DNA of 64,000 nucleotides, taken from contig JAILGA010000158.1 of the NCBI GenBank assembly GCA_024697225.1, forward strand, positions 6,898 to 70,897, written 5' to 3'. Origin of the DNA: Lachnospiraceae bacterium. GTDB taxonomy: Bacteria; Bacillota; Clostridia; Lachnospirales; Lachnospiraceae. The notes below the pieces were generated by a model, which saw nothing but the letters and a program-made list of their open reading frames with translations, had not been told where the DNA came from and did not search any database. This document shows, piece after piece, positions 1-64,000 of the stretch; positions within the stretch are counted from its first letter, which is position 1, and the number at the start of each line of letters is the position of its first letter. Both the position numbers and the translations under genes were made by a program.

Positions 1-497
1 CCGGCGTATCTTCTGCACACCGCCTTCTGGTTAAGCGCATGGAACACTGACATCCTGGGGATCTCCGGAAGTCCCGAGAGTCTTGCCTCATCGCACAGCT
101 CGTCCACCGATATGGGATCGACTATGTATGAAGGAACGCCTATCTCGTCGCCTATCTCCCTGGCAAGTATCCCGCCGAGGTTCGCCGCATGCTGTCCCTG
201 TACGCCGATCTCCAGATCGTGCATCAGTTCATCACTCACGGCATATGTGCCGCCGGGCACGGGCTTAAGGATCCCCCCTCTGCCGACGATCACATCGAAG
301 CTTCCGACATCTATGCCCTTTTCCTTCAGGAAATCGAGTATCATATTCCTGCGGAAATCCTGCTGGACCGCTATCGATTCAAACCGCGATATCTCCTCCG
401 TGGAGTGACGCAGTGTCACATCCATCTCAAGCGTCTCATCAGTAAATATCCCAAGCTTGGTGGATGTGGAACCCGGGTTTATAATAAGCCCCCTCAC
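1..497 (-). CDS. buk: Butyrate kinase (3' end runs off window)
   Basis: Manual minus-strand translation: GTG start overlapping the ptb stop (GTGA), then [15 protein letters not shown]...[11 protein letters not shown]...FHALNQKAV, which are butyrate kinase motifs. Not in the ORF track. Confidence 0.93.
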
Positions 498-1423
498 GGA
501 ACCAGTCCCCCTTTACTCCCCGCCGCGACAGCTGCTATCGCTATCGAATTAAACTTCACATCGACCGTATCCGATCTTGAAGTCAGGATCACCGGTGATC
601 CCGTTCCGGTCAGTATGTTTCCGTTCCTTGCATTGCATGTCCTGACCAGTGTTTTGTAGACCAGATTGCCCGCATGGATATCCGGAAAAAGCAGTATATC
701 GGCATCCCCCACGATCTTTCTGTCCTTTGCGCCGGGTTTATATTCCGCGGCCGAGGGATCGATGGCAAGGTCCATGGACAGCGGTCCGTCGACGATACAG
801 CCCTTTATCTCACCGGCCTCATTGAGCCTTGTGAGTTCAGCCGCCTCAACAGTCACGGGCATCTTTTCGTTCACGGTCTCAACCGCGGCAAGAACCGCAA
901 CCTTGGGCATTTCCACTCCGCATGCCCTGGCGATCTCCGCAGTATACCCGATCATGACCTTTTTGTCTTCCAGCGTCGGATAAGGGATAAACGCAGCATC
1001 CGTCAGAAACAGGAGTCTGTCGATCCCCGGGATCTCAAACACACATACGTGAGAGAGCGGACGTCCGGTGCGAAGCCCCACATCCCTGTCAAGCACACTC
1101 TTCAAAAACAGCTTCGATTCGAGGCTGCCCTTCATGTACATATCGGCATCGCCGTCGTGCACCAGCTTCACCGCTGCGGCTGCGGCCTCCTCATCGTCCT
1201 TTTTGTCAAGTATCTCATAACCTTTTGTCAGATCTATGTCAAGGCCGTCTGCGATCTCTTCGATCCTTTCCCTGTCGCCCACCAGTATAGGGGCCGCTAT
1301 CCCCTCTCTCCTGGCGAGTTCAACAGCCTCCATGACAGACGCATCCTGAGCCACCGCGACTGAAAGCTTCTTTATTTCCAGATCACGAACCCTGGACAGG
1401 AGTTCATCAAAAGATCTACTCAT
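494..1423 (-). CDS. ptb: Phosphate butyryltransferase
   Basis: PTA/PTB motifs ([30 protein letters not shown]); directly upstream of buk. Confidence 0.92.
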
Positions 1424-1469
1424 GCTATGATGCTCTCACCGATTTCAAAATCCCGTACTTAACCTATAA

Positions 1470-1498
1470 ACTTTACCACAGATAGGCGGTCGGGTCAA
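1470..1498 (-). promoter_or_regulatory. sigma70/sigmaA-like promoter of ptb-buk
   Basis: Minus strand TTGACC-N17-TAAAGT with TG extension. Confidence 0.55.
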
Positions 1499-1501
1499 CT
1501 T

Positions 1502-1529
1502 AAAAGCCCCGTCCGAAGGACGGGGCTTT
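1502..1529 (-). terminator. Intrinsic terminator after the EAL/HDOD gene
   Basis: Perfect 12-bp stem AAAGCCCCGTCC-GAA-GGACGGGGCTTT. Confidence 0.8.
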
Positions 1530-1551
1530 AACAGCTGTAAAACAGGCAGGA

Positions 1552-2775
1552 TCAGACACTCAGCAGATCCCTGTACCACTTGAGAGCGCCCACATAGGCG
1601 TCGTAAACGGGATCGAAGGCGATGTCGCGAAGGACCAGCAGTCTTGAGACCTCATGCCAGGAAGCATCCTCATACTCCTTCACAAACTCAAGTATGGGAT
1701 AGAGCTCTCCTTTTCCTTCTATCAGCGCCTGCTCGATGTTCTTTGAAACCTGAACCGACTTTAATGCCTCTGCCATGGGCTTGTCCAGCATGATGTCCAG
1801 GATCGAGAACAGGCCCATCAGGAATACCTCGGCAGACAGACCGCCGATGCCGTAAAGCGGTGCGAGATTCTCGGCAAACTTCGCACGCATGAGGGAAAGC
1901 CTTGTGATCTCACTGGGCTTGTCGGCGCAAAGTTCCTTGGTAACCGCCGTATTGATCCAGCGCTTCAGCTCCTTCTGACCCAGCATGGCCGCCGCATGAC
2001 GCACGGATGTGATCTCAGAATTCCTGGTCATATGATTGACCATCTCAAGAAGTGAAATAACCAGTGCCGTATCGTGGCCTATGACATCGGCCGCGGTCGT
2101 AAGATCGAAATCGGGGCTGTTTACAACATTCAGGAGTTCGATATAAGTGGCCTTCAAAGGAGCCACTTCCTTATCGGACTCGGTGACGGGCATACGGAAG
2201 AACTCACCCTCATAGAGGTTGTAGCCGCCGTCCTCGGTAAGCTTGTCGTAATCCTCCTGTGTATTTACATTGACCGCACACAGCCTGATCCTCGGGAAAA
2301 GCTTTCCGAAATAGATCTTGGCCTGCGTGATGTTTATCTTGCTGTGATCTAAAAGGATGTAATCCATGAGCTTCAGGATCTCACGGTAGCTCTCGAACTG
2401 CCTGATCTCAAGCTTTCTGATAGCGAGCTTATAGCCTTCCTTCTTGAGTTCGCCGAGCCTTCCGAGGTAGCTTCCGTCGGGAGTGACTGAAGGGTCCAAA
2501 AGAAGCACTATCTTCTCGTGAGGCGGATCGCAGTCAGCAGAAATATCAGTGAAAATATTGATGTTGTTGATCTCGACAAAGAGCTCCTGATCTTCAGCCA
2601 GCGTATTCGCACCGACACTGTTCACAATATCCAGACCCGGTATGAGCGCCGCTCCGTCCAGACGTCCGATACCTTCGGAGCCGGGACTCAGGAACGAATT
2701 CTCCATCTGTGTGAAGATGGAATATGCACAAACCTTCATATCGCCGTCAAACAACGGAATCAGTGTAGCCAGCAT
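1552..2775 (-). CDS. EAL/HDOD domain signalling protein (YuxH-like, degenerate EAL)
   Basis: HDOD features (VISLLEMVN, SVRHAAAMLG, FLMGLFSILD); N-terminal EAL-like part has AYSIF in place of YELL. Start placed at the Met after AAGGAG (ORF track starts at 2799). Confidence 0.8.
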   Translation of the reverse strand: MLATLIPLFDGDMKVCAYSIFTQMENSFLSPGSEGIGRLDGAALIPGLDIVNSVGANTLAEDQELFVEINNINIFTDISADCDPPHEKIVLLLDPSVTPDGSYLGRLGELKKEGYKLAIRKLEIRQFESYREILKLMDYILLDHSKINITQAKIYFGKLFPRIRLCAVNVNTQEDYDKLTEDGGYNLYEGEFFRMPVTESDKEVAPLKATYIELLNVVNSPDFDLTTAADVIGHDTALVISLLEMVNHMTRNSEITSVRHAAAMLGQKELKRWINTAVTKELCADKPSEITRLSLMRAKFAENLAPLYGIGGLSAEVFLMGLFSILDIMLDKPMAEALKSVQVSKNIEQALIEGKGELYPILEFVKEYEDASWHEVSRLLVLRDIAFDPVYDAYVGALKWYRDLLSV

Positions 2776-2836
2776 AGTCTTCTCCTTTTCTATCGCCATG
2801 GTGCGGATGAAATAATCAGTTATTTAATTATACCAT

Positions 2837-2876
2837 AAAAAACAGGCTGCGAAAAGAGAAATTTCGCAGCCCGTTT
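2837..2876 (-). terminator. Intrinsic terminator after oppA
   Basis: Stem GGCTGCGAAA/TTTCGCAGCC followed by a T-run on the minus strand. Confidence 0.7.
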
Positions 2877-2904
2877 CTCAAATACGACTTTGTCTGTTAC
2901 ATTA

Positions 2905-4803
2905 TCATCCGATGGTCGTATACATGAAGTACTTGTATCCCAGAGGATTGGAGAAGAAGCCCTTCACGCTGTCATCGATCATGTAGATGTCGGTGTAGAA
3001 ATACAGAGGGCAGATGCAGCCTGTGGACATAAGCAGATCCTCTGCGCGGTGCATCAGCTTGTAGCGTGTATCCTTGTCGGTGCAGGTCTTGATGAGACCG
3101 ATCACAACATCATAGGTCTCAGCCCAGGTGCCGTCCGTCACATTGACATCATAGCCCAGATCTGTCAGATCGATGCTGTATGCCTTGACGTTCTCGTTGT
3201 CGCCTTTGCCGAACTGTACATCGTTGTTGCCGGAGCCCGATGTCCACATGTCGAGGAAGGAGCTGGGATCGTTGTAGTCCGCAAGCCAGCCGTTACGAGC
3301 GATGGAGAAGTCTCCGTTCTTTCTGGTCTCAAGGAAGGTCGCCCACTCCTGATTCTCAAGGTTCATGGTGATGCCCACACCCGCCATGGCGCTCTGCAGA
3401 TACTCACCGATAGCCTTGTGGCCTTCACTGGTGTTGTACAGGTAGGTCAGTGTCGGGAAGTCGGTGAACTGCTGTGTGCTCTCGTCAAAGGTGTAGTACT
3501 TCTTAAGTGTCTCAACGGCGCTTGCCCAGTTGCTCTCGTATGCGGACGCATCGACATCATAGTATCCGGTGAAGCTGTTGCTGCCGGCATTCTTGTAGAA
3601 TTCGCTGCCGTCGGCATCGGTCATACCCATGGCGACGAAGGAAGAAGCGGGAACCTGTCCTGCCTGGCCGATCTCCTCGACGATGTAGTTACGGTCGAAC
3701 AGAAGGGAGATGGCATTTCTGATCTCGTTCTTTGCATCCTCAGCCTCCTTGCCCGTAAGTCCTGAGCCAGCGGGAAGAATATCCTCGTTGACGTTCCAGC
3801 AGACATAGTAGGTACCGATCTGACCGGCAACGACGAACTCAGTGGGATACTTGGTCTTGAGGTTTGCGATCTCGTTGGTGGGTACATCGTCGATCAGCTG
3901 CCAGCTGCCGTTCTCGAAGTTGGTCAGCTGGTTGTTAGCATCGTCGGAGAGGTAGAAGTTGATGACGGGCATCGTTACGCTGGCCGCATCATAGAAATTG
4001 TCGTTCTTGGTCAGTGTGATGACGCTGTTGTGATCCCATGATGTCATGGTATAAGGTCCGTTGCAGACCATGGTGGAAGGATCTGTCGCCCAGCTCTCAT
4101 TCGCCACGACATCAGCCTTGACAGGCATATAGGTAGGGAATGCAAGGAGCTCATTCCAGAAAGCCACAGCATTGTTCAGCGTGACAACAAGAGTCTTGTC
4201 ATCGGTTGCCTCGACAGCCAGTGCGCTGCCGTCGCCGGCGGATGCCTCTTCATAGCCCTTAACGACCTCGAACATGTAGCCGTAGTCGGCTGCGAGATCC
4301 GCAGAAGCGGCACGCTTCCATGCAAACTCGAAATCCTTGGCGGTAAGGTCGCTGCCGTCGCTCCACTTAAGGCCGTCCTTAAGTGTATAGGTATATGTAA
4401 CTGTGCCGTCACCGTTCTCAACGCCCTCGGGAAGCGAATCCACAAGGTCGGGTGCGATCTCAAGAACACCGCTCGCATTCTGCTCCCACTTTGCAAGACC
4501 GGAGAACATGTGCAGGATCATGGTTGCACCGTCAACCGAGCTGTTGAGAGCCGGATCGAGTGTTGCGGGCTCGGAAGCGAGACATACGCTCAGGCTTCCT
4601 TCTGCCGGTGCGGGTGCCGGTTCGGGTGCCGGTGCTGCTTCGCTCGTGTCTGCAGCGTTATCGGCAGAACCGCTGTCCGCACTCTGTGTTGTTTCAGTCT
4701 GGCCGTCTGCGGACGGTGCTGCAGCCGGTGCTGCTCCCCCGCACGCCGCAAGGCCGACGACCATGCTACATGCAAGGAGAACGGAAAGAATCTTTTTCTT
4801 CAT
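2905..4803 (-). CDS. oppA: Oligopeptide ABC transporter substrate-binding lipoprotein
   Basis: Lipobox LAAC, SBP family 5 motifs (TLDPAL, KWSDGSDLTAKDF, NGPY, GWLADYNDP), SD GAGGAGG. Confidence 0.92.
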   Translation of the reverse strand: MKKKILSVLLACSMVVGLAACGGAAPAAAPSADGQTETTQSADSGSADNAADTSEAAPAPEPAPAPAEGSLSVCLASEPATLDPALNSSVDGATMILHMFSGLAKWEQNASGVLEIAPDLVDSLPEGVENGDGTVTYTYTLKDGLKWSDGSDLTAKDFEFAWKRAASADLAADYGYMFEVVKGYEEASAGDGSALAVEATDDKTLVVTLNNAVAFWNELLAFPTYMPVKADVVANESWATDPSTMVCNGPYTMTSWDHNSVITLTKNDNFYDAASVTMPVINFYLSDDANNQLTNFENGSWQLIDDVPTNEIANLKTKYPTEFVVAGQIGTYYVCWNVNEDILPAGSGLTGKEAEDAKNEIRNAISLLFDRNYIVEEIGQAGQVPASSFVAMGMTDADGSEFYKNAGSNSFTGYYDVDASAYESNWASAVETLKKYYTFDESTQQFTDFPTLTYLYNTSEGHKAIGEYLQSAMAGVGITMNLENQEWATFLETRKNGDFSIARNGWLADYNDPSSFLDMWTSGSGNNDVQFGKGDNENVKAYSIDLTDLGYDVNVTDGTWAETYDVVIGLIKTCTDKDTRYKLMHRAEDLLMSTGCICPLYFYTDIYMIDDSVKGFFSNPLGYKYFMYTTIG

Positions 4804-4881
4804 AATTTTTCCTCCTCTTTATTGCTTCTAAATAAACTGAAGACGTGTCCATAAGAACACGTCTTCGTGAACTCGCGCGAT

Positions 4882-4942
4882 ATTTTAGCACGTTTGCGGT
4901 AAAATGTAAAGAAAATATGAACGTCTTAACAAATTCTTAACA
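4882..4942 (-). promoter_or_regulatory. Internal oppA promoter with upstream 11-bp-period direct repeat
   Basis: TTTACA-N17-TAAAAT (4910-4882); TGTTAAGA-N3-TGTTAAGA at 4924-4942. Confidence 0.55.
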
Positions 4943-4956
4943 CGTTACATCAGAAG

Positions 4957-5967
4957 TTATCTGAGCTGGACTCCCATCTTCATGCCTTCCGCGTATTCGA
5001 GATGGTGGCATGCCACAAAATGGCCGGTCTCCACTTCCTTAAACTCAGGCATCGACTCCGCGCAGTCCTCCTGAGCGTACGGGCAGCGGCTGCGAAACGG
5101 GCAGCCGGAGGGTGCGTTCAGAGGGCTCGGGATGTCGCCCTGAAGCACGATCCTCTTGTTGGCGCGGGCCTCCTTGGGATCCGGTACAGGAACCGATGAC
5201 AGAAGTGATTTGCTGTACGGATGCAGTGGATGGTCATAGATCTCATCGGCATCCGCGAGCTCCACCATCTTTCCGAGATACATGACAGCTATGCGGTCGC
5301 TTATGTGCCTGACCACAAGCAGATCGTGGGCAATAAAGAGATACGTGAGGCCGAGCCTGTCCTGCAGCTCGTCAAACATGTTTATGACCTGAGCCTGTAT
5401 GGAAACATCCAGTGCCGATACCGGCTCGTCGCAGACTATGAACTCAGGATTGACCGCCAGCGCTCTCGCAATGCCTATCCTCTGTCTCTGGCCGCCCGAG
5501 AACTCATGGGCGTATCTGGATGCGTGCTCCGAATTCAGGCCCACGTATTCCATGAGCTCGAGCACTCTCGCGCGCCTGTCTTCTTTGCTGGTATACATCT
5601 TGTGGACATCCAGCGGCTCGGCGATAATATCCGAGACAGTCATTCTGGGATTCAGCGAGGAATAAGGATCCTGGAACACCATGGTTGCCTTCTTCCGAAA
5701 CTCCATAAGACGCTGCCTGGTATTGACCTCCTCGCCGTCATAGATTATCTCGCCGCCCGTGGGCTTATATAGCTGCAGTATCGTCCTTCCCACAGTGGTC
5801 TTTCCGCAGCCGGACTCTCCGACGAGCCCAAGGGTTTCGCCCTTTTTGATGGTAAAGGACACATCATCCACTGCCTTTAAGGGCTTTGACTTGAAAAATC
5901 CCACCGTCACGGGAAAGTATTCCTTAAGATGTCTTATCTCCACAAGATTCTTTTCACTATCCATCAC
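4957..5967 (-). CDS. oppF: Oligopeptide ABC transporter ATP-binding protein
   Basis: GESGCGKT, FSGGQRQR, DEPVSALD, oligo_HPY tail with GCPFRSRC. Confidence 0.93.
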   Translation of the reverse strand: MMDSEKNLVEIRHLKEYFPVTVGFFKSKPLKAVDDVSFTIKKGETLGLVGESGCGKTTVGRTILQLYKPTGGEIIYDGEEVNTRQRLMEFRKKATMVFQDPYSSLNPRMTVSDIIAEPLDVHKMYTSKEDRRARVLELMEYVGLNSEHASRYAHEFSGGQRQRIGIARALAVNPEFIVCDEPVSALDVSIQAQVINMFDELQDRLGLTYLFIAHDLLVVRHISDRIAVMYLGKMVELADADEIYDHPLHPYSKSLLSSVPVPDPKEARANKRIVLQGDIPSPLNAPSGCPFRSRCPYAQEDCAESMPEFKEVETGHFVACHHLEYAEGMKMGVQLR

Positions 5968-6024
5968 TCAACTCCTGTCGCACACAGCACCGCATTCATG
6001 CTGTCCCGGCTAATCATCCTTTTC

Positions 6025-7008
6025 TTATTCGCCCGACTGAGGCTTATCGTTCATGAAACAGGTCGCCATATGATCCTCGTTTATGACTCTTCTCTCCGGG
6101 CGGGCCCTGAGGCAGATCTTCATGGCGTTCTCGCAGCGCGGGGCAAAGGGACAGCCCTCGGGCATGTTCAGCAGATCTATGGGCGTACCGGTTATGGGCT
6201 GCAGCTTCTGGCCGTTGTTTTCCGCAGTGGGGATCGAGCGCAGAAGACCCTTTGTATACTCGTGCTTCGGATTATAGAATATCTCGTCGGCAGTGCCCTG
6301 TTCGCAGATGGAACCTGCGTACATGACTATGACCTCGTCGCACATCTGGGCCACGACGCCCAGATCATGGGTGATCAGGATGATCGCCATGCCGAGCTCC
6401 TTCTGAAGATCCCTCATCAGATCGAGGATCTGAGCCTGTATCGTCACATCAAGAGCCGTGGTGGGCTCGTCAGCGATCAGTATATCCGGCTCGCAGGCCA
6501 GAGCCATTGCGATCATTATCCTCTGTCTCATACCGCCTGAGAATTCGTAGGGATACTGCTTCATTCTCTTTTCGGGCTCATTTATACCCACGAGATGTAT
6601 CATCTCGATCGCCCTGTTCCTTGCCTGCTCGCGGTTTCTGTCCGTGTGCAGAAGGATCGCCTCCATCAGCTGATGTCCTATGGTATAGGTGGGATTAAGC
6701 GAGGTCATGGGATCCTGGAAAATGATCGAAATACGGTTCCCGCGGACTCCCTTCATCACTGCTTCGCCGGCGCCCACAAGCTCCCGGCCGTCAAGCTTCA
6801 CCGAACCGGAAACGATCTTTCCCGTTCCCGCCAGTATCTGCATCACCGAATAAGCTGTCACGCTCTTTCCGGATCCCGATTCTCCGACTATCCCCAGCAC
6901 CTTGTTCCGATCCAGCCTGAAGGACACTCCGTTTACGGCCCGTACTTCACCCGCATCCGTGAAGAACGAGGTATGCAGGTCATTTACTTCCAACAAAAGT
7001 TCGCTCAT
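6025..7008 (-). CDS. oppD: Oligopeptide ABC transporter ATP-binding protein
   Basis: [30 protein letters not shown]. Confidence 0.93.
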
Positions 7009-7026
7009 ATCCTATCCTGTCCTCCG

Positions 7027-8091
7027 TCACGCGTTGAGTTTGGGATCAAATGCATCGCGCAGCCCGTCGCCGAAGAGATTGAGGGACAGAACGATGAGAG
7101 AGATCACTATGGCCGGTATGACCAGTCTGTAGGTGTAGCTTGAAATACCGTTGAGCGCGTCGGAAGCGAGCGACCCGAGAGAGGGCATGGGGGCGTTGAC
7201 GCCCAGGCCCAGGAAGGACAGGTAACTCTCCGTAAAAATCGCGCTCGGGATCTGAAGTGCGGTTGAAATGATGATGACCGAGAAGCAGTTCGGGATCAGA
7301 TGCTTTAAGATTATCCACCTTCCCGGTGCGCCGCAGGTCTCAGCCGCCAGCACGTACTCCTGCTCCCTCAGGGACAGGATCTGTCCGCGGATAAGTCTGG
7401 ACATGCTCACCCAGTAGAGCAGACCGAACACTATGAACAGCGAGATGATATTCGATCCGATGCGGGCGAGCACCGTGCCGTCGAGCTTGTCCGCAAGCGT
7501 GGTCTTTAATACCGACGAGAGCAGTATGACCATCAGCATGTCGGGCAGCGAGTAGATTATATCTACTATCCTCATTATGATCAGGTCCACTTTACCGCCG
7601 CAGTAACCCGCCACGGAGCCTATTGTCATGCCTATGATCAGAACGATGATACTCGCAAAGAAGCCTACCGCCAGAGATATCCTGGTGCCGTAGATAATGC
7701 GGATGAAATAGTCCCTGCCCGCGGAGTCCGTGCCGAACACATGGGGAGTAACCTTCTCTCCCGCTTCAATCCTCCTCATCTCGGTCTTTGAATATTCAAA
7801 GGGTCTCAGATTCTGGAACGAGGCATCCATGGGTTTTCCCGGCACATTTCCGAGCATCTGCTCGTAGGAGTACGGCCAGAACATCGGCACGAACACGGCA
7901 GCCAGAGCTATGATCACTATCACGATCATACTGACAGTGGCGACCTTATTCTTCAAAAGCCTCTTCACCCCGTCCTTGAAAAAGGTACTTGAGGGGCGCA
8001 TCTGCACCATATACTCTTTTTCTTTGTCCGTCGCCGGAAGAAAATCCTCCGGCTTAAGATCCTGTTGTATGCTGAATGGTTTATTGCTCAT
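7027..8091 (-). CDS. oppC: Oligopeptide ABC transporter permease
   Basis: FGTDSAGRD, EQEYVLAA loop, NLFGDGLRDAFDPK; start at MSNKPF after a GGAG SD (ORF-track extension overlaps oppB). Confidence 0.9.
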   Translation of the reverse strand: MSNKPFSIQQDLKPEDFLPATDKEKEYMVQMRPSSTFFKDGVKRLLKNKVATVSMIVIVIIALAAVFVPMFWPYSYEQMLGNVPGKPMDASFQNLRPFEYSKTEMRRIEAGEKVTPHVFGTDSAGRDYFIRIIYGTRISLAVGFFASIIVLIIGMTIGSVAGYCGGKVDLIIMRIVDIIYSLPDMLMVILLSSVLKTTLADKLDGTVLARIGSNIISLFIVFGLLYWVSMSRLIRGQILSLREQEYVLAAETCGAPGRWIILKHLIPNCFSVIIISTALQIPSAIFTESYLSFLGLGVNAPMPSLGSLASDALNGISSYTYRLVIPAIVISLIVLSLNLFGDGLRDAFDPKLNA

Positions 8092-8132
8092 ATGAAAAAG
8101 ACTCCTTTTGTGCAGAACTTCCTTAACAATCT

Positions 8133-9062
8133 TTATTCCAGGGTGATCCTCGGATCTGCCACCTTGTACAGAATATCTCCCACCAGGTTCATCACTACTA
8201 TCAGTATAGCAAGGACGATCGTCGTGCCCATGACCAGAGGATAATCGCGGCCCGTGATGGAATTGACGAAGGCGCGGCCGATGCCCGGCACGGCAAAGAT
8301 CTGCTCGACCACAAGGGAACCCGTGACTATATATGCAAGCATGGGTCCGAAGTAGGTGATGACAGGTATCAGCGAGTTCTTGAGGGCATGTCCGAAGATG
8401 ATCCTCCACTTTGATACGCCCTTGGCTTTGGCTGTGCGGATGTAGTCCTGTCCCAGCACATCAAGCATCGACGATCTCGTAAGCCTTGTGATGTAAGCCA
8501 TCGGATAGAGGGACAATGTTATGACGGGAAGGATCAGGCCTCCCTTTGCGGCCCCGTTTGCCGGAAGGACTCCGAGCTTGACGGCAAAAAGCGCCAGAAG
8601 GAGCGATCCCATGATAAATGAGGGCATTGAGACAAATGCCGTCGTTATAACCATTATGACGCGGTCTATGACATGGTTTCTGCGAAGTGCTGCCACCGAG
8701 CCCAGTATGATGCCCACGATCAGTGCTATGAACGCAGCGATCAGACCCAGCTTGACCGAAGTCTTCATGCCGTCCATGATGATATCGATGACCATGCGCC
8801 CTCTGGATTTTAACGAGGGGCCGAAGTCAAACTTCGTCACAATGTCGCCGAGATAGGTGAAATACTGGACATACAGCGGTTTGTCCAGTCCGTACTTGGC
8901 CTCCATGGCCTTGCGTATGGTCTCGGTGACGGCCTTTTCGCCCACGAAGGGACCGCCGGGCACGGCATGCATTACGAAGAATGTAACCGTGATGACCACC
9001 CACACGGTGACCACCGCCAGTATGAGACGCTTCACTATATACATAAGCGTTTTCGTGTTCAT
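8133..9062 (-). CDS. oppB: Oligopeptide ABC transporter permease
   Basis: PGGPF, YGLDKPL, DYIRTAKAKG, RDYPLVMG, DPRI. Confidence 0.93.
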   Translation of the reverse strand: MNTKTLMYIVKRLILAVVTVWVVITVTFFVMHAVPGGPFVGEKAVTETIRKAMEAKYGLDKPLYVQYFTYLGDIVTKFDFGPSLKSRGRMVIDIIMDGMKTSVKLGLIAAFIALIVGIILGSVAALRRNHVIDRVIMVITTAFVSMPSFIMGSLLLALFAVKLGVLPANGAAKGGLILPVITLSLYPMAYITRLTRSSMLDVLGQDYIRTAKAKGVSKWRIIFGHALKNSLIPVITYFGPMLAYIVTGSLVVEQIFAVPGIGRAFVNSITGRDYPLVMGTTIVLAILIVVMNLVGDILYKVADPRITLE

Positions 9063-9187
9063 GAGTCCTCCCTCAGTCCTGCCATGCTGTATTCTTTATT
9101 ACGTTTTCATCTCTCCGGATGAAGATGATCTTTCGACGCGCACTCAAAATAGTACAGTGCCTTGTCCGCCTCGTCAAGTACCACAGA

Positions 9188-10621
9188 TCAGACATTTATA
9201 TCGGCTTCCATGCCGAGAAGCTCTCTGTTCGCCGAAAGAACGGGCTCGACCTGTTCCTTCAGAAAACGCGTGACCTGATGCGCACTGGCGCCGATATATT
9301 TTGCGGGATCAAGGTTCGCCTTAAGCGCGGAAAGATCCTGCGTGAACTTGTCGCTCTTTGCAATCCTGTCTATGAGATCGTTGTCTCCGCCCTCCTCCTT
9401 GACGACGCGGCCTGCCTCCATGGACAGCTTTCTTATCTCCTCGTGGAGTTCCTGTCTGTCTCCGCCTGCAGCGACTTCATCCATCATTATGTTTTCTGTG
9501 GCCATGAAGGGAAGCTCGGCCATGAGGTGCTTTTCGATAACCTTTGGATAGACCACCATACCGCCGGTCACGTTGATGCACAGATCAAGGATGCCGTCCA
9601 CCGCAAGAAACGCCTCCGCCATTGCGATCCTCTTGTTTGCGGAATCGTCAAGCGTGCGCTCAAGCCACTGCGAGGAGGCGGTAAGTGCGGGATTGAGCGA
9701 ATCAGAGATGACGTATCTCGCGAGGGAGCAGATCCTTTCGCTCCTCATGGGATTTCTCTTGTAAGCCATGGCCGAAGAGCCTATCTGCCCCTTTTCAAAA
9801 GGCTCCTCGATCTCTTTTAAGTGCTGTAAAAGTCTTATGTCTCCGCCCATCTTGGAAGCGGATACCGCTATGCCTGCCAGGACGTTCATGACTCTCTGGT
9901 CCTGTTTTCTCGTGTAGGTCTGGCCCGAAACCGCCACGCAGCTCTCGAATCCCATCTTTTCCGCTATCATGGGATCCAGGCGGTCCACCTTGTCCAGATC
10001 TCCCTTAAAAAGCTCCACAAAGGACGCCTGCGTGCCGGTGGTACCCTTGGACCCCAAAAGCTTCAGCCCCGCCATGCAGTGATCGAGATCCTCCAGATCG
10101 TAAAGGAGATCCTGCAGCCAGAGGCAGGCTCTCTTTCCGACGCTCACGGGCTGCGCCGGCTGGAAATGCGTAAAGCCGAGCGTCGGCAGATCCTTATTCC
10201 CGTCCGCGAACTTTGAGAGATTCGCGATCACATTGATCAGTTTTTTCCGAAGGAGCGTCAGACCTTCGCGCATCACGATTACATCCGTATTGTCACCCAC
10301 GTAGCAGCTTGTGGCTCCCAGATGGATGATCCCCTTTGCCTTCGGACACTGCAGTCCGTATGCGTATACGTGACTCATCACATCGTGGCGGACTATTTTC
10401 TCCCTCGCCCTCGCCTCATCGTAGTTGATGTCCTCAGCATGGGCTTTGAGCTCTTCGATCTGCTCATCGGTGATGTCGAGCCCCAGCTCCTTTTCTGTCT
10501 CGGCCAGCGCTATCCACAGGCGTCTCCAGGTCCTGAACTTGAAGTCCTGCGAAAACACATGCTGCATGTCCGCGCTGGCATAGCGCTCAGAAAGCGGGCT
10601 CGTATAACGGTCTGTGCTCAT
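9188..10621 (-). CDS. purB: Adenylosuccinate lyase
   Basis: RHDVMSH, HLGATS, GFTHFQPAQ, SSAMAYKRNPMRSE fumarate-lyase signature. Confidence 0.96.
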   Translation of the reverse strand: MSTDRYTSPLSERYASADMQHVFSQDFKFRTWRRLWIALAETEKELGLDITDEQIEELKAHAEDINYDEARAREKIVRHDVMSHVYAYGLQCPKAKGIIHLGATSCYVGDNTDVIVMREGLTLLRKKLINVIANLSKFADGNKDLPTLGFTHFQPAQPVSVGKRACLWLQDLLYDLEDLDHCMAGLKLLGSKGTTGTQASFVELFKGDLDKVDRLDPMIAEKMGFESCVAVSGQTYTRKQDQRVMNVLAGIAVSASKMGGDIRLLQHLKEIEEPFEKGQIGSSAMAYKRNPMRSERICSLARYVISDSLNPALTASSQWLERTLDDSANKRIAMAEAFLAVDGILDLCINVTGGMVVYPKVIEKHLMAELPFMATENIMMDEVAAGGDRQELHEEIRKLSMEAGRVVKEEGGDNDLIDRIAKSDKFTQDLSALKANLDPAKYIGASAHQVTRFLKEQVEPVLSANRELLGMEADINV

Positions 10622-10692
10622 ATATTTCTCCTCCTTTATATACCTGCGCGATATCCGCTGATAACTGTCCGGCTGGCAGTTGCCGCACAGTC

Positions 10693-11916
10693 CTAGATAT
10701 CACGCACCATATCCAGTATCTCATCCGCGTACTGCGGATAGTCCCTTGCGAGCCGCTCTATTTCGTCCTTTGCACGGCCGCGGACCTTGTGCTCATTATA
10801 CTCCATTCTCTCTCTCAGAGCCTGACGTCTCCCGATCAGCTCATGGCGTACTTCAACCTCCTCGCCTGTATCTGCCAGGGCGGGAAGCTTTCTCATCCAC
10901 ACCTCGGGGTACTGCAGTCTGAAATTCCTCAGCATCGCCAGAAGATCCCTCTGAGACTCCATCATCACCTTTTCCGAGCCCCTGAGCTTGGCCCTGTCCT
11001 CTTTTTCCTTCTCATAGAGCTCATACATGTGCTGCAGCTCCTCGGAGCTCTTCACATGGTATTTCAGGACCATATAGTTTATCAGGTTCCTGTTGTTTAC
11101 ATAGCGGATCTTCACGGTATTCTGAAGCATGATCAGCCTCGATATGCCGCTGCCCGCGATCTTCTTTTCCTTTGCAGCATTCTGGCTCCTGGTGGTGATA
11201 AGCACCGCCGCTACCGCGGCAAAGAGGATCGCCAGCAGATACCCCGGCCGCACATCTATAGAAAGCATCTTCCCCAGCACAAAGAGCAGTACAAGGAATA
11301 CTATAAGGAGTACTGTTGTGAAGATCGTCAGGAAAAAGCCCGCGGAGATCCTGCGGTCCAGCTCGTCAAGCCTGTACTCATAAGCATTCCGCTCATTGTC
11401 GAGGCGGCGCAGGTCATTTTTAATCTTGCGCGACTGGTCCTCGGCATCGGACATGGTTTTTATAATTTCCTTTGTTTTGGGTCCCAGCTCGTGCATCCTC
11501 TCAAAGTCGCTCTCGCTCATTGAGACCTCACGATTGTAGAACTCCTTTCTGCCGATGGAGGCGTCGATTATCTTCTGCGCGAGCGCCGCCACATCTGCCC
11601 TGTGCTTGTCCGGGAGCGCGTCTATCTCCTCAAGGTCGTGCAGATAGGCAGTGACCGTCCGGTACTCGTACTCGAGCTCATCCATCTCCGCCCGGGCTTC
11701 GGCGATCTGTGTAAGACAAGCGTTGACAAACTCCCTGCGCTCGGCGGGATCGTCCATGTCCATGTCTTCGCGGCTGTATACGACCTCCGCCCAGTTCTCC
11801 TCGGTGGCCTCCTCGCGCGGTCTTCTCGGAGCGCGGCGGACAGCTCTTGCCTGTCCCGGCATCCTTCTTTGCCTGGCGGATGCGCGCTTTGTTCTTTTTC
11901 TGACCGGTCTCTTCAT
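10693..11916 (-). CDS. Hypothetical coiled-coil membrane protein (2 TM)
   Basis: Long charged helical regions flanking two hydrophobic segments; basic N-terminus; 4-bp overlap with upstream gene. Confidence 0.7.
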   Translation of the reverse strand: MKRPVRKRTKRASARQRRMPGQARAVRRAPRRPREEATEENWAEVVYSREDMDMDDPAERREFVNACLTQIAEARAEMDELEYEYRTVTAYLHDLEEIDALPDKHRADVAALAQKIIDASIGRKEFYNREVSMSESDFERMHELGPKTKEIIKTMSDAEDQSRKIKNDLRRLDNERNAYEYRLDELDRRISAGFFLTIFTTVLLIVFLVLLFVLGKMLSIDVRPGYLLAILFAAVAAVLITTRSQNAAKEKKIAGSGISRLIMLQNTVKIRYVNNRNLINYMVLKYHVKSSEELQHMYELYEKEKEDRAKLRGSEKVMMESQRDLLAMLRNFRLQYPEVWMRKLPALADTGEEVEVRHELIGRRQALRERMEYNEHKVRGRAKDEIERLARDYPQYADEILDMVRDI

Positions 11917-14174
11917 AACAGTCTCGCGCGGCCCAGCATGCGCATGGAATTAGCCACCGTCTCTTTTTCGCAGTCCGCGGTCTCTCTGTCAAATTCCATC
12001 AGTTTTCCGGTGTCGAGATAAACGGAGAGTGTGTTTATAAAATGATTGTCCGCACCTGCGGCGAAGAGATCCAGGGTCTCTCCCAGTCTTGTTTCAAAGG
12101 TGAGAGACTCCGGAGACAGCTCGGGTCTCGTTCCGATCGCATTGATATAGTTCTCCTCGTCCATGGAGAGTCTGAGCGCCGCAAGATATGCCTCCTTGAC
12201 CTGGGGATCGCCGCTTTGCCTGAAGGCCTTCTCCATGCATACCGCGGCGGCGCCGTAGTTAAAGAGCCTCGTATAGATCACGCCCTCGTCATAGGCAAGT
12301 CTCGCGTTCACTATCGGGTCGGGGGAGGGACCGGCGGCCTGAAACGCCCTTATCTGGCCGTAGGCTTCGGACAGTCTTCCTTCCCTTATCAGATACTCGG
12401 TTATCTTCAGCTTCTTCTCGGAGCTGTCGCGGGCATCGCCGTCCCTTAAGGTCTCCTCTATCGTTCTGGATTCACCCGAGGCAAAAAGCCCCACGTAATC
12501 CATGATGGCGCTGACTCTTGATGCCAGCGAGGTCCCTCGCTTTTTCAGTTCCCGCAGCCTGTCGGCCAGAGGTGCAAGACCGCACTCGTGCTCGATCCAG
12601 TCCTCAAGCCCCGCGGGAATGTGCTCAAGAGTGAGCAGATAGTCATTCTTTTTGATGAAATATAACAGCTCTTCCACGGAGAATACTCTGACGTCCATGA
12701 ATACGAACTCGCAGGGATGCACTGCCATTCTTCCGACACACAGCACCGGCTCCTCCACCACGCCCTTCTCAAGAGTGCGTGCGGGCGCAGAACCTGTCTC
12801 CACCGGAATGAAGCGTTCCCAGTGGCCGCCCTCCGACGGGAACATGTCGCCGAAGCCCTGATCCGTAACGGCGAGCCTTATCCTGTCAGGGGAGAACATG
12901 GTCACCTCCATGCGGACCCTTGCTACCCTGCCGTCAGATCTGCCGGAGCCCGGACCCAGTTCAAGACCGTCCAGCTCAAGCACCTCCGAGCGGGTGATGC
13001 CGTCCGAAAGGGGCGTCACCTCAAGGACCACTCTCGGATCCTTCTCCAGTATGACATCCACCTGGGCCTTCTCCTGATACCAGCATCTGCCGGCATCCAG
13101 AAGCGCCCGATAATGACTGTTTCCCTGTTTTCTGACCCTGATGCCCACATTTGCCCTGATGCTGTCGGGCCCGAGGAACGCCGTATCCTCCGCCTCATTA
13201 CTGTCAGCTACCGCATATACCGCGCCTCTGCTGAACAGATTGTTGCCGAGAAAAACCCTCCTTCCGCGGCAGGCATATTCCAGGGATTCGCCAAGCCACG
13301 ACTCGTCAAAGCCGCTCCCCAAAAAGAACACCGCCGAAACCTCGTGTCCGGAAATGCTCTCCTCCAATATCCGAAGCATCGCCCTGTCTTTGTCTTCTGC
13401 CTCATCGGGGAGGGGCTCCTCCTCACTCCTTGCCACCATGGCGACAAAAGGTTTTGTATTGTGGTTTACCGTATATCTGTAGCTTACGAGTCCCGACTCA
13501 TTTCCGCTAAACGCAAGGACCTCGCTGCCGCCGCTTTCCGACGGTCTGTTCTTCATGTAATAAAACAGGCTCTCCGAAAAGGTGCACCAGCTGATCCTCA
13601 CACTTTCGGGAAGTGCCACAACAAGATCCGACGCCAGGCTCTTCATCATCCTGCCCGCGTTCCCGGATCCTCCTTTGAAAACACCGGGATCCGCCTGATC
13701 ATACGTATCCACAGGATCCGTGAAGGCAGTCCCCTCATCCGGGACATCAACTGTCAGTACCAGTCTCCCTATTACGTCCAGCCCCGTGGCGGGACCTGCG
13801 ATGTCCATGACGAGAAGTGCGAGCAGCTTTCTGACATACAGCGCAAGAAGCGAAACGCCCAGGAAGCTCTCGCCTGCGATATTCACCTCGCCTCCCTCAA
13901 GGGCCAGTTCATAGAGCCTTCCTATGCCCTCAGCCTCTTTTTCGGCCACGGCCTTAACGGCATCTCTGCCGAATATCCACTGCCCGCCGTTCTTTCTCCT
14001 TGCGAGTGCCAGCGGAATATCATAAGCCTCGGTTCCGGCAATATCCGAAAGGGTCTCCGGCTCATCCGAACCGGGTCTTAAGAAGCTCACCTGAGCGGAG
14101 TCGCTTTTTATCGCCACGCCCACAGCAAGCTTTGCAGCCGTCGGTTTTTCTACAGAAAATGCCATATCACTCAC
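11913..14174 (-). CDS. DUF5716-type protein; divergent Hsp70-like N-terminal part plus C-terminal TPR-like domain
   Basis: Motif-by-motif resemblance to DnaK (see findings); DUF name from recall of Lachnospiraceae annotations; overlaps both neighbours. Confidence 0.6.
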   Translation of the reverse strand: MSDMAFSVEKPTAAKLAVGVAIKSDSAQVSFLRPGSDEPETLSDIAGTEAYDIPLALARRKNGGQWIFGRDAVKAVAEKEAEGIGRLYELALEGGEVNIAGESFLGVSLLALYVRKLLALLVMDIAGPATGLDVIGRLVLTVDVPDEGTAFTDPVDTYDQADPGVFKGGSGNAGRMMKSLASDLVVALPESVRISWCTFSESLFYYMKNRPSESGGSEVLAFSGNESGLVSYRYTVNHNTKPFVAMVARSEEEPLPDEAEDKDRAMLRILEESISGHEVSAVFFLGSGFDESWLGESLEYACRGRRVFLGNNLFSRGAVYAVADSNEAEDTAFLGPDSIRANVGIRVRKQGNSHYRALLDAGRCWYQEKAQVDVILEKDPRVVLEVTPLSDGITRSEVLELDGLELGPGSGRSDGRVARVRMEVTMFSPDRIRLAVTDQGFGDMFPSEGGHWERFIPVETGSAPARTLEKGVVEEPVLCVGRMAVHPCEFVFMDVRVFSVEELLYFIKKNDYLLTLEHIPAGLEDWIEHECGLAPLADRLRELKKRGTSLASRVSAIMDYVGLFASGESRTIEETLRDGDARDSSEKKLKITEYLIREGRLSEAYGQIRAFQAAGPSPDPIVNARLAYDEGVIYTRLFNYGAAAVCMEKAFRQSGDPQVKEAYLAALRLSMDEENYINAIGTRPELSPESLTFETRLGETLDLFAAGADNHFINTLSVYLDTGKLMEFDRETADCEKETVANSMRMLGRARLL

Positions 14175-17100
14175 CCGGAAGCGGGAACAGTTTTCCGCTC
14201 AGAAACTCATTTTTGTAGATCAGATAAAGCGTATCCTTTACCGCCTTTCTGTCGTTCACCGCCTTGGCTCTCATAAGCCTTGCGGTGAGAGCATATCTCG
14301 TCTCTCCCTCGGGATCCGCCTCGTCATACCCGCAGTTTAGCACCCCCGAGGTGACGAGCCTGTCGGTATCGCCGTCGCTCACTGTCAGGAAATAGACAGC
14401 CTTCTCGCCCGGATACAGAACCTCCCCAAGAGTGTACATTCCGGGATAAGGCTCGCGCATGCGGCCGGGTATCCAGACGCTCCGGGCATCCCTGCCGGTG
14501 CGTTCCCCCGCATCATCCCTGTCATACCTTTTCACCCAGGCGGTGACGGCCATACCCTGATCGCCAGCCCACTGGATATAGCGCATCCCCTCGCCGAGCG
14601 AAAGAGCCGGAAGCCTGTCGGAATACCCGGTAAGGAACGGCATTGAAAGCTCGTTTTCACCGAGCTTTGAAAGAAAGTCATCCGCCACCTCCATCTCGTC
14701 GGCCGCGGCTTTTCTGCCCGAACTCCTGTCGGCATGGAACTTGAGATAAGCAAGCCGTATGCCGTCCGTCATCTCCTCGCCGGTAAGAGCAAGGATCTTT
14801 ATCCTCTCGGCAATGAAAGCGCTCATGGTGCCGGTACCCCTTATATACCCGTCGGCCACCCTGTCGATATACCTGATCTGAAGATCCGTCCGGCCTCCGT
14901 CTTTGACAAAGGTTCTGAAGATCCTCTCCTCCTGATCGGTGTGTCCGCCCGTATATATGAGCTGCTCCAATATTCTCTCCGCCAGCGGCAGCGTATTCAC
15001 GGAGAAGGAGCCGCAGGCTCTGTATATCGCCAGTTCGTCCTCCAGAAACCCCGAGTAATCCCTGACCACGCACGAAAGTATGCTCTCATCGTATTTGCCG
15101 GTCCTGAAGGCCGCAATGGCGAGTCTCACACCGTCCTCACCCCCGGGGAAGACGCCTCTGTCCATCGCACGCGAACAGAGCCGGTAGAGTGTCCTGTCGC
15201 TCACTCCGAGAAAGCCGAATCTGAGAATCCACTCCGCCGCAGTTTCATAGGCACCTGACAGCACCAGCATCTCAAGGATCTCACCTCTCGTCCGCGCTCT
15301 CATCCTGCCCGGATGCGAGCGCGGGATGTAATCCGAAAGCTGTCTCACGAAGTCATTGTCGTAGTAGAAACGTATCAGTTCTTCGGATATCTCGTTCCTG
15401 CACCTGGCCATCAGCTGGTCGGATTCGGCAAGCCGCCTGTATCTGTCCACATTTTCAGACGTCACCGACATCCTGCCGGCCTCAGTGAGATACAGATTGA
15501 TGTTGGCCTTCCCCTCTCTGAGGAATGGCGTTATGCTGTCATAGCTCTTCTCATCCACGAGTCTTCTGGGAGTTCCGACCTTGTTCCAGACCATATCCCT
15601 GTTCTTTACCTGTCCCGCGGGTCTTGCGTAGCGTCTGCCGGCCGCGTCCTCAAGAAGAACGGCCGATTCGCCGGAATATATTGTGACCCTTGCCCTGCCG
15701 TCGATAACAGGGAAGACCCTCTCTGACCTGAGCCTGTCATAAACAACCACTACACGTCTCACCGACGGATCACCTATCTCGTAGAAAGCTGTGTGGATCG
15801 CCTCAAAGAAGCGCTCCGCGCTGATGGGATCCGAGGGCTGGATCGTGGAAAAATGTGAATAAAGAGCGCTGAGATTCCTGTCTATCCTTCCCTTTGCCAT
15901 CTGTTCAGCGACAAATCTCTCTATCTGCGGGAGATACTCGGCATACAGAGCCGGCTCCTCCTCCCTGACGGACATGACATAGCGGTACAGCAGCGCATTT
16001 TTGTCGACGGGAAGCTCGGATCTGTATGAGAAATACATGAGCACCTGTCTGGGTATCTCCATGTCTCCCGTATTCCAGTCGCCGTCGGGCTCCGGCAGCG
16101 ACATCATATAGTATTCATAAAGTCTGGTGATGCGGCTGTCATTCTTCACCCCGAGCCTGTACCACCTGAAGGCCTCCGCGTCCGTGCGTCCCATCTTTAT
16201 CATGAGCGCACACATCGCATCCACTGCTCCCGATTCCGGATCCGCTCTGTAGCAGGCTTCGAGAACCCTGTACATCCTCTCGCAGCCCTTCTTCTCCCTT
16301 GCCAGTATCCACACGACCCTGTCTATCAGCGGTCTCGGTATTGCATCGTGCCTTGCGGCAAAGGTGAGACAAAAGAGCGTCAGATCATCGATCTTTTTGA
16401 GGACAGAAGGATCCTGTGCCATGAGATCCAGCGCCTCCACATAGAGCAGGGGACTCCTGCAGCCGTTCGCGAACTGCTCGGAATAAAGCTTCATCCTCCT
16501 GGTATTGCCCTGAGCTCTGTCATCAAAGAGGAACTGTAGTATCCACGCGATCCGCCAGTTCTCCGGATTGGCGCGGAGCATGCCTGTGATGATATCCTCA
16601 ACAGCGGCTATCTTTTTTTCATCCCTTGAAATGAGCGTCTCCAGATACAGGAAATACGCCCTCATCGTGTTGCCGTAGGCCGCGGTCTCCTCGACGCTTG
16701 TACGCACATTGTCAAGCACCCACACGGCCTCGGATTCCCTGGCTGCCGTGATCAGATAATGCGCCGTATACAGCTTGAATCTCACATCATCAGGGGCCAT
16801 TGCCGTCATATCCGCGACTGTCTTTGCGGTCTCTATGAGCCACTCTCTGGAGCGCTTCTTTCCGAGCTTGTAATCGACATAGCTCCTTATGAGCTTCATC
16901 TCGAGATCCTGCTTCTTTGCGTGGTCTGCGGGAATCCCCTTCACAACATCAGCCGCTCTTGTGACCTCTATCCTGATCTCAAGATCAGCGTAGGGCGAGC
17001 GCAGCCTTATCCGTCCGAAGTTCCTTCCCGCATGAAGAGCGTCATAACTGATATCCACAGGGAGCCTCGAGACATTGCCGAGGAAATCCCTGTCCATAAG

Positions 17101-17823
17101 TCTGTCCTTGCGGAGGATCAGAAAATCACCCTCGGAAGAGATGTCGAGTCTGGTATACCCCCAGCCCTTTCTGGTCACGGTGATCATCTCCTCGGTGTCC
17201 TCGCTTATCCTGTCGAGGACGATGTCCGTGCGGTCGACGGAGTACTCCATCGGATCCTTCTTCCTTATGGCGACCAGAAACTCCTCCACGTTGTGGCCCT
17301 TGTCGTCCGATGCCGCATCCGTGCCCGAAAGTCCTCTGTATATGCTGAAATACTTGCGTTCCGATCCGTGAAAGAGCTCAGCGAGCCCCGGAACATAGAA
17401 AAGACGCACTGCTTCATCGAAGCTGCGCCTTGCCAGATTGGCAAAATGAAAGAGATTGCGGATCTCTTCCTTTTCACCCTCCCTCTCTCCCGCCACGACG
17501 GGATACGGGGTGCGGACCCTGAGAGTGACCTCGACACAGGCCTCTCCCCTGTCCGTTATCACCGCAAAGCAGGTCTTTACGGTATCTCCGCCCTTCAGAC
17601 CATCTGAGCGGTATTTAAATCCTATCTCCTCCGAGACACCCGCAAATTCGGGCGTCAGAACAGTAAAAAGGGGGTCGTCGACCTGTACACGGCCTTCCAT
17701 GACCGTGTCATCGTCTGATGTAATCATAAAGGCACTCTCCCCTGTCTCGCCGGGGTCGACCGTTATCTCCAGTCTGTCGGCGGAAAGGGAGAATGCCCCC
17801 TGTCGCTTTAGATCTTCCATCAA
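14167..17823 (-). CDS. DUF5717-type large protein (Ig-like beta domains plus helical/TPR-like repeats)
   Basis: 1218-aa ORF; beta-rich N-terminal segments followed by helical repeats; DUF name from recall. Confidence 0.65.
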
Positions 17824-19556
17824 TTCCTGAAGTAGCTTATGGTATCCTGCAGGCTATCGGCAAGCAGCTGAAGCTGGGTCGCCGATTCGCTGATGACCGA
17901 GAAGGTGGCCGAGAGTTCCTGCATGGATGCATTGGTCTCCTGTGTCGACGCCGCATTCTCCTCGGATATGGCTGAGAGATCCTGGATTATCTCCACAAGT
18001 GACATCTTGGCATTGTTCAGATCCGTCACCCTCTCGGAGATCTGCTTGGAGCTGAGCTCCACATTTCCGACATTGGAGAACATATCCTGCATATCCTGCT
18101 GCGTCGAGGTGAGCTGCTCACCCTGTGCCGCAAAATTCTCGTTGAGTTTGTTCATGACCTCGACAGAGGCCTCGGAATCTGAAAGGAGTTTTTCAACAAT
18201 ATCCTTGATCTGATCCGCGCTCTGCTTGGACTGATCGGCAAGCTTCTGGATCTGGCTTGCGACGACCGCGAAGCCCTTGCCGGCCTCACCGGCTCTGGCT
18301 GCCTCGATGGAGGCGTTCAGCGAGAGCAGGTTCGTCTCTTCCGCTATATCCGTGATGGCATCCGAGAACTGGCTGATGCCCTTTGCACTCTCGTTGGTAG
18401 ACTGTATCGTATGGTCGATCTCCTGAACGGAAGCCATGACCTCCTGGCTCTGGGAGATCAGTCTCTCCATTGCTTCCATGGCATTGTCACAGGATTTCTT
18501 CATCTGAGTGGTATACTCATCAAGCTGGGATACATTGTCGCTTATATCATCGATGTCCCTGCCGATGCCGTCAGTGTTCGTGGCCGCTGTCTGAATGCTC
18601 TCGGCCTGTGACACCGCACCCCTGGAAACCTCGTTGACGGCGTCAGATACCTGACTTGAAGCAGTGGAAGCCTGGCCGGCGGAATCCGAGAGATCCTTAC
18701 TGGAAGCTCTGAGTTCCTCGCTCATCCTCTGTGTCTCACCGATGATATCGGATATCTTATTTCTGAACTGGAGCGTGCTGTCGACGATCGTTCCGAGCTC
18801 ATCCTTTCTTGCGAGCATGGAATTGTCAACCTCCGCATTCAGATCACCGCCGGCGAGTTTGTTGATGCTCTCGGCGATGCCCGTCATCTTCTTGGTGGTC
18901 CTGAGGGCCACAAACAGACCCACGATGAGGATCACCAGGACCATTACAGCGGAAATGGCAATCATCTTTATGACAATGGCAAATACATTTCCCGACACGT
19001 CGGTGGTCACACGGCCCGCAAAGACCATTCCGATCCTGGTGCCGTCGGGCTGTTCAAGGGGAACATAGTACGCGTTGAAGGGCTTTCCGCCAATTACAAG
19101 ATCCGGTGCAAAGTACTCCTGCCCCTTATTGATAACCGTTTCAACCACCTTGTCACTTGCGGTGGTCCCGATCATCCTCTCGGAGGAATTCTCCTTATAA
19201 AGAGTTGTCAGCATTCTTGTGTTTCCGAAGAAGATGGTATACTCGATGCCGGTCTGCTTTTTCAGATTATCAAGTATGGCATCCTGGCCGCTGATCTTGT
19301 GTTCGCCCTTATACAGGTCGCCGTTGGCATCCAGCGTCCAATCGCCCTCATAGAGGCGCTCAAATTCATCGTCAAGATGCTCGGCTGTGGCCTTTAACTC
19401 CTCCTCGATAAGCTTTTCATAAGTATTATTTATCTCGATGCCCGCCATGACTGTCTCAATGGCAGCAACAAGAACCACCGCAACAAGCGCGATCATAATG
19501 ATCTTGATCAGAAGTTTTCCGTTTCTCTTTACCATAACTGTCTCCGTCTGTGCCAT
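17820..19556 (-). CDS. Methyl-accepting chemotaxis protein (Cache sensor, HAMP)
   Basis: Two TMs, HAMP (RKDELG), signalling core [26 protein letters not shown]. Confidence 0.93.
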
Positions 19557-19561
19557 AACTG

Positions 19562-20017
19562 CTAACCCTCCTCACATATGCTCTCGTAAAACTTGACTGC
19601 CTCACTCAGGTCATTATCATCAGGCCTGCTCTTGAACGCGCCTCCGAAAATCTTCAGAGGGCCGAATGTACAAAAACCCTTCGTATGCCAGCTTCCCCTG
19701 ATCACGGCGTTCCGTTTTTCAAGAAAGGTCTTCAGATCGTCACTGTAGCCTTTCCTGTCCATGGCGCTGGTATAGATGATGAACACATTTTTCCTGTCGG
19801 GGAGATTGATCTGCGCAAATGTCAAAAGCTTCTTTGCGAACTGACCTCCGTAGATGCCGGAAGCAAACCCTATCAGCTCGTATCCCGAGAGATCGACTTC
19901 TATCTTGGTGGCTGCATCTATCAGAGTCACTTCTTCATGTGCCGCAGCAATCGCCTCAACTACCTTTTTCGTATTCCCGTGATGTTCCGAAAAATAAACT
20001 ATCGCCGTCTTCTTCAT
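19562..20017 (-). CDS. Flavodoxin family protein
   Basis: [17 protein letters not shown] loop, GFASGIY. Confidence 0.85.
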
Positions 20018-20084
20018 TGTTCACCCCGTCCCCGCATATCATTATGCAGGGCACAACACGAGGTTGATTTTACCATTTTCACCA

Positions 20085-20939
20085 TTAAATAGCAATAGGT
20101 ATTTTTTTGATCTGCTCGCCGTGGACGTAGTTTTCAAGGGAAACATCCTCCGGTGTAAAGCTGTAAAAGTCCGTAACATCGGGGTTTAAGCAAAACACCG
20201 GTGCGGGATATGCAGGTCTTTCAATGAGTTCCCTGATTATCGGCACATGTCTGTCGTATATATGGGCGTCAGCTATGACGTGGACGAACTCTCCGGCCAC
20301 CATGCCCACAGTCTGCGCCAGCATGTGGATCAGGACCGCATACTGCACCACGTTCCAGTTGTTCGCGGCGAGTATGTCCTGCGAGCGCTGGTTCAGTATT
20401 GCATTCAGCACCAGCTGCTCCTTTCCGTCCTTCTTTTCCGCAGTCACGTTAAAGGTCATGCTGTAGGCGCAGGGATATAGGTTCATCTCAGAGAGATCGG
20501 CATGGTTGTAGATGTTGGTCATAATGCGCCTGGAGAAGGGGTTGTTCTTAAGGTCATAAATGACACGGTCGACCTGATCGAACATGCCCTCTTTATATTT
20601 GTGCTTCACGCTCATCTGATAGCCATAGGCCTTTCCGATGGAGCCGTCCTCATCGGCCCATTCGTCCCAGATGTGGGAGCCGAGATCATGAATGTTGTTG
20701 GACTTTTTCTGCCAGATCCAGAGCATCTCATCGGTCGCAAGCTTGAGGGCTGTGGGTCTCAGGGTCAGTATGGGAAATTCCTTTCTCAGGTCATAGCGGT
20801 TGACGACGCCGAATTTCTTGATGGTATATGCGCTCTCGCCGTCCGGCCAGTGGGGTCTCACCTTTTCCCCCTCGGTGGAGGTCCCGTTCTCCAGGACATC
20901 CCGGCACATGGCAATGAAGATTTCGTCAGCTCTGCTCAT
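20085..20939 (-). CDS. thyA: Thymidylate synthase
   Basis: IWDEWAD, LYPC, LNQRSQD, ADAHIYDRH; start MSRADE after a GGAGG SD. Confidence 0.95.
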   Translation of the reverse strand: MSRADEIFIAMCRDVLENGTSTEGEKVRPHWPDGESAYTIKKFGVVNRYDLRKEFPILTLRPTALKLATDEMLWIWQKKSNNIHDLGSHIWDEWADEDGSIGKAYGYQMSVKHKYKEGMFDQVDRVIYDLKNNPFSRRIMTNIYNHADLSEMNLYPCAYSMTFNVTAEKKDGKEQLVLNAILNQRSQDILAANNWNVVQYAVLIHMLAQTVGMVAGEFVHVIADAHIYDRHVPIIRELIERPAYPAPVFCLNPDVTDFYSFTPEDVSLENYVHGEQIKKIPIAI

Positions 20940-20950
20940 GATCCTGCCTC

Positions 20951-22570
20951 CTATCTGTTCCACTTCTCGCACAGCGCCGTGATCTGATCCGCGAATTTGG
21001 CCAGATCCTTGTTGGCCATGCCTTCGCACTTGCCGATGATGGCGATAAGCCTTGCACCTGCATTCTTGAGCCTCTCGTAGACGTCGTTGACGGCTCTTCT
21101 TGCCTTCTTCTTAACGGGAACAGGCACTGCCTCGTAGACAAAGCGGTTCGAGACGGCATCGAAAATGGTGCCGCTGTAAGGAGCGTACGCATCCAGGCCC
21201 CTTGTCTTCTTTATCATCTCCGCAAAGCCTGCTGCCACGGTGTCCTCACCGTGAACCACAAACACACGCGCGGGCTTTTCCTTAAAGCTGTCGAGCCACC
21301 ACAGAAGGCCGTCCCTGTCGGCATGGCCGGAAAGCCCGATTATCTTATCGATCCTCGCCCTCACGTCAACCTCTTCGCCGAAGAGCTTGATCTGCGTTGC
21401 TCCGTCGACGATAGCACGGCCGAGCGTGCCCACCGACTGGTATCCCACAAAGAGTATGGTCGACTCCTCCCGCCAGATGTTGTGCTTGAGGTGGTGTTTT
21501 ATGCGGCCGGCCTCGCACATGCCGGAGGCGGATATGATGACGCAGGGATCATCCACAAAATTGATGGCTCTCGACTCATCGGGGGTGATGGAGAGATTCA
21601 GCCCCGGGAAAGTCAGCGGGTTTATTCCCTTTTTCAGAAGCTCCTGGGCCTCCTCGTCGTAGCAGTCCATCTGATTTCTTCTGAATATCTCGGTGGCCTC
21701 CACCGCCAGAGGGCTGTCAACAAACACCGGAAAATCATCCACCGTCGTGACCAGCTTTTCCATCTTGATCCTTCTCAGGTAGAACAGAAGCTCCTGGGTG
21801 CGGCCCACGGCAAAGGAGGGGATCACCACATTTCCTCCCTTCGCAAAGGTCTCGTTGAGGATCTTGGCGAGTTCCCGCATCACATCCGGCTTAACGGCAC
21901 TGTGAAGCCTGTCGCCGTAGGTGGATTCCATTATCACATAGTCCGCCTCATCGGTTGGCATGGGATCCCTGATCAGCGGCTGATCGGTGTTGCCGATGTC
22001 GCCCGAAAACACGAACTTTTTGGTATTCGCGCCCTCTCTTGCCCACACCTCGATGCTTGAGCTTCCGAGAAGGTGCCCGATATCGGTGAACCTGATCTGG
22101 ATCTCACCAAGTCCGTCCTTATCCTTGAATACATTGACCTTGCGGTCATAGGCACAGGGCACGAAGTGCTTGAGGATGTTGAGCACGTCCTCCATTGAAT
22201 ATCTGGGCGCGGTCTGCTCGATCTCGCTGTTCCTCTTGCCCTTCCTGTTTCTCCATTCAGCTTCCTGCGCCTGTATGTGCGCGCAGTCTCTGAGCATTAT
22301 GTCGCACAGATCGCAGGTCGCTTCGGTGGCAAAGACCTGACCGTCAAAGCCACCGGCCGCAAGAAGAGGAAGCAGGCCCGAATGGTCTATGTGGGCATGG
22401 GTGAGAAAAACGTAATCGATCTTGGCAGGCGACACCGGCAGCGGCACGTTTTCGAAATCATCCTTGCCCTGCTCCATTCCGTAGTCCACCAGTATATGCC
22501 GTCCCGCGGCCTCCAGGTAATGACAGCTGCCCGTGACCTCGTGATCGGCGCCAATAAACATAAGTTGCAT
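20951..22570 (-). CDS. MBL-fold beta-CASP nuclease (Ysh1/CPSF-like)
   Basis: THAHIDHSG, GHLLGS, MESTYG, SASGMCEAGR, SGHAD, VHGE. Confidence 0.9.
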   Translation of the reverse strand: MQLMFIGADHEVTGSCHYLEAAGRHILVDYGMEQGKDDFENVPLPVSPAKIDYVFLTHAHIDHSGLLPLLAAGGFDGQVFATEATCDLCDIMLRDCAHIQAQEAEWRNRKGKRNSEIEQTAPRYSMEDVLNILKHFVPCAYDRKVNVFKDKDGLGEIQIRFTDIGHLLGSSSIEVWAREGANTKKFVFSGDIGNTDQPLIRDPMPTDEADYVIMESTYGDRLHSAVKPDVMRELAKILNETFAKGGNVVIPSFAVGRTQELLFYLRRIKMEKLVTTVDDFPVFVDSPLAVEATEIFRRNQMDCYDEEAQELLKKGINPLTFPGLNLSITPDESRAINFVDDPCVIISASGMCEAGRIKHHLKHNIWREESTILFVGYQSVGTLGRAIVDGATQIKLFGEEVDVRARIDKIIGLSGHADRDGLLWWLDSFKEKPARVFVVHGEDTVAAGFAEMIKKTRGLDAYAPYSGTIFDAVSNRFVYEAVPVPVKKKARRAVNDVYERLKNAGARLIAIIGKCEGMANKDLAKFADQITALCEKWNR

Positions 22571-22691
22571 GATCGGCCTCCCGGGAGTACAATGTGGTGT
22601 TGACGCTAGGAACTAACTGATCTGATTATACCATAAATCTCATTGTGATAACGGATAATCTTTGGAAAACACTCATGAAAGAACCTGACCT

Positions 22692-23555
22692 ATGATTGAG
22701 AGACTCAAAGAAAACACATATATCAAAAACCTGATGCTTTACGCAAGCCCGATGCCTGGTTTTCTCTCCGGCAGCTCGCTCAAGTTGATCGCCGTCATAA
22801 CGATGGCGATCGATCACTTTGCCGCGTGTATCATATATGCCATGCTCGTATGGCATGTGCTGCCTTTTAACATAAGCTTTGCCAGACTTTATGAAATCTA
22901 CGAGGTCATGCGCGGGATCGGACGCCAGGCCTTTCCCATCTATTGTTTTCTTTTGGTTGAGGGCTTCATGCACACCCGCAGCCGCTTAAAATACCTGGGA
23001 AATCTGACCATATTTGCCCTGATATCCGAGATTCCTTTTGACATTGCTCTGGAATGTCCTCCCGAATACATGGACATCCCGGATGTCTTTATCCTGATCT
23101 CTGAGTGCCGTGAACAGTTTATGTCGCACCAGAACGTGTTCTTTACTCTTGCCATCGGAATGCTTTGCTGCTGGGCCGCGGATGCCTTCATAAAGCGCTT
23201 TGCCGACGGATGGTTCATGACGCTTATCTGTGTGCTGTTCGCAGCAGGCATCGGATTCGCAGGGTTCAAGCTCGCAGATGTATGTAACACCGACTATCAT
23301 GGCATAGGTGTCCTGCTCATTTATGCGATGTATGCTCTGCACTGGTTCCGCATCCCGGCACTCGGTCTGGGCTTTGCCATACTGACCAGGCTTAACGCCG
23401 AGCTATGGAGCTTCCCGGCCTTTATTCTCATGCTTTTCTACAACGGAAAACGCGGCTTCCTCAAAAAGGGAACCGCGTCAAAGTACTTCTTCTATCTGTT
23501 TTATCCCGTTCACTTTATCCTTCTCGCAATTATCAGGATACTGATGCTGTCATAG
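22692..23555 (+). CDS. TraX family membrane protein (putative acyltransferase)
   Basis: LKLIAVITMAIDH, IGRQAFPIYCFLLVEGFMHTR, SEIPF, QNVFFTL, YNGKRG, FYLFYPVH. Confidence 0.85.
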   Translation: MIERLKENTYIKNLMLYASPMPGFLSGSSLKLIAVITMAIDHFAACIIYAMLVWHVLPFNISFARLYEIYEVMRGIGRQAFPIYCFLLVEGFMHTRSRLKYLGNLTIFALISEIPFDIALECPPEYMDIPDVFILISECREQFMSHQNVFFTLAIGMLCCWAADAFIKRFADGWFMTLICVLFAAGIGFAGFKLADVCNTDYHGIGVLLIYAMYALHWFRIPALGLGFAILTRLNAELWSFPAFILMLFYNGKRGFLKKGTASKYFFYLFYPVHFILLAIIRILMLS

Positions 23556-23585
23556 AATTTCATGGGGTCGCGATACCTGATGTGC

Positions 23586-25034
23586 TCAGGATGTCCGTTT
23601 CCAGGTACCCGGGCGGAAGAGGATGAGCATCGGCAGGATCTCGAGGCGCCCGGCCAGCATGTCAAAAATAAAGACCAGCTTTGAAAGGTGAGAAAAGGCG
23701 CTGTAGTTGCCGGTCGGTCCGACCATCGAAAGACCGGGTCCCACGTTGTTGAGAGTGGCCGCAACACCTGTCACCGTGGTCTCAAGGTCAAAACCGTTCA
23801 GCGAGACTATCAGGATCGAAATCAGGAAGATCGCGGCATAGAGTATCAGATAAGCCGCTGTTGACCTGACTGTCTTTTCCTCAACGGATTTGCCGTCCAG
23901 ATGTATGCGCAGGACGCTCCGCCTGTGAGTGACGTGCACGATCTCGCTCTTGGCTGTCTTTAGCAGTATCAGCACACGGGAGACCTTGAAACCGCCGCCC
24001 GTGGATCCGGCGCAGGCTCCTATCAGGCACAGCACCATAAGCAGCGCCCTGGAAAACTCCGGCCACATATTGAAGTCCTTCGTGGCAAATCCCGTGGTGG
24101 ATGTGATGGATGCGACGTTGAAGAGCGCATGTCTGAAGGCCTCAATACCGCCGCTTATTGTTCCCGCGTGCAGCAGATCAATGGTCACAAGAGCCGCCGA
24201 GCCGAAGACCATGATCAAGTATCCTCTGACCTCCTCCATCTTGATGGCGGCCAGTCCCTGACCCGCCACTATAAAGTAGAAAAAGTTGAAATTGATGCTG
24301 CAGAGGATCATAAACACCGTGACGACAGTCTGGGATGCCGCGTTGTAGCCGCCCATACCCTGATCGGTCACTGCAAAGCCGCCCGTTCCCACCGTGGAAA
24401 AGGTGACCGTAAAAGCATCATAAACGGGCATGCCCGTGATGATGAGGAGCATTGTCTCCATCACGCTGAAAAACATGTAGATGAGATAGAGTATCTTTGC
24501 CGTGCTTGCAAGCTTAGGCACAAGCTTTGATGCAGTGGGTCCGGGGCTCTCCGCCCGCATGAGGTGCATTCCGTAGCCCTCGGCCATGGGAAGGATCGCA
24601 AGGATGAACACCAAAACCCCCATGCCGCCTATCCAGTGGGAAAAGCAGCGCCAGAACTGGACACTCTTCGACATTCCCTCAACTGAGGTGAGAATGCTGC
24701 CTCCGGTAGTCGTAAGGCCCGATACGATCTCGAAGAGAGCGTCGATGAAATCCGGGCAGTCGCCCGAGACGACAAACGGTATCGCACCGATCACACTCAT
24801 AATGATCCATGAGAGGCTCGTTGCAACAAAGCCTTCTCTTGCATAAAACTCGCGGGTCCCGGGCTTTTTTATCTGGATGAGCCCGCCGACAGTCATACAC
24901 GCGACTGCCGCCACGACGAAGATCCACACCTCGCTCTCGCGGTAGATCAGTGCGACAACAAGGGGCAGAAGAAACAAAAGTCCCGTGACAAAGATAAGTC
25001 TTCCGAAAAGAAATCTCAGAAATCCGTAATTCAT
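23586..25034 (-). CDS. trkH: TrkH family potassium uptake protein
   Basis: Pore loops SGLTTTG, TGGF, TTTGF, NNVGPG; GSTGGGFKVSR. Confidence 0.93.
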   Translation of the reverse strand: MNYGFLRFLFGRLIFVTGLLFLLPLVVALIYRESEVWIFVVAAVACMTVGGLIQIKKPGTREFYAREGFVATSLSWIIMSVIGAIPFVVSGDCPDFIDALFEIVSGLTTTGGSILTSVEGMSKSVQFWRCFSHWIGGMGVLVFILAILPMAEGYGMHLMRAESPGPTASKLVPKLASTAKILYLIYMFFSVMETMLLIITGMPVYDAFTVTFSTVGTGGFAVTDQGMGGYNAASQTVVTVFMILCSINFNFFYFIVAGQGLAAIKMEEVRGYLIMVFGSAALVTIDLLHAGTISGGIEAFRHALFNVASITSTTGFATKDFNMWPEFSRALLMVLCLIGACAGSTGGGFKVSRVLILLKTAKSEIVHVTHRRSVLRIHLDGKSVEEKTVRSTAAYLILYAAIFLISILIVSLNGFDLETTVTGVAATLNNVGPGLSMVGPTGNYSAFSHLSKLVFIFDMLAGRLEILPMLILFRPGTWKRTS

Positions 25035-26386
25035 GCCAGGATATCACCTATCTTTCTGATCTGTCCGGTGGAGACGATTATGACGCTGTCCCTTTCCCTG
25101 ATCTCGTCGTTACCTCCGGGGATGATGACCTCCGAATTGCGGATGATGGCGCCGATCAGGATGCCGGGCTTGAGTTTCAGTTCCTTCAGGGTCTTGCCTT
25201 TGAAGACCGAGGCTTCGCGCACCCTGAACTCAGTGACCTCAACCCTTCCGTCCTCAAGTCTGTAGAGGGATTCGAGCTCGCCGCGCTCGGCACCAGCCAT
25301 TCCCCTGACATAGCGGACTATGCGGTTTGCGGTGATATTTCTCGGATAAAGGATCGAGCCCACGTCCATGGCGCCTATGATCTCATCGTAGGAAACCCTG
25401 TGCACACGGGTGATGCGCTTTGCCCCCGGCGCAACACTCCTGGCATACATCGAGAGCATGATGTTTTCCTCGTCGAGATTGGTAAGCGAGACAAAGGCCT
25501 CCGCATTCTTAAGCCCCTCCTCCAGAAGCAGCTCCTTCTCGGTGCCGTCGCCGTTTATCACCAGTGCCTCGGGGAGCATATCGGAGAGCTCATTGCATCT
25601 CTCTTTGTCCTTTTCAAAAATCTTCACGCCGATGCCCATGGCTATCAGCTGCTCGGCGAGGTAGAAGCCCGTGTCGCCGCAGCCCACGATCATGCAGGAA
25701 CGGACGCTTGCGGTGTCAAGTCCCAGCTTCTTAAAGAGTCTCAGAAGATTTCTCTGGGATCCCACAAAGCTTATTTCATCGCCCTCCCGCACTATGAAAT
25801 GACCGTTAGGGATGAATATCTCGTCCTCTCTCTGCACTATGCAGGCCAGAACGCCCGTCAGAAGATCCGGCGGCATGTCCATCAGGGTCTTGTCAACGAA
25901 CCTGGATTTACTGTTGATCTTGAGTCTGACCAGCTCCGCCCTTCCCTTTGCAAAGGTCTCTATGGCGCTTGCTGACGGGAATTTCAGGAGTCTTGCCGCG
26001 TCGCCCGCTGCCGCCTCCTCGGGATTGATGACCATGGAGAGGCCCAGTTCTTCTTTGATATAGCCTATCTCGCGCTTGTATACGGGATTTCTGACCCTTG
26101 CGATAGTATGGCAGTCACCGGCCTTCTTCGCTATCAGGCAGCACAGAAGATTTCTCTCATCGCTTGCGGTGACTGCGATAAGAAGATCGGCATTTTCGAT
26201 GCCCGCCTCCCGCTGTACCTGAAAACTCGCGCCGTTGCCGACCATGCCCATGCAGTCCAGACTGTTGGATACAGCATCGATGACAGTCTCATCGGTGTCG
26301 ATGACAGTAACACTGTGTCCTTCCGCAAGAAGGAGCTTTGTGAGCATATTGCCCACATTTCCGCAACCAACTATGATGATACGCAT
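25031..26386 (-). CDS. trkA: Trk potassium transporter regulatory subunit
   Basis: Two RCK_N Rossmann motifs (IVGCGNVG, IVGCGDTG) with RCK_C domains. Confidence 0.93.
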   Translation of the reverse strand: MRIIIVGCGNVGNMLTKLLLAEGHSVTVIDTDETVIDAVSNSLDCMGMVGNGASFQVQREAGIENADLLIAVTASDERNLLCCLIAKKAGDCHTIARVRNPVYKREIGYIKEELGLSMVINPEEAAAGDAARLLKFPSASAIETFAKGRAELVRLKINSKSRFVDKTLMDMPPDLLTGVLACIVQREDEIFIPNGHFIVREGDEISFVGSQRNLLRLFKKLGLDTASVRSCMIVGCGDTGFYLAEQLIAMGIGVKIFEKDKERCNELSDMLPEALVINGDGTEKELLLEEGLKNAEAFVSLTNLDEENIMLSMYARSVAPGAKRITRVHRVSYDEIIGAMDVGSILYPRNITANRIVRYVRGMAGAERGELESLYRLEDGRVEVTEFRVREASVFKGKTLKELKLKPGILIGAIIRNSEVIIPGGNDEIRERDSVIIVSTGQIRKIGDILA

Positions 26387-26407
26387 TTTCCTGTCCTCAT
26401 GTATTTA

Positions 26408-27145
26408 TCAATATGCAGCGATGCTCCTGAAGCATTCCGCAAAAATGTCCTCGAACTCGTCATCGGAAGCCCACGCGCAGGAAACCGTGAACACCTTGTC
26501 ATCCGAGATGAACATCCTTGTCTCCTCGGTTATGTCCTTCTTAGCGCCGGTTATCTTTGAGATGATCCTGTAGCCCGGAAAGGCAGTCCCGTCCGACGCC
26601 CGTCTCAAGGTGATCCTGTCAAAGCTCTCCACCGAAAGCTCAAGGCCATCTTCCATCATCTCTGTCGCCGCTTTTGTCCAGGCATCCTTTGTCAGGGAGG
26701 CATAGAGTCTCTTCAGTGAGGCCCTGGTCTCCCCGCGCTCGCTCATGGCGGCCTTTTCGCTGTTTGTGAGCGCCGCCTCCTCGGCGATATCCACGATCGA
26801 CACGGTGATATTGGCGGCATCAAGCGGATATCTGGATGTGACAAACACCCCGGGCTTGTCAGACGGCATAAACTCCGGCGGTATTACCGCGGAGAACGAC
26901 AGGGCATGCGGCAGATCCGCTTCGGAAACCACCGGTTTGTCGATCGACTGCTGCGGAGCATCAGACCGTTCAGCCATGCTTATTCCGGTCTTCTGCAGGG
27001 CGGTACTCTCTCCGGCAGTTTCTGTATCCGCAGAAGTTATCCCGGTCTCCTGCGAAGCGTAAGCGCTGCTGCCCCGCAAAATCATGAGCGCGGCAAGCGC
27101 CGCGCTCGTCAGTATTATCTTTATAATGCCTGTTTTAGTCCGCAT
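26408..27145 (-). CDS. Secreted hypothetical protein, possibly PsbP/DcrB-like fold
   Basis: Signal peptide (AYA); C-terminal pattern ANITV...FTVSCAW...FEDIFAECFRSI; fold assignment tentative. Confidence 0.55.
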   Translation of the reverse strand: MRTKTGIIKIILTSAALAALMILRGSSAYASQETGITSADTETAGESTALQKTGISMAERSDAPQQSIDKPVVSEADLPHALSFSAVIPPEFMPSDKPGVFVTSRYPLDAANITVSIVDIAEEAALTNSEKAAMSERGETRASLKRLYASLTKDAWTKAATEMMEDGLELSVESFDRITLRRASDGTAFPGYRIISKITGAKKDITEETRMFISDDKVFTVSCAWASDDEFEDIFAECFRSIAAY

Positions 27146-29015
27146 TTTCAGCCAGTTCGAGGCTTCTCTCGCTGTTCAGCTTCTCGCAGAGCTTCACGAA
27201 TTTGTCGAGAGGCACTCCCTGCAACTGCTTGTTTGAGCCGCGGACGTTGACGGAAACAGTATTCTCCGCCGCCTCTTTATCCCCGAGTACAAGAATATAA
27301 GGATCTTTGAGATTCTTGTACTTCTTTATCTTTTCCTTCATGTTGCTGTCTGTATCATCGACCTCGACTCTCACGCCTGCCTCTGCGAGCGCAGCCGCCA
27401 CACGGGCCGCATACTCGTTGTGCTCGGTGCGTATCGGAACGATGCCCACCTGATAAGGCGAAAGCCAGAACGGGAAAGCACCTTTGAAGTTCTCGATGAT
27501 GATACCGATGAAGCGCTCCAGCGAGCCGTAGATCGCCCTGTGTATGACAACCGGCATCTGCATGCTGCCGTCCCTGTCCTGATAGGTGAGGCCAAAGTTA
27601 TGCGGCAGCTGGAAGTCCAGCTGGATCGTGCCGCACTGCCATTCCCTTCCGAGAGCATCTTTGATCTGAAGGTCGATCTTGGGACCATAGAAAGCACCGT
27701 CGCCTTCATTGACCTCGTAGCCGCCCTCGCCGTACTTGTTGTCAAGAATGCGTTTCAAAGCCGCTTCGGCGCGGTTCCACACCTCGATATCGCCCATGAA
27801 ATCGTCAGGTCTGGTGGAGAGCTCGGCCCTGTAGGTCACACCGAAGGTCGCATAGATCTCGTCGGCAATGGCGATGATATCCGCGATCTCATCCTCTATC
27901 TGACTCTCCATGACAAAAGTGTGATCGTCATCCTGCCTGAACTCCTGCACTCTGAAGAGACCGTTCATCTGTCCGGATTTTTCTTTGCGGTGGAGCACGT
28001 CGTATTCGCTGTAGCGTATCGGCAGCTCCTTGTAGGAATGGACGGTGCGTTTGTAGGTCATCATGGCATTGGGGCAGTTCATGGGCTTTGCAGCCATGGT
28101 GTCCACCGCCTCCCTGTTATATATCACGGTATGCTTTCCGAGCATGACCTTCCTCGGTGCGGCATCAGCATCCTCTATGTCGGGATAGACATCCGCCACC
28201 TCGCTGTCGGCGCGCAGGAAGCCCTCAACGCCCGGAACGATGAACATGTTGTTGAGATAGTGCGCCCAATGGCCGCTTATGAGCCACAGCTTCTTGTTGT
28301 TGACAAGGGGTGCCGCTATTTCGGTGTATCCGTGCTTCTCCTGAAGCTCTCTCGAAAACTTCAGCAGCTCCTGGTACATGCGCCAGCCGCGGGGCAGCCA
28401 GTAAGGCATACCGGGTGCGGTCTCGTCAAACATGAACAGCGACAGCTCCTGGCCGATCTTCTTGTGGTCGCGCTCAAGCGCCTCCTGAATGAACTTCAGG
28501 TGTGCCTTCAGCTCATCCCTTGAAGGGAAAGCGTAAAGATATATCCTCTGAAGGCTGTCCCTCTTCTCATCGCCTCTCCAATAAGCGCCGGAAACGGAAC
28601 GTATCCTGTACGCAACGTTCATGAGCTCCTGTGAGTTTTCAACATGAGGGCCTCTGCAGAGATCGGTGAAATCATCACCGGTCTTGTAGATGGTGATGAT
28701 CTCCCCCTCGGGAAGATCGTTTATGAGCTCGGTCTTGAACTTCTGTCCCTCAAAAAGCTTTAAGGCTTCGTCCTTTGAAACCTCCTGCCTGGTCCAGGGC
28801 TCACGCCTCTTGATGATCTCGCGCATCTTTTCTTCAATGGCGGCAAAGTCCGCCTCGCCCACTGATGCCGGGATCAGGAAATCATAGTAGCAGCCGTCGT
28901 CGATCTGCGGACCGATGGCGTACTGTACTTCTTTTCCGTATATTTCTATTACTGCCTTCGCCAGGATATGCGCCAGCGAATGCCTGTATACCTCTAAAAA
29001 CTCCTGCTTATCCAT
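27135..29015 (-). CDS. thrS: Threonine--tRNA ligase (no TGS domain, catalytic-domain insertion)
   Basis: RHSLAH, DLCRGPH, RDHKKIG, KPMNCP, GAFYGPKID, IHRAIYGSLERF. Confidence 0.96.
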   Translation of the reverse strand: MDKQEFLEVYRHSLAHILAKAVIEIYGKEVQYAIGPQIDDGCYYDFLIPASVGEADFAAIEEKMREIIKRREPWTRQEVSKDEALKLFEGQKFKTELINDLPEGEIITIYKTGDDFTDLCRGPHVENSQELMNVAYRIRSVSGAYWRGDEKRDSLQRIYLYAFPSRDELKAHLKFIQEALERDHKKIGQELSLFMFDETAPGMPYWLPRGWRMYQELLKFSRELQEKHGYTEIAAPLVNNKKLWLISGHWAHYLNNMFIVPGVEGFLRADSEVADVYPDIEDADAAPRKVMLGKHTVIYNREAVDTMAAKPMNCPNAMMTYKRTVHSYKELPIRYSEYDVLHRKEKSGQMNGLFRVQEFRQDDDHTFVMESQIEDEIADIIAIADEIYATFGVTYRAELSTRPDDFMGDIEVWNRAEAALKRILDNKYGEGGYEVNEGDGAFYGPKIDLQIKDALGREWQCGTIQLDFQLPHNFGLTYQDRDGSMQMPVVIHRAIYGSLERFIGIIIENFKGAFPFWLSPYQVGIVPIRTEHNEYAARVAAALAEAGVRVEVDDTDSNMKEKIKKYKNLKDPYILVLGDKEAAENTVSVNVRGSNKQLQGVPLDKFVKLCEKLNSERSLELAENAD

Positions 29016-29119
29016 TATATTTCACCTCTCAATCACGCACCCGTGATCCCTGTGCCTTCCCGGCGGTTCACTTTTTTGTGATTCCGGTCAGCTTTTCTGC
29101 TTTTCTGTTCCGGTTCCTG

Positions 29120-29647
29120 TCAGTCCTTCTCGAAACGGTTCACGCCCGGCTTTCCGTGGCATTTCTTAAATTTCTTGCCGCTGCCGCAGGGGCAGGGATC
29201 GTTGGGATAAACCTTCATTTCCTTGCGCACGGTGCGGGAGGCCTTCTGCTCCTTGTAGAGCTCCTTCCTCTCCTCCTCGGTGAAGATGGCATCCCACTGG
29301 GGAAGCTCGTAGAGCCAGTTGGCTTCGGCCCTTACCATGTGCTTATAGAGCAATGCCTTGTCAAATGCAAGGCTAACCTTTGTATCCTCCTCCATCTCGT
29401 TGATGGGGTTAGGTGTCTTAAGGCTGTCATCGATGCCATCGAGGAAGCCCGTCATGGTCATGATATCCACTTCGTACTTCTCGGCCAGCTCTTTGACTGT
29501 GCCCTCCACCTCCTCGTCGGGATTCTCGAGGAGCTTCTCATATATACCCTTTTCCTTCAGGAAGTAATCATCCCAGAGCCGCTTCAGTTCGTCCCTGGGT
29601 GTGCTCTCCGAATATGCCATGTCATACCATTTCTGCAAAAGTGCCAT
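29120..29647 (-). CDS. SEC-C motif domain protein
   Basis: C-terminal PNDPCPCGSGKKFKKCHG. Confidence 0.88.
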   Translation of the reverse strand: MALLQKWYDMAYSESTPRDELKRLWDDYFLKEKGIYEKLLENPDEEVEGTVKELAEKYEVDIMTMTGFLDGIDDSLKTPNPINEMEEDTKVSLAFDKALLYKHMVRAEANWLYELPQWDAIFTEEERKELYKEQKASRTVRKEMKVYPNDPCPCGSGKKFKKCHGKPGVNRFEKD

Positions 29648-29767
29648 TTCTGTCGCCTCCTGCCCTTTATGCGGGCTTTGTCATGCGTGTTATTATCCTG
29701 TATCGGCTTAACACGCTCTCTGCTTTATAAGTTTATCTGTTTTATGGGGATGATTCTCCCGTTTCTG

Positions 29768-30409
29768 TCATTTCTTGTCTTTTGAATCCTTGTCGTCTTT
29801 CAGGACTTCTGTTTTGTCAGCATCTTCTTTTTTATCTTTGTCATCTGACTTATCTGAGGATTCCTTGTCATCAGCGGCTTTGTCTTCTGTCTTTTCGGCG
29901 GCATCCTTGTCGTCCGAAGCCTTTTCAGATGCTTTTTCGTCGGTCTTCAGGACTTCTGTTTTTCCCTCATCCGCCGCCTTATCGTCCGTTGAAGCCTCGT
30001 TCTTTGCCCCCAGTTCCTTGGGAACATCAATCGCTTCGCCGGCGGGTTTTGCTGCTTTGCCCGTCATTGTGCATTTGCCCTGGAATACAGCGTTCTCGTC
30101 GATTACCAGGCGCTCCGCAGTGATATCTCCAAACACGCGGCCGGTGTCACTGATCTCAACTTTGCCCTTGGGGCACTCCACGTCTCCGTACACATCGCCG
30201 GCTGACATAAGGTTGCTTGCCTTGATGCCGCCGCGGACGACGGCCTTGTTACCCACTACGACGCTCTCCTTGGTCCTCACGGCGCCGTTCACAATGCCGT
30301 CCACACGGATCGCATGCGTAGCAAGCACCGAACCCTCTATGGTCACATCCGACGAAATGATCGTGACTATCTTGTCATTTAAAGCATCATCAACCTTACT
30401 TCCAAACAT
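29768..30409 (-). CDS. Bactofilin (polymer-forming cytoskeletal protein) with charged low-complexity tail
   Basis: TIISSDVTIEG...IRVDGIVNG...VFGDI...LVIDENAVFQGKC. Confidence 0.88.
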   Translation of the reverse strand: MFGSKVDDALNDKIVTIISSDVTIEGSVLATHAIRVDGIVNGAVRTKESVVVGNKAVVRGGIKASNLMSAGDVYGDVECPKGKVEISDTGRVFGDITAERLVIDENAVFQGKCTMTGKAAKPAGEAIDVPKELGAKNEASTDDKAADEGKTEVLKTDEKASEKASDDKDAAEKTEDKAADDKESSDKSDDKDKKEDADKTEVLKDDKDSKDKK

Positions 30410-30463
30410 TATGCTCTCTCCTCCTTAACACTGATGCTGAAATAATCCGTAATCGCGTATTCC

Positions 30464-31273
30464 TTAGCCGTCTATCTCCGTGATCTCCTCGGGGTCAATG
30501 AACACGTCATCCTGCTTGATCTGGTATCCAAGCGTATTGTTTCCCGCAACCACGAAAAGGATACTGCCCTGAATGACCTCATCGCCTTCACGGACCATGG
30601 CATCCCCCGCATTTCTGTAAATACTCACATAACCATTGCCGTGATCTATCTCTATCCTTCTGCCGTACTTCTTATCATCGGTCACAGCGCTAACTATACC
30701 GTCGCCGGCTGCCACAACACTGGAACCCTCGGCGATATCGGAGAAGTACAGGATCGGATCCCCCGGCACATCATCGGGAGACAAACCGTTCTGCTCGCGC
30801 TCAGCCAACAACGCCAGGGCTTCTTCAATAGTGTCGGCCTCCTCCGGATCTCTGGTGTTCTGCATTGTCGAGGCACCCATTACCGGAGCACCTGTCGGCA
30901 GATGCTTCTGGGCACTTTCGCTCTCTGCGTTGGCCTCCTTGACCACTTTGGAGCTGATGGACTTGTTGAGCTGATCCACCTTTGCGCTAAGCTCCGCATT
31001 CTTTGACTCAAGAGACTCGTTTTCCTTGATAAGAGCGGAGATCCGGTCACTCTGGATCACGGTCACACGCTCCAGACCGTCTATGGTCATGACGCTGTAA
31101 ACTATATAACATATTAGAAGCACAATAGCAAAAAACAGCCCGAAGGCCAAAAGCTGAGAACTGACGTGCCCCAGCCGAACCGTACCCGTGCTGCCGTCCG
31201 AATCATCGGATACCACTAAAATCGTGTAACCACGACTGTGCCTGTGCTTTTTGGGCGTTTTATCTTCAAGCAT
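30464..31273 (-). CDS. Membrane-anchored coiled-coil protein with degenerate M23/LytM domain
   Basis: TM, coiled coil, VVAAGDG...YGRRIEIDHGNGYVSIY...FIDP; Zn-binding His motifs missing; start moved to the ATG just after a promoter. Confidence 0.8.
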   Translation of the reverse strand: MLEDKTPKKHRHSRGYTILVVSDDSDGSTGTVRLGHVSSQLLAFGLFFAIVLLICYIVYSVMTIDGLERVTVIQSDRISALIKENESLESKNAELSAKVDQLNKSISSKVVKEANAESESAQKHLPTGAPVMGASTMQNTRDPEEADTIEEALALLAEREQNGLSPDDVPGDPILYFSDIAEGSSVVAAGDGIVSAVTDDKKYGRRIEIDHGNGYVSIYRNAGDAMVREGDEVIQGSILFVVAGNNTLGYQIKQDDVFIDPEEITEIDG

Positions 31274-31280
31274 GAAAAGG

Positions 31281-31309
31281 ATTATAGCATATTGGCTGTA
31301 TGCACTCAA
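31281..31309 (-). promoter_or_regulatory. sigmaA-like promoter giving a probable leaderless M23-bactofilin mRNA
   Basis: TTGAGT-N17-TATAAT-N7-ATG, no SD. Confidence 0.65.
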
Positions 31310-31402
31310 TAAAAAAACTTTACTTTTTTTCTGCGGTATGGTAAAGTTTTGTATGTTGTGATCATGCAACGGGCAAGTTGTTTTTTTCAGGAGGTATTAT
31401 CA

Positions 31403-31606
31403 ATGAACAAGGGAACAGTCAAGTGGTTCAACAATCAGAAGGGTTACGGATTCATCTCCGATGAAAACGGAAACGATGTATTCGTACACTTCACCGGTCT
31501 GAACATGGAAGGCTTCAAGTCTCTCAACGAGAACGATCAGGTTGAGTACGAAGTTGTTCAGGGCACGAAGGGACCGCAGGCAGTCAACGTAACTAAGCTG
31601 AACTGA
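31403..31606 (+). CDS. Cold-shock protein
   Basis: [22 protein letters not shown]; SD AGGAGG. Confidence 0.95.
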
Positions 31607-31638
31607 ATCGTCAGTTAACGATTAGGACGTTATCTCTG

Positions 31639-31669
31639 AAAAGGCTCCGCAAATGCGGGGCCTTTTTTT
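31639..31669. terminator. Bidirectional terminator between csp and hisA
   Basis: AAAAGGCTCCGCA-AA-TGCGGGGCCTTTTTTT. Confidence 0.8.
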
Positions 31670-31733
31670 CGCTCTCTTAATCATATTTCCCGTCAAGACA
31701 GGCTTAGTGGCTGGCTGAGATTCACAAGATGCT

Positions 31734-32540
31734 TCATGCTTTGCAGGCGGCTATCACTTCATCGAGAGTCATTGTTCCCCCGAAGATCTCGAGGGCGCTG
31801 CCGACAGTAACGTCGAGGCGGCCTTCGCCGAGCCTGTTTATTCGCGAGATATCGTCGAGTGTATGGACGCCGCCGGCGTAGGTGCACGACTTGCCGGTAT
31901 AGTTATTCGATCTGCCGGCGTAGTCGCCGAGTATCTTCACCACACCGTCCTCGATACCGTTCTGTCTGCCTTCTACATCCGCAGCGTGGATCAGGAACTC
32001 ATCGCAATAATCTGCGAGTTCATTCAAGGTGGCAACTGAGAGTTCAACATCCGTGAATTTCTGCCAGCGGTCGGTCACAATGAAGAATCTGTCACTGTCC
32101 GCTTCTTTTTTTCTACAACTGACATCCAATACCACATGCTCGCTGCCGACGGCTTTTTTCAAAGCTTCAAGATGTCCGTAATTGATGATACCTCCTGCAA
32201 AAGCGTATGACGTGACGATCACATGGCTTGCCCCTGCATCAAGCCACGCTTCGGCATTCTCAGCGTTCACTCCGCCGCCCAGCTGCATACCGTCCGGCCA
32301 TGCAGCGAGTGCATCCAGCGCCTGTTTCCTTGTAGCCTCATACCATGGGCTGTCCGCAGGATTAAGCAGGATAATATGTCCCCCTGTCAGGTTCCTTTTC
32401 CGGAACATCTCAGCATAATAACCGCCGCCATTCTCGGACACAAAGTTGTCAACCGCCTCATCGCCCTTGTCTCTGAGGCTTGCGCCGACTATCTGCTTAA
32501 CCCGGCCGTTATGAATGTCTATGCACGGTCTGAACTTCAT
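31734..32540 (-). CDS. hisA: ProFAR isomerase, eukaryotic His6-like type
   Basis: MKFRPCIDIHNGRVKQIVG, SHVIVTSY, TDRWQKFT, EFLIHAADVEG, DVTVGSAL. Confidence 0.9.
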   Translation of the reverse strand: MKFRPCIDIHNGRVKQIVGASLRDKGDEAVDNFVSENGGGYYAEMFRKRNLTGGHIILLNPADSPWYEATRKQALDALAAWPDGMQLGGGVNAENAEAWLDAGASHVIVTSYAFAGGIINYGHLEALKKAVGSEHVVLDVSCRKKEADSDRFFIVTDRWQKFTDVELSVATLNELADYCDEFLIHAADVEGRQNGIEDGVVKILGDYAGRSNNYTGKSCTYAGGVHTLDDISRINRLGEGRLDVTVGSALEIFGGTMTLDEVIAACKA

Positions 32541-32606
32541 GTACTCTCCCTCTGCACTCAACATGCTCTGCTTTTTCTACACCGCGGACGGCTGCTTCGA
32601 AATGAA

Positions 32607-32646
32607 TAAAAAACAAGCCGCCGGGAAACACATCGATCCCGGCGGC
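32607..32646 (-). terminator. Terminator after dapB
   Basis: 10-bp stem GCCGCCGGGA/TCCCGGCGGC with T-run on the minus strand. Confidence 0.7.
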
Positions 32647-32662
32647 GCCAAACTCTCATGAT

Positions 32663-33421
32663 TCAGGCAAGCGCATCCCTCATGCTGTACATGCCGGCGG
32701 GTTTCCCTGCAAGGAAGGCCGCCGCCGTCAGCGCGCCCTTTGCAAAGACCGCTCTGGAATATGCCCGGTGCGAGATCGTCACGACTTCGTCCGTTCCGGC
32801 AAAAATGACATCATGATCACCCACAATAGTTCCGCCTCTGACAGCGGAAACGCCGATCTCTGCGTGCGGCCTTACAGCCCGTCTTTCAGACCTGTCATAC
32901 ACCGTATCCACATTCTCATCCAGCGCATCCCTGATCTCGTCCGCCATGGCAACAGCCGTGCCGCTGGGCGCATCAAGCTTCATCCTGTGGTGCTTCTCGA
33001 CGATATCGATGTCAAAACCCGCCGCATAAAGCTTGGGAGCAACTTCCTTAAGAATATCAAGGACAACATTCACACCGACAGACATATTTGCGGAGCGGAG
33101 TACCGGTATGCTCTTTGCAGTATCTGCGAGCTTTGCAAGCTGCGCATCGTCAAGTCCCGTGGTGCAAAAGACCAGGGGCAGCTTTTTGTTCAGGCAGCAG
33201 TCCATCACGGCATCCGCGGCTTTTGCATTGGAAAAGTCGATCAGGGCGTCGGCCTCGATGTCGCAGGCGTCGATAGAATTGAAAAATGGAATTGCGCCGT
33301 CGCAGGTATCGCCGAACGCATCAACTCCGGCAACGATCTCGATGCCATCAGTATCCGCGGCAAGCGAACATATCATCTTTCCCATGCGACCGTTACAGCC
33401 GTGCATGATAACTCTCGTCAT
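32663..33421 (-). CDS. dapB: 4-hydroxy-tetrahydrodipicolinate reductase
   Basis: GCNGRMG, IDFS, EKHHRMKLDAPSGTA, RGGTIVGDH. Confidence 0.96.
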   Translation of the reverse strand: MTRVIMHGCNGRMGKMICSLAADTDGIEIVAGVDAFGDTCDGAIPFFNSIDACDIEADALIDFSNAKAADAVMDCCLNKKLPLVFCTTGLDDAQLAKLADTAKSIPVLRSANMSVGVNVVLDILKEVAPKLYAAGFDIDIVEKHHRMKLDAPSGTAVAMADEIRDALDENVDTVYDRSERRAVRPHAEIGVSAVRGGTIVGDHDVIFAGTDEVVTISHRAYSRAVFAKGALTAAAFLAGKPAGMYSMRDALA

Positions 33422-33499
33422 ATCTTAACCCTCTAAAAAACACCGAATCGTTTCGGAAATGTCATCGCCTCTGCAATGCAGATCCCGTTCTTATCCCTC

Positions 33500-34393
33500 T
33501 CACGCAAGCGCGATGCCGAAGTCCTTCATGGCCTTCTTCAGCACTTCCTCGTGTGCGGGCTCAAGCAGGGTGAGCGGCAACCTTATCGCATCGCAGTCAA
33601 AACCGATCAGCGAAAGAGCACGTTTTACGGGGATCGGGTTGACTTCGCTAAAGAGCGCGTCGATGAGCGGCATCGCCTTGAACTGCAGAGCCCTTGAGCC
33701 CTCGATATCTCCTGCAAAGAACTTTGCACAGATATCATGGGTCTCCTTCGGGGCGACGTTTGAGAGGACGGAGATGACACCCAGACCGCCGAGCGCGAGG
33801 ATCGGCACTATCAGTCCGTCTTCGCCGGAATAGAGCTCGAGGGGCAGATCACCCGCAAGCTGCATCATCTTCGTGGTCTGCGCCAGATTGCCCGTGGCAT
33901 CTTTGATACCCACGATATTCTTTACATCTTTGACCATGCGCACCACAGTCTCTGGCTGGATATTGCAGCCCGTGCGGCTGGGGACATTGTAAAGGATGAC
34001 CGGAAGCTTCACCGACTCGGCGACTGCGGTGAAATGCTTCACAAGACCGTTCTGTGTCGCCTTGTTGTAATAGGGCGTGACTGAAAGGATCGCGTCAGCC
34101 CCGGCTTTTTCGGACTCCTGCGACAGCCAGATCGCGGTATCCGTGGAATTGGAGCCGGCACCGGCCACAACAGGCACCCTGTGCGCCACATGCTCCACGC
34201 AGAAGCGTATCACATCGACGTGCTCCTGCTCGGTCAGGGTCGCCGACTCGCCTGTGGTCCCGCAGACGATGATGGCGTCCGTACCGTTTTCTATCTGAAA
34301 ATCAATGAGTCTCGCAAACTCGTCATAGTTGACCGTAAGGTCAGCGTTCATCGGAGTGGCGATCGCCACGCCCGCACCTTTGAAAACAGGCAT
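33500..34393 (-). CDS. dapA: 4-hydroxy-tetrahydrodipicolinate synthase
   Basis: GTTGES, YNVPSRTG, GIKDATG, EVNPIPVK; SD AGGAGGT. Confidence 0.96.
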   Translation of the reverse strand: MPVFKGAGVAIATPMNADLTVNYDEFARLIDFQIENGTDAIIVCGTTGESATLTEQEHVDVIRFCVEHVAHRVPVVAGAGSNSTDTAIWLSQESEKAGADAILSVTPYYNKATQNGLVKHFTAVAESVKLPVILYNVPSRTGCNIQPETVVRMVKDVKNIVGIKDATGNLAQTTKMMQLAGDLPLELYSGEDGLIVPILALGGLGVISVLSNVAPKETHDICAKFFAGDIEGSRALQFKAMPLIDALFSEVNPIPVKRALSLIGFDCDAIRLPLTLLEPAHEEVLKKAMKDFGIALA

Positions 34394-34528
34394 ATACACC
34401 TCCTAAAGTGTGATGAATCATTTCAATATTCGATACAGTATATCACATCACGTTTTCATCGTCAAAAATATCAGGATCCAATCCGGTACCGAAGTCAGCT
34501 CAGGCAACAAATTGACAACCGCTGTTTA

Positions 34529-35584
34529 TCAATCCACCCATGCGCTTATTATCTCCCCAAATCGTGGAAGCATCAAGGAGACCTTCCCATACCGCGAAGT
34601 GTCGATCAGACCTTTGCGCTTTAATCTGTCTCTGTATACCGACATGCTCCCGGACGATAAACCGAGTGCCTGCCTGACGTCAATGACGCCTGCCTCGTCA
34701 GTGCCGGCGACGTAAGCTATGATATCCTGCTCTTTTGGCGATAATTCGTACCATAGCTTTTCGTAGACAAAGTTCTCGAGCATATCGTCAAATTGCGGCA
34801 ACAGCTCATCCGGATCACCTTCACGTTTATTCTCCACAAATTCCTGCCAGTACAGATAGCCCAGCACCTGATAAGCAAAAGGATATCCCTTTGTCATCTT
34901 TGCCATCTTCATTGCCCTGTCTTTGTCGATCTTCAGAGTATCGGCATAGCTTCGGGATATCGCGCCTATGCTCAAAGGTGCAAGCATCATCTTGGGAGCG
35001 CGGTATAAGAACGTCAGCGTTTTTTCGTTCTGAAGATTATTTACATTTTCATACAGACCGGTCATAAGAAGAAAGACAGGCAGCTTCTCACGCAACAGGA
35101 TCTGGTATTCGCTTGTAAACAAACGAACATGTTCATTATTTGCGACCTCATCCACACAGACAAGTACTCTTCTGCCCTTCTTCCTGATCTCTGCCAGCAT
35201 CCTCTCCAGGGCGGTACCCATGTCAAATATCTGATCCGCGCCGGAAAGCGACACTCCCAGGCCAAATGCAGACAGATCCAGTTTGGCATTTACAAAAAGT
35301 TTCTTAAGTTCAGTCCTGCTGTATAATTTTGCAGCAAGAGCATTAAGCATATCCGACTCAGGCGTCACATTTATGACGATCCAATCCTTAATCTCTCCAA
35401 AATGCGTTGAAAGGCTTGTCAGCATAACTGTTTTCCCGGAACCGCGAACTCCGGATATAACATATACATAGTTAGACGGAACCTCCTGAGAAAAAGCATC
35501 GATGATCTCTTGTGTCTGTGAATAGCGCGAGATTACCTGCGACGGTTCTATTCCAAAAGACAGGGTATACGGGTTTCCGGTCAT
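34529..35584 (-). CDS. AAA family ATPase with C-terminal winged HTH
   Basis: Walker A GVRGSGKT, Walker B VCVDE, GYPFAYQ, C-terminal HTH-like SVYRDRLKRKGLI. Confidence 0.82.
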   Translation of the reverse strand: MTGNPYTLSFGIEPSQVISRYSQTQEIIDAFSQEVPSNYVYVISGVRGSGKTVMLTSLSTHFGEIKDWIVINVTPESDMLNALAAKLYSRTELKKLFVNAKLDLSAFGLGVSLSGADQIFDMGTALERMLAEIRKKGRRVLVCVDEVANNEHVRLFTSEYQILLREKLPVFLLMTGLYENVNNLQNEKTLTFLYRAPKMMLAPLSIGAISRSYADTLKIDKDRAMKMAKMTKGYPFAYQVLGYLYWQEFVENKREGDPDELLPQFDDMLENFVYEKLWYELSPKEQDIIAYVAGTDEAGVIDVRQALGLSSGSMSVYRDRLKRKGLIDTSRYGKVSLMLPRFGEIISAWVD

Positions 35585-35604
35585 TAGCTCCTCTCCTTGC
35601 CATG

Positions 35605-35690
35605 TTTTATAATTTGTTATAACTTCAAAACAATTTTATATTTTGTAATAACTTTGAAATGATTTTATAACTTGTTATAACTTATGTCAA
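35605..35690 (-). promoter_or_regulatory. Promoter overlapped by three 21-bp direct repeats (29-bp period)
   Basis: TTGACA-N17-TAAAAT on the minus strand; repeats at 35605, 35634, 35663. Confidence 0.8.
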
Positions 35691-35793
35691 TACAGTTCCT
35701 CAATAGTCTATGCAGCGACTGAACAAAACGTATCAAGGTATCGCAGGCCTTGAAGTACTGGTGTATTACCGATGATTGTGGTAGAATCATCCC

Positions 35794-37470
35794 ATGCAGC
35801 AGAGAGAAAAACAATCCGGCAATCCGGTATATATCCTGCCTCTCATCATCATCGCAGGGGCAGCTCTGAGGCTTGTCCTCATAGGAAGGCTACCTTACGG
35901 GCTCAACCAGGACGAGGCGTCCATCGGCTACGACGCATGGTCGCTCCTTAGTTTCGGCATCGACAGAAACGGCTATCCGTGGCCTATCTACCCCATCACC
36001 TGGGGCAGCGGCGGCGGCAGTCCTCTTATGATATACCTTACTGTCCTCTCGACAAAAATACTCGGAAGGAGCATCTTCTCACTCCGCATCATACCGGCAA
36101 TTCTGGGGGCGCTGACGCCGCTTGTCGCAGCACTCGTTCTGCTTCCGGATAACACGATAAGCCGAGACACGCCCGCCGGAAGGGATTGGGAACGCAGCGC
36201 CGGAAGAGGAAGCGCCGCCCCCGGCAAAGCAAGTGAAAGAGCCTTTGTAACAGCCTGCTTTGCGGCCTTTATCATTGCGATCAATCCCTGGCACATCATG
36301 CTCTCCCGCTGGGCTCTGGATTCCAACACACTGCCGTTCTTCCAGATACTTGCCATCCTGGCACTGGTTCGGGCCGCAAATGCAACAAGGCACAGGCTTC
36401 CGCGCTACATGCTCTGCGCTGCACTTTTTGCACTGCTTCCTTATTCATACGGCTCCGCAACTATCGTCGTCCCCATGGTCATGGTTCTAAGCGCCGTCTG
36501 GCTGATGCTGCGGAAAAGAATGACCCTCGCGGAACTGATCTGCTCCGCTCTTACCTTTACCATAGTGCTGCTGCCGCTCATAGCCTTCTTTGCGATCAAC
36601 AAGCTGGGAATGGATGCCGTCATCACTCCGTATTTTTCCATCCCGACCTTCACCTCGGAAAGGAGCATCTTTCTGCCGCTCGGCAGCGACGATCTGTTCA
36701 CTTTGATAAAAAATAACGTCTGGTATTTAATAAAATTCTTCACTCTGGGGGCAGAGGACGGCGAGATCATCTGCAACTATGTGCCGGGCTTTGCGCAGAT
36801 GTATAAGTTTACTTTTCCGCTGACACTGATCGGAATTGCTCTTGGCATCTTCAGAACCCTGAAAGGCAAAAGCACGACGGATGCGGTCATGTTGTTCTTT
36901 ACACTGTCCACGGCTCTGTTCACACTGTTCATAGAGCCGGACATCAACAGGATGACGCTTCTTCTGATCCCCATGTGCTACTTCCAGGCCGTCACGCTAA
37001 GCACCTTGTACATGATGAGACGTGAACTAGGGATCGCTGCCGGCGCAGCTCTCCTTGCGGCCTGCGGCTTCTTTGCGGTCAGTTATTTCGGTCCCCGCTA
37101 TGCCGGTCTTTCGCACGATGCCTTCATGCCGGGCTACACCGAAGCGGTGCGCTGCGCCGTCGATATCGCGGGGGATGAGAGAGTCATCATTTCGACCTAC
37201 ACCGGTCTTTCGGCGCCATTCATGTCTGCACTCTACGAATCGGAGACGCCGCCTGGAGTTTTTCTTGAAACAGTCGAATGGAAGGACGAAAACGCGGAGT
37301 TCCGTGTGGCAAAGGAGTTCGGACGGTTTATCTTTGGCCTGCCGGAAGACGGCGGGATCCCCGATACAAGTCAGTATGTCGTGATCCTCCACACATCCGA
37401 AACCGGATCAGTTGATGAAAGCAGCATAGTTGCCACGTTCGGCGATTATGCGGTGGCTGCGAGGGAATAA
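35794..37470 (+). CDS. GT39/ArnT-PMT-like (GT-C) membrane glycosyltransferase
   Basis: GLNQDEASIGYDAWSL, NPWHIMLSRWALDSN, multiple TMs. Confidence 0.8.
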   Translation: MQQREKQSGNPVYILPLIIIAGAALRLVLIGRLPYGLNQDEASIGYDAWSLLSFGIDRNGYPWPIYPITWGSGGGSPLMIYLTVLSTKILGRSIFSLRIIPAILGALTPLVAALVLLPDNTISRDTPAGRDWERSAGRGSAAPGKASERAFVTACFAAFIIAINPWHIMLSRWALDSNTLPFFQILAILALVRAANATRHRLPRYMLCAALFALLPYSYGSATIVVPMVMVLSAVWLMLRKRMTLAELICSALTFTIVLLPLIAFFAINKLGMDAVITPYFSIPTFTSERSIFLPLGSDDLFTLIKNNVWYLIKFFTLGAEDGEIICNYVPGFAQMYKFTFPLTLIGIALGIFRTLKGKSTTDAVMLFFTLSTALFTLFIEPDINRMTLLLIPMCYFQAVTLSTLYMMRRELGIAAGAALLAACGFFAVSYFGPRYAGLSHDAFMPGYTEAVRCAVDIAGDERVIISTYTGLSAPFMSALYESETPPGVFLETVEWKDENAEFRVAKEFGRFIFGLPEDGGIPDTSQYVVILHTSETGSVDESSIVATFGDYAVAARE

Positions 37471-37714
37471 AGCGGTCGCAGGATGTGCATGTGTAGTTTT
37501 TTTGCTTTTCACATGCCTGACAGCTCGCCTTTCGGCGCTTCCTGGGTAGAAACATATAAACATGTCGTTATATATGCTCACTCATCCTTAAGTACCTCCA
37601 ACATGCTCATTCTCATGTTCTTGATGGTGAACTTCGAAATCTTGCTGACGACATTGTCGATGTCGTTTCCTTTAATAAGAATGGAAACTTTCCCTTAATA
37701 AGGATATTCCTAAA

Positions 37715-37743
37715 TAAATCCCCGGGGCGCTCCCGGGGATTTA
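37715..37743. terminator. Inverted repeat downstream of the Rpn gene
   Basis: 12-bp stem TAAATCCCCGGG-GCGCT-CCCGGGGATTTA. Confidence 0.7.
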
Positions 37744-37758
37744 CGATTCTTAGAATTG

Positions 37759-38820
37759 TTATTTTAACAATGCCAGATATTGTTCTCTGTTAGCGACAGG
37801 AATCTCGAGAGAATCCATAGCCTGCTCAGCTGACACATTAAAGCTCTTCATGATCTTTTTCAAGGCATCGATTCGACCTTCCTCACGGCCTTCCTTCAGG
37901 CCTTCCTCGCGGCCTTCCTGTTTCAATTCCTGTTCTCGTTCTATCGCTCTTAAGTAGACCACGCTGACCTCCTCATTTACCTTTACCCGCCGGACGATCT
38001 CGTCCATCGCTGCGGTTTCTTTGTTGACAACATGTTCATAATCCGAGTGACAGATATATCTTACCATAGCCTGCAGTCTCTCGCCAGCGTTACCTGCGAG
38101 ATTAATGTTTCCGTCGCCATAGAGGTATATCCGGCGGATGCCGTCATCATATGGGATCTCGGGGTGCGTTTTTAACGTCGTTCCAGCTTCATAGTAGAGA
38201 TCGCCTGCACCGAAAGGGTCATATGACAGGATCATGATGATCACAAGATTTCTAACTTTGTCATAGTTTCCCCCTGACTGAAGATCTCTGGAATCGATCA
38301 TGGCTGTGTAATACCGATTGCGTTTCGAAAGTATATCCGCATCCTGCTTTTTGTTGTCAGGCTCGAGATCATAGATCGTTGCTGCATCATCGTCATCAGT
38401 GATACTGACATCAAGCCGTATTCCGTGAAGATCTGTGTCCATGCCGGGATATTCTCTCTGGGCATGCACGGTAACGTGGCGGATCTGCTTATCCAATATA
38501 TTGTTAAGGATCAGCAGAGCGACCTGTTCTTTGGTGTCATCTCTTGTAAGCAGTGTGGTGAAGAGAAAGTTGTCAATGACGTTCAGTTCAGATAAAGGTC
38601 GGTAGGTGTACGATTTTGGATTCCTTGCAGAAGCGGGGATGCTTGAGCTGGCAACAGTTATCTGTTCTGATAACTGCTGATGCGAGTTTGCCCTGTGTCC
38701 GTCGCCGGAAGTATTGTGATCGGAATTGGCAACTGTATTTCGTTCTGGTACCGGCAGGTGGAAACTCTCCTTGGAATCAAATGTAGAATCTGGTTTTTCG
38801 GGTTTCGGTCGTTCGTTCAT
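37759..38820 (-). CDS. Rpn family PD-(D/E)XK nuclease / putative transposase
   Basis: IDNFLF, HGIRLDV, IYDLE, KRNRYY, YDPFG, EGREEG repeats near the C-terminus. Confidence 0.85.
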   Translation of the reverse strand: MNERPKPEKPDSTFDSKESFHLPVPERNTVANSDHNTSGDGHRANSHQQLSEQITVASSSIPASARNPKSYTYRPLSELNVIDNFLFTTLLTRDDTKEQVALLILNNILDKQIRHVTVHAQREYPGMDTDLHGIRLDVSITDDDDAATIYDLEPDNKKQDADILSKRNRYYTAMIDSRDLQSGGNYDKVRNLVIIMILSYDPFGAGDLYYEAGTTLKTHPEIPYDDGIRRIYLYGDGNINLAGNAGERLQAMVRYICHSDYEHVVNKETAAMDEIVRRVKVNEEVSVVYLRAIEREQELKQEGREEGLKEGREEGRIDALKKIMKSFNVSAEQAMDSLEIPVANREQYLALLK

Positions 38821-39255
38821 GCATGTCCTCCTTTTCTTGTTGCAGATTGATAATTTCTCTCAGGAAGATGCCGCATGACATAAATGATGGTTGCAGATCC
38901 GATCGTGAATGTCTAAAAGAAAATGAATAAACTAAACTGATAATCGAAAGCAATACTTCTTCACGTTGAAATCGGTGGGTGAATAACCCGGACAGCCATG
39001 GCGGCTCCTTCTCAAGTGTTGGGATATACGATATCACGGAAGACTGGCGCGGGTCAAGAATATTTCGATTGTTTTTCCATCGGCATGGAGACATGTCAAA
39101 ACAGGTTTTTCTCCAGCCACATGCCCGCCGGCCTCACACCCGCCATATCACACCTGTAATCCATGGCGACAAAAGCATGCACACGCCCGCCGCGGGTTAT
39201 CACAACTCTATAAACATGGATTGCGGAAAATGCCAGAACGATAACACTTTTTACA

Positions 39256-39310
39256 ACATTGACATTGACAAGACATTGACAAACAATGACAAATCGGTTT
39301 GTCATTGTTT
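39256..39310. repeat. 13-bp inverted repeat plus TGACAA/ACATTG direct repeats
   Basis: AAACAATGACAAA-TCGG-TTTGTCATTGTTT preceded by GACATTGACAA twice. Confidence 0.7.
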
Positions 39311-39315
39311 ATGGG

Positions 39316-40674
39316 TTATTCTGTGTTTTTTTCGATGGAAAAGAGCGAAACCAGATACACCGTCGTAACAAAAAATGCCGCAATATAAACCGCCGTCAGC
39401 GCGGACATGGAAACAGGCACCAGATCAGGTCTTGCCGAGCGGATGTAGGTTATGAAAGTACCGACGTTCAGAACAGCCGCCGGGATAATGGCAGCGGACG
39501 GATTAATCCCCGCTTTCCACATGAGCGGCACGAGGAGTGAAAAGATAAGCACCGCGCCGTAATCATAGCGCTCGTGCATTGAGGGCAGGAACATGTTGCA
39601 GGCCCAGATCTGCCAGGCGAGAAGATACAGAAGGCGCAGCGCTTCTGCAGTTGTGTTGCCTGATACAGATGCAGTTGTGTTGCCTGACGCAGATGCACCT
39701 GCGTTGCCTGCTGCAGATGTACCCGAATTGACAGAGCCGCCCGCCCCCGGCTTTGCGCGCAAACCCCTGAGCGCCAGCACCACGGAAAGCAGCAGGATAG
39801 CAAGCGTCACCAGCACGGCCGGCAGCGCCATGGTCTCAAGATAGTTGTCCAGACCGAAATTATACAGGTTCGGATAATTGGCCACCATGCCATAGCTCTC
39901 GGAGCCCTCCGTACCCTCGAGGGTCTGCATGAAATAGGTGCCGTAGGTCGCCCTTAGGCCTCTTTTGCAGAATACCGCGGGAAGGCCGGCGATCAGGTAT
40001 ATCCCGGGGATCCACAGGAAACGGAAGATACTGAAATCCTTTTTCTTTAGCCACATAATGGCAAAGAACGGGAAGAAGAATACCGCCTGAAGTTTGAAAG
40101 CAAAGCTGATGCCAAGCATCACCAGAGCCGCGGTATGTCTGTCCTTAAACTCAAGATATACCGCAAGCAGTGCAAATGAGATGTAGAAAACATCACACTG
40201 CTTCCACAGAGCGCTGTTCATGAACACGAGAGGGAGATATAGGGTCAGTACAGCCGTGTACATGGCCTTAAGTCCCGCAGTCTCCTTTCCGGATGTCTCC
40301 TCGAACAGATAGCGCATCAGGAAGAACACGACACCCGCCAGGAAATAATCCATGACGCAGGAAAAGAGCGACGCCAGCACCCACGGCTCCCATGGCGAGA
40401 GGCCAATGATTGCATACATGATGTTGAACGGCACATAATAATCGCCTATGACCTGTCTCATGCCTCCCACAAAGCCGAGCTCCCTGTACATTTCGGGCCA
40501 GCCTTTGATGTAGAGTTCATAGTCGCTTGACAGACCGGTCTCGGGCGCGAGCTTTATCCGCAGAACGACGGATCCGATGAGCAGTACAGCTATCACCAGC
40601 TCGTGAAAATGCTTCTCTATGAAGTTCCACAGCCATCTGTCCACGGCTGTTCCGTTTTTGTTATTCATATTCAT
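39316..40674 (-). CDS. GT-C-type (GT87/mannosyltransferase-like) membrane protein
   Basis: SSDY, GDYYVPF, NSALWKQCD, FKLQA, FLPSMHERY; many TMs. Confidence 0.72.
   Translation of the reverse strand: MNMNNKNGTAVDRWLWNFIEKHFHELVIAVLLIGSVVLRIKLAPETGLSSDYELYIKGWPEMYRELGFVGGMRQVIGDYYVPFNIMYAIIGLSPWEPWVLASLFSCVMDYFLAGVVFFLMRYLFEETSGKETAGLKAMYTAVLTLYLPLVFMNSALWKQCDVFYISFALLAVYLEFKDRHTAALVMLGISFAFKLQAVFFFPFFAIMWLKKKDFSIFRFLWIPGIYLIAGLPAVFCKRGLRATYGTYFMQTLEGTEGSESYGMVANYPNLYNFGLDNYLETMALPAVLVTLAILLLSVVLALRGLRAKPGAGGSVNSGTSAAGNAGASASGNTTASVSGNTTAEALRLLYLLAWQIWACNMFLPSMHERYDYGAVLIFSLLVPLMWKAGINPSAAIIPAAVLNVGTFITYIRSARPDLVPVSMSALTAVYIAAFFVTTVYLVSLFSIEKNTE
39646..39717. repeat. 3 x 24-bp in-frame tandem repeat
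   Basis: TGCAGTTGTGTTGCCTGATACAGA / TGCAGTTGTGTTGCCTGACGCAGA / TGCACCTGCGTTGCCTGCTGCAGA. Confidence 0.85.
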
Positions 40675-42323
40675 TTCAGTTTCCCCATCCTGCGGTCCCT
40701 GTAGCGCCTGAGTCTTCTGCGCTCCATGGGCTCGCGGAGAGCGTCGAGTTTATTTGCGATAACGCTTATACCCGCAGCGGCGACCGGTATCTCGGCGAGA
40801 ACGTAGCGGAGCGTGTAGCGGCCGGAAGCCTCCCAGATCTCGTGGAATAGCATGCCGCCTGTGATGAAGATGATGATCAGGCCCCAGCCGGAATTCACGC
40901 GGATCCTTCCCAGAGCAGCCGCGGCAAAGCCTATGCCCGCAAAGAAATACAAAAGCAGCTGCCACACCCGCATCTCCCAGCTAAGGAAGCCAAAGCCTCC
41001 GCCGAAGACCCAAAAATCGGCAAAAGGATTCATAAAATCAAGTCCCTTAAGCGTTTCAATCCGGTTCCTGTGCCTCGCCGTGAGCTCCTGCTCGCGGAGC
41101 GCTCCCCTCGTGGGATCCGCCCACTGGGACAGGAATTTTCTCCCGAAGAAACTCACAAAGAATCTGGCATCCGAGGTATAAAGCTTCATTTTTTCCGCGA
41201 TGACAGGCATCGCTGCCGCAGAAGCAAGGGAGGCATTATCTCCGTTATCCTGATAATAACGCACATTATCACCGTTGTACCAGCCGCACTTCCCGTCGCT
41301 CTCCGTGAGGCCCATGGCTATATAGGCCATGGCCGGAGTCCCGGCCGGTATATTAAGTTTGCTTAGCCTCTCGTAGTGCGAGTAAGTCACTATCCTCAGG
41401 CAAAGCGGGACAGCGACTATGAGGATCAGCGCACCCACGGCCGCCATCACCCTTATCATGTACTTCTTCATCTTCTTTCTCTTATGCGGGCGGCTGTCGG
41501 CAAAAATACAGCCCGCGATGCAGATGAAAGCAGCGATCAGCGCTATGAGACCGTTTGACTTGATCCACCAGGACACCCCCAGAAGCACGACTCCCGGCAG
41601 GCCGGCGGCGGGATTTCTTCTCTTAAGAAATGCGACCGTCATATAGAGTCCGGCAAAAAGCGGCGCCAGACTCACGATGTCGTTGTAGATATAGGTGCTG
41701 TACGTAAAAAGCCAGAGGCAGAGCGCCACGAGAACGGCGCAGCCGCGCACGCTGAAGGTCCTCTTTTTATCGTTCTCAAAAAACTCATCCGCTATCCCGC
41801 AAAGAGCAAGCGCACAGATCACTATGGACAGGGCATTTGCGATCCAGTAGGGAATGTAATTCCCGAAGCCCGCGACATACGCTGCGATATCAACGATAAA
41901 GCACCAGGACAGCTGGAAGGGATATGTGGAAAGATAGCCGCCCTGCTTCAGAGCGCCGTAGGATCCCCTGTAAAAATCCCTCACAATGTCATCAAGAAGC
42001 TTAGCATCGCAGGTAGGCAGGCCTCTGACGACAACGATAAAGAAAGCACTTATCACCAGAGATGCTATAGTCGCGGCGATGACAGGTACTTTCCAGCCGC
42101 CCCGCATAATGCTTACAAGCTTCATTATGAGCACCGCCGCCACCAAAAACAGCACCAGCATAAGTATGGGATTGACCCGTATCATATCGGGATAGTCATT
42201 TTCCTCAAACTGTCTGAAGGATATGGTCACGAACAGTCCGAACGCGAACAGGGCAAAAGAGACCAAGGCCAGCATCCCGGCAAAAATCCTCAGTATAAAT
42301 CTGAGTATACGTTCAAGTATCAT
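40671..42323 (-). CDS. Polytopic membrane protein, GT-C/GT39-like
   Basis: PTCD, YLSTYPFQ, YIYND, IKSN, YIAMGL...GWYN, FHEIWEASGRY; many TMs. Confidence 0.65.
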   Translation of the reverse strand: MILERILRFILRIFAGMLALVSFALFAFGLFVTISFRQFEENDYPDMIRVNPILMLVLFLVAAVLIMKLVSIMRGGWKVPVIAATIASLVISAFFIVVVRGLPTCDAKLLDDIVRDFYRGSYGALKQGGYLSTYPFQLSWCFIVDIAAYVAGFGNYIPYWIANALSIVICALALCGIADEFFENDKKRTFSVRGCAVLVALCLWLFTYSTYIYNDIVSLAPLFAGLYMTVAFLKRRNPAAGLPGVVLLGVSWWIKSNGLIALIAAFICIAGCIFADSRPHKRKKMKKYMIRVMAAVGALILIVAVPLCLRIVTYSHYERLSKLNIPAGTPAMAYIAMGLTESDGKCGWYNGDNVRYYQDNGDNASLASAAAMPVIAEKMKLYTSDARFFVSFFGRKFLSQWADPTRGALREQELTARHRNRIETLKGLDFMNPFADFWVFGGGFGFLSWEMRVWQLLLYFFAGIGFAAAALGRIRVNSGWGLIIIFITGGMLFHEIWEASGRYTLRYVLAEIPVAAAGISVIANKLDALREPMERRRLRRYRDRRMGKLK

Positions 42324-42357
42324 TTATATTGTCCCCGCATCCGCAAAGAAATGTTTT

Positions 42358-44793
42358 CTACATCTCGATCGCTTCGCTCCAGTGGTTGCCGCCGTAGATA
42401 TCGGTGAATCGGTAGAGCATTCTGACTTTGCCGTCGCCGACGTCCGTATTGGAGATCTCAAGACCTGACATGCCGTCCGCCGGAACAGTGAGCGCATCGC
42501 CTATCTGGAAGGTGTCGCTGTAGACTCCGTCGTAAGTGTAGAAATCGCAGACAAAGGTCAGTATATCTCCGGGATTCAGCTCGGTCAGATTCTTGGCGGT
42601 CACATCTACAGAAGTATCCTTGTAGTCGTAGTTCACACCCACAACGGCCCCGTAAGGATTATCGCCTCCGAATGAGATGATCAGATTCACTCTCTCGCCG
42701 TTCAGGAAAGCAGGCACATAGCCGGTGATAATGCTGTCCTCATTTTCGCCCGAGGTGTCCATGTAATAATATGCCACAGGCTGCGAGTTGATACTCACCC
42801 AGGTCCTGTCATAGGGAGCGATCAGATTTCCGTTCTCATCGATGTCGTAGACATTGTCGATGCCCAGATCCACATAGCCCGTGCCGGTATCATAGAACAT
42901 GTTGAGCGCAAGCTCCTTTACCAGCTTCCAGGCGTCCTGATCCAGAGTTATCACGCTCTGACCCTCGGAATCAGTCTTCCAGACAAGTTTGTCTGCGGGG
43001 AAGTTATTGGATGCTATGAAGCGTGCAGCCGTATCAACATCCACGCCGTCTGCCAAAAACTCCGTATTCGAGGACGAAAGTCCCGAGAAAGAGCTCCTGT
43101 CACTTGCAAGAAACGCGTCCAAAAGGGTTGCGATGGCATCAATGCTCGAATCCATACTGCCCGCACTGCCGCTTCCAAAGAGCGATGCGGAGGCGTCGCC
43201 CGAGCCGCCGGTTGCCACCTGACCGTAGACATTCATCGAAGCCGCATCACGGATCATCGCTGTATAGTCGCCGCTCATGCCGATACCCTCGGCGGTATCC
43301 ACCATTGAATCGACCTGGGATGCGCGCTTCATCGGGAAGTACATGGAAAGACCGTAGGAATTGGTCATTGAGGACGAGGTCATGTTGTATTTGACGCAGC
43401 CCTTAATGGCCTCCGCCAGATTTTTGCCCTCGTCGGTGCCGAGATTAGACGCCAGGTGCACCAGATCAACCTGGTCTATCTTGCACTGCGCGGCAAATTC
43501 CCTCGCGCCGCTCCTCGCATCAGACACGGCTTTGAACTCGCCTTCCCTTATCATCCCCGAAGTATCCCTCGCAAAAGAGCCCAGAGCATCGGGTACCACA
43601 AGCGTCAGCTCCGCGAGATCCGTCACGGACAGCGTCGTCTTCTGACCCGGTGCCGAGCTGGCACAGGCGGAGGTAAAGGTGTCCGCGATCAGCTTTCCGA
43701 TCTCGACGGTGGGCATTCCGGGATTCTTTGACAGGGCTGTCAGCCAGTCGGTGTAGTACCAGCCCACACCGGGCTCCGTCTCCTCGGAGGCGATCATGTA
43801 ATCCGCGTAGTCGCTCACCACCAGTGCTGTCTCCACAGTCGCCATCAGGCAGGCGTCAAAGCCTATGAAGTCAAAGGTGATCCCTCCGGACTTCAGAGCC
43901 TTTCCTATGCCCTGCAGATCCATGGAGCCTGCCCTGGGATTTTTTTCATCATAGCCATAGCCCGAGACCGAGCCGCCGCCGTGATCCCAGAAGATCAGGT
44001 CGTAGCGGTTCCCTGAGGTGTTCTGCCTCGCCCAGGTCAGGAAATCGACCAGCGTATTCGGCTCGACCATAGATGCCTTGCCCCTGTCCGGATCCATGCA
44101 TGTGATGCCGCCCTGGACCACGCGGTAGATCTGGTTGACGCTATTGGAAATAGACGAGGTCTTCCAGTTCTTGCAGCCACCCGTGTAGACGTAGATAGCC
44201 ACATTGTCGTTTAGGGATGCGTTCACCATCTCCTGCAGGTCACGGCTCGCCATGCCGCTCTTGGATTCCAGGTCGGTGCCGCACAGATATATCAGGATCA
44301 CATTTTTGTCGGTGCCGTCATTTTTAATAACGGTGCGCTTTGCCCGGGCGCCGTTTTTGACGGAAGTATCAAGAACACCCGTCCTGTAGGAGGGGTCTGT
44401 CCAGTCAGAGATCGTCTGCGAGGGCTCAAAGGATAGCCCGCCGCCCATGAGAGCAGAGAGGAGAGAGCCTGCGCCGGAGCTCGTCGTCTGCTGTTGCTGC
44501 TGTTGCTGTGCGGGTTCATTTTCAACGTATGACGACTCGTCGGAATTACCGCCGCCCATGAACATCGTAAACAGAATGATCACGCCGACGATCAGAATGC
44601 CGCCCAGAGATAAGCCCCCGCGCACAGGAGCTCTCGAGGTGCTGCCGGACCCCGATGAGGATCCCGAAGAGGAGGTCTTCCCGAAATTGGAGCCGGAGCC
44701 TACGGGACCTGTTCCCAGTCCCGGCCCCTGTATATGGACGCCTTTACCGCCTTCCGTGATATGTTTCTGCCTTCCGCTCGATCCGTTTGCCAC
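42358..44793 (-). CDS. Clostripain-related cysteine peptidase (C11), membrane-anchored
   Basis: IYLCGTDLES, WDHGGG (His), GFDACLM (Cys), ASEETEPG. Confidence 0.88.
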   Translation of the reverse strand: MANGSSGRQKHITEGGKGVHIQGPGLGTGPVGSGSNFGKTSSSGSSSGSGSTSRAPVRGGLSLGGILIVGVIILFTMFMGGGNSDESSYVENEPAQQQQQQQTTSSGAGSLLSALMGGGLSFEPSQTISDWTDPSYRTGVLDTSVKNGARAKRTVIKNDGTDKNVILIYLCGTDLESKSGMASRDLQEMVNASLNDNVAIYVYTGGCKNWKTSSISNSVNQIYRVVQGGITCMDPDRGKASMVEPNTLVDFLTWARQNTSGNRYDLIFWDHGGGSVSGYGYDEKNPRAGSMDLQGIGKALKSGGITFDFIGFDACLMATVETALVVSDYADYMIASEETEPGVGWYYTDWLTALSKNPGMPTVEIGKLIADTFTSACASSAPGQKTTLSVTDLAELTLVVPDALGSFARDTSGMIREGEFKAVSDARSGAREFAAQCKIDQVDLVHLASNLGTDEGKNLAEAIKGCVKYNMTSSSMTNSYGLSMYFPMKRASQVDSMVDTAEGIGMSGDYTAMIRDAASMNVYGQVATGGSGDASASLFGSGSAGSMDSSIDAIATLLDAFLASDRSSFSGLSSSNTEFLADGVDVDTAARFIASNNFPADKLVWKTDSEGQSVITLDQDAWKLVKELALNMFYDTGTGYVDLGIDNVYDIDENGNLIAPYDRTWVSINSQPVAYYYMDTSGENEDSIITGYVPAFLNGERVNLIISFGGDNPYGAVVGVNYDYKDTSVDVTAKNLTELNPGDILTFVCDFYTYDGVYSDTFQIGDALTVPADGMSGLEISNTDVGDGKVRMLYRFTDIYGGNHWSEAIEM

Positions 44794-44864
44794 TTTTTCT
44801 ACACCTCCTGTATATGTCTGAAACTGTTATATAATTGTTTCAGCAATCTCTTTCTCAATTATTT

Positions 44865-47264
44865 TCATATCTCCGATTTCCTAAGTCCCTTCTCGAGAAG
44901 CCTTGCAAAATCGCCCTCCGAGATGGGCCTGTAGAAATAATAGCCCTGTATGTAATCGCAGTTGACGCTTCTTAAGAAATCGAGCTGATTCTTGGTCTCA
45001 ACGCCCTCGGCCGTCACCCTTGCACCCAGAGCGTGGCTCAGCCTTATAGTAGACTCGATGATGGACTCCGCCTTCTGTCTGATACCGATCTTTCTGATGA
45101 AGCCTATATCAAGCTTTACGATGTCGAAGTCAAAGCTCTCCAGCGTTGAGAGCGATGACATGCCACTGCCGAAGTCATCAAGAAGTATGCGGACACCCGC
45201 CTTCTTAAGCTCCTCGAGGTAGCCCATGGCATTCCTCTCAAGATCGGCATAGGCAGACTCCGTCACCTCTATCCTGACAAGCGCCGGCGCATGATCCGAG
45301 TTCTCGAATCTCTCGATGATGTGGTTCATCAGCGTTGGATCGTAGAAATCTATCCTCGAAAGATTGACAGCGCAGGGCACGACGGGCTTCCCCGCCGAGG
45401 CGCGCTCCTCCACAAAGTCAAGAACCTTGTCTATCACGTAGTAATCCAGAGCGGAGACCTTGCCGCCGTCCTCGATGACGGGAATGAAGTCAGCGGGTGA
45501 TACCAGTCCCATCTCATGGTGATTCCAGCGGATCAGAGCCTCGGCGCTCCTTATATCGCCGGATTTGGCATCGACGACAGGCTGGTAATAAGGCCTGAAC
45601 TCACCGGTATCCATGGCGTTCTTTACATCGGAAAGGAGGACTCTCTGTCGCACATAGTTCTCCCTCACCAGATCGTCATACCAGGCAAAGCAGTCGCCCT
45701 TTTCCTCCCTGATCGACTTCTCTGCGATACGGGCGCGGTCGATCATATGCCCTACGGTGACGCTCCTGTCCTTTATCCCGTATATACCGAACTGGATCTC
45801 GAAGTGGTACTCCTTGTACCCCGTCCTGTAGGTCTGTCTGCTCAGAGCATTGAGGCGCCTGGGGGTGACATTTTTGCTGTTCACGAGCATCACGTAGTGA
45901 TCGCTCTCGAGGCGGCCCAGGATCAGAGGTTTGAGTGTCTGGCGGATCGCGTCTCTTGTCTGGAAGATGACCATGTCCCCATTCTGGGAGCCGAAGAGCT
46001 CGTTCACCGCTTTGAAACCTTTGACATTGGTATAAATGATCAAGAAGTCCTCATCATATGACAGGGTGGGGATAAGGCGCTCTGCCTCGTCCATAAAACC
46101 GGTCCTCGCATATTCATCGGTCATCCAATCGTGATCTATGGCTGTGGAGATGTCAAACCAGGTGCAAAGATAGATGTCGCCGCAGCCCGGCACTTTGCGG
46201 ACGCGCATGTTCTTGGCTCTGCGGCCGCTCTCCGTCTGCATATGAGCGGTGCGGACAAAGCTGCCCCTCTCTTCAACCTCGGCTGTGACCACGTCGAGTG
46301 CTGACTGATCGATAAAGGCATCTATCTCCTCTTCGACAAGTCTGACCGCTATCTTCTCGCAGATCTCGCTGTAGCCGGAGCCCGCCCCCTCGAGAATCTC
46401 CTGGGCATTTCTTCCCAAGTGGTAGAAAAAGCATTTTCCCTTTTTCGGATCAAGGGTAAAGACCATGTCATAACCGTCCGCAGCCAAAGCCGACCAGAGC
46501 GGAGCGCTTATATGAGACGCAGCGGGGATCACGACTCCCGATTCGACCGGTTTCCTGCAGCCATCCTCAATAAGCTCGCCGGTTCCGTAAAAATGCGTGA
46601 CCCCGTTTCTTATCATAAAATAGCTGCCGTCAGGGATAAGATAGAAATGTCTGCCATAGCTGTCAGGCACGACTATATCCTCGATATAGCGCTTGCCGTC
46701 GAGCAAGATATCCTTACAGGAATTAGCATGCGGAACGATCTGAACGGCGCTTATGCCGAGGCCTTCGGCAAATCTCAGAAAATGCGGGCTTATGCTCTCA
46801 CCCGGAAGCTCCGGGATCAGATATGCCTCCTCGGCCGCATTTACACTGCCGGCGCTGAGAGCCAGAAGCACACCCTCAAATTCATTAAGGCACTCTTTCA
46901 GATGCCTTTCTCTCATAAATTCAAGCTGTGTGGGCGCATGTCCTCCTGCAAGAAAGATCACATCAGCCCACTCTACGAGTTCCTCAGTGCTCCTCTCCTC
47001 GCGGTCATCGACTATGATCAGGCCTCCGACCTGCATTTCATCAAGCTCCAGAGCGTCCCTGAGTTCCTTTGCCCTGAAGTCATTTTCTTCGTGACCGGTC
47101 GGATCACTGGAAAAGAACAACAGCTTGGCCTCATGCGGCCAGACTGAAAGAAGCCTGTCGGCGAACTCGTTCTCGTCCGAAAGCTCCGGAGCCCTGTAGT
47201 CTCCGCCGCGATCCTGGTATGGTATGAAGCTGCTTGTGAGAAAGGCTATCATGTCGGTCCTCAT
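44865..47264 (-). CDS. Peptidase S51-like domain fused to degenerate GGDEF and intact EAL domains
   Basis: FLAGGH, ALSAGS, IVPH; RLESDHY at the GGDEF site; YYQP, AEALIRW, AVNLS, EVTES, DDFGSG, AEGVET, QGYYF. Confidence 0.85.
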   Translation of the reverse strand: MRTDMIAFLTSSFIPYQDRGGDYRAPELSDENEFADRLLSVWPHEAKLLFFSSDPTGHEENDFRAKELRDALELDEMQVGGLIIVDDREERSTEELVEWADVIFLAGGHAPTQLEFMRERHLKECLNEFEGVLLALSAGSVNAAEEAYLIPELPGESISPHFLRFAEGLGISAVQIVPHANSCKDILLDGKRYIEDIVVPDSYGRHFYLIPDGSYFMIRNGVTHFYGTGELIEDGCRKPVESGVVIPAASHISAPLWSALAADGYDMVFTLDPKKGKCFFYHLGRNAQEILEGAGSGYSEICEKIAVRLVEEEIDAFIDQSALDVVTAEVEERGSFVRTAHMQTESGRRAKNMRVRKVPGCGDIYLCTWFDISTAIDHDWMTDEYARTGFMDEAERLIPTLSYDEDFLIIYTNVKGFKAVNELFGSQNGDMVIFQTRDAIRQTLKPLILGRLESDHYVMLVNSKNVTPRRLNALSRQTYRTGYKEYHFEIQFGIYGIKDRSVTVGHMIDRARIAEKSIREEKGDCFAWYDDLVRENYVRQRVLLSDVKNAMDTGEFRPYYQPVVDAKSGDIRSAEALIRWNHHEMGLVSPADFIPVIEDGGKVSALDYYVIDKVLDFVEERASAGKPVVPCAVNLSRIDFYDPTLMNHIIERFENSDHAPALVRIEVTESAYADLERNAMGYLEELKKAGVRILLDDFGSGMSSLSTLESFDFDIVKLDIGFIRKIGIRQKAESIIESTIRLSHALGARVTAEGVETKNQLDFLRSVNCDYIQGYYFYRPISEGDFARLLEKGLRKSEI

Positions 47265-47283
47265 TTCATATCAAAGATTACAT

Positions 47284-48972
47284 TTAAGCATTTATCTGCC
47301 GGATCCCCGTATCAGTCTCATCCGGGTTTTCCGTCTTTGCCTTAAGTTTAACCTTCACTGTGGCTGATACCGCAACCGTGCCCGATTTGCCGGGTTCCCC
47401 GAAGTATACGGTGATCTTGCTCTTTCCGTTCTTTAACGCCGCAAGCATTCCGTCCTCCGAAACAGTGACCACTGCGGGTTTGCTGCTCTTTATCATGTCA
47501 GGCTTTATGCCGCCCAGATCCGTACTAAAACACTCAAAGATGTCTGTCTGTACGTCCGCATCCGTCATTTTGGGAATCTTGAGCGCGGGCTTTTTGACCA
47601 CATTGATATTGGCCTGCGCTACCGTGACGTATTCGGTCTTTCCGTCGGAATTCGTGACGGCCTGCCTGGCCTCGACGACTGCCTGCCCCTTCTTTTTCGC
47701 GGTCAGTTTACCTGCCTTTGTAACAGTCGCATACTTCTGATATTTCTTAACTATCCGGTACCTGTCGGCCTTTATGTCAAGCTCCCCGAAGCAAAGGTCG
47801 GCGATATTAAGCTTCCTCCCCGCCACCAGAGTGATGTCCTGGCCGTTTTGGACCGTTATGACCTCCTCAGGCTGTTTCTCCTCTTCCTGCTTCTTGCCTT
47901 CTTCTTGCTGCCTGCCGCCATAGACGGGCCAGAAGGTATCTCTGGCAAGATTCCCCCTTGTCTTTCCGACCTCGATCTTATTCGCCGGAACCTCGTAGTT
48001 CCTGCACCAGCAGTCACCGGCATCCCAGGCGCCATCGGCATCGTTTGTCACGCTCCGCATCCTCGCCATGGTCCTGGGGTAATCCTTTTCCGCCTCATAG
48101 CCAAGGTATTGAAGCTGGCCGTCAATGGTATGCCAGTCGAGATCGTTTCTATCGCAATATGACTTCAGATCGCTCCATCTGGTGTAGCCTCTGTTTGGAT
48201 CATCATGCCACTGGCAGATGCCGTAGCTAGTGCCGTTGTCTCCTTTAGCCTTGGGATTGAAGGAGGACTCGGCCATGATATTGGCCATGATACCGCAGGC
48301 CGCCGCGGCATTTAAGGACATCTCCTTCGTAAAGTATTTAAAACAGGCAGCCGCATTCTCGCCCTTCACAGCGGATGATGCATCAAAGAGTGCCTCCTCA
48401 CAGCCACCTTCGGCAGAAACAGCGGGAACAGACGCAGTGTCGCTTTCTCCTTCAGCGGGAACAGACGCAGTATCAAACACGTCCGCATCATCCGCGAGAT
48501 CCGCAAACACCGCGATGTACGGGGCGTCAAGAACCGCGTCATAAGCCGCGGAAAACTCATAGCCCTCTCCGGGCACCGGGACAAACTGGAAATATCTGCT
48601 CGCCGAAGACTCATAATCCTCTCCTGCGCAAATCCAGATCACAGGCACATCAATAAGGGTTCCCGAAGGAGAGACCGCGGAAAGCTTGTCCGGGAAGCCT
48701 GCTGTCAGTCTGTCAAGAGACGGCTTGCTGTCCGTGTAGAAAAATGATCTGTAAAGGCCGGTTTCAGAATATCCGCAAAGAATGCTCCCCTCTTTTACGG
48801 TCTTATTCATTTCTGTAGCAGAGATATTTACTGCATCTGTATCAATAGTTGAAAACACTTCAGCTGCGAAGGAAGGATGCGCATACAGTCCTGAAAGGAG
48901 AAAGAAGCACACACACAGGGATATGGCGCGCAGAACCCTGCCCGCACCACGGCCGCAGAAGATTCCTCTCAT
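47284..48972 (-). CDS. Secreted phage-tail-lysozyme-like cell wall hydrolase with basic Ig-like C-terminus
   Basis: AACGIMANIMAESSFNP, SYGICQWH, GQLQYL, YEVPA; signal peptide; start at MRGIF 1 nt after the upstream stop. Confidence 0.75.
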   Translation of the reverse strand: MRGIFCGRGAGRVLRAISLCVCFFLLSGLYAHPSFAAEVFSTIDTDAVNISATEMNKTVKEGSILCGYSETGLYRSFFYTDSKPSLDRLTAGFPDKLSAVSPSGTLIDVPVIWICAGEDYESSASRYFQFVPVPGEGYEFSAAYDAVLDAPYIAVFADLADDADVFDTASVPAEGESDTASVPAVSAEGGCEEALFDASSAVKGENAAACFKYFTKEMSLNAAAACGIMANIMAESSFNPKAKGDNGTSYGICQWHDDPNRGYTRWSDLKSYCDRNDLDWHTIDGQLQYLGYEAEKDYPRTMARMRSVTNDADGAWDAGDCWCRNYEVPANKIEVGKTRGNLARDTFWPVYGGRQQEEGKKQEEEKQPEEVITVQNGQDITLVAGRKLNIADLCFGELDIKADRYRIVKKYQKYATVTKAGKLTAKKKGQAVVEARQAVTNSDGKTEYVTVAQANINVVKKPALKIPKMTDADVQTDIFECFSTDLGGIKPDMIKSSKPAVVTVSEDGMLAALKNGKSKITVYFGEPGKSGTVAVSATVKVKLKAKTENPDETDTGIRQINA

Positions 48973-48973
48973 A

Positions 48974-49480
48974 TCAGCCTTCCCAGGTATATTCCTCTTC
49001 TTCATCCTCGTAGTCTTCCTCATCCTCCTCTTCCTCTTCTTCCCAGTCCTCGTCTTCCTCCTCTTCGTAGTCTTCCTCTTCTTCCTCTTCCCAGTCCTCG
49101 TCTTCTTCCTCTTCGTAGTCTTCCTCTTCCTCTTCTTCCTCTTCGTAGTCTTCCTCTTCTTCCCAGTCCTCTTCGTCTTCTAGATCTTCCTCATCTTCCT
49201 CGTCTTCCCAGTCTTCCTCATCCTCGTCCTCGTACCAGTCCTCTTCCTCGTCCTCGTCTTCCCAGTCCTCGTCGTCCTCCTCGTCCTCCTCGTCCCAGTC
49301 TTCGTCCTCGTCTTCCTCATCATCCCAATCCCAGTCTTCTTCCTCTTCCAGGTCTTCGGGATCGATATATTCTATCTCAAAGAGCGAGTCCTCGGGATTA
49401 CTGCTGCAGCCGGAAAGAGCCACGGCAAGAGCCGCGGCGGTACAAAGACATATGCATTTTATAAATAATGGTCTCTTCAT
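48974..49480 (-). CDS. Extremely acidic low-complexity lipoprotein
   Basis: Lipobox LSGC; mature part almost entirely Asp/Glu with periodic Trp/Tyr; tightly packed between neighbours. Confidence 0.75.
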   Translation of the reverse strand: MKRPLFIKCICLCTAAALAVALSGCSSNPEDSLFEIEYIDPEDLEEEEDWDWDDEEDEDEDWDEEDEEDDEDWEDEDEEEDWYEDEDEEDWEDEEDEEDLEDEEDWEEEEDYEEEEEEEEDYEEEEDEDWEEEEEEDYEEEEDEDWEEEEEEDEEDYEDEEEEYTWEG

Positions 49481-49486
49481 CGTTTA

Positions 49487-52400
49487 TCACGTCCACAGTC
49501 TTCGTCTCGTTATCCTGTAGCTTATCTTCTTCTCACCGCCGAAGCGTCCTTTGCCTCTGATTATCATGGTGTAGCTTCCAACGTTGATGTTGTCGCCGCA
49601 GATCACCTCATAGTCCTCACCTTCGGTAAGCAGCTCTCCGCTGCGCTTAAGCTCAAGCGAAGTCCCTGTCACCTCCAGCGGGCGGATGGCGCTGCCCGTA
49701 TACTCAAATGCAGCAGGTGTAAGCGTTCCTTTGGCCTTTGCTATATCGTAACAGACCACTCTGTACGAAACCAGACGGCTTCCCTCATATCCCGAGGTTC
49801 CCTTTGCCTTTATCTCCGCGGTCACTACGGCATCAAAAGGAATGACATCCTTCTTTGATACCACCGTCATAAGTCCGGTCCCCGGTTCGGTCATCCAGTA
49901 TTTTTCGATCTTATAATCTTTGCCGTTGACAAGCTTCCTGCCGTTGGAATCACGTATGACGGGTTTTACTATGGCGCTGCCGCCCTTTTCGCTGTATTTT
50001 GCCACAGGAACAGTTACGGCAAAGATATCGTCTCCTAAATCTCTCTTAATTATCTGAAAACCCTGCCAGCCTGATGATCCCTTGAAATTTCCCTTGCCTG
50101 TCACCTTCAGATAGGCTTTTCCGCCCTTTTTGGTGTTCTTTTTATAAGAGACTTTGAAATCCCTTCCCTTTATGAGTTCCAGATCGCCGGGCTCCCCCGA
50201 AAGCCATACCTCGGGGACTGGCTTTGTGGCGCCCTTCGTGTAGAAAACTCCCTCGGTGCCGTCCTCAACATCGTTCTCATTGGGGATAAATACCATCAGA
50301 TCTCCCGCCGATAAGGACCTTTTTGCTATACTGTATCTCTTGGTGAATTTGCCCGTAAAACCGCCTTTGCCGGTGATCTTCATCGTGACCTTGCCGGCCT
50401 TTACCGGAACAGCCGGGGTATAGGACACCTCAAAATCCACGTCCTCCTCCAGGGTAATGCCGGACGCCGTATAAAGCTGCACTCCGCTCTCAGAGAATTC
50501 CTGAAAATGCTCGTTGCCGTCATATACAAACGACTTCACAAAGCCCCTCATACTCACACTCGTCAAAGATACGGGCTTAATGGTATAGGAAACCGCTCTT
50601 GAACCCACATAGCGCGTCAGCACCCCGTCAACCGCATGCTCCGCACCTTTGGCGGCAGCCGTCCCGATTATCATCACATTGGCCGCGCCGCTTGCGATAT
50701 TTCCGTCACCGTCCAGAGGCCAACGGTAGGAAAGATTGTAATCGACGCCCTCGGTCAGCCTGTTTCCGTCCTGATCACAGACCACAAGCGCATTCTGCTT
50801 CGCCCCTCCCTTTTCAAAGGTGAGCTTCTTTTTCAGACCTGTTATCCTCAGATCATTAACCGAAATGTTTACTATTTCCACATCTTTCACATCAGGCGCG
50901 GGCACATGCTCCGGGGTGATCACCAGATCCAGCGTCCTTGATTCCCTGTAGTTTCCGATGCCTGTTATGGTGAGCTTGTATGTCCCGGGATCCCTGCACT
51001 CACCCCCGGCGTTTACTGTATAATCGGTGCCCTCCTTAAGAAGCGTACCGCCCCTGTAGAGATAGAGCGCGGGCTTCTGTGCGCTGCCGTTGGCCACGGT
51101 CTGAATATAAGCCGTACCATCACTCTTAAGTGAGGCGCCCTCGATCCTTACAGCCGCCGAGGAGATGTCCACACTCTCGATCTTCCAGGTGACGGCCTTT
51201 GTACCGATGTTATTTCCCACAAAGGTGAGCGTCACCTCGGCATCGCCCGCATCGGTGTTTTTCGAGTACGAAACGGTATAATCCGTTCCCTCGCATAGCC
51301 TCTTTTTCACGTCATAGACATGAATGGCGTCGCCCCAGGTGAGAGCCTTTCCGCTGTATACGTACATGTCGGGTCTGTCTGCAGAGGTCGGAAGTGCAGC
51401 GACCCACACGGGATCCGCGGCTCTCTCTTCCATGAAAGCCTCATAGCTTGCAAACTGTGCGTGATCCGCTTCCGTTATATCTCCCCACAGCGGTGCCCAC
51501 TGCGCATAGAGCGTCATCTTCAGGTCGTCTTCCCCCGCGGGAGATTTTACTGCAGCGTCAAGTCCCGGGAGCTCAAGCACCGGCACACCCCTGGCATAAT
51601 CCCTGCCCGAGCCGTCGGCGGCTGAGTTCCATCCGTCAAAAAGATAACCGCTTCTAGTCAGGTCGCAGGCTTCGATGTACTGCCTGATGATCGTGTTCAC
51701 GCAGATCTGCGACGTGGTCTGCTGCCTTGTGAGTATCCTGACAGCAGGCACAGTACCTGCGGCTGCACCGTTTCCTGAAAATGCAAGCGTAAAGTAATCC
51801 GCCATACTGCTGTCATCATCCCAGGAGAGCGCGTCGATTGGATAGTCCTCTTCTTTGAACCAGTTGGGTCTCGCGCCGGTCTCTTTGTTGTTTATGACAA
51901 CTCTCTCATTTTTGTAATTGGGAACATGACCCGCAAAATCGTCCTCACCCTTGAGGAACCAGGTATAGTTCGTCTTTTTGCTGTCCCAGGTGGCATCGCA
52001 CAGGTAATAGACATCGCCCAGCTTCACGCAGTTCCATGCGTGGTTTCCGCCCGAACCGCCGTTTTTGCCGTAGCCCGAAACGACTCTTGCATCGATGCCC
52101 TCCATGAGGGCCATTCTGTAGAAAAGCATGGAAAAGCCCTGGCAGACGCTCTTGCCGTTTATCAGAGCGCCGTAGGCCGTATACCTGATAAAGTCTGAAG
52201 AACTCGAATAATCATAGGCCACGTTATCGCAGATGTATTTGTAGATCGCTCCCACCTTCTGCTTATCGGTCATGCCTTCTTCAATGATGCCGTCAAGCGC
52301 CGGGCCGATGGCTGCGTTCACCTGTGCCTCCTGCTCCGCGGTGGTATAGTAGCGGCTGTTCCTGATGTCAGCCGCCTTGTCTTCATTAGTCTTATAGTTG

Positions 52401-53248
52401 TACATGCGGAAGGTCAGCGTGCCGTTGAACAGTGCGCTGCCCCCTCCTGCCTCGTCGCTTCCGCTGTAGAGTGCGGAGTAGCCGCCGTACTGATAGGCAA
52501 GATAGTCGCCTGCGGCCGGCTGTGCGTGATCGTGGGAGAGCGCATTACGCCACACGTATCTGTAGAAAAGTGTATACTTCTGATTCCATTTTTCTTTGTC
52601 GGTGGTGGTGTCGTCGGACTCGATCTGCCTGTAGCTTTCTTCGAGCTCGGCGCCGGTCCTGATGTTCACGGGCACCACGATCTCCTCCGCCCTCGACTGG
52701 AAAGCGGAAACGATGATGACCGCGGTCTCCTGGTAGGTCGTGCAGCGCTGAACTTCACCTTCGTCAAAGGTGTATGCGTCATCTGTCGCACCGAATATGC
52801 TGTAGGATTGCGAAGAATCAGGATCGGTCAGCTGCGCAGTCTGATCCTCAGATCTCTCAGCCTCCTCCAGCTTTCGGATCACAAGCTCTTCTTCGGGGAT
52901 TATGGACAGACTGATATCCGCAGGCGATTCCACATCCACGTAGGCAGGATTGATCTCCTCCGCCGCGGCAAAGATCTCATCGCCGTCAGATACTGTGATT
53001 ACAGCATTATCATCGGGGTAATCTTCCCCGAGGGCACTGCTGTCTGCTGAATTTGTTTCAAGAAGACCTGTGTTTTCAACATTTATTGTCTCTGTCAGGG
53101 ATTCGGAAGAAGATAAATACCCGGCCTCCGCCCCGGCCGCCCGGACGCAGAGAACCTGGCTCTGTTCAGACAGGGCCAGGATCAGTGCGGATGCGATTGC
53201 GATTATTCTGTATTTCAACGGTCTCTTTCCCGGGTCATCTCGAAGCAA
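49487..53248 (-). CDS. Secreted transglutaminase-like domain protein with InlB-B-like and repeated beta domains
   Basis: SVCQGFS / NHAWN / DATWD Cys-His-Asp triad; GYLFDGWN...LYAQW; repeated LxEGxDYxVxY...ITGxG units; start uncertain. Confidence 0.8.
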   Translation of the reverse strand: MLRDDPGKRPLKYRIIAIASALILALSEQSQVLCVRAAGAEAGYLSSSESLTETINVENTGLLETNSADSSALGEDYPDDNAVITVSDGDEIFAAAEEINPAYVDVESPADISLSIIPEEELVIRKLEEAERSEDQTAQLTDPDSSQSYSIFGATDDAYTFDEGEVQRCTTYQETAVIIVSAFQSRAEEIVVPVNIRTGAELEESYRQIESDDTTTDKEKWNQKYTLFYRYVWRNALSHDHAQPAAGDYLAYQYGGYSALYSGSDEAGGGSALFNGTLTFRMYNYKTNEDKAADIRNSRYYTTAEQEAQVNAAIGPALDGIIEEGMTDKQKVGAIYKYICDNVAYDYSSSSDFIRYTAYGALINGKSVCQGFSMLFYRMALMEGIDARVVSGYGKNGGSGGNHAWNCVKLGDVYYLCDATWDSKKTNYTWFLKGEDDFAGHVPNYKNERVVINNKETGARPNWFKEEDYPIDALSWDDDSSMADYFTLAFSGNGAAAGTVPAVRILTRQQTTSQICVNTIIRQYIEACDLTRSGYLFDGWNSAADGSGRDYARGVPVLELPGLDAAVKSPAGEDDLKMTLYAQWAPLWGDITEADHAQFASYEAFMEERAADPVWVAALPTSADRPDMYVYSGKALTWGDAIHVYDVKKRLCEGTDYTVSYSKNTDAGDAEVTLTFVGNNIGTKAVTWKIESVDISSAAVRIEGASLKSDGTAYIQTVANGSAQKPALYLYRGGTLLKEGTDYTVNAGGECRDPGTYKLTITGIGNYRESRTLDLVITPEHVPAPDVKDVEIVNISVNDLRITGLKKKLTFEKGGAKQNALVVCDQDGNRLTEGVDYNLSYRWPLDGDGNIASGAANVMIIGTAAAKGAEHAVDGVLTRYVGSRAVSYTIKPVSLTSVSMRGFVKSFVYDGNEHFQEFSESGVQLYTASGITLEEDVDFEVSYTPAVPVKAGKVTMKITGKGGFTGKFTKRYSIAKRSLSAGDLMVFIPNENDVEDGTEGVFYTKGATKPVPEVWLSGEPGDLELIKGRDFKVSYKKNTKKGGKAYLKVTGKGNFKGSSGWQGFQIIKRDLGDDIFAVTVPVAKYSEKGGSAIVKPVIRDSNGRKLVNGKDYKIEKYWMTEPGTGLMTVVSKKDVIPFDAVVTAEIKAKGTSGYEGSRLVSYRVVCYDIAKAKGTLTPAAFEYTGSAIRPLEVTGTSLELKRSGELLTEGEDYEVICGDNINVGSYTMIIRGKGRFGGEKKISYRITRRRLWT

Positions 53249-53262
53249 GCGGCCGTTTGGCT

Positions 53263-56139
53263 TTACCGCTCACGGTTTTCAGTTCTGTCGCTGCGGACAG
53301 GTGCGTATACTTTCTTACGGCGGCTTATGAACAGTAGATCCGCCACCAGAGCGTCAAATGCGATCAGCATGATGATCAGGTGCAGCCACAGTCTGCTCTC
53401 ATCGCCGGTTGCGGAGCCTCTTGCGTCTCCCGCTCCCGATGCGGCATTGGCGGCCGTACCGGAGCCAACAACGGTTGATGAAGTGCCCGATTTGCTGGAG
53501 GTTGCAGTGCCTGTGCCCTGCAGCCATGCCATTGTCGCTCCGCTCTGTCTCACAGCGCTGGTGCTTGAATTCTGCGCACCGTTGTAATCCGTAACTGTAG
53601 AAATATTGGCAGTAGTGGTTGAGCCCATGTCCTTCTTGGTGAGTATCACGACAGGGTTCCTGGTCGCTGAATACCCCGAGGGTGCAGTGGTCTGCCTTAT
53701 CAGATATCTTTGCCCCGGAACCAGTCCGTTGATCGTGACTGTACCGTCGCTGGCGGACGTGATGCCCGCGGCGATCCTCTGCCACTCGTTATTGGTGGTC
53801 TGCGGATAATTGCTGGTAGCAACTGCCGCATAGGCTCTGAGGGCAAAGGGATCCTTTGCCATGATCGCTACGGCGATATCATCGAGGATCGTCGCCTTTC
53901 CGAGCTTATAGGTGTATACGCTGCTGCTTGAGGAATCAGCGCTGTCGTCGTATTCGTCATCATCGGCATCCAGCTTGACATCTCCTCTGCCGTCGTCATT
54001 GGTCGAATCATCTCCCTCATAAAGTCTGTAGACTTCGAATTTAGCCCCGGCAAGGCCTTTAGCCGTATCGTTGTGGTCCACGACTTTGAAGGCCACGGTG
54101 CCGTGCTTGATGGTTCCGAGGATGCCCGGTGTCGTGGGAAGTCCCGATGGCGTGCTCATAGTCTTGTTTGTCGAACCCGCCACAAGCGTGCATGTTCCGG
54201 ACGACGAGGACGGCATACTAAGGCGGATCAGATCCGTTGAACCCGAGGGCTCGGTCATATTGGAGGAGCCTGATTTTGACCTGTACTTAATATAATAGTA
54301 TTCCTTGTCATCCGCGCTTCTGTACGGCATTGCGTATGCGGTCACAACTCCGGCATCGGTGGTCACGGTGCCGTCGGTGACGCTCTTTCCGTTCTTATTG
54401 ACAAGGGATACGGGATTGGACACATTTGTGCCGCTGGTATAAGTCCCGTACAGGGTAAATGTCACCGTATCGGGTGTTCCGTACTCGCCGGACATAGTGA
54501 AGGACCTGTAGGAGGAATCGATGGCTTCAGCTGTGTTGACGTACATACCGAAGGATATCCTGGTGACCGAAGGATGGATGTTTACCACAGCAGGACTGCC
54601 GGCTGTGGGAGTTGAAGATACAACATCTATCTCCGGCACCCTTGTGCTTCCGATGTTTCCCGTCTTTCTTGTGGTTGATCCGGTATTTACGGAAACCTTT
54701 CCGTCAGTGCCCATGGTCAGCGTGAAGGGCTGGACCGGGAAATAGGGATCCAGCTGTTTCGGAGTCACGGTATAGCTGGTCTGCGTACCGGACGCCAGAG
54801 TCAGGCTCACCATACCGCTGTCATCGGTCACATAGTCCGTGGAGGTGCTGCCCTGAGTCAGCCTGATCGTCATCCCCTTTACCGCTTTGGACGGGAATAG
54901 GAGATTTCCGGAATGCTTGATCCCGTCGTCGAAATTGGTGACGACCAGCTGGACATTGGTGCTGCCCACATTGGGAGTGATGGCTATCTGGGATTCAAAA
55001 TGAGTGCCGTCGGCTGTAACCGTGGAAAACTGCGGAGCGATCCTCACAGTGTGGGTCTGGGTATCCCTGTTGTAGCCTGCTTTGGCCTCGGAAACCTCGG
55101 TCAGTATATAGTCCGTTTCCCAGAGAAGGTCTTTGCCGTAGTCGTCTTTGCTTGCAGTCACCGTGCCATCTGTGCCGATGGTGAGTTTTGCAATATCAAC
55201 GACTGCAGTGGTTCCGTTATTGTGTCTCACCTGATAGACGGCGTAATTCTTTGCCGCATCATCAGTTCTGGTTATCTTTATCTGGCCGGGAAGTCGGGCG
55301 TAGGAGATGGTTTCGGAGGTGCTGCTGATCGTAGCCCCATTGACATCGGCGGGCCATTTGTCGGTCTCATCGGTCTTATTGTCAGCAGTTTTGATCGTCC
55401 CAGTATACTGCAGCCCTTTCTCATCTATACTGAAATAATAGACAGAGTTGTTCGCATAATATCCTGTCGGAGCAGAGTTCTCAAACAGCAGATAATGCCC
55501 TTTTGTCAGCTCCTTGGGGGCCTCTCCGTTCTCGCCGAAGGTATATACGCCTGTTGCCTCATCATATTTGATTGTGGTAACCGCGCTTGTTATCTTTGTA
55601 TAGAGCTTTTCTATCTCCGCAGCCGTGAAAGCGGCCGGCTTTGGAACAACATCATCCGCAGACTTATACAGCACGAAATCAGGCTTTGCGGGAGAGAGCA
55701 GAAGCTTGCTTGCAGCTGTGGAATCCTTGTCTTCTATCTTTATAGTAACCTGTGATGCCTGCAGCGTTGATGCGGTTTGTGCAGGCTGCGTTTCAGAAGC
55801 CATGTAGTAATCCGCATATTCATCTGCAGCCACACCACCTTCGTAGACGGCGGCCTCTTCGTCAGCGTTGAAGATATCCGTGCCGTCGATGACATCGGTC
55901 ACTCTGTCGTCGGAACCGCCGTCCAGCGACTCATCCTCCATGGCATCGGCATATTCAAGAAGCATTTTGTCAACGGCTCCGAGGCTTCCGCCTTCGCCCG
56001 CATAGGATGCACCTTCATCCGAGCTGTCGCCGGAGGCTTTGACTATCTTTGCCGTGATCACCGTGCACTCAACAGCCTGCCATCCGATGAGCAATGCGAG
56101 CACAACCGCTATCACTCTGCTGATCTTTAACGCTTTCAT
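53263..56139 (-). CDS. SpaA/prealbumin-like-fold surface adhesin with sortase-like anchor
   Basis: Y.L.E..AP.GY motifs, LAGAKFEVY, C-terminal SATGD plus hydrophobic segment and RRKK. Confidence 0.75.
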   Translation of the reverse strand: MKALKISRVIAVVLALLIGWQAVECTVITAKIVKASGDSSDEGASYAGEGGSLGAVDKMLLEYADAMEDESLDGGSDDRVTDVIDGTDIFNADEEAAVYEGGVAADEYADYYMASETQPAQTASTLQASQVTIKIEDKDSTAASKLLLSPAKPDFVLYKSADDVVPKPAAFTAAEIEKLYTKITSAVTTIKYDEATGVYTFGENGEAPKELTKGHYLLFENSAPTGYYANNSVYYFSIDEKGLQYTGTIKTADNKTDETDKWPADVNGATISSTSETISYARLPGQIKITRTDDAAKNYAVYQVRHNNGTTAVVDIAKLTIGTDGTVTASKDDYGKDLLWETDYILTEVSEAKAGYNRDTQTHTVRIAPQFSTVTADGTHFESQIAITPNVGSTNVQLVVTNFDDGIKHSGNLLFPSKAVKGMTIRLTQGSTSTDYVTDDSGMVSLTLASGTQTSYTVTPKQLDPYFPVQPFTLTMGTDGKVSVNTGSTTRKTGNIGSTRVPEIDVVSSTPTAGSPAVVNIHPSVTRISFGMYVNTAEAIDSSYRSFTMSGEYGTPDTVTFTLYGTYTSGTNVSNPVSLVNKNGKSVTDGTVTTDAGVVTAYAMPYRSADDKEYYYIKYRSKSGSSNMTEPSGSTDLIRLSMPSSSSGTCTLVAGSTNKTMSTPSGLPTTPGILGTIKHGTVAFKVVDHNDTAKGLAGAKFEVYRLYEGDDSTNDDGRGDVKLDADDDEYDDSADSSSSSVYTYKLGKATILDDIAVAIMAKDPFALRAYAAVATSNYPQTTNNEWQRIAAGITSASDGTVTINGLVPGQRYLIRQTTAPSGYSATRNPVVILTKKDMGSTTTANISTVTDYNGAQNSSTSAVRQSGATMAWLQGTGTATSSKSGTSSTVVGSGTAANAASGAGDARGSATGDESRLWLHLIIMLIAFDALVADLLFISRRKKVYAPVRSDRTENRER

Positions 56140-56387
56140 CTTTCTCTCCCTCAATAAACGTATGTTTAAACTCAGTTGCCTTCAGCAGCCTCAAACGACA
56201 TCAGGTTCCCTTTTGTCGTCTTTTAAACACACAAAATCAGCCGGTAAAAATGCCGGTTTGATGACAGTTTACCACAATATCAGATAGAAATAAACTGTTT
56301 TTCGAAAAATATGGAAATCTTAATATTCTTAAATTGTTCCATGATATTTGACGCGCGCCAATTATGGTGGCGGATGGATCTACTTAT

Positions 56388-58724
56388 TTACTTACATGTA
56401 ACCTTCCACTTGACCTTCTTTCCGGAGCCGTCCAGACAATACGCCGTTATCGTGGCCGTGCCCGTTCTTTCTCCGCCTATGATCTGCATGGTACATTTCG
56501 TGGAGGCGTAAGTATTTGAAGCCGTTAACAGTTTGATGATCACGGCGCCCGCGACATCGGGATCCGAGCTCTCGACCCTCCAGTTGGCGGCATAGGTCTT
56601 GATGCTGAAATTCACCTCTGCGCACGGATTAGCTGCATTGAGCTTTATCGTGGAGGATGATTTGGTTACCGTTTTCCCCGTGACATTGAGAGCCTTCCAC
56701 TTTTTGGCCTTGCTGACCGATCCGCACTTCTGAACGATCAGAACATTTTCTTCACACCAAAAGCCCTCAGCGGTCGTGGCTCTGACACGGATCCTCGCGC
56801 ATTTCGATCTTTTGTTTACCAGGTATTTAAAGCATTTCTTTTTGACCTTTAACACGCCGTTCTGGTCGATAGTCACCATGTCTTTGGCAAAGGCACGGTC
56901 ATCGAGATTGCTCTCCACCGGATCGTTCTCAAGGATGGTCCACTCCACCCGGTCGGGTCCAAGGATGCCAGCCGGTTCCGTGTCATATGCCGCCCACAGT
57001 TTTAGTGACGATCCGACTTCCACGGAAGAATCACTGTTTATGCTGACAGGATCACTGTCCATGTGAATATTTACCCGGCTTCTGCTGTCAAAAGCGGGAT
57101 CCGCAGCCCCTGAAGCGCTCATGAGTGCGTCAATATCTATGATGCCCGCCCCCATGCCGGCTGAAGGGCATTCTATGACATTTTTGCAAAGAATCTCCTT
57201 CATCTTATCCGGGCCGGGATTGCCATAGGTGCTCATATACAGTGCCGCGGCGCCGGTCACGACGGGCGTTGCCTGAGATGTACCGGACATCAAACCAAAA
57301 TAGTTTGAGTAATAGAAATCTCCGTTGTCATAGCAGTCCGCTTTAAGCCTCGGCATCACTGTTGAGACTATATTGCTGCCGGGTGCAGAGATGGTGCACC
57401 AGTCTCCGAAATTGGAATAGCCCGCTCTTGCGCCGCTTTCACCCGTCGCCGCGACAGAGATCACGTAATCATAGGCGGCAGGATAGCATTTCAGTTCACT
57501 GCCGTTATTGCCCATGGCCGCCACTGCAGTGATCCCGTGCCGATAGAGTTCCTCCACAGCCTCGTTTTCGATCCGGCTGTACGAAGCACTGCCGATGCTC
57601 ATGTTGACGATATCGGCCTTGTCCTCGATGCAGTGGAGCATGGCGCACACGATATCGTAGGACATCAGGTTTATCTTTCCCGTATGCTCGATGTTGTAGC
57701 TAAGAATCGTGACTCCGGGAGCGATCCCGACTCCGCCTGTCTGATTTCCGGAGACAGCCGCTATAATGCCGGCGACATGAGTGCCGTGCGCCTGCGTATC
57801 AGGTTCAAGCGGGAGATCCCGCCTCTGACTGAACTGTATCTGCTCTATGTTTTGCAGATCCGCATGATCTGCGGCGACTCCGGTGTCGATCACCGCGACC
57901 CTTATCTCGCTTTTTCCGCTATAGCCCGCTTTCCAGGCAAGTTCGGAGCCAGTCATGTGATGATGGTACTGATAGCCTCTTTCGTTCGGATCGAGGAAAG
58001 GGTCATTCGGAAGCCATGAAGTGTCAGGGGATGTCTCATCACCGGTGTCCGCGAAGATGTCATCGGACGCAAGTGACCTGGTGTCCGTGAAGTCATTATC
58101 GGATGCAGTTAACGGAGCATCCGCGAAGACATTATCGACATTATCGGATGCAGATAACGGGGCGTCCGCGAGTCCTCTGAAATAATTGGGTTCAAAGACG
58201 GGAGTTGACGAATCCTCAAGATTGTCTCTGACGGCCTCGTCAACCGTCACTTCCTCATATTCTCTGCCATCGAGGAACAGATCCGCCGTTTCTTCGCCAT
58301 AAAGTGCCTGTGCGTATGCCTTTGCGTTTGCTTCGGCTTCCTCCGGCGTTGCGGGCAATTTTATCAGTCCCACACCCATCTCGTAATCCAGGAGTTCACC
58401 GTTGCATGAAAAGGCGGTCTGCCTCGCTTTTTCGATAAGCTTCTCATCGGGATCGTAGCCGAGGTAAAACATCACCTCGTCCTCATCATAGTCCTCGCCC
58501 GCATTTGCACTGCCCAGGGTGCTCAATATCTCACCCGCGGAGAAGTCTGAGATCCCGGTTCCTGCAGGGATGTCTGCTCCGGCTGCTCCGGAGAAAATGC
58601 CTGCACTGTCTGACATGTCTGCTCCGGCGGCACCATTAAACGCATATGCATTCTGCGGCAAAGAAGAAAGAATCGCGACAGACAATAATACTGCTGTTAC
58701 TCTTTTCAATGATCTGTTTTTCAT
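56388..58724 (-). CDS. S8 family (subtilisin-like) serine peptidase
   Basis: VAVIDTG, HGTHVAG, GTSQATP; signal peptide; C-terminal Ig-like basic domains. Confidence 0.92.
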   Translation of the reverse strand: MKNRSLKRVTAVLLSVAILSSLPQNAYAFNGAAGADMSDSAGIFSGAAGADIPAGTGISDFSAGEILSTLGSANAGEDYDEDEVMFYLGYDPDEKLIEKARQTAFSCNGELLDYEMGVGLIKLPATPEEAEANAKAYAQALYGEETADLFLDGREYEEVTVDEAVRDNLEDSSTPVFEPNYFRGLADAPLSASDNVDNVFADAPLTASDNDFTDTRSLASDDIFADTGDETSPDTSWLPNDPFLDPNERGYQYHHHMTGSELAWKAGYSGKSEIRVAVIDTGVAADHADLQNIEQIQFSQRRDLPLEPDTQAHGTHVAGIIAAVSGNQTGGVGIAPGVTILSYNIEHTGKINLMSYDIVCAMLHCIEDKADIVNMSIGSASYSRIENEAVEELYRHGITAVAAMGNNGSELKCYPAAYDYVISVAATGESGARAGYSNFGDWCTISAPGSNIVSTVMPRLKADCYDNGDFYYSNYFGLMSGTSQATPVVTGAAALYMSTYGNPGPDKMKEILCKNVIECPSAGMGAGIIDIDALMSASGAADPAFDSRSRVNIHMDSDPVSINSDSSVEVGSSLKLWAAYDTEPAGILGPDRVEWTILENDPVESNLDDRAFAKDMVTIDQNGVLKVKKKCFKYLVNKRSKCARIRVRATTAEGFWCEENVLIVQKCGSVSKAKKWKALNVTGKTVTKSSSTIKLNAANPCAEVNFSIKTYAANWRVESSDPDVAGAVIIKLLTASNTYASTKCTMQIIGGERTGTATITAYCLDGSGKKVKWKVTCK

Positions 58725-58780
58725 TGTCCCCCCTTGTCAGAGTCCTTTTCCAAACCCCCGCTAAACGCTGAACTTACACA

Positions 58781-59272
58781 TTAACTACATATACTATGTT
58801 GATCTCCCATATATTTATACTTAGCATAATGACCTTTATTGACCGGCTCCAATCGTCCTTGTGCTACAAGCTTCTTCAATAAAGTATATGCTTTTGACGG
58901 ACTAACATGTAATAGTTGTACTACATCTGCTCTCGACAGATAATCGGTGCTTTTTGCCAGATTGACGATTAATTCTGAATATCTTGTCTCATCTATATCT
59001 ACCTGTCTCACATATCCTATTTTTGCCATTTGCGTCTTGTAAACCTTTGACGAAAGGATATATGTCCTGCTTTTGCCGTTTCCATAAGCTTCAACTATTC
59101 CGGCTTCTATCGATGTGTCCAATATTCCCTTAACTGCCGTCTCAGAAACATGAATTGCTTCAGATATCTGTTCTGCCGAAGATTTGGGTAAATCTTTCAG
59201 AGTATTTAATACTAACAACGAATTGAGTGAAAGCGGCCTCCCCAACCGGTTTTGCTCATTTGAAACCAACAA
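58781..59272 (-). pseudogene. C-terminal double-wHTH fragment of an AlbA/ATPase-type transcriptional regulator
   Basis: Visibly AT-rich; GNGKSRTYIL, GYVRQ, LSRADVVQLLH...AYTLLKKL; no SD and no N-terminal domains. Confidence 0.55.
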
Positions 59273-59282
59273 TACAATTATT

Positions 59283-59351
59283 AACGCATTTTTGCGTTGG
59301 AGTCAATTATTCCAACGTGCTTAACGCGTTGGAATGGTTTTGATGCGTTGG
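59283..59351. repeat. GCGTTGG/CCAACG operator-like array
   Basis: GCGTTGG at 59294, 59326, 59345; palindromes AACGCA-TTT-TGCGTT and ATTCCAACG...CGTTGGAAT. Confidence 0.6.
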
Positions 59352-59378
59352 TTTATAATTTCAGAAAAATTCGAACCT

Positions 59379-60518
59379 TCAGACGATGGAGTAATACTCC
59401 GCATACCATTCTGCGAAGCGCGAAAGCCCCGTTCGCAGATCGATCCCGGGAGTGAAGCCGTAGTCGCGCGCAAGTCCCTCCGAATCGGCATAGGTCACCG
59501 GCACGTCGCCGGGCTGCATGGGAACGAGGTTCAGATGCTCATCGATGTCAAAATCCTGCGGCAGCACTCCCGCACGGATCAGTTCCTTGCCGAGAATGTG
59601 CACGAAATCCATGAGGTTCTCGGGTCTGCCGCCGCCGATGTTATAGACCGCATAAGGCGGGACGGGAAGCCCGTCTTCGCCGCAGGCTTTGGCCGGGGCT
59701 TTGCCCATGACACGCAGTACGCCCTCGACAATGTCGTCAACGTAGGTGAAATCACGTTTGCAGTTGCCGAAGTTGAAAATGTCAATGTTTTGTCCGGCAA
59801 CAAGCTTTTTCGTAAAGGAAAAATATGCCATGTCGGGTCGTCCCGCCGGGCCGTAGACCGTGAAAAAGCGCAGGCCTGTGGAAGGGATGTTGTAAAGCTT
59901 GCTGTAGCAATGTGCCAACAGCTCGTTGCTCTTCTTGGTGGCAGCATAGAGGCTGACGGGATGGTCCACATTGTCGTCTGTGCTGAAGGGAACCTTTTTG
60001 TTGCCGCCGTAGACAGAGGAGCTTGATGCATAGACCAGGTGCTCCAGAGCCTCGTCGTGCCTGCAGGCTTCGAGTATATTGTAAAAGCCTATGAGATTGC
60101 TTTCGACATACGCGTCCGGATTTTCTATGCTGTACCTGACACCCGCCTGAGCCGCGAGGTTCACAACGATCTGAGGCTTAAGATCTGTAAATATATCGTT
60201 CACGATTTCTTTGTCAGCGATGGATCCGCGGACGAAGGTGAATCGGGAGGAGCGGCTTAATCCCTCCTCGACAGCCGCATCGGCAGCGCGGTCCGATACT
60301 GCTCCGGCAGGGGCCGGCTGACCCGCGATACGGCAGAGATCCTCCAGGCGCCACTCCTTGAGTGCGGGATCGTAGTAATCGTTCATGTTGTCGATGCCGG
60401 TCACAGTCGCATCGGGAAACTCCGTAAGTATTCTCTTTGTAAGATAGTACCCGATGAAGCCCGCGGCACCCGTTATTAATATACGGCTTTCGTGTATGTT
60501 TACGGGCTGCTTATCCAT
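59379..60518 (-). CDS. NAD-dependent epimerase, UDP-glucuronate 4-epimerase-like
   Basis: TGAAGFIG, NLAAQAGVRYS, YAATK, RFFTVYGP, GRPDMA, QPGDV. Confidence 0.9.
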   Translation of the reverse strand: MDKQPVNIHESRILITGAAGFIGYYLTKRILTEFPDATVTGIDNMNDYYDPALKEWRLEDLCRIAGQPAPAGAVSDRAADAAVEEGLSRSSRFTFVRGSIADKEIVNDIFTDLKPQIVVNLAAQAGVRYSIENPDAYVESNLIGFYNILEACRHDEALEHLVYASSSSVYGGNKKVPFSTDDNVDHPVSLYAATKKSNELLAHCYSKLYNIPSTGLRFFTVYGPAGRPDMAYFSFTKKLVAGQNIDIFNFGNCKRDFTYVDDIVEGVLRVMGKAPAKACGEDGLPVPPYAVYNIGGGRPENLMDFVHILGKELIRAGVLPQDFDIDEHLNLVPMQPGDVPVTYADSEGLARDYGFTPGIDLRTGLSRFAEWYAEYYSIV

Positions 60519-60586
60519 GCTGTGTCCTCCTGCGTCTGTCTTCTGATCTCGCTCTCATCTTTGATTGCATGCATGATGAGCCCAAA

Positions 60587-60823
60587 TCACCCCTCAAGGT
60601 GCTCCTCAACAGTCTTCACCATGTCGCCGACGCTCTTAAAGCCAACGACTTCTTCAATCGTAAAATGTATATCAAAAGTCTCTTCCACGCCTGCGATTAT
60701 CTGCATCTGCGCAAATGAATCCCAGCCGTCTATGTCCTCTGCCGTGGTTTCTTCGGTCACGGCCAGTTCATCATCATCAAATACATCAGCCAAAACAAGT
60801 CTTATCTGTTCCAATATGTCCAT
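60587..60823 (-). CDS. Acyl carrier protein
   Basis: 78 aa, acidic, GWDS phosphopantetheine site, VEETFDI. Confidence 0.88.
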   Translation of the reverse strand: MDILEQIRLVLADVFDDDELAVTEETTAEDIDGWDSFAQMQIIAGVEETFDIHFTIEEVVGFKSVGDMVKTVEEHLEG

Positions 60824-60876
60824 AGTTTTCCTCTTTTCTGCAATAACAAGGGTGGCATTTTTCAGTGATGCATATA

Positions 60877-60905
60877 ATTATATCCGCAAGGGAGCAGTAA
60901 GACAA
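60877..60905 (-). promoter_or_regulatory. sigmaA-like promoter of acp-epimerase
   Basis: TTGTCT-N17-TATAAT. Confidence 0.6.
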
Positions 60906-60957
60906 GCATATACCAATGCGAGTCAGCGCAGTCGGTGCAAGTAGAATGAAGATACAC

Positions 60958-62352
60958 TCACCCGTAAGATATGAGTTCCTCAAAGATCGAGATGGCGAAG
61001 GGATCGGTCATGCCCGAGATGAAGTCGATTATCGATCTCACATAGATATCCGGAGTCTCTAACATTCCGTAGATCTTATCATTGTCGGTCATATTAACGG
61101 TAGCTGAGGCGGATCCGCTGCTTCCGCCAGACATTTCGCTGCTCTTTCCCTGCATTTCGCTGCCGTCAGCAGCGGTGTATCTGCTGCCCTTTCCCTGCAT
61201 TTCGCTGCCGCCAGCATTGCAGTCCGATGCCGCTGCCTTCACAGTAAGCTCCGGCGATGCATATTTACACAGCCATCCGGCAAAGGTACCGGTGAGTTTC
61301 GGATACGCCGAGGCGTACATATCCCGCAGACAGCATATCGTATCGGCTCCCGCATATGCTGCATAAAGCACGTCAAAGATGCTCTTTATCACAAGCTTCA
61401 CGTACTCTTTATATACATTGAACTTGGGGTTTCTGTAGATATGTCTGTAGTTGAAATCTTTGATCCTGTCAAAGAATTCCAGATTGCCGGGGCCCAGGCA
61501 TATGCCTTTTTCCGGCGTACTTGTGCGGCAGATGTCGCCTATCATCCCATGCATTATGCTCGTGGTATTGATCGCCCCGTCGCCCGAATACTCATCGCCC
61601 AGCTTCTTTAGTTCCTCCCTTGCGTCACCGGAAAGGAAGTTTAATGTCAGAGCGTCCTCGATATCCCGCCCCAGATATGCGATCTTATCGGAGATCTTGA
61701 CCGCGCAGCCCTCCCAGGTGTAGGGCATATACTGGCCGGGTGACCTGAAGAGATCAAGATCGAAATCCTCCTCCCTGGGGATCAGCCCGTTCTCATCCAC
61801 CTCGCCGCAGTGCGAAATGATGCCGTCGCGAACAGCATATGTAAGACACAGATTTTTTTCTACACCCTTGAGATCCGGCAGAAGCTCGATCTTATCGACA
61901 AAGCGCAGACCGTTGCGCTCGTGCCAGAAAAGTTTCTTTGCATCTTTGCCGAAGACGCGTTCCACATATTCCGTCGAAAGATGCTCACGCATCAGATCAT
62001 TCAGAACGGTCTCCCCCTCGTGTCCGAAAGGTGCGTGCCCCAGATCGTGACCGCAGGCTATGGCCCTGGTGAGTTCGGGATCGAGTCCGAGTCCCAGCGC
62101 GATCGAATGGCTCACTGCTTCGACATGCGCCACGTGCTCCATCCTCGTGCAGACGTGATCGTTGCTGATATTGAAGAACACCTGGGTCTTGTGCTTGAGC
62201 CGCCTGTAGGCATTGGAATGCAGGATCCGCGTATAGTCCCTGAAAAACGGATCTCTCGTGTCCGAAGCTGTCTCGTAAAGAGCATGCTCCCGTCTTGTTA
62301 GTTTTTCATATGAATGATTCCGGAATTCCTTCATATCTTTCCCGTCAAGCAT
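60958..62352 (-). CDS. HD-domain dNTP triphosphohydrolase (dGTPase family)
   Basis: RDYTRILHS, RRLKHKTQV, TRMEH, GHDLGHAPFGHEGE, DKIAYLGRDIED, DFISGMTD. Confidence 0.88.
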   Translation of the reverse strand: MLDGKDMKEFRNHSYEKLTRREHALYETASDTRDPFFRDYTRILHSNAYRRLKHKTQVFFNISNDHVCTRMEHVAHVEAVSHSIALGLGLDPELTRAIACGHDLGHAPFGHEGETVLNDLMREHLSTEYVERVFGKDAKKLFWHERNGLRFVDKIELLPDLKGVEKNLCLTYAVRDGIISHCGEVDENGLIPREEDFDLDLFRSPGQYMPYTWEGCAVKISDKIAYLGRDIEDALTLNFLSGDAREELKKLGDEYSGDGAINTTSIMHGMIGDICRTSTPEKGICLGPGNLEFFDRIKDFNYRHIYRNPKFNVYKEYVKLVIKSIFDVLYAAYAGADTICCLRDMYASAYPKLTGTFAGWLCKYASPELTVKAAASDCNAGGSEMQGKGSRYTAADGSEMQGKSSEMSGGSSGSASATVNMTDNDKIYGMLETPDIYVRSIIDFISGMTDPFAISIFEELISYG

Positions 62353-62770
62353 CTGCCTTCCTGTAAAGCAGAATGAGCACTGTCAGAAACGCACAGAAGA
62401 ACACAGACATGAACGCAGCCGATTCGACGGCAAATCTGTCAAAGACAAGCTCCGGATCCCCAGGGGCATACCTGATGGTCATACTGCTTCCGCCCCTGTA
62501 AAGAAACGGAAGCAGAGTCCTGAATTTCCCGTCATGCTTTATACCGTCTGCCTCATAAGTAAACTCGACATACCATACTTTTGAGTACTGTATGTCACTG
62601 TAATTGGTGTAGGAATCGCCTCTCTTAACATCGGTGATCACCGCGCCCGAAGTGACATAATCGCGGGCTCCGGCCACCTTCACCGCCGTGGTGATCACAA
62701 AGAACAGAAGTATCAATGTGACCGCCACAGCAATCGAAAGTATGGTCTTCTTTGAAGCCTTAACCTTCAT
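62345..62770 (-). CDS. Small 2-TM protein, DUF3592-like
   Basis: TM - VEFTYEADG...IRYAPGDPE - TM. Confidence 0.6.
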   Translation of the reverse strand: MKVKASKKTILSIAVAVTLILLFFVITTAVKVAGARDYVTSGAVITDVKRGDSYTNYSDIQYSKVWYVEFTYEADGIKHDGKFRTLLPFLYRGGSSMTIRYAPGDPELVFDRFAVESAAFMSVFFCAFLTVLILLYRKADA

Positions 62771-62780
62771 ATGAAGCGTA

Positions 62781-64000
62781 TCAGCCGGCCTTCTTCAGCT
62801 CGTCGCAGTTGTTGATCGCCTCGATGTCCGAACTGACTGTGTCATCGACAGCCGGATAACTGCCGTCCGCAGGCGCGTCAAATGTATCACTGTCATAGAC
62901 ACCGGGCGCATGGGGGTAGAACGTATTCCTCGGTATTACCGAATGTGTTTGTGCATCATAATCAAACACATGCCAGGAGGTTCCGACGAAGCCCTCCGGG
63001 ATCGCATACATATCGTACAGCGCATCACCGAAGTAGAGGTAAACCCTTGCGTCAGAGTAACTTAAGGCCATTGAACTTTCTCTGCCTCTGTTCGTATAGT
63101 CATGCAGATAGAAGCTGTACTTTCCGGAATTCTTAAGCTTCACGACAGTTGTGGTCTCAGGTCCGTAGCTGGTCACATCGTCCACATCCAGATTTACGGT
63201 CAGCTGTTCGTTTTCATAATAATTCTTACTGCCGTAATACACATGGAAACGTCCGCCGTTGCCGTTTGGTCCAAAGATATGTGAATCGACATCACTCGGG
63301 TTCTCGCCCCACGTAAGGACCACTCTCATCTCACCCTCAAGTTCGCCTTCATATTGATAATTCTCGGGGATAAGCACCACGTTTCCGCCGGATGCCGAGA
63401 CTCCGCTGACAACAAGTCTGATCGTGCGGGTGGTGTACTCCGCCTTGGATACGGTGAGGCCGTAATTTCCGGGTTTCAGAGTGAATTCATACTTGTGTCC
63501 CGTGATATCGCCCTCCTGTACCAGAGCACCATCCCTGAGATTCCTCAGCACATAATGAACATCATCAACATACGTTTCTCTGTGAATACCATCCATAATC
63601 ATACCGCTGACCTTCTTTGCCTCACCGTCGGCAACGCTGCGGTCGATCATGAGCGGTGTTTCAAGATACTTTGTCGCGTTCTTTTCAACCTTGGTATCGG
63701 CGTTATACAGCATATATCCCGTCGCCCTGACCTCGACCTTGTAATCCCCGGGTGCGAGATTGTCAAAGTTGAACCTGCCGTCGGCTCCCGTGGTCTTCGT
63801 CCTGACAGCGTGCTGTGTATGGGCGTCGAACAGTTTGATCTGCGCACCGGACAGCAGCTGTCCGGTCGCCGCGTCTTTGACGATACCGGTCAGTTCGCCT
63901 CTGCCAAAAGTACACTCATTAACTCTCTGTCCGTTCTCCACGTGCAGTTTCAGCTTACACGGGTTATCCGCATCATTTTTCAGCACCTCCCACTTGATCG
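62781..64000 (-). CDS. Surface protein with carboxypeptidase-regulatory-like repeats and a YfaP/DUF2135-like domain (5' part outside window)
   Basis: GIVKDAATG...GADGRFNFDNLAPGDY; VLTWGENPSDVDSH...LDVDDVTSYGPET. Confidence 0.7.
   Translation of the reverse strand, partial: IKWEVLKNDADNPCKLKLHVENGQRVNECTFGRGELTGIVKDAATGQLLSGAQIKLFDAHTQHAVRTKTTGADGRFNFDNLAPGDYKVEVRATGYMLYNADTKVEKNATKYLETPLMIDRSVADGEAKKVSGMIMDGIHRETYVDDVHYVLRNLRDGALVQEGDITGHKYEFTLKPGNYGLTVSKAEYTTRTIRLVVSGVSASGGNVVLIPENYQYEGELEGEMRVVLTWGENPSDVDSHIFGPNGNGGRFHVYYGSKNYYENEQLTVNLDVDDVTSYGPETTTVVKLKNSGKYSFYLHDYTNRGRESSMALSYSDARVYLYFGDALYDMYAIPEGFVGTSWHVFDYDAQTHSVIPRNTFYPHAPGVYDSDTFDAPADGSYPAVDDTVSSDIEAINNCDELKKAG

Follow-up and report, generated by a model that had tools for sequence, protein, structure and literature searches.

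The nearest named relatives of the proteins treated here are three Pfam families without a function, DUF5717_N (PF18984), DUF5717 (PF18983) and DUF5716_C (PF18980), of which the proteins that we call A and B1 are members. Among described systems, the DnaK-DnaJ-GrpE chaperones come close through B1, whose nucleotide-binding and beta substrate-binding domains are both homologous to those of DnaK. Ssz1 of the eukaryotic ribosome-associated complex offers an analogy only: in the passages of PMC7083937 that deal with it, Ssz1 is a lidless, non-hydrolysing Hsp70 that acts as a fixed subunit. HubP/FimV and FipA are membrane proteins tied to FlhF-type flagella (according to parts of PMC12826062 and PMC11620751), and the HSP70/GrpE theme of the GAP1-N2 systems combines HSP70 paralogues, GrpE and TPR proteins in Firmicutes (Kaur et al. 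2020; PMC7159879, in the sections on that theme). Our literature search found no paper on A, B1, B2 or C.

Here we analyse a gene block in a 64,000-nucleotide stretch of a Lachnospiraceae genome (the window). We read the block, with a probability of about 0.4, as the remnant of a longer operon: its core (A, B1 and B2) would be a non-enzymatic cytoplasmic scaffold, and C a rod that serves FlhF-type flagella and docks on that core. What is new is that C is not a fixed partner of the core, but is linked to FlhF-type flagella. The sequence-only reading of the window had described a three-gene module; its open reading frames are real, as are their overlaps of 8 bp (A/B), 4 bp (B/C) and 4 bp (MCP/A), but the gene count is not, since the block consists of four genes, A-B1-B2-C, with B1 and B2 fused here. 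The coordinates are collected in Table 1.

Table 1. Genes of the block, the two halves of B, and the flanking genes in the window.
Feature	Description	Position	Strand	Remark
A	DUF5717 scaffold, 1218 aa	14167..17823	-	start TTG then ATG
B	B1+B2 fusion, 753 aa	11913..14174	-	start GTG
B1 half of B	pseudo-Hsp70 (DUF5716_C), ~residues 1-460	12795..14174	-	
B2 half of B	helical N-domain + TPR-like helices, ~residues 469-753	11913..12770	-	
C	predicted 2-TM coiled-coil hairpin, 407 aa	10693..11916	-	
MCP	methyl-accepting chemotaxis protein	17820..19556	-	local neighbour; overlaps A start
purB	downstream neighbour common in genus	9188..10621	-	starts 71 bp past C

Fused B1 and B2 are seen in 5 of 81 loci, which fall at three positions in the tree; the two are separate genes in most relatives. 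Junctions are tight—gaps of at most 30 bp separate A from B1 in 70 of 79 cases, B1 from B2 in 67 of 73, and B2 from C in 29 of 34. The MCP gene lies directly upstream of A in a single locus of the 81, and we do not count it as a member of the block. An Rfam search of the window gave no match, and its promoter and terminator counts equal those of shuffled sequence; two RNA runs yielded only short, near-identical pieces (~150-350 bases) that are silent on expression level and co-transcription.

The first assignment to the DUF5717/DUF5716 families was correct: A carries DUF5717_N at residues 11-889 (E 9e-233) and DUF5717 at 900-1213, DUF5716_C spans residues 193-456 of B, and the scores stand well above the Pfam cut-offs (775, 137 and 220 bits against 25, 25 and 34.7, respectively). 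The absence of a signal peptide from A and B also holds, in that neither has a hydrophobic N-terminus. The predicted structure of A agrees with the proposed scaffold of Ig domains and solenoid; it comprises an Ig domain (11-103), a helical insert (109-185), a second Ig domain (193-289) and a TPR-like solenoid (299-676), followed by a beta insert (678-735), a further solenoid (758-1077) and a beta sandwich (1080-1163). Most of the order's other families carry two separate genes in place of A, one for the Ig part (~395 aa) and one for the solenoid (~900 aa). In a comparison with ASH, PapD-like and MSP folds, the Ig fold of A matched the PapD-like domain of HYDIN (Z 11.0, rmsd 2.4, 98 residues aligned) and, level with it, an Ig domain of GH115 (Z 11.5, rmsd 2.3, 101 aligned), with the C-terminal half of A barely covered. 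Foldseek returned only low-TM solenoid and Ig rows for A, and single-sequence PDB searches with A and B gave no match.

Judged by its sequence, B1 is a descendant of Hsp70 in which the ATPase residues, subdomain IIB and the alpha-helical lid are gone, much as the earlier description of a pseudo-Hsp70 with a peptide-binding domain had it. The profile of B1 aligns with that of its intact paralogue H3 (hhalign probability 100, E 2e-56), and the B1/H2 profile matches DnaK positions 10-418, substrate-binding domain included (E 6e-22). With residue numbers that we take to be those of E. coli DnaK, mapped onto the DnaK of the same genome, the catalytic and phosphate-binding residues (K70, E171, GGGT, GG) are all but gone from B1: K70, E171 and G229-G230 are kept in 0 of 79 proteins and T199 in 2 of 79. 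K70 and E171 are kept in the three other Hsp70s of the related operon described below (28/28, 27/27 and 22/22). Between the positions of D194 and G341, B1 has a median of 71 residues against 143 in DnaK, and no sequence follows the beta sandwich. We predict that B1 does not bind ATP. B2, a separate gene of ~275 aa in most relatives, consists of a small helical N-domain followed by TPR-like helices and is homologous to gene T in the long operon; neither B2 nor C has a Pfam family of its own. A supposed homology between the N-domain of B2 and the helical insert of A found no support (probability 1.7).

In related families of Lachnospirales the locus is longer. The block is a trimmed remnant of a ten-gene multi-Hsp70 operon, in which three intact Hsp70s, every one without a lid, are accompanied by a long GrpE; because the H2 paralogue is divergent and PF18980 fails to pick up part of its members (those of genomes G164 and G101 went undetected), we used an H3 profile to find this operon. 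Several families share one gene order, aminotransferase, operon, C, valS, and valS is likely the ancestral downstream gene. A membrane protein upstream in the long operon weakly matches the tail of ZorA (E 9e-6); it has no detectable relationship to C. The paralogue set is strongly conserved, which suggests fixed subunits more than general chaperones.

These Hsp70s raise the alternative of a dedicated chaperone system, with lidless B1 holding clients without ATP and passing them to DnaK, A and B2 acting as TPR co-chaperones, and C tethering the whole at the flagellar export site. The match of B1 to the DnaK substrate-binding domain, the intact Hsp70s and GrpE of the ancestral operon, and the report in part of PMC7083937 that lidless, non-hydrolysing Ssz1 binds nascent chains would fit such a system. 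However, the scan of the long-operon genes that detected GrpE gave no J-domain match, and the Pfam matches of the window block include neither a J-protein nor GrpE; Ssz1 has a J-protein partner at the ribosome and still binds ATP, whereas B1 has no J partner and lacks subdomain IIB. With the lid missing from every Hsp70 of the operon and the conserved set looking like fixed subunits, we consider a chaperone system unlikely. Among the functions offered before, the association between C and FlhF-type flagella favours localisation over protein quality control.

A domesticated anti-phage or conflict system, related to the GAP1-N2 HSP70/GrpE theme or to Zorya, is more improbable still. It would draw on the HSP70, GrpE, vWA and TPR genes of GAP1-N2 neighbourhoods in Firmicutes (the vWA genes belong to other themes of these systems in the relevant parts of PMC7159879) and on the weak ZorA match. 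However, 148 of 151 Lachnospiraceae genera have exactly one copy of core B1, at a recurring locus, so that its distribution is not sporadic; the long operon has no effector domain and no Pfam match to a GTPase or FNIII domain (although GAP1 may have no Pfam model), and PADLOC matches are weak and partial, falling only within coiled-coil, TPR or Hsp70-fold regions. That the core is a non-enzymatic complex we regard as probable.

C is a predicted coiled-coil protein with two TM segments, as first described (hydrophobic stretches at ~188-224 and 220-245). Its predicted fold is a long antiparallel hairpin of ~130 residues per arm, a rod of roughly 20 nm with the TM segments (~188-245) at the tip. 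No family exceeds its cut-off for C; fold searches returned generic coiled coils only (Foldseek had none at E 0.001, and the best VIA row reached Z 11.9 with rmsd 18), and an Atlas search gave unnamed clusters only. Two long frames of C are uninformative as fusions—one enters glutamyl-tRNA-synthetase-like sequence and the other carries an acidic N-terminal extension. The gene lies outside the flagellar operon, no recurring sigma-28 box was seen upstream of 39 copies, and a 200-genome draw from the class did not find C outside the order.

The distribution of C follows flagella of one type. In a draw of 151 Lachnospiraceae genera, B1 is present in 148 genomes, C in 57 and FliG in 72, and all 57 C-positive genomes have FliG. 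Fourteen of the 15 FliG-positive genomes without C have flagella of another type and no FlhF, while the fifteenth, G564, has FlhF but none of B1, B2 and C. Of the C-positive genomes examined for FlhF, 11 of 11 carry it, once slightly below the cut-off; within the family it was checked in 6 of the 57, the others being typed by FliG score. The eight C-positive rows and G564 form one 100/100 clade in a 20-row FliG tree. An order draw of 201 genomes gave 117 with both C and FliG, 3 with C only (all with FlhF), 20 with FliG only (16 of them in one family) and 61 with neither; four genomes of this draw outside family f21 have FliG and no C match. The exception to the restriction to FlhF-type genomes is G586, with a decayed copy of C and neither FliG nor FlhF. 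C has changed state 12 times on the 81-row A tree, 10 of these changes being forced by well-supported branches. A link of C to sporulation was rejected (SpoIVA in 39 of 57 genomes with C and 63 of 94 without). We are confident that C is tied to the FlhF-type motility system, of which it is likely a new accessory, probably a placement adaptor; co-occurrence cannot separate placement from motor, export or chemosensory-array roles.

Co-occurrence of the block genes in other genomes was borne out, but an obligatory three-protein machine was not. Of the 148 Lachnospiraceae genomes with the core, 91 have no C, and C occurs without the core in genomes of families f2, f7 and f18 (four such genomes were checked with wider profiles); in f2, C is present in 18 of 21 genomes, DUF5716 and H3 in 0 of 21 each. 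Since C persists in flagellated families without the core, it does not need the core, and since the core is kept without C or flagella, the core has another job. C and the core might then be functionally independent, C being a stand-alone accessory of the native flagellum or the chemoreceptor array that shares a promoter with the core through inherited order, and the core having a separate housekeeping task in, e.g., cell shape or division. In most other families sampled C adjoins valS at a distance from the operon; aminotransferase and valS, the flanking genes, are also often retained, and the adjacency of C and core may be inherited gene order. Against independence, 57 of 57 C-positive Lachnospiraceae genomes have C at 739-2137 bp downstream of the B1 match though the flanking genes are often swapped (the aminotransferase is upstream in 23 of 81 loci). 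Moreover, among 48 loci that lack an intact C, 13 have an A eroded to 1127 aa or less (~8 independent events), against 0 of 33 loci with C, and nine positions of A are conserved only where C is present, none the reverse; kinship inflates both the erosion count and the position count. When complexes of C 45-407 were predicted with A 9-295 and with A 900-1218, the score was 0.00 both times; covering only these pieces, the result points neither way. We hold independence to be rather doubtful; that the core marks a site and has C bound to it is a tentative proposal, at less than even odds.

Under the docking reading that we prefer, B1 would be an ATP-independent binding module bound to B2, like lidless Ssz1, and A, through its Ig and TPR surfaces, may arrange the complex at a constant place in the cell. 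The C rod would connect this place with the flagellar or chemosensory machinery and, docked on the core scaffold, serve the placement or assembly of FlhF-type flagella, a role parallel to that of HubP/FimV and FipA for FlhF in gammaproteobacteria. Where the long operon is intact, its three Hsp70s and GrpE would remodel the scaffold with ATP, and Lachnospiraceae would have retained the static parts only. Its fullest form—a Lachnospirales landmark machine of Hsp70 paralogues, frozen in Lachnospiraceae around a dead Hsp70, with C as an FlhF-placement membrane adaptor and a HubP/FipA counterpart without shared ancestry—we consider unlikely. C has no sequence or fold match to these proteins: HubP, FimV and FipA families are absent from the Pfam matches of 114 C homologues and from the NCBIfam matches of C.

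Neither the ancestral multi-Hsp70 operon nor the link of C to FlhF-type flagella was part of the sequence-only reading. A 2025 review states that how FlhF itself is landmarked beyond bacteria with a single polar flagellum remains unclear (PMC12826062), and the group studied here has subterminal flagella (as described in part of PMC3720852); C is a concrete single-gene candidate for FlhF landmarking in a subterminally flagellated group. Lachnospiraceae are dominant gut and rumen bacteria, in which the core is nearly universal yet unstudied. In the long operon, expansion of a bacterial Hsp70 family has given a fixed set of paralogues that all lack the lid and have no J-protein gene among them, and Lachnospiraceae are a lineage that keeps only the dead Hsp70 of that set; canonical dnaK and grpE are present elsewhere in the source genome.

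The gene block upstream of purB is conserved and operon-like, includes what appears to be a dead Hsp70, and ends in a gene, C, that is tied to FlhF-type flagella. The three large reading frames proposed from the sequence, their lengths, and their overlaps of 8, 4, and 4 bp are all borne out, with purB 71 bp downstream. The families first proposed for them were also correct—A matches DUF5717_N and DUF5717, and B matches DUF5716_C. For C, family profile searches returned no match above any cut-off; the names of its homologues, which include Butyrivibrio proteins at 45–48% identity, point to Lachnospiraceae. The description as a three-gene module must, however, be revised, as same-genus relatives have four genes, in the order A (~1200 aa), B1 (~433), B2 (~280), and C (~397) in 11/11 loci; B of the window is a B1-B2 fusion (residues 4–458 align with B1, 473–738 with B2), a state found in 5/81 loci at three places on the tree of A. 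The methyl-accepting chemotaxis protein (MCP) gene does overlap A by 4 bp, but is not a conserved neighbor, lying directly before A in 1/81 loci.

Features of the window and of fetched loci (L, fetched locus; G, sampled genome)
Feature	Position	Strand	Observation
C	10693..11916	-
B	11913..14174	-
A	14167..17823	-
MCP	17820..19556	-
Bactofilin gene beside M23 peptidase gene	29768-31369	-	Pairing known from cell-shape loci
Peptidase-S51-like domain	44865-47264	-	Fused with GGDEF and EAL domains
579-aa protein	47284-49023	-	Likely signal peptide; phage-tail-lysozyme domain 222-362; other large secreted proteins around
Membrane protein heading long operon (some families)	L023:3171-4532		Three hydrophobic segments and long helical tail, the tail weakly matching that of ZorA
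Hsp70-vWA fusion	L023:15311-17389		C-terminal 292 residues 66-81% identical over 65 other loci, a level rarely seen in a protein without prior study
C, extended	L227:6889-9258 (G633)		~400-residue acidic N-terminal extension
C, in-frame	L228:5942-8845 (G536)		In frame with glutamyl-tRNA-synthetase-like sequence (identified by eye); possibly lost stop
C, decayed	L278:856-1854 (G586)		~55-60 bits; genome without FliG and FlhF

The core (A, B1, and B2) is near-universal in Lachnospiraceae: A is present in 24/24 genomes of the genus, and B1 in 148/151 genera of the family, as a single copy in each. DUF5717_N scored above cut-off solely within Lachnospiraceae in a draw of 300 genomes of the class, in which the rest of the order was thinly represented. 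C is not a fixed partner, being missing in intact form from 91 of 148 core-bearing genomes.

In families of Lachnospirales other than Lachnospiraceae we found a longer, ancestral operon. In order, it holds a membrane protein (not always), an Ig gene, a solenoid gene, Hsp70 H1, a coiled-coil GrpE, a degenerate Hsp70 (H2), Hsp70 H3, an Hsp70-vWA fusion (H4), and gene T, which encodes a TPR protein; some families have C after it. Between the solenoid gene and T, a stretch in which a few divergent genes were identified by position, the genes are uninterrupted in 16/23 loci (L098–L120), the rest being dispersed or cut by contig ends. The Ig and solenoid genes correspond to A, H2 to B1, and T to B2. 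H3 occurs in 73/201 genomes of the order and 0/21 Lachnospiraceae; beyond the block, the Hsp70/GrpE set of the window's genome consists of canonical DnaK and GrpE only. Carriers of H4 are mostly labelled Defluviitaleaceae or unplaced Clostridia, with one each from Lachnospiraceae, Turicibacter, and Ca. Epulonipiscium. No J-domain was found among the operon genes scanned.

The sequence-only reading called the B product a pseudo-Hsp70, and this held up well. The B1/H2 profile aligns end-to-end with H3 (probability 100) and matches DnaK structures over both domains (E 6e-22). The phosphate-1 motif, K70, E171, D194, and GGGT (E. coli DnaK labels) are intact in H1 (28/28), H3 (27/27), and H4 (22/22); H2 has K70 in 0/27 and T199 in 0/27, and B1 has K70 and E171 in 0/79 and lacks ~70 residues of subdomain IIB. 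The lid is missing from B1 and all Hsp70s of the operon, a vWA domain taking its position in H4. Judged by its sequence, B1 is a dead Hsp70. A, B1, and B2 would together form a static scaffold, the remnant of an ATP-driven multi-Hsp70 machine. That the block is a dedicated chaperone, by analogy with Ssz1 (PMC7083937), we consider improbable; that it is a domesticated conflict system (PMC7159879) seems very improbable.

The block falls outside every described system tested, and its mechanism is putative. It is undescribed in the literature searched, mostly the main text of papers outside subscription journals. There, DUF5717 has no mention and DUF5716 an unrelated one only; the locus tags bpr_I2217-2220 (bpr_I2217 alone taken from data) have no full-text mention, and Lachnospiraceae, FlhF, flagellar, and uncharacterized gave no match in combination. 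Block genes could be among those listed in published proteomes of Lachnospiraceae or in the source data accompanying PMC7159879.

Predicted structures agree with the Ig/TPR scaffold and two-segment coiled coil first proposed for A and C. The model of A (residues 1–1198; pLDDT 83, pTM 0.55) shows a helical insert between two Ig domains, along with a pair of solenoid stretches and a pair of beta inserts. Its Ig domains resemble HYDIN (PapD-like/ASH/MSP; Z 11.0, rmsd 2.4, 98 aligned), a likeness of fold class only, since a glycosidase Ig domain scores no worse (Z 11.5). C is modeled as all helix (pLDDT 89.5), with a hairpin of helices 135–218 and 223–286 whose tip holds both hydrophobic segments—an arrangement suggesting that C forms a rod about 20 nm long in the cytoplasm, with the tip as its anchor.

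C probably belongs with the motility system of FlhF-type flagella. The counts, which include related and hence non-independent genomes, are for the order draw (n=201) 117 with C and FliG, 3 with C only, 20 with FliG only, and 61 with neither; for the family draw (n=151 genera), C occurs in 57, all 57 with FliG, 15 have FliG only, and 79 neither. The same 8 of 21 Lachnospiraceae in the order draw lack both and retain the core, which points to a role of the core apart from flagella. The three C-only genomes are 90–96% complete and have FlhF. Overall, FlhF is present in 11/11 C-positive genomes tested (one slightly below cut-off). FliG-only genomes of the order draw come mostly from family f21 (16/20), the other 4 being of unassigned flagellar type. 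In 14/15 FliG-only Lachnospiraceae, FliG scores 129–137 bits vs 145–157 and FlhF was not found; the fifteenth, G564, has FlhF, with no match to B1, B2, or C. A 20-row FliG tree that includes 8 of these 15 places G564 together with the C-positive genomes in a single clade (support 100/100), whose operons carry FliL and, where the locus extends that far, CodY upstream. G564 has native-type flagella, its block being truly lost or in an assembly gap. Seven of the 14 genera with FlhF-less flagella were treed (L210–L216; G593, G656, G559, G548, G626, G598, and G655) and fall outside the native clade in at least two groups, which suggests replacement by transfer; flagellar clusters are reported to be laterally transferred among such clostridia (PMC6130602).

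An 81-row FastTree of A implies 12 changes of state in C, of which 10 are forced by well-supported branches. G586, scored as having neither gene, carries a decayed C that the family-draw profile search overlooked; none of the other 47 C-negative loci fetched has C beside the core. The A of G586 has lost its first Ig domain. The sporulation marker SpoIVA is unlinked to C (39/57 C-positive vs 63/94 C-negative genomes), no sigma-28 box recurs before C, and C occurs in 5/200 class genomes, all Lachnospiraceae.

How C relates to the core is less certain. Our preferred reading, to which we give a probability of about 0.4, is that C connects either the static A/B1/B2 scaffold or the membrane with the placement or assembly of flagella, much as HubP/FimV and FipA serve FlhF elsewhere (PMC12826062; PMC11620751). 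That C and the core are independent of each other is somewhat doubtful: C lies immediately behind B1-B2 in 57/57 family genomes (and behind T in further families), and a short A (<=1127 aa) is found in 13/48 loci without intact C (~8 independent events) and in 0/33 with it. However, the many cores without intact C favor independence, as do families f2, f7, and f18, where C and FliG are present and the core absent; adjacency may itself be inherited, since a gene order of aminotransferase, operon, C, valS is seen repeatedly, with either the operon or C cut out. In f21 loci L217–L219, the basal-body gene run goes no further than the fliJ-sized gene; the operon is long in the other loci.
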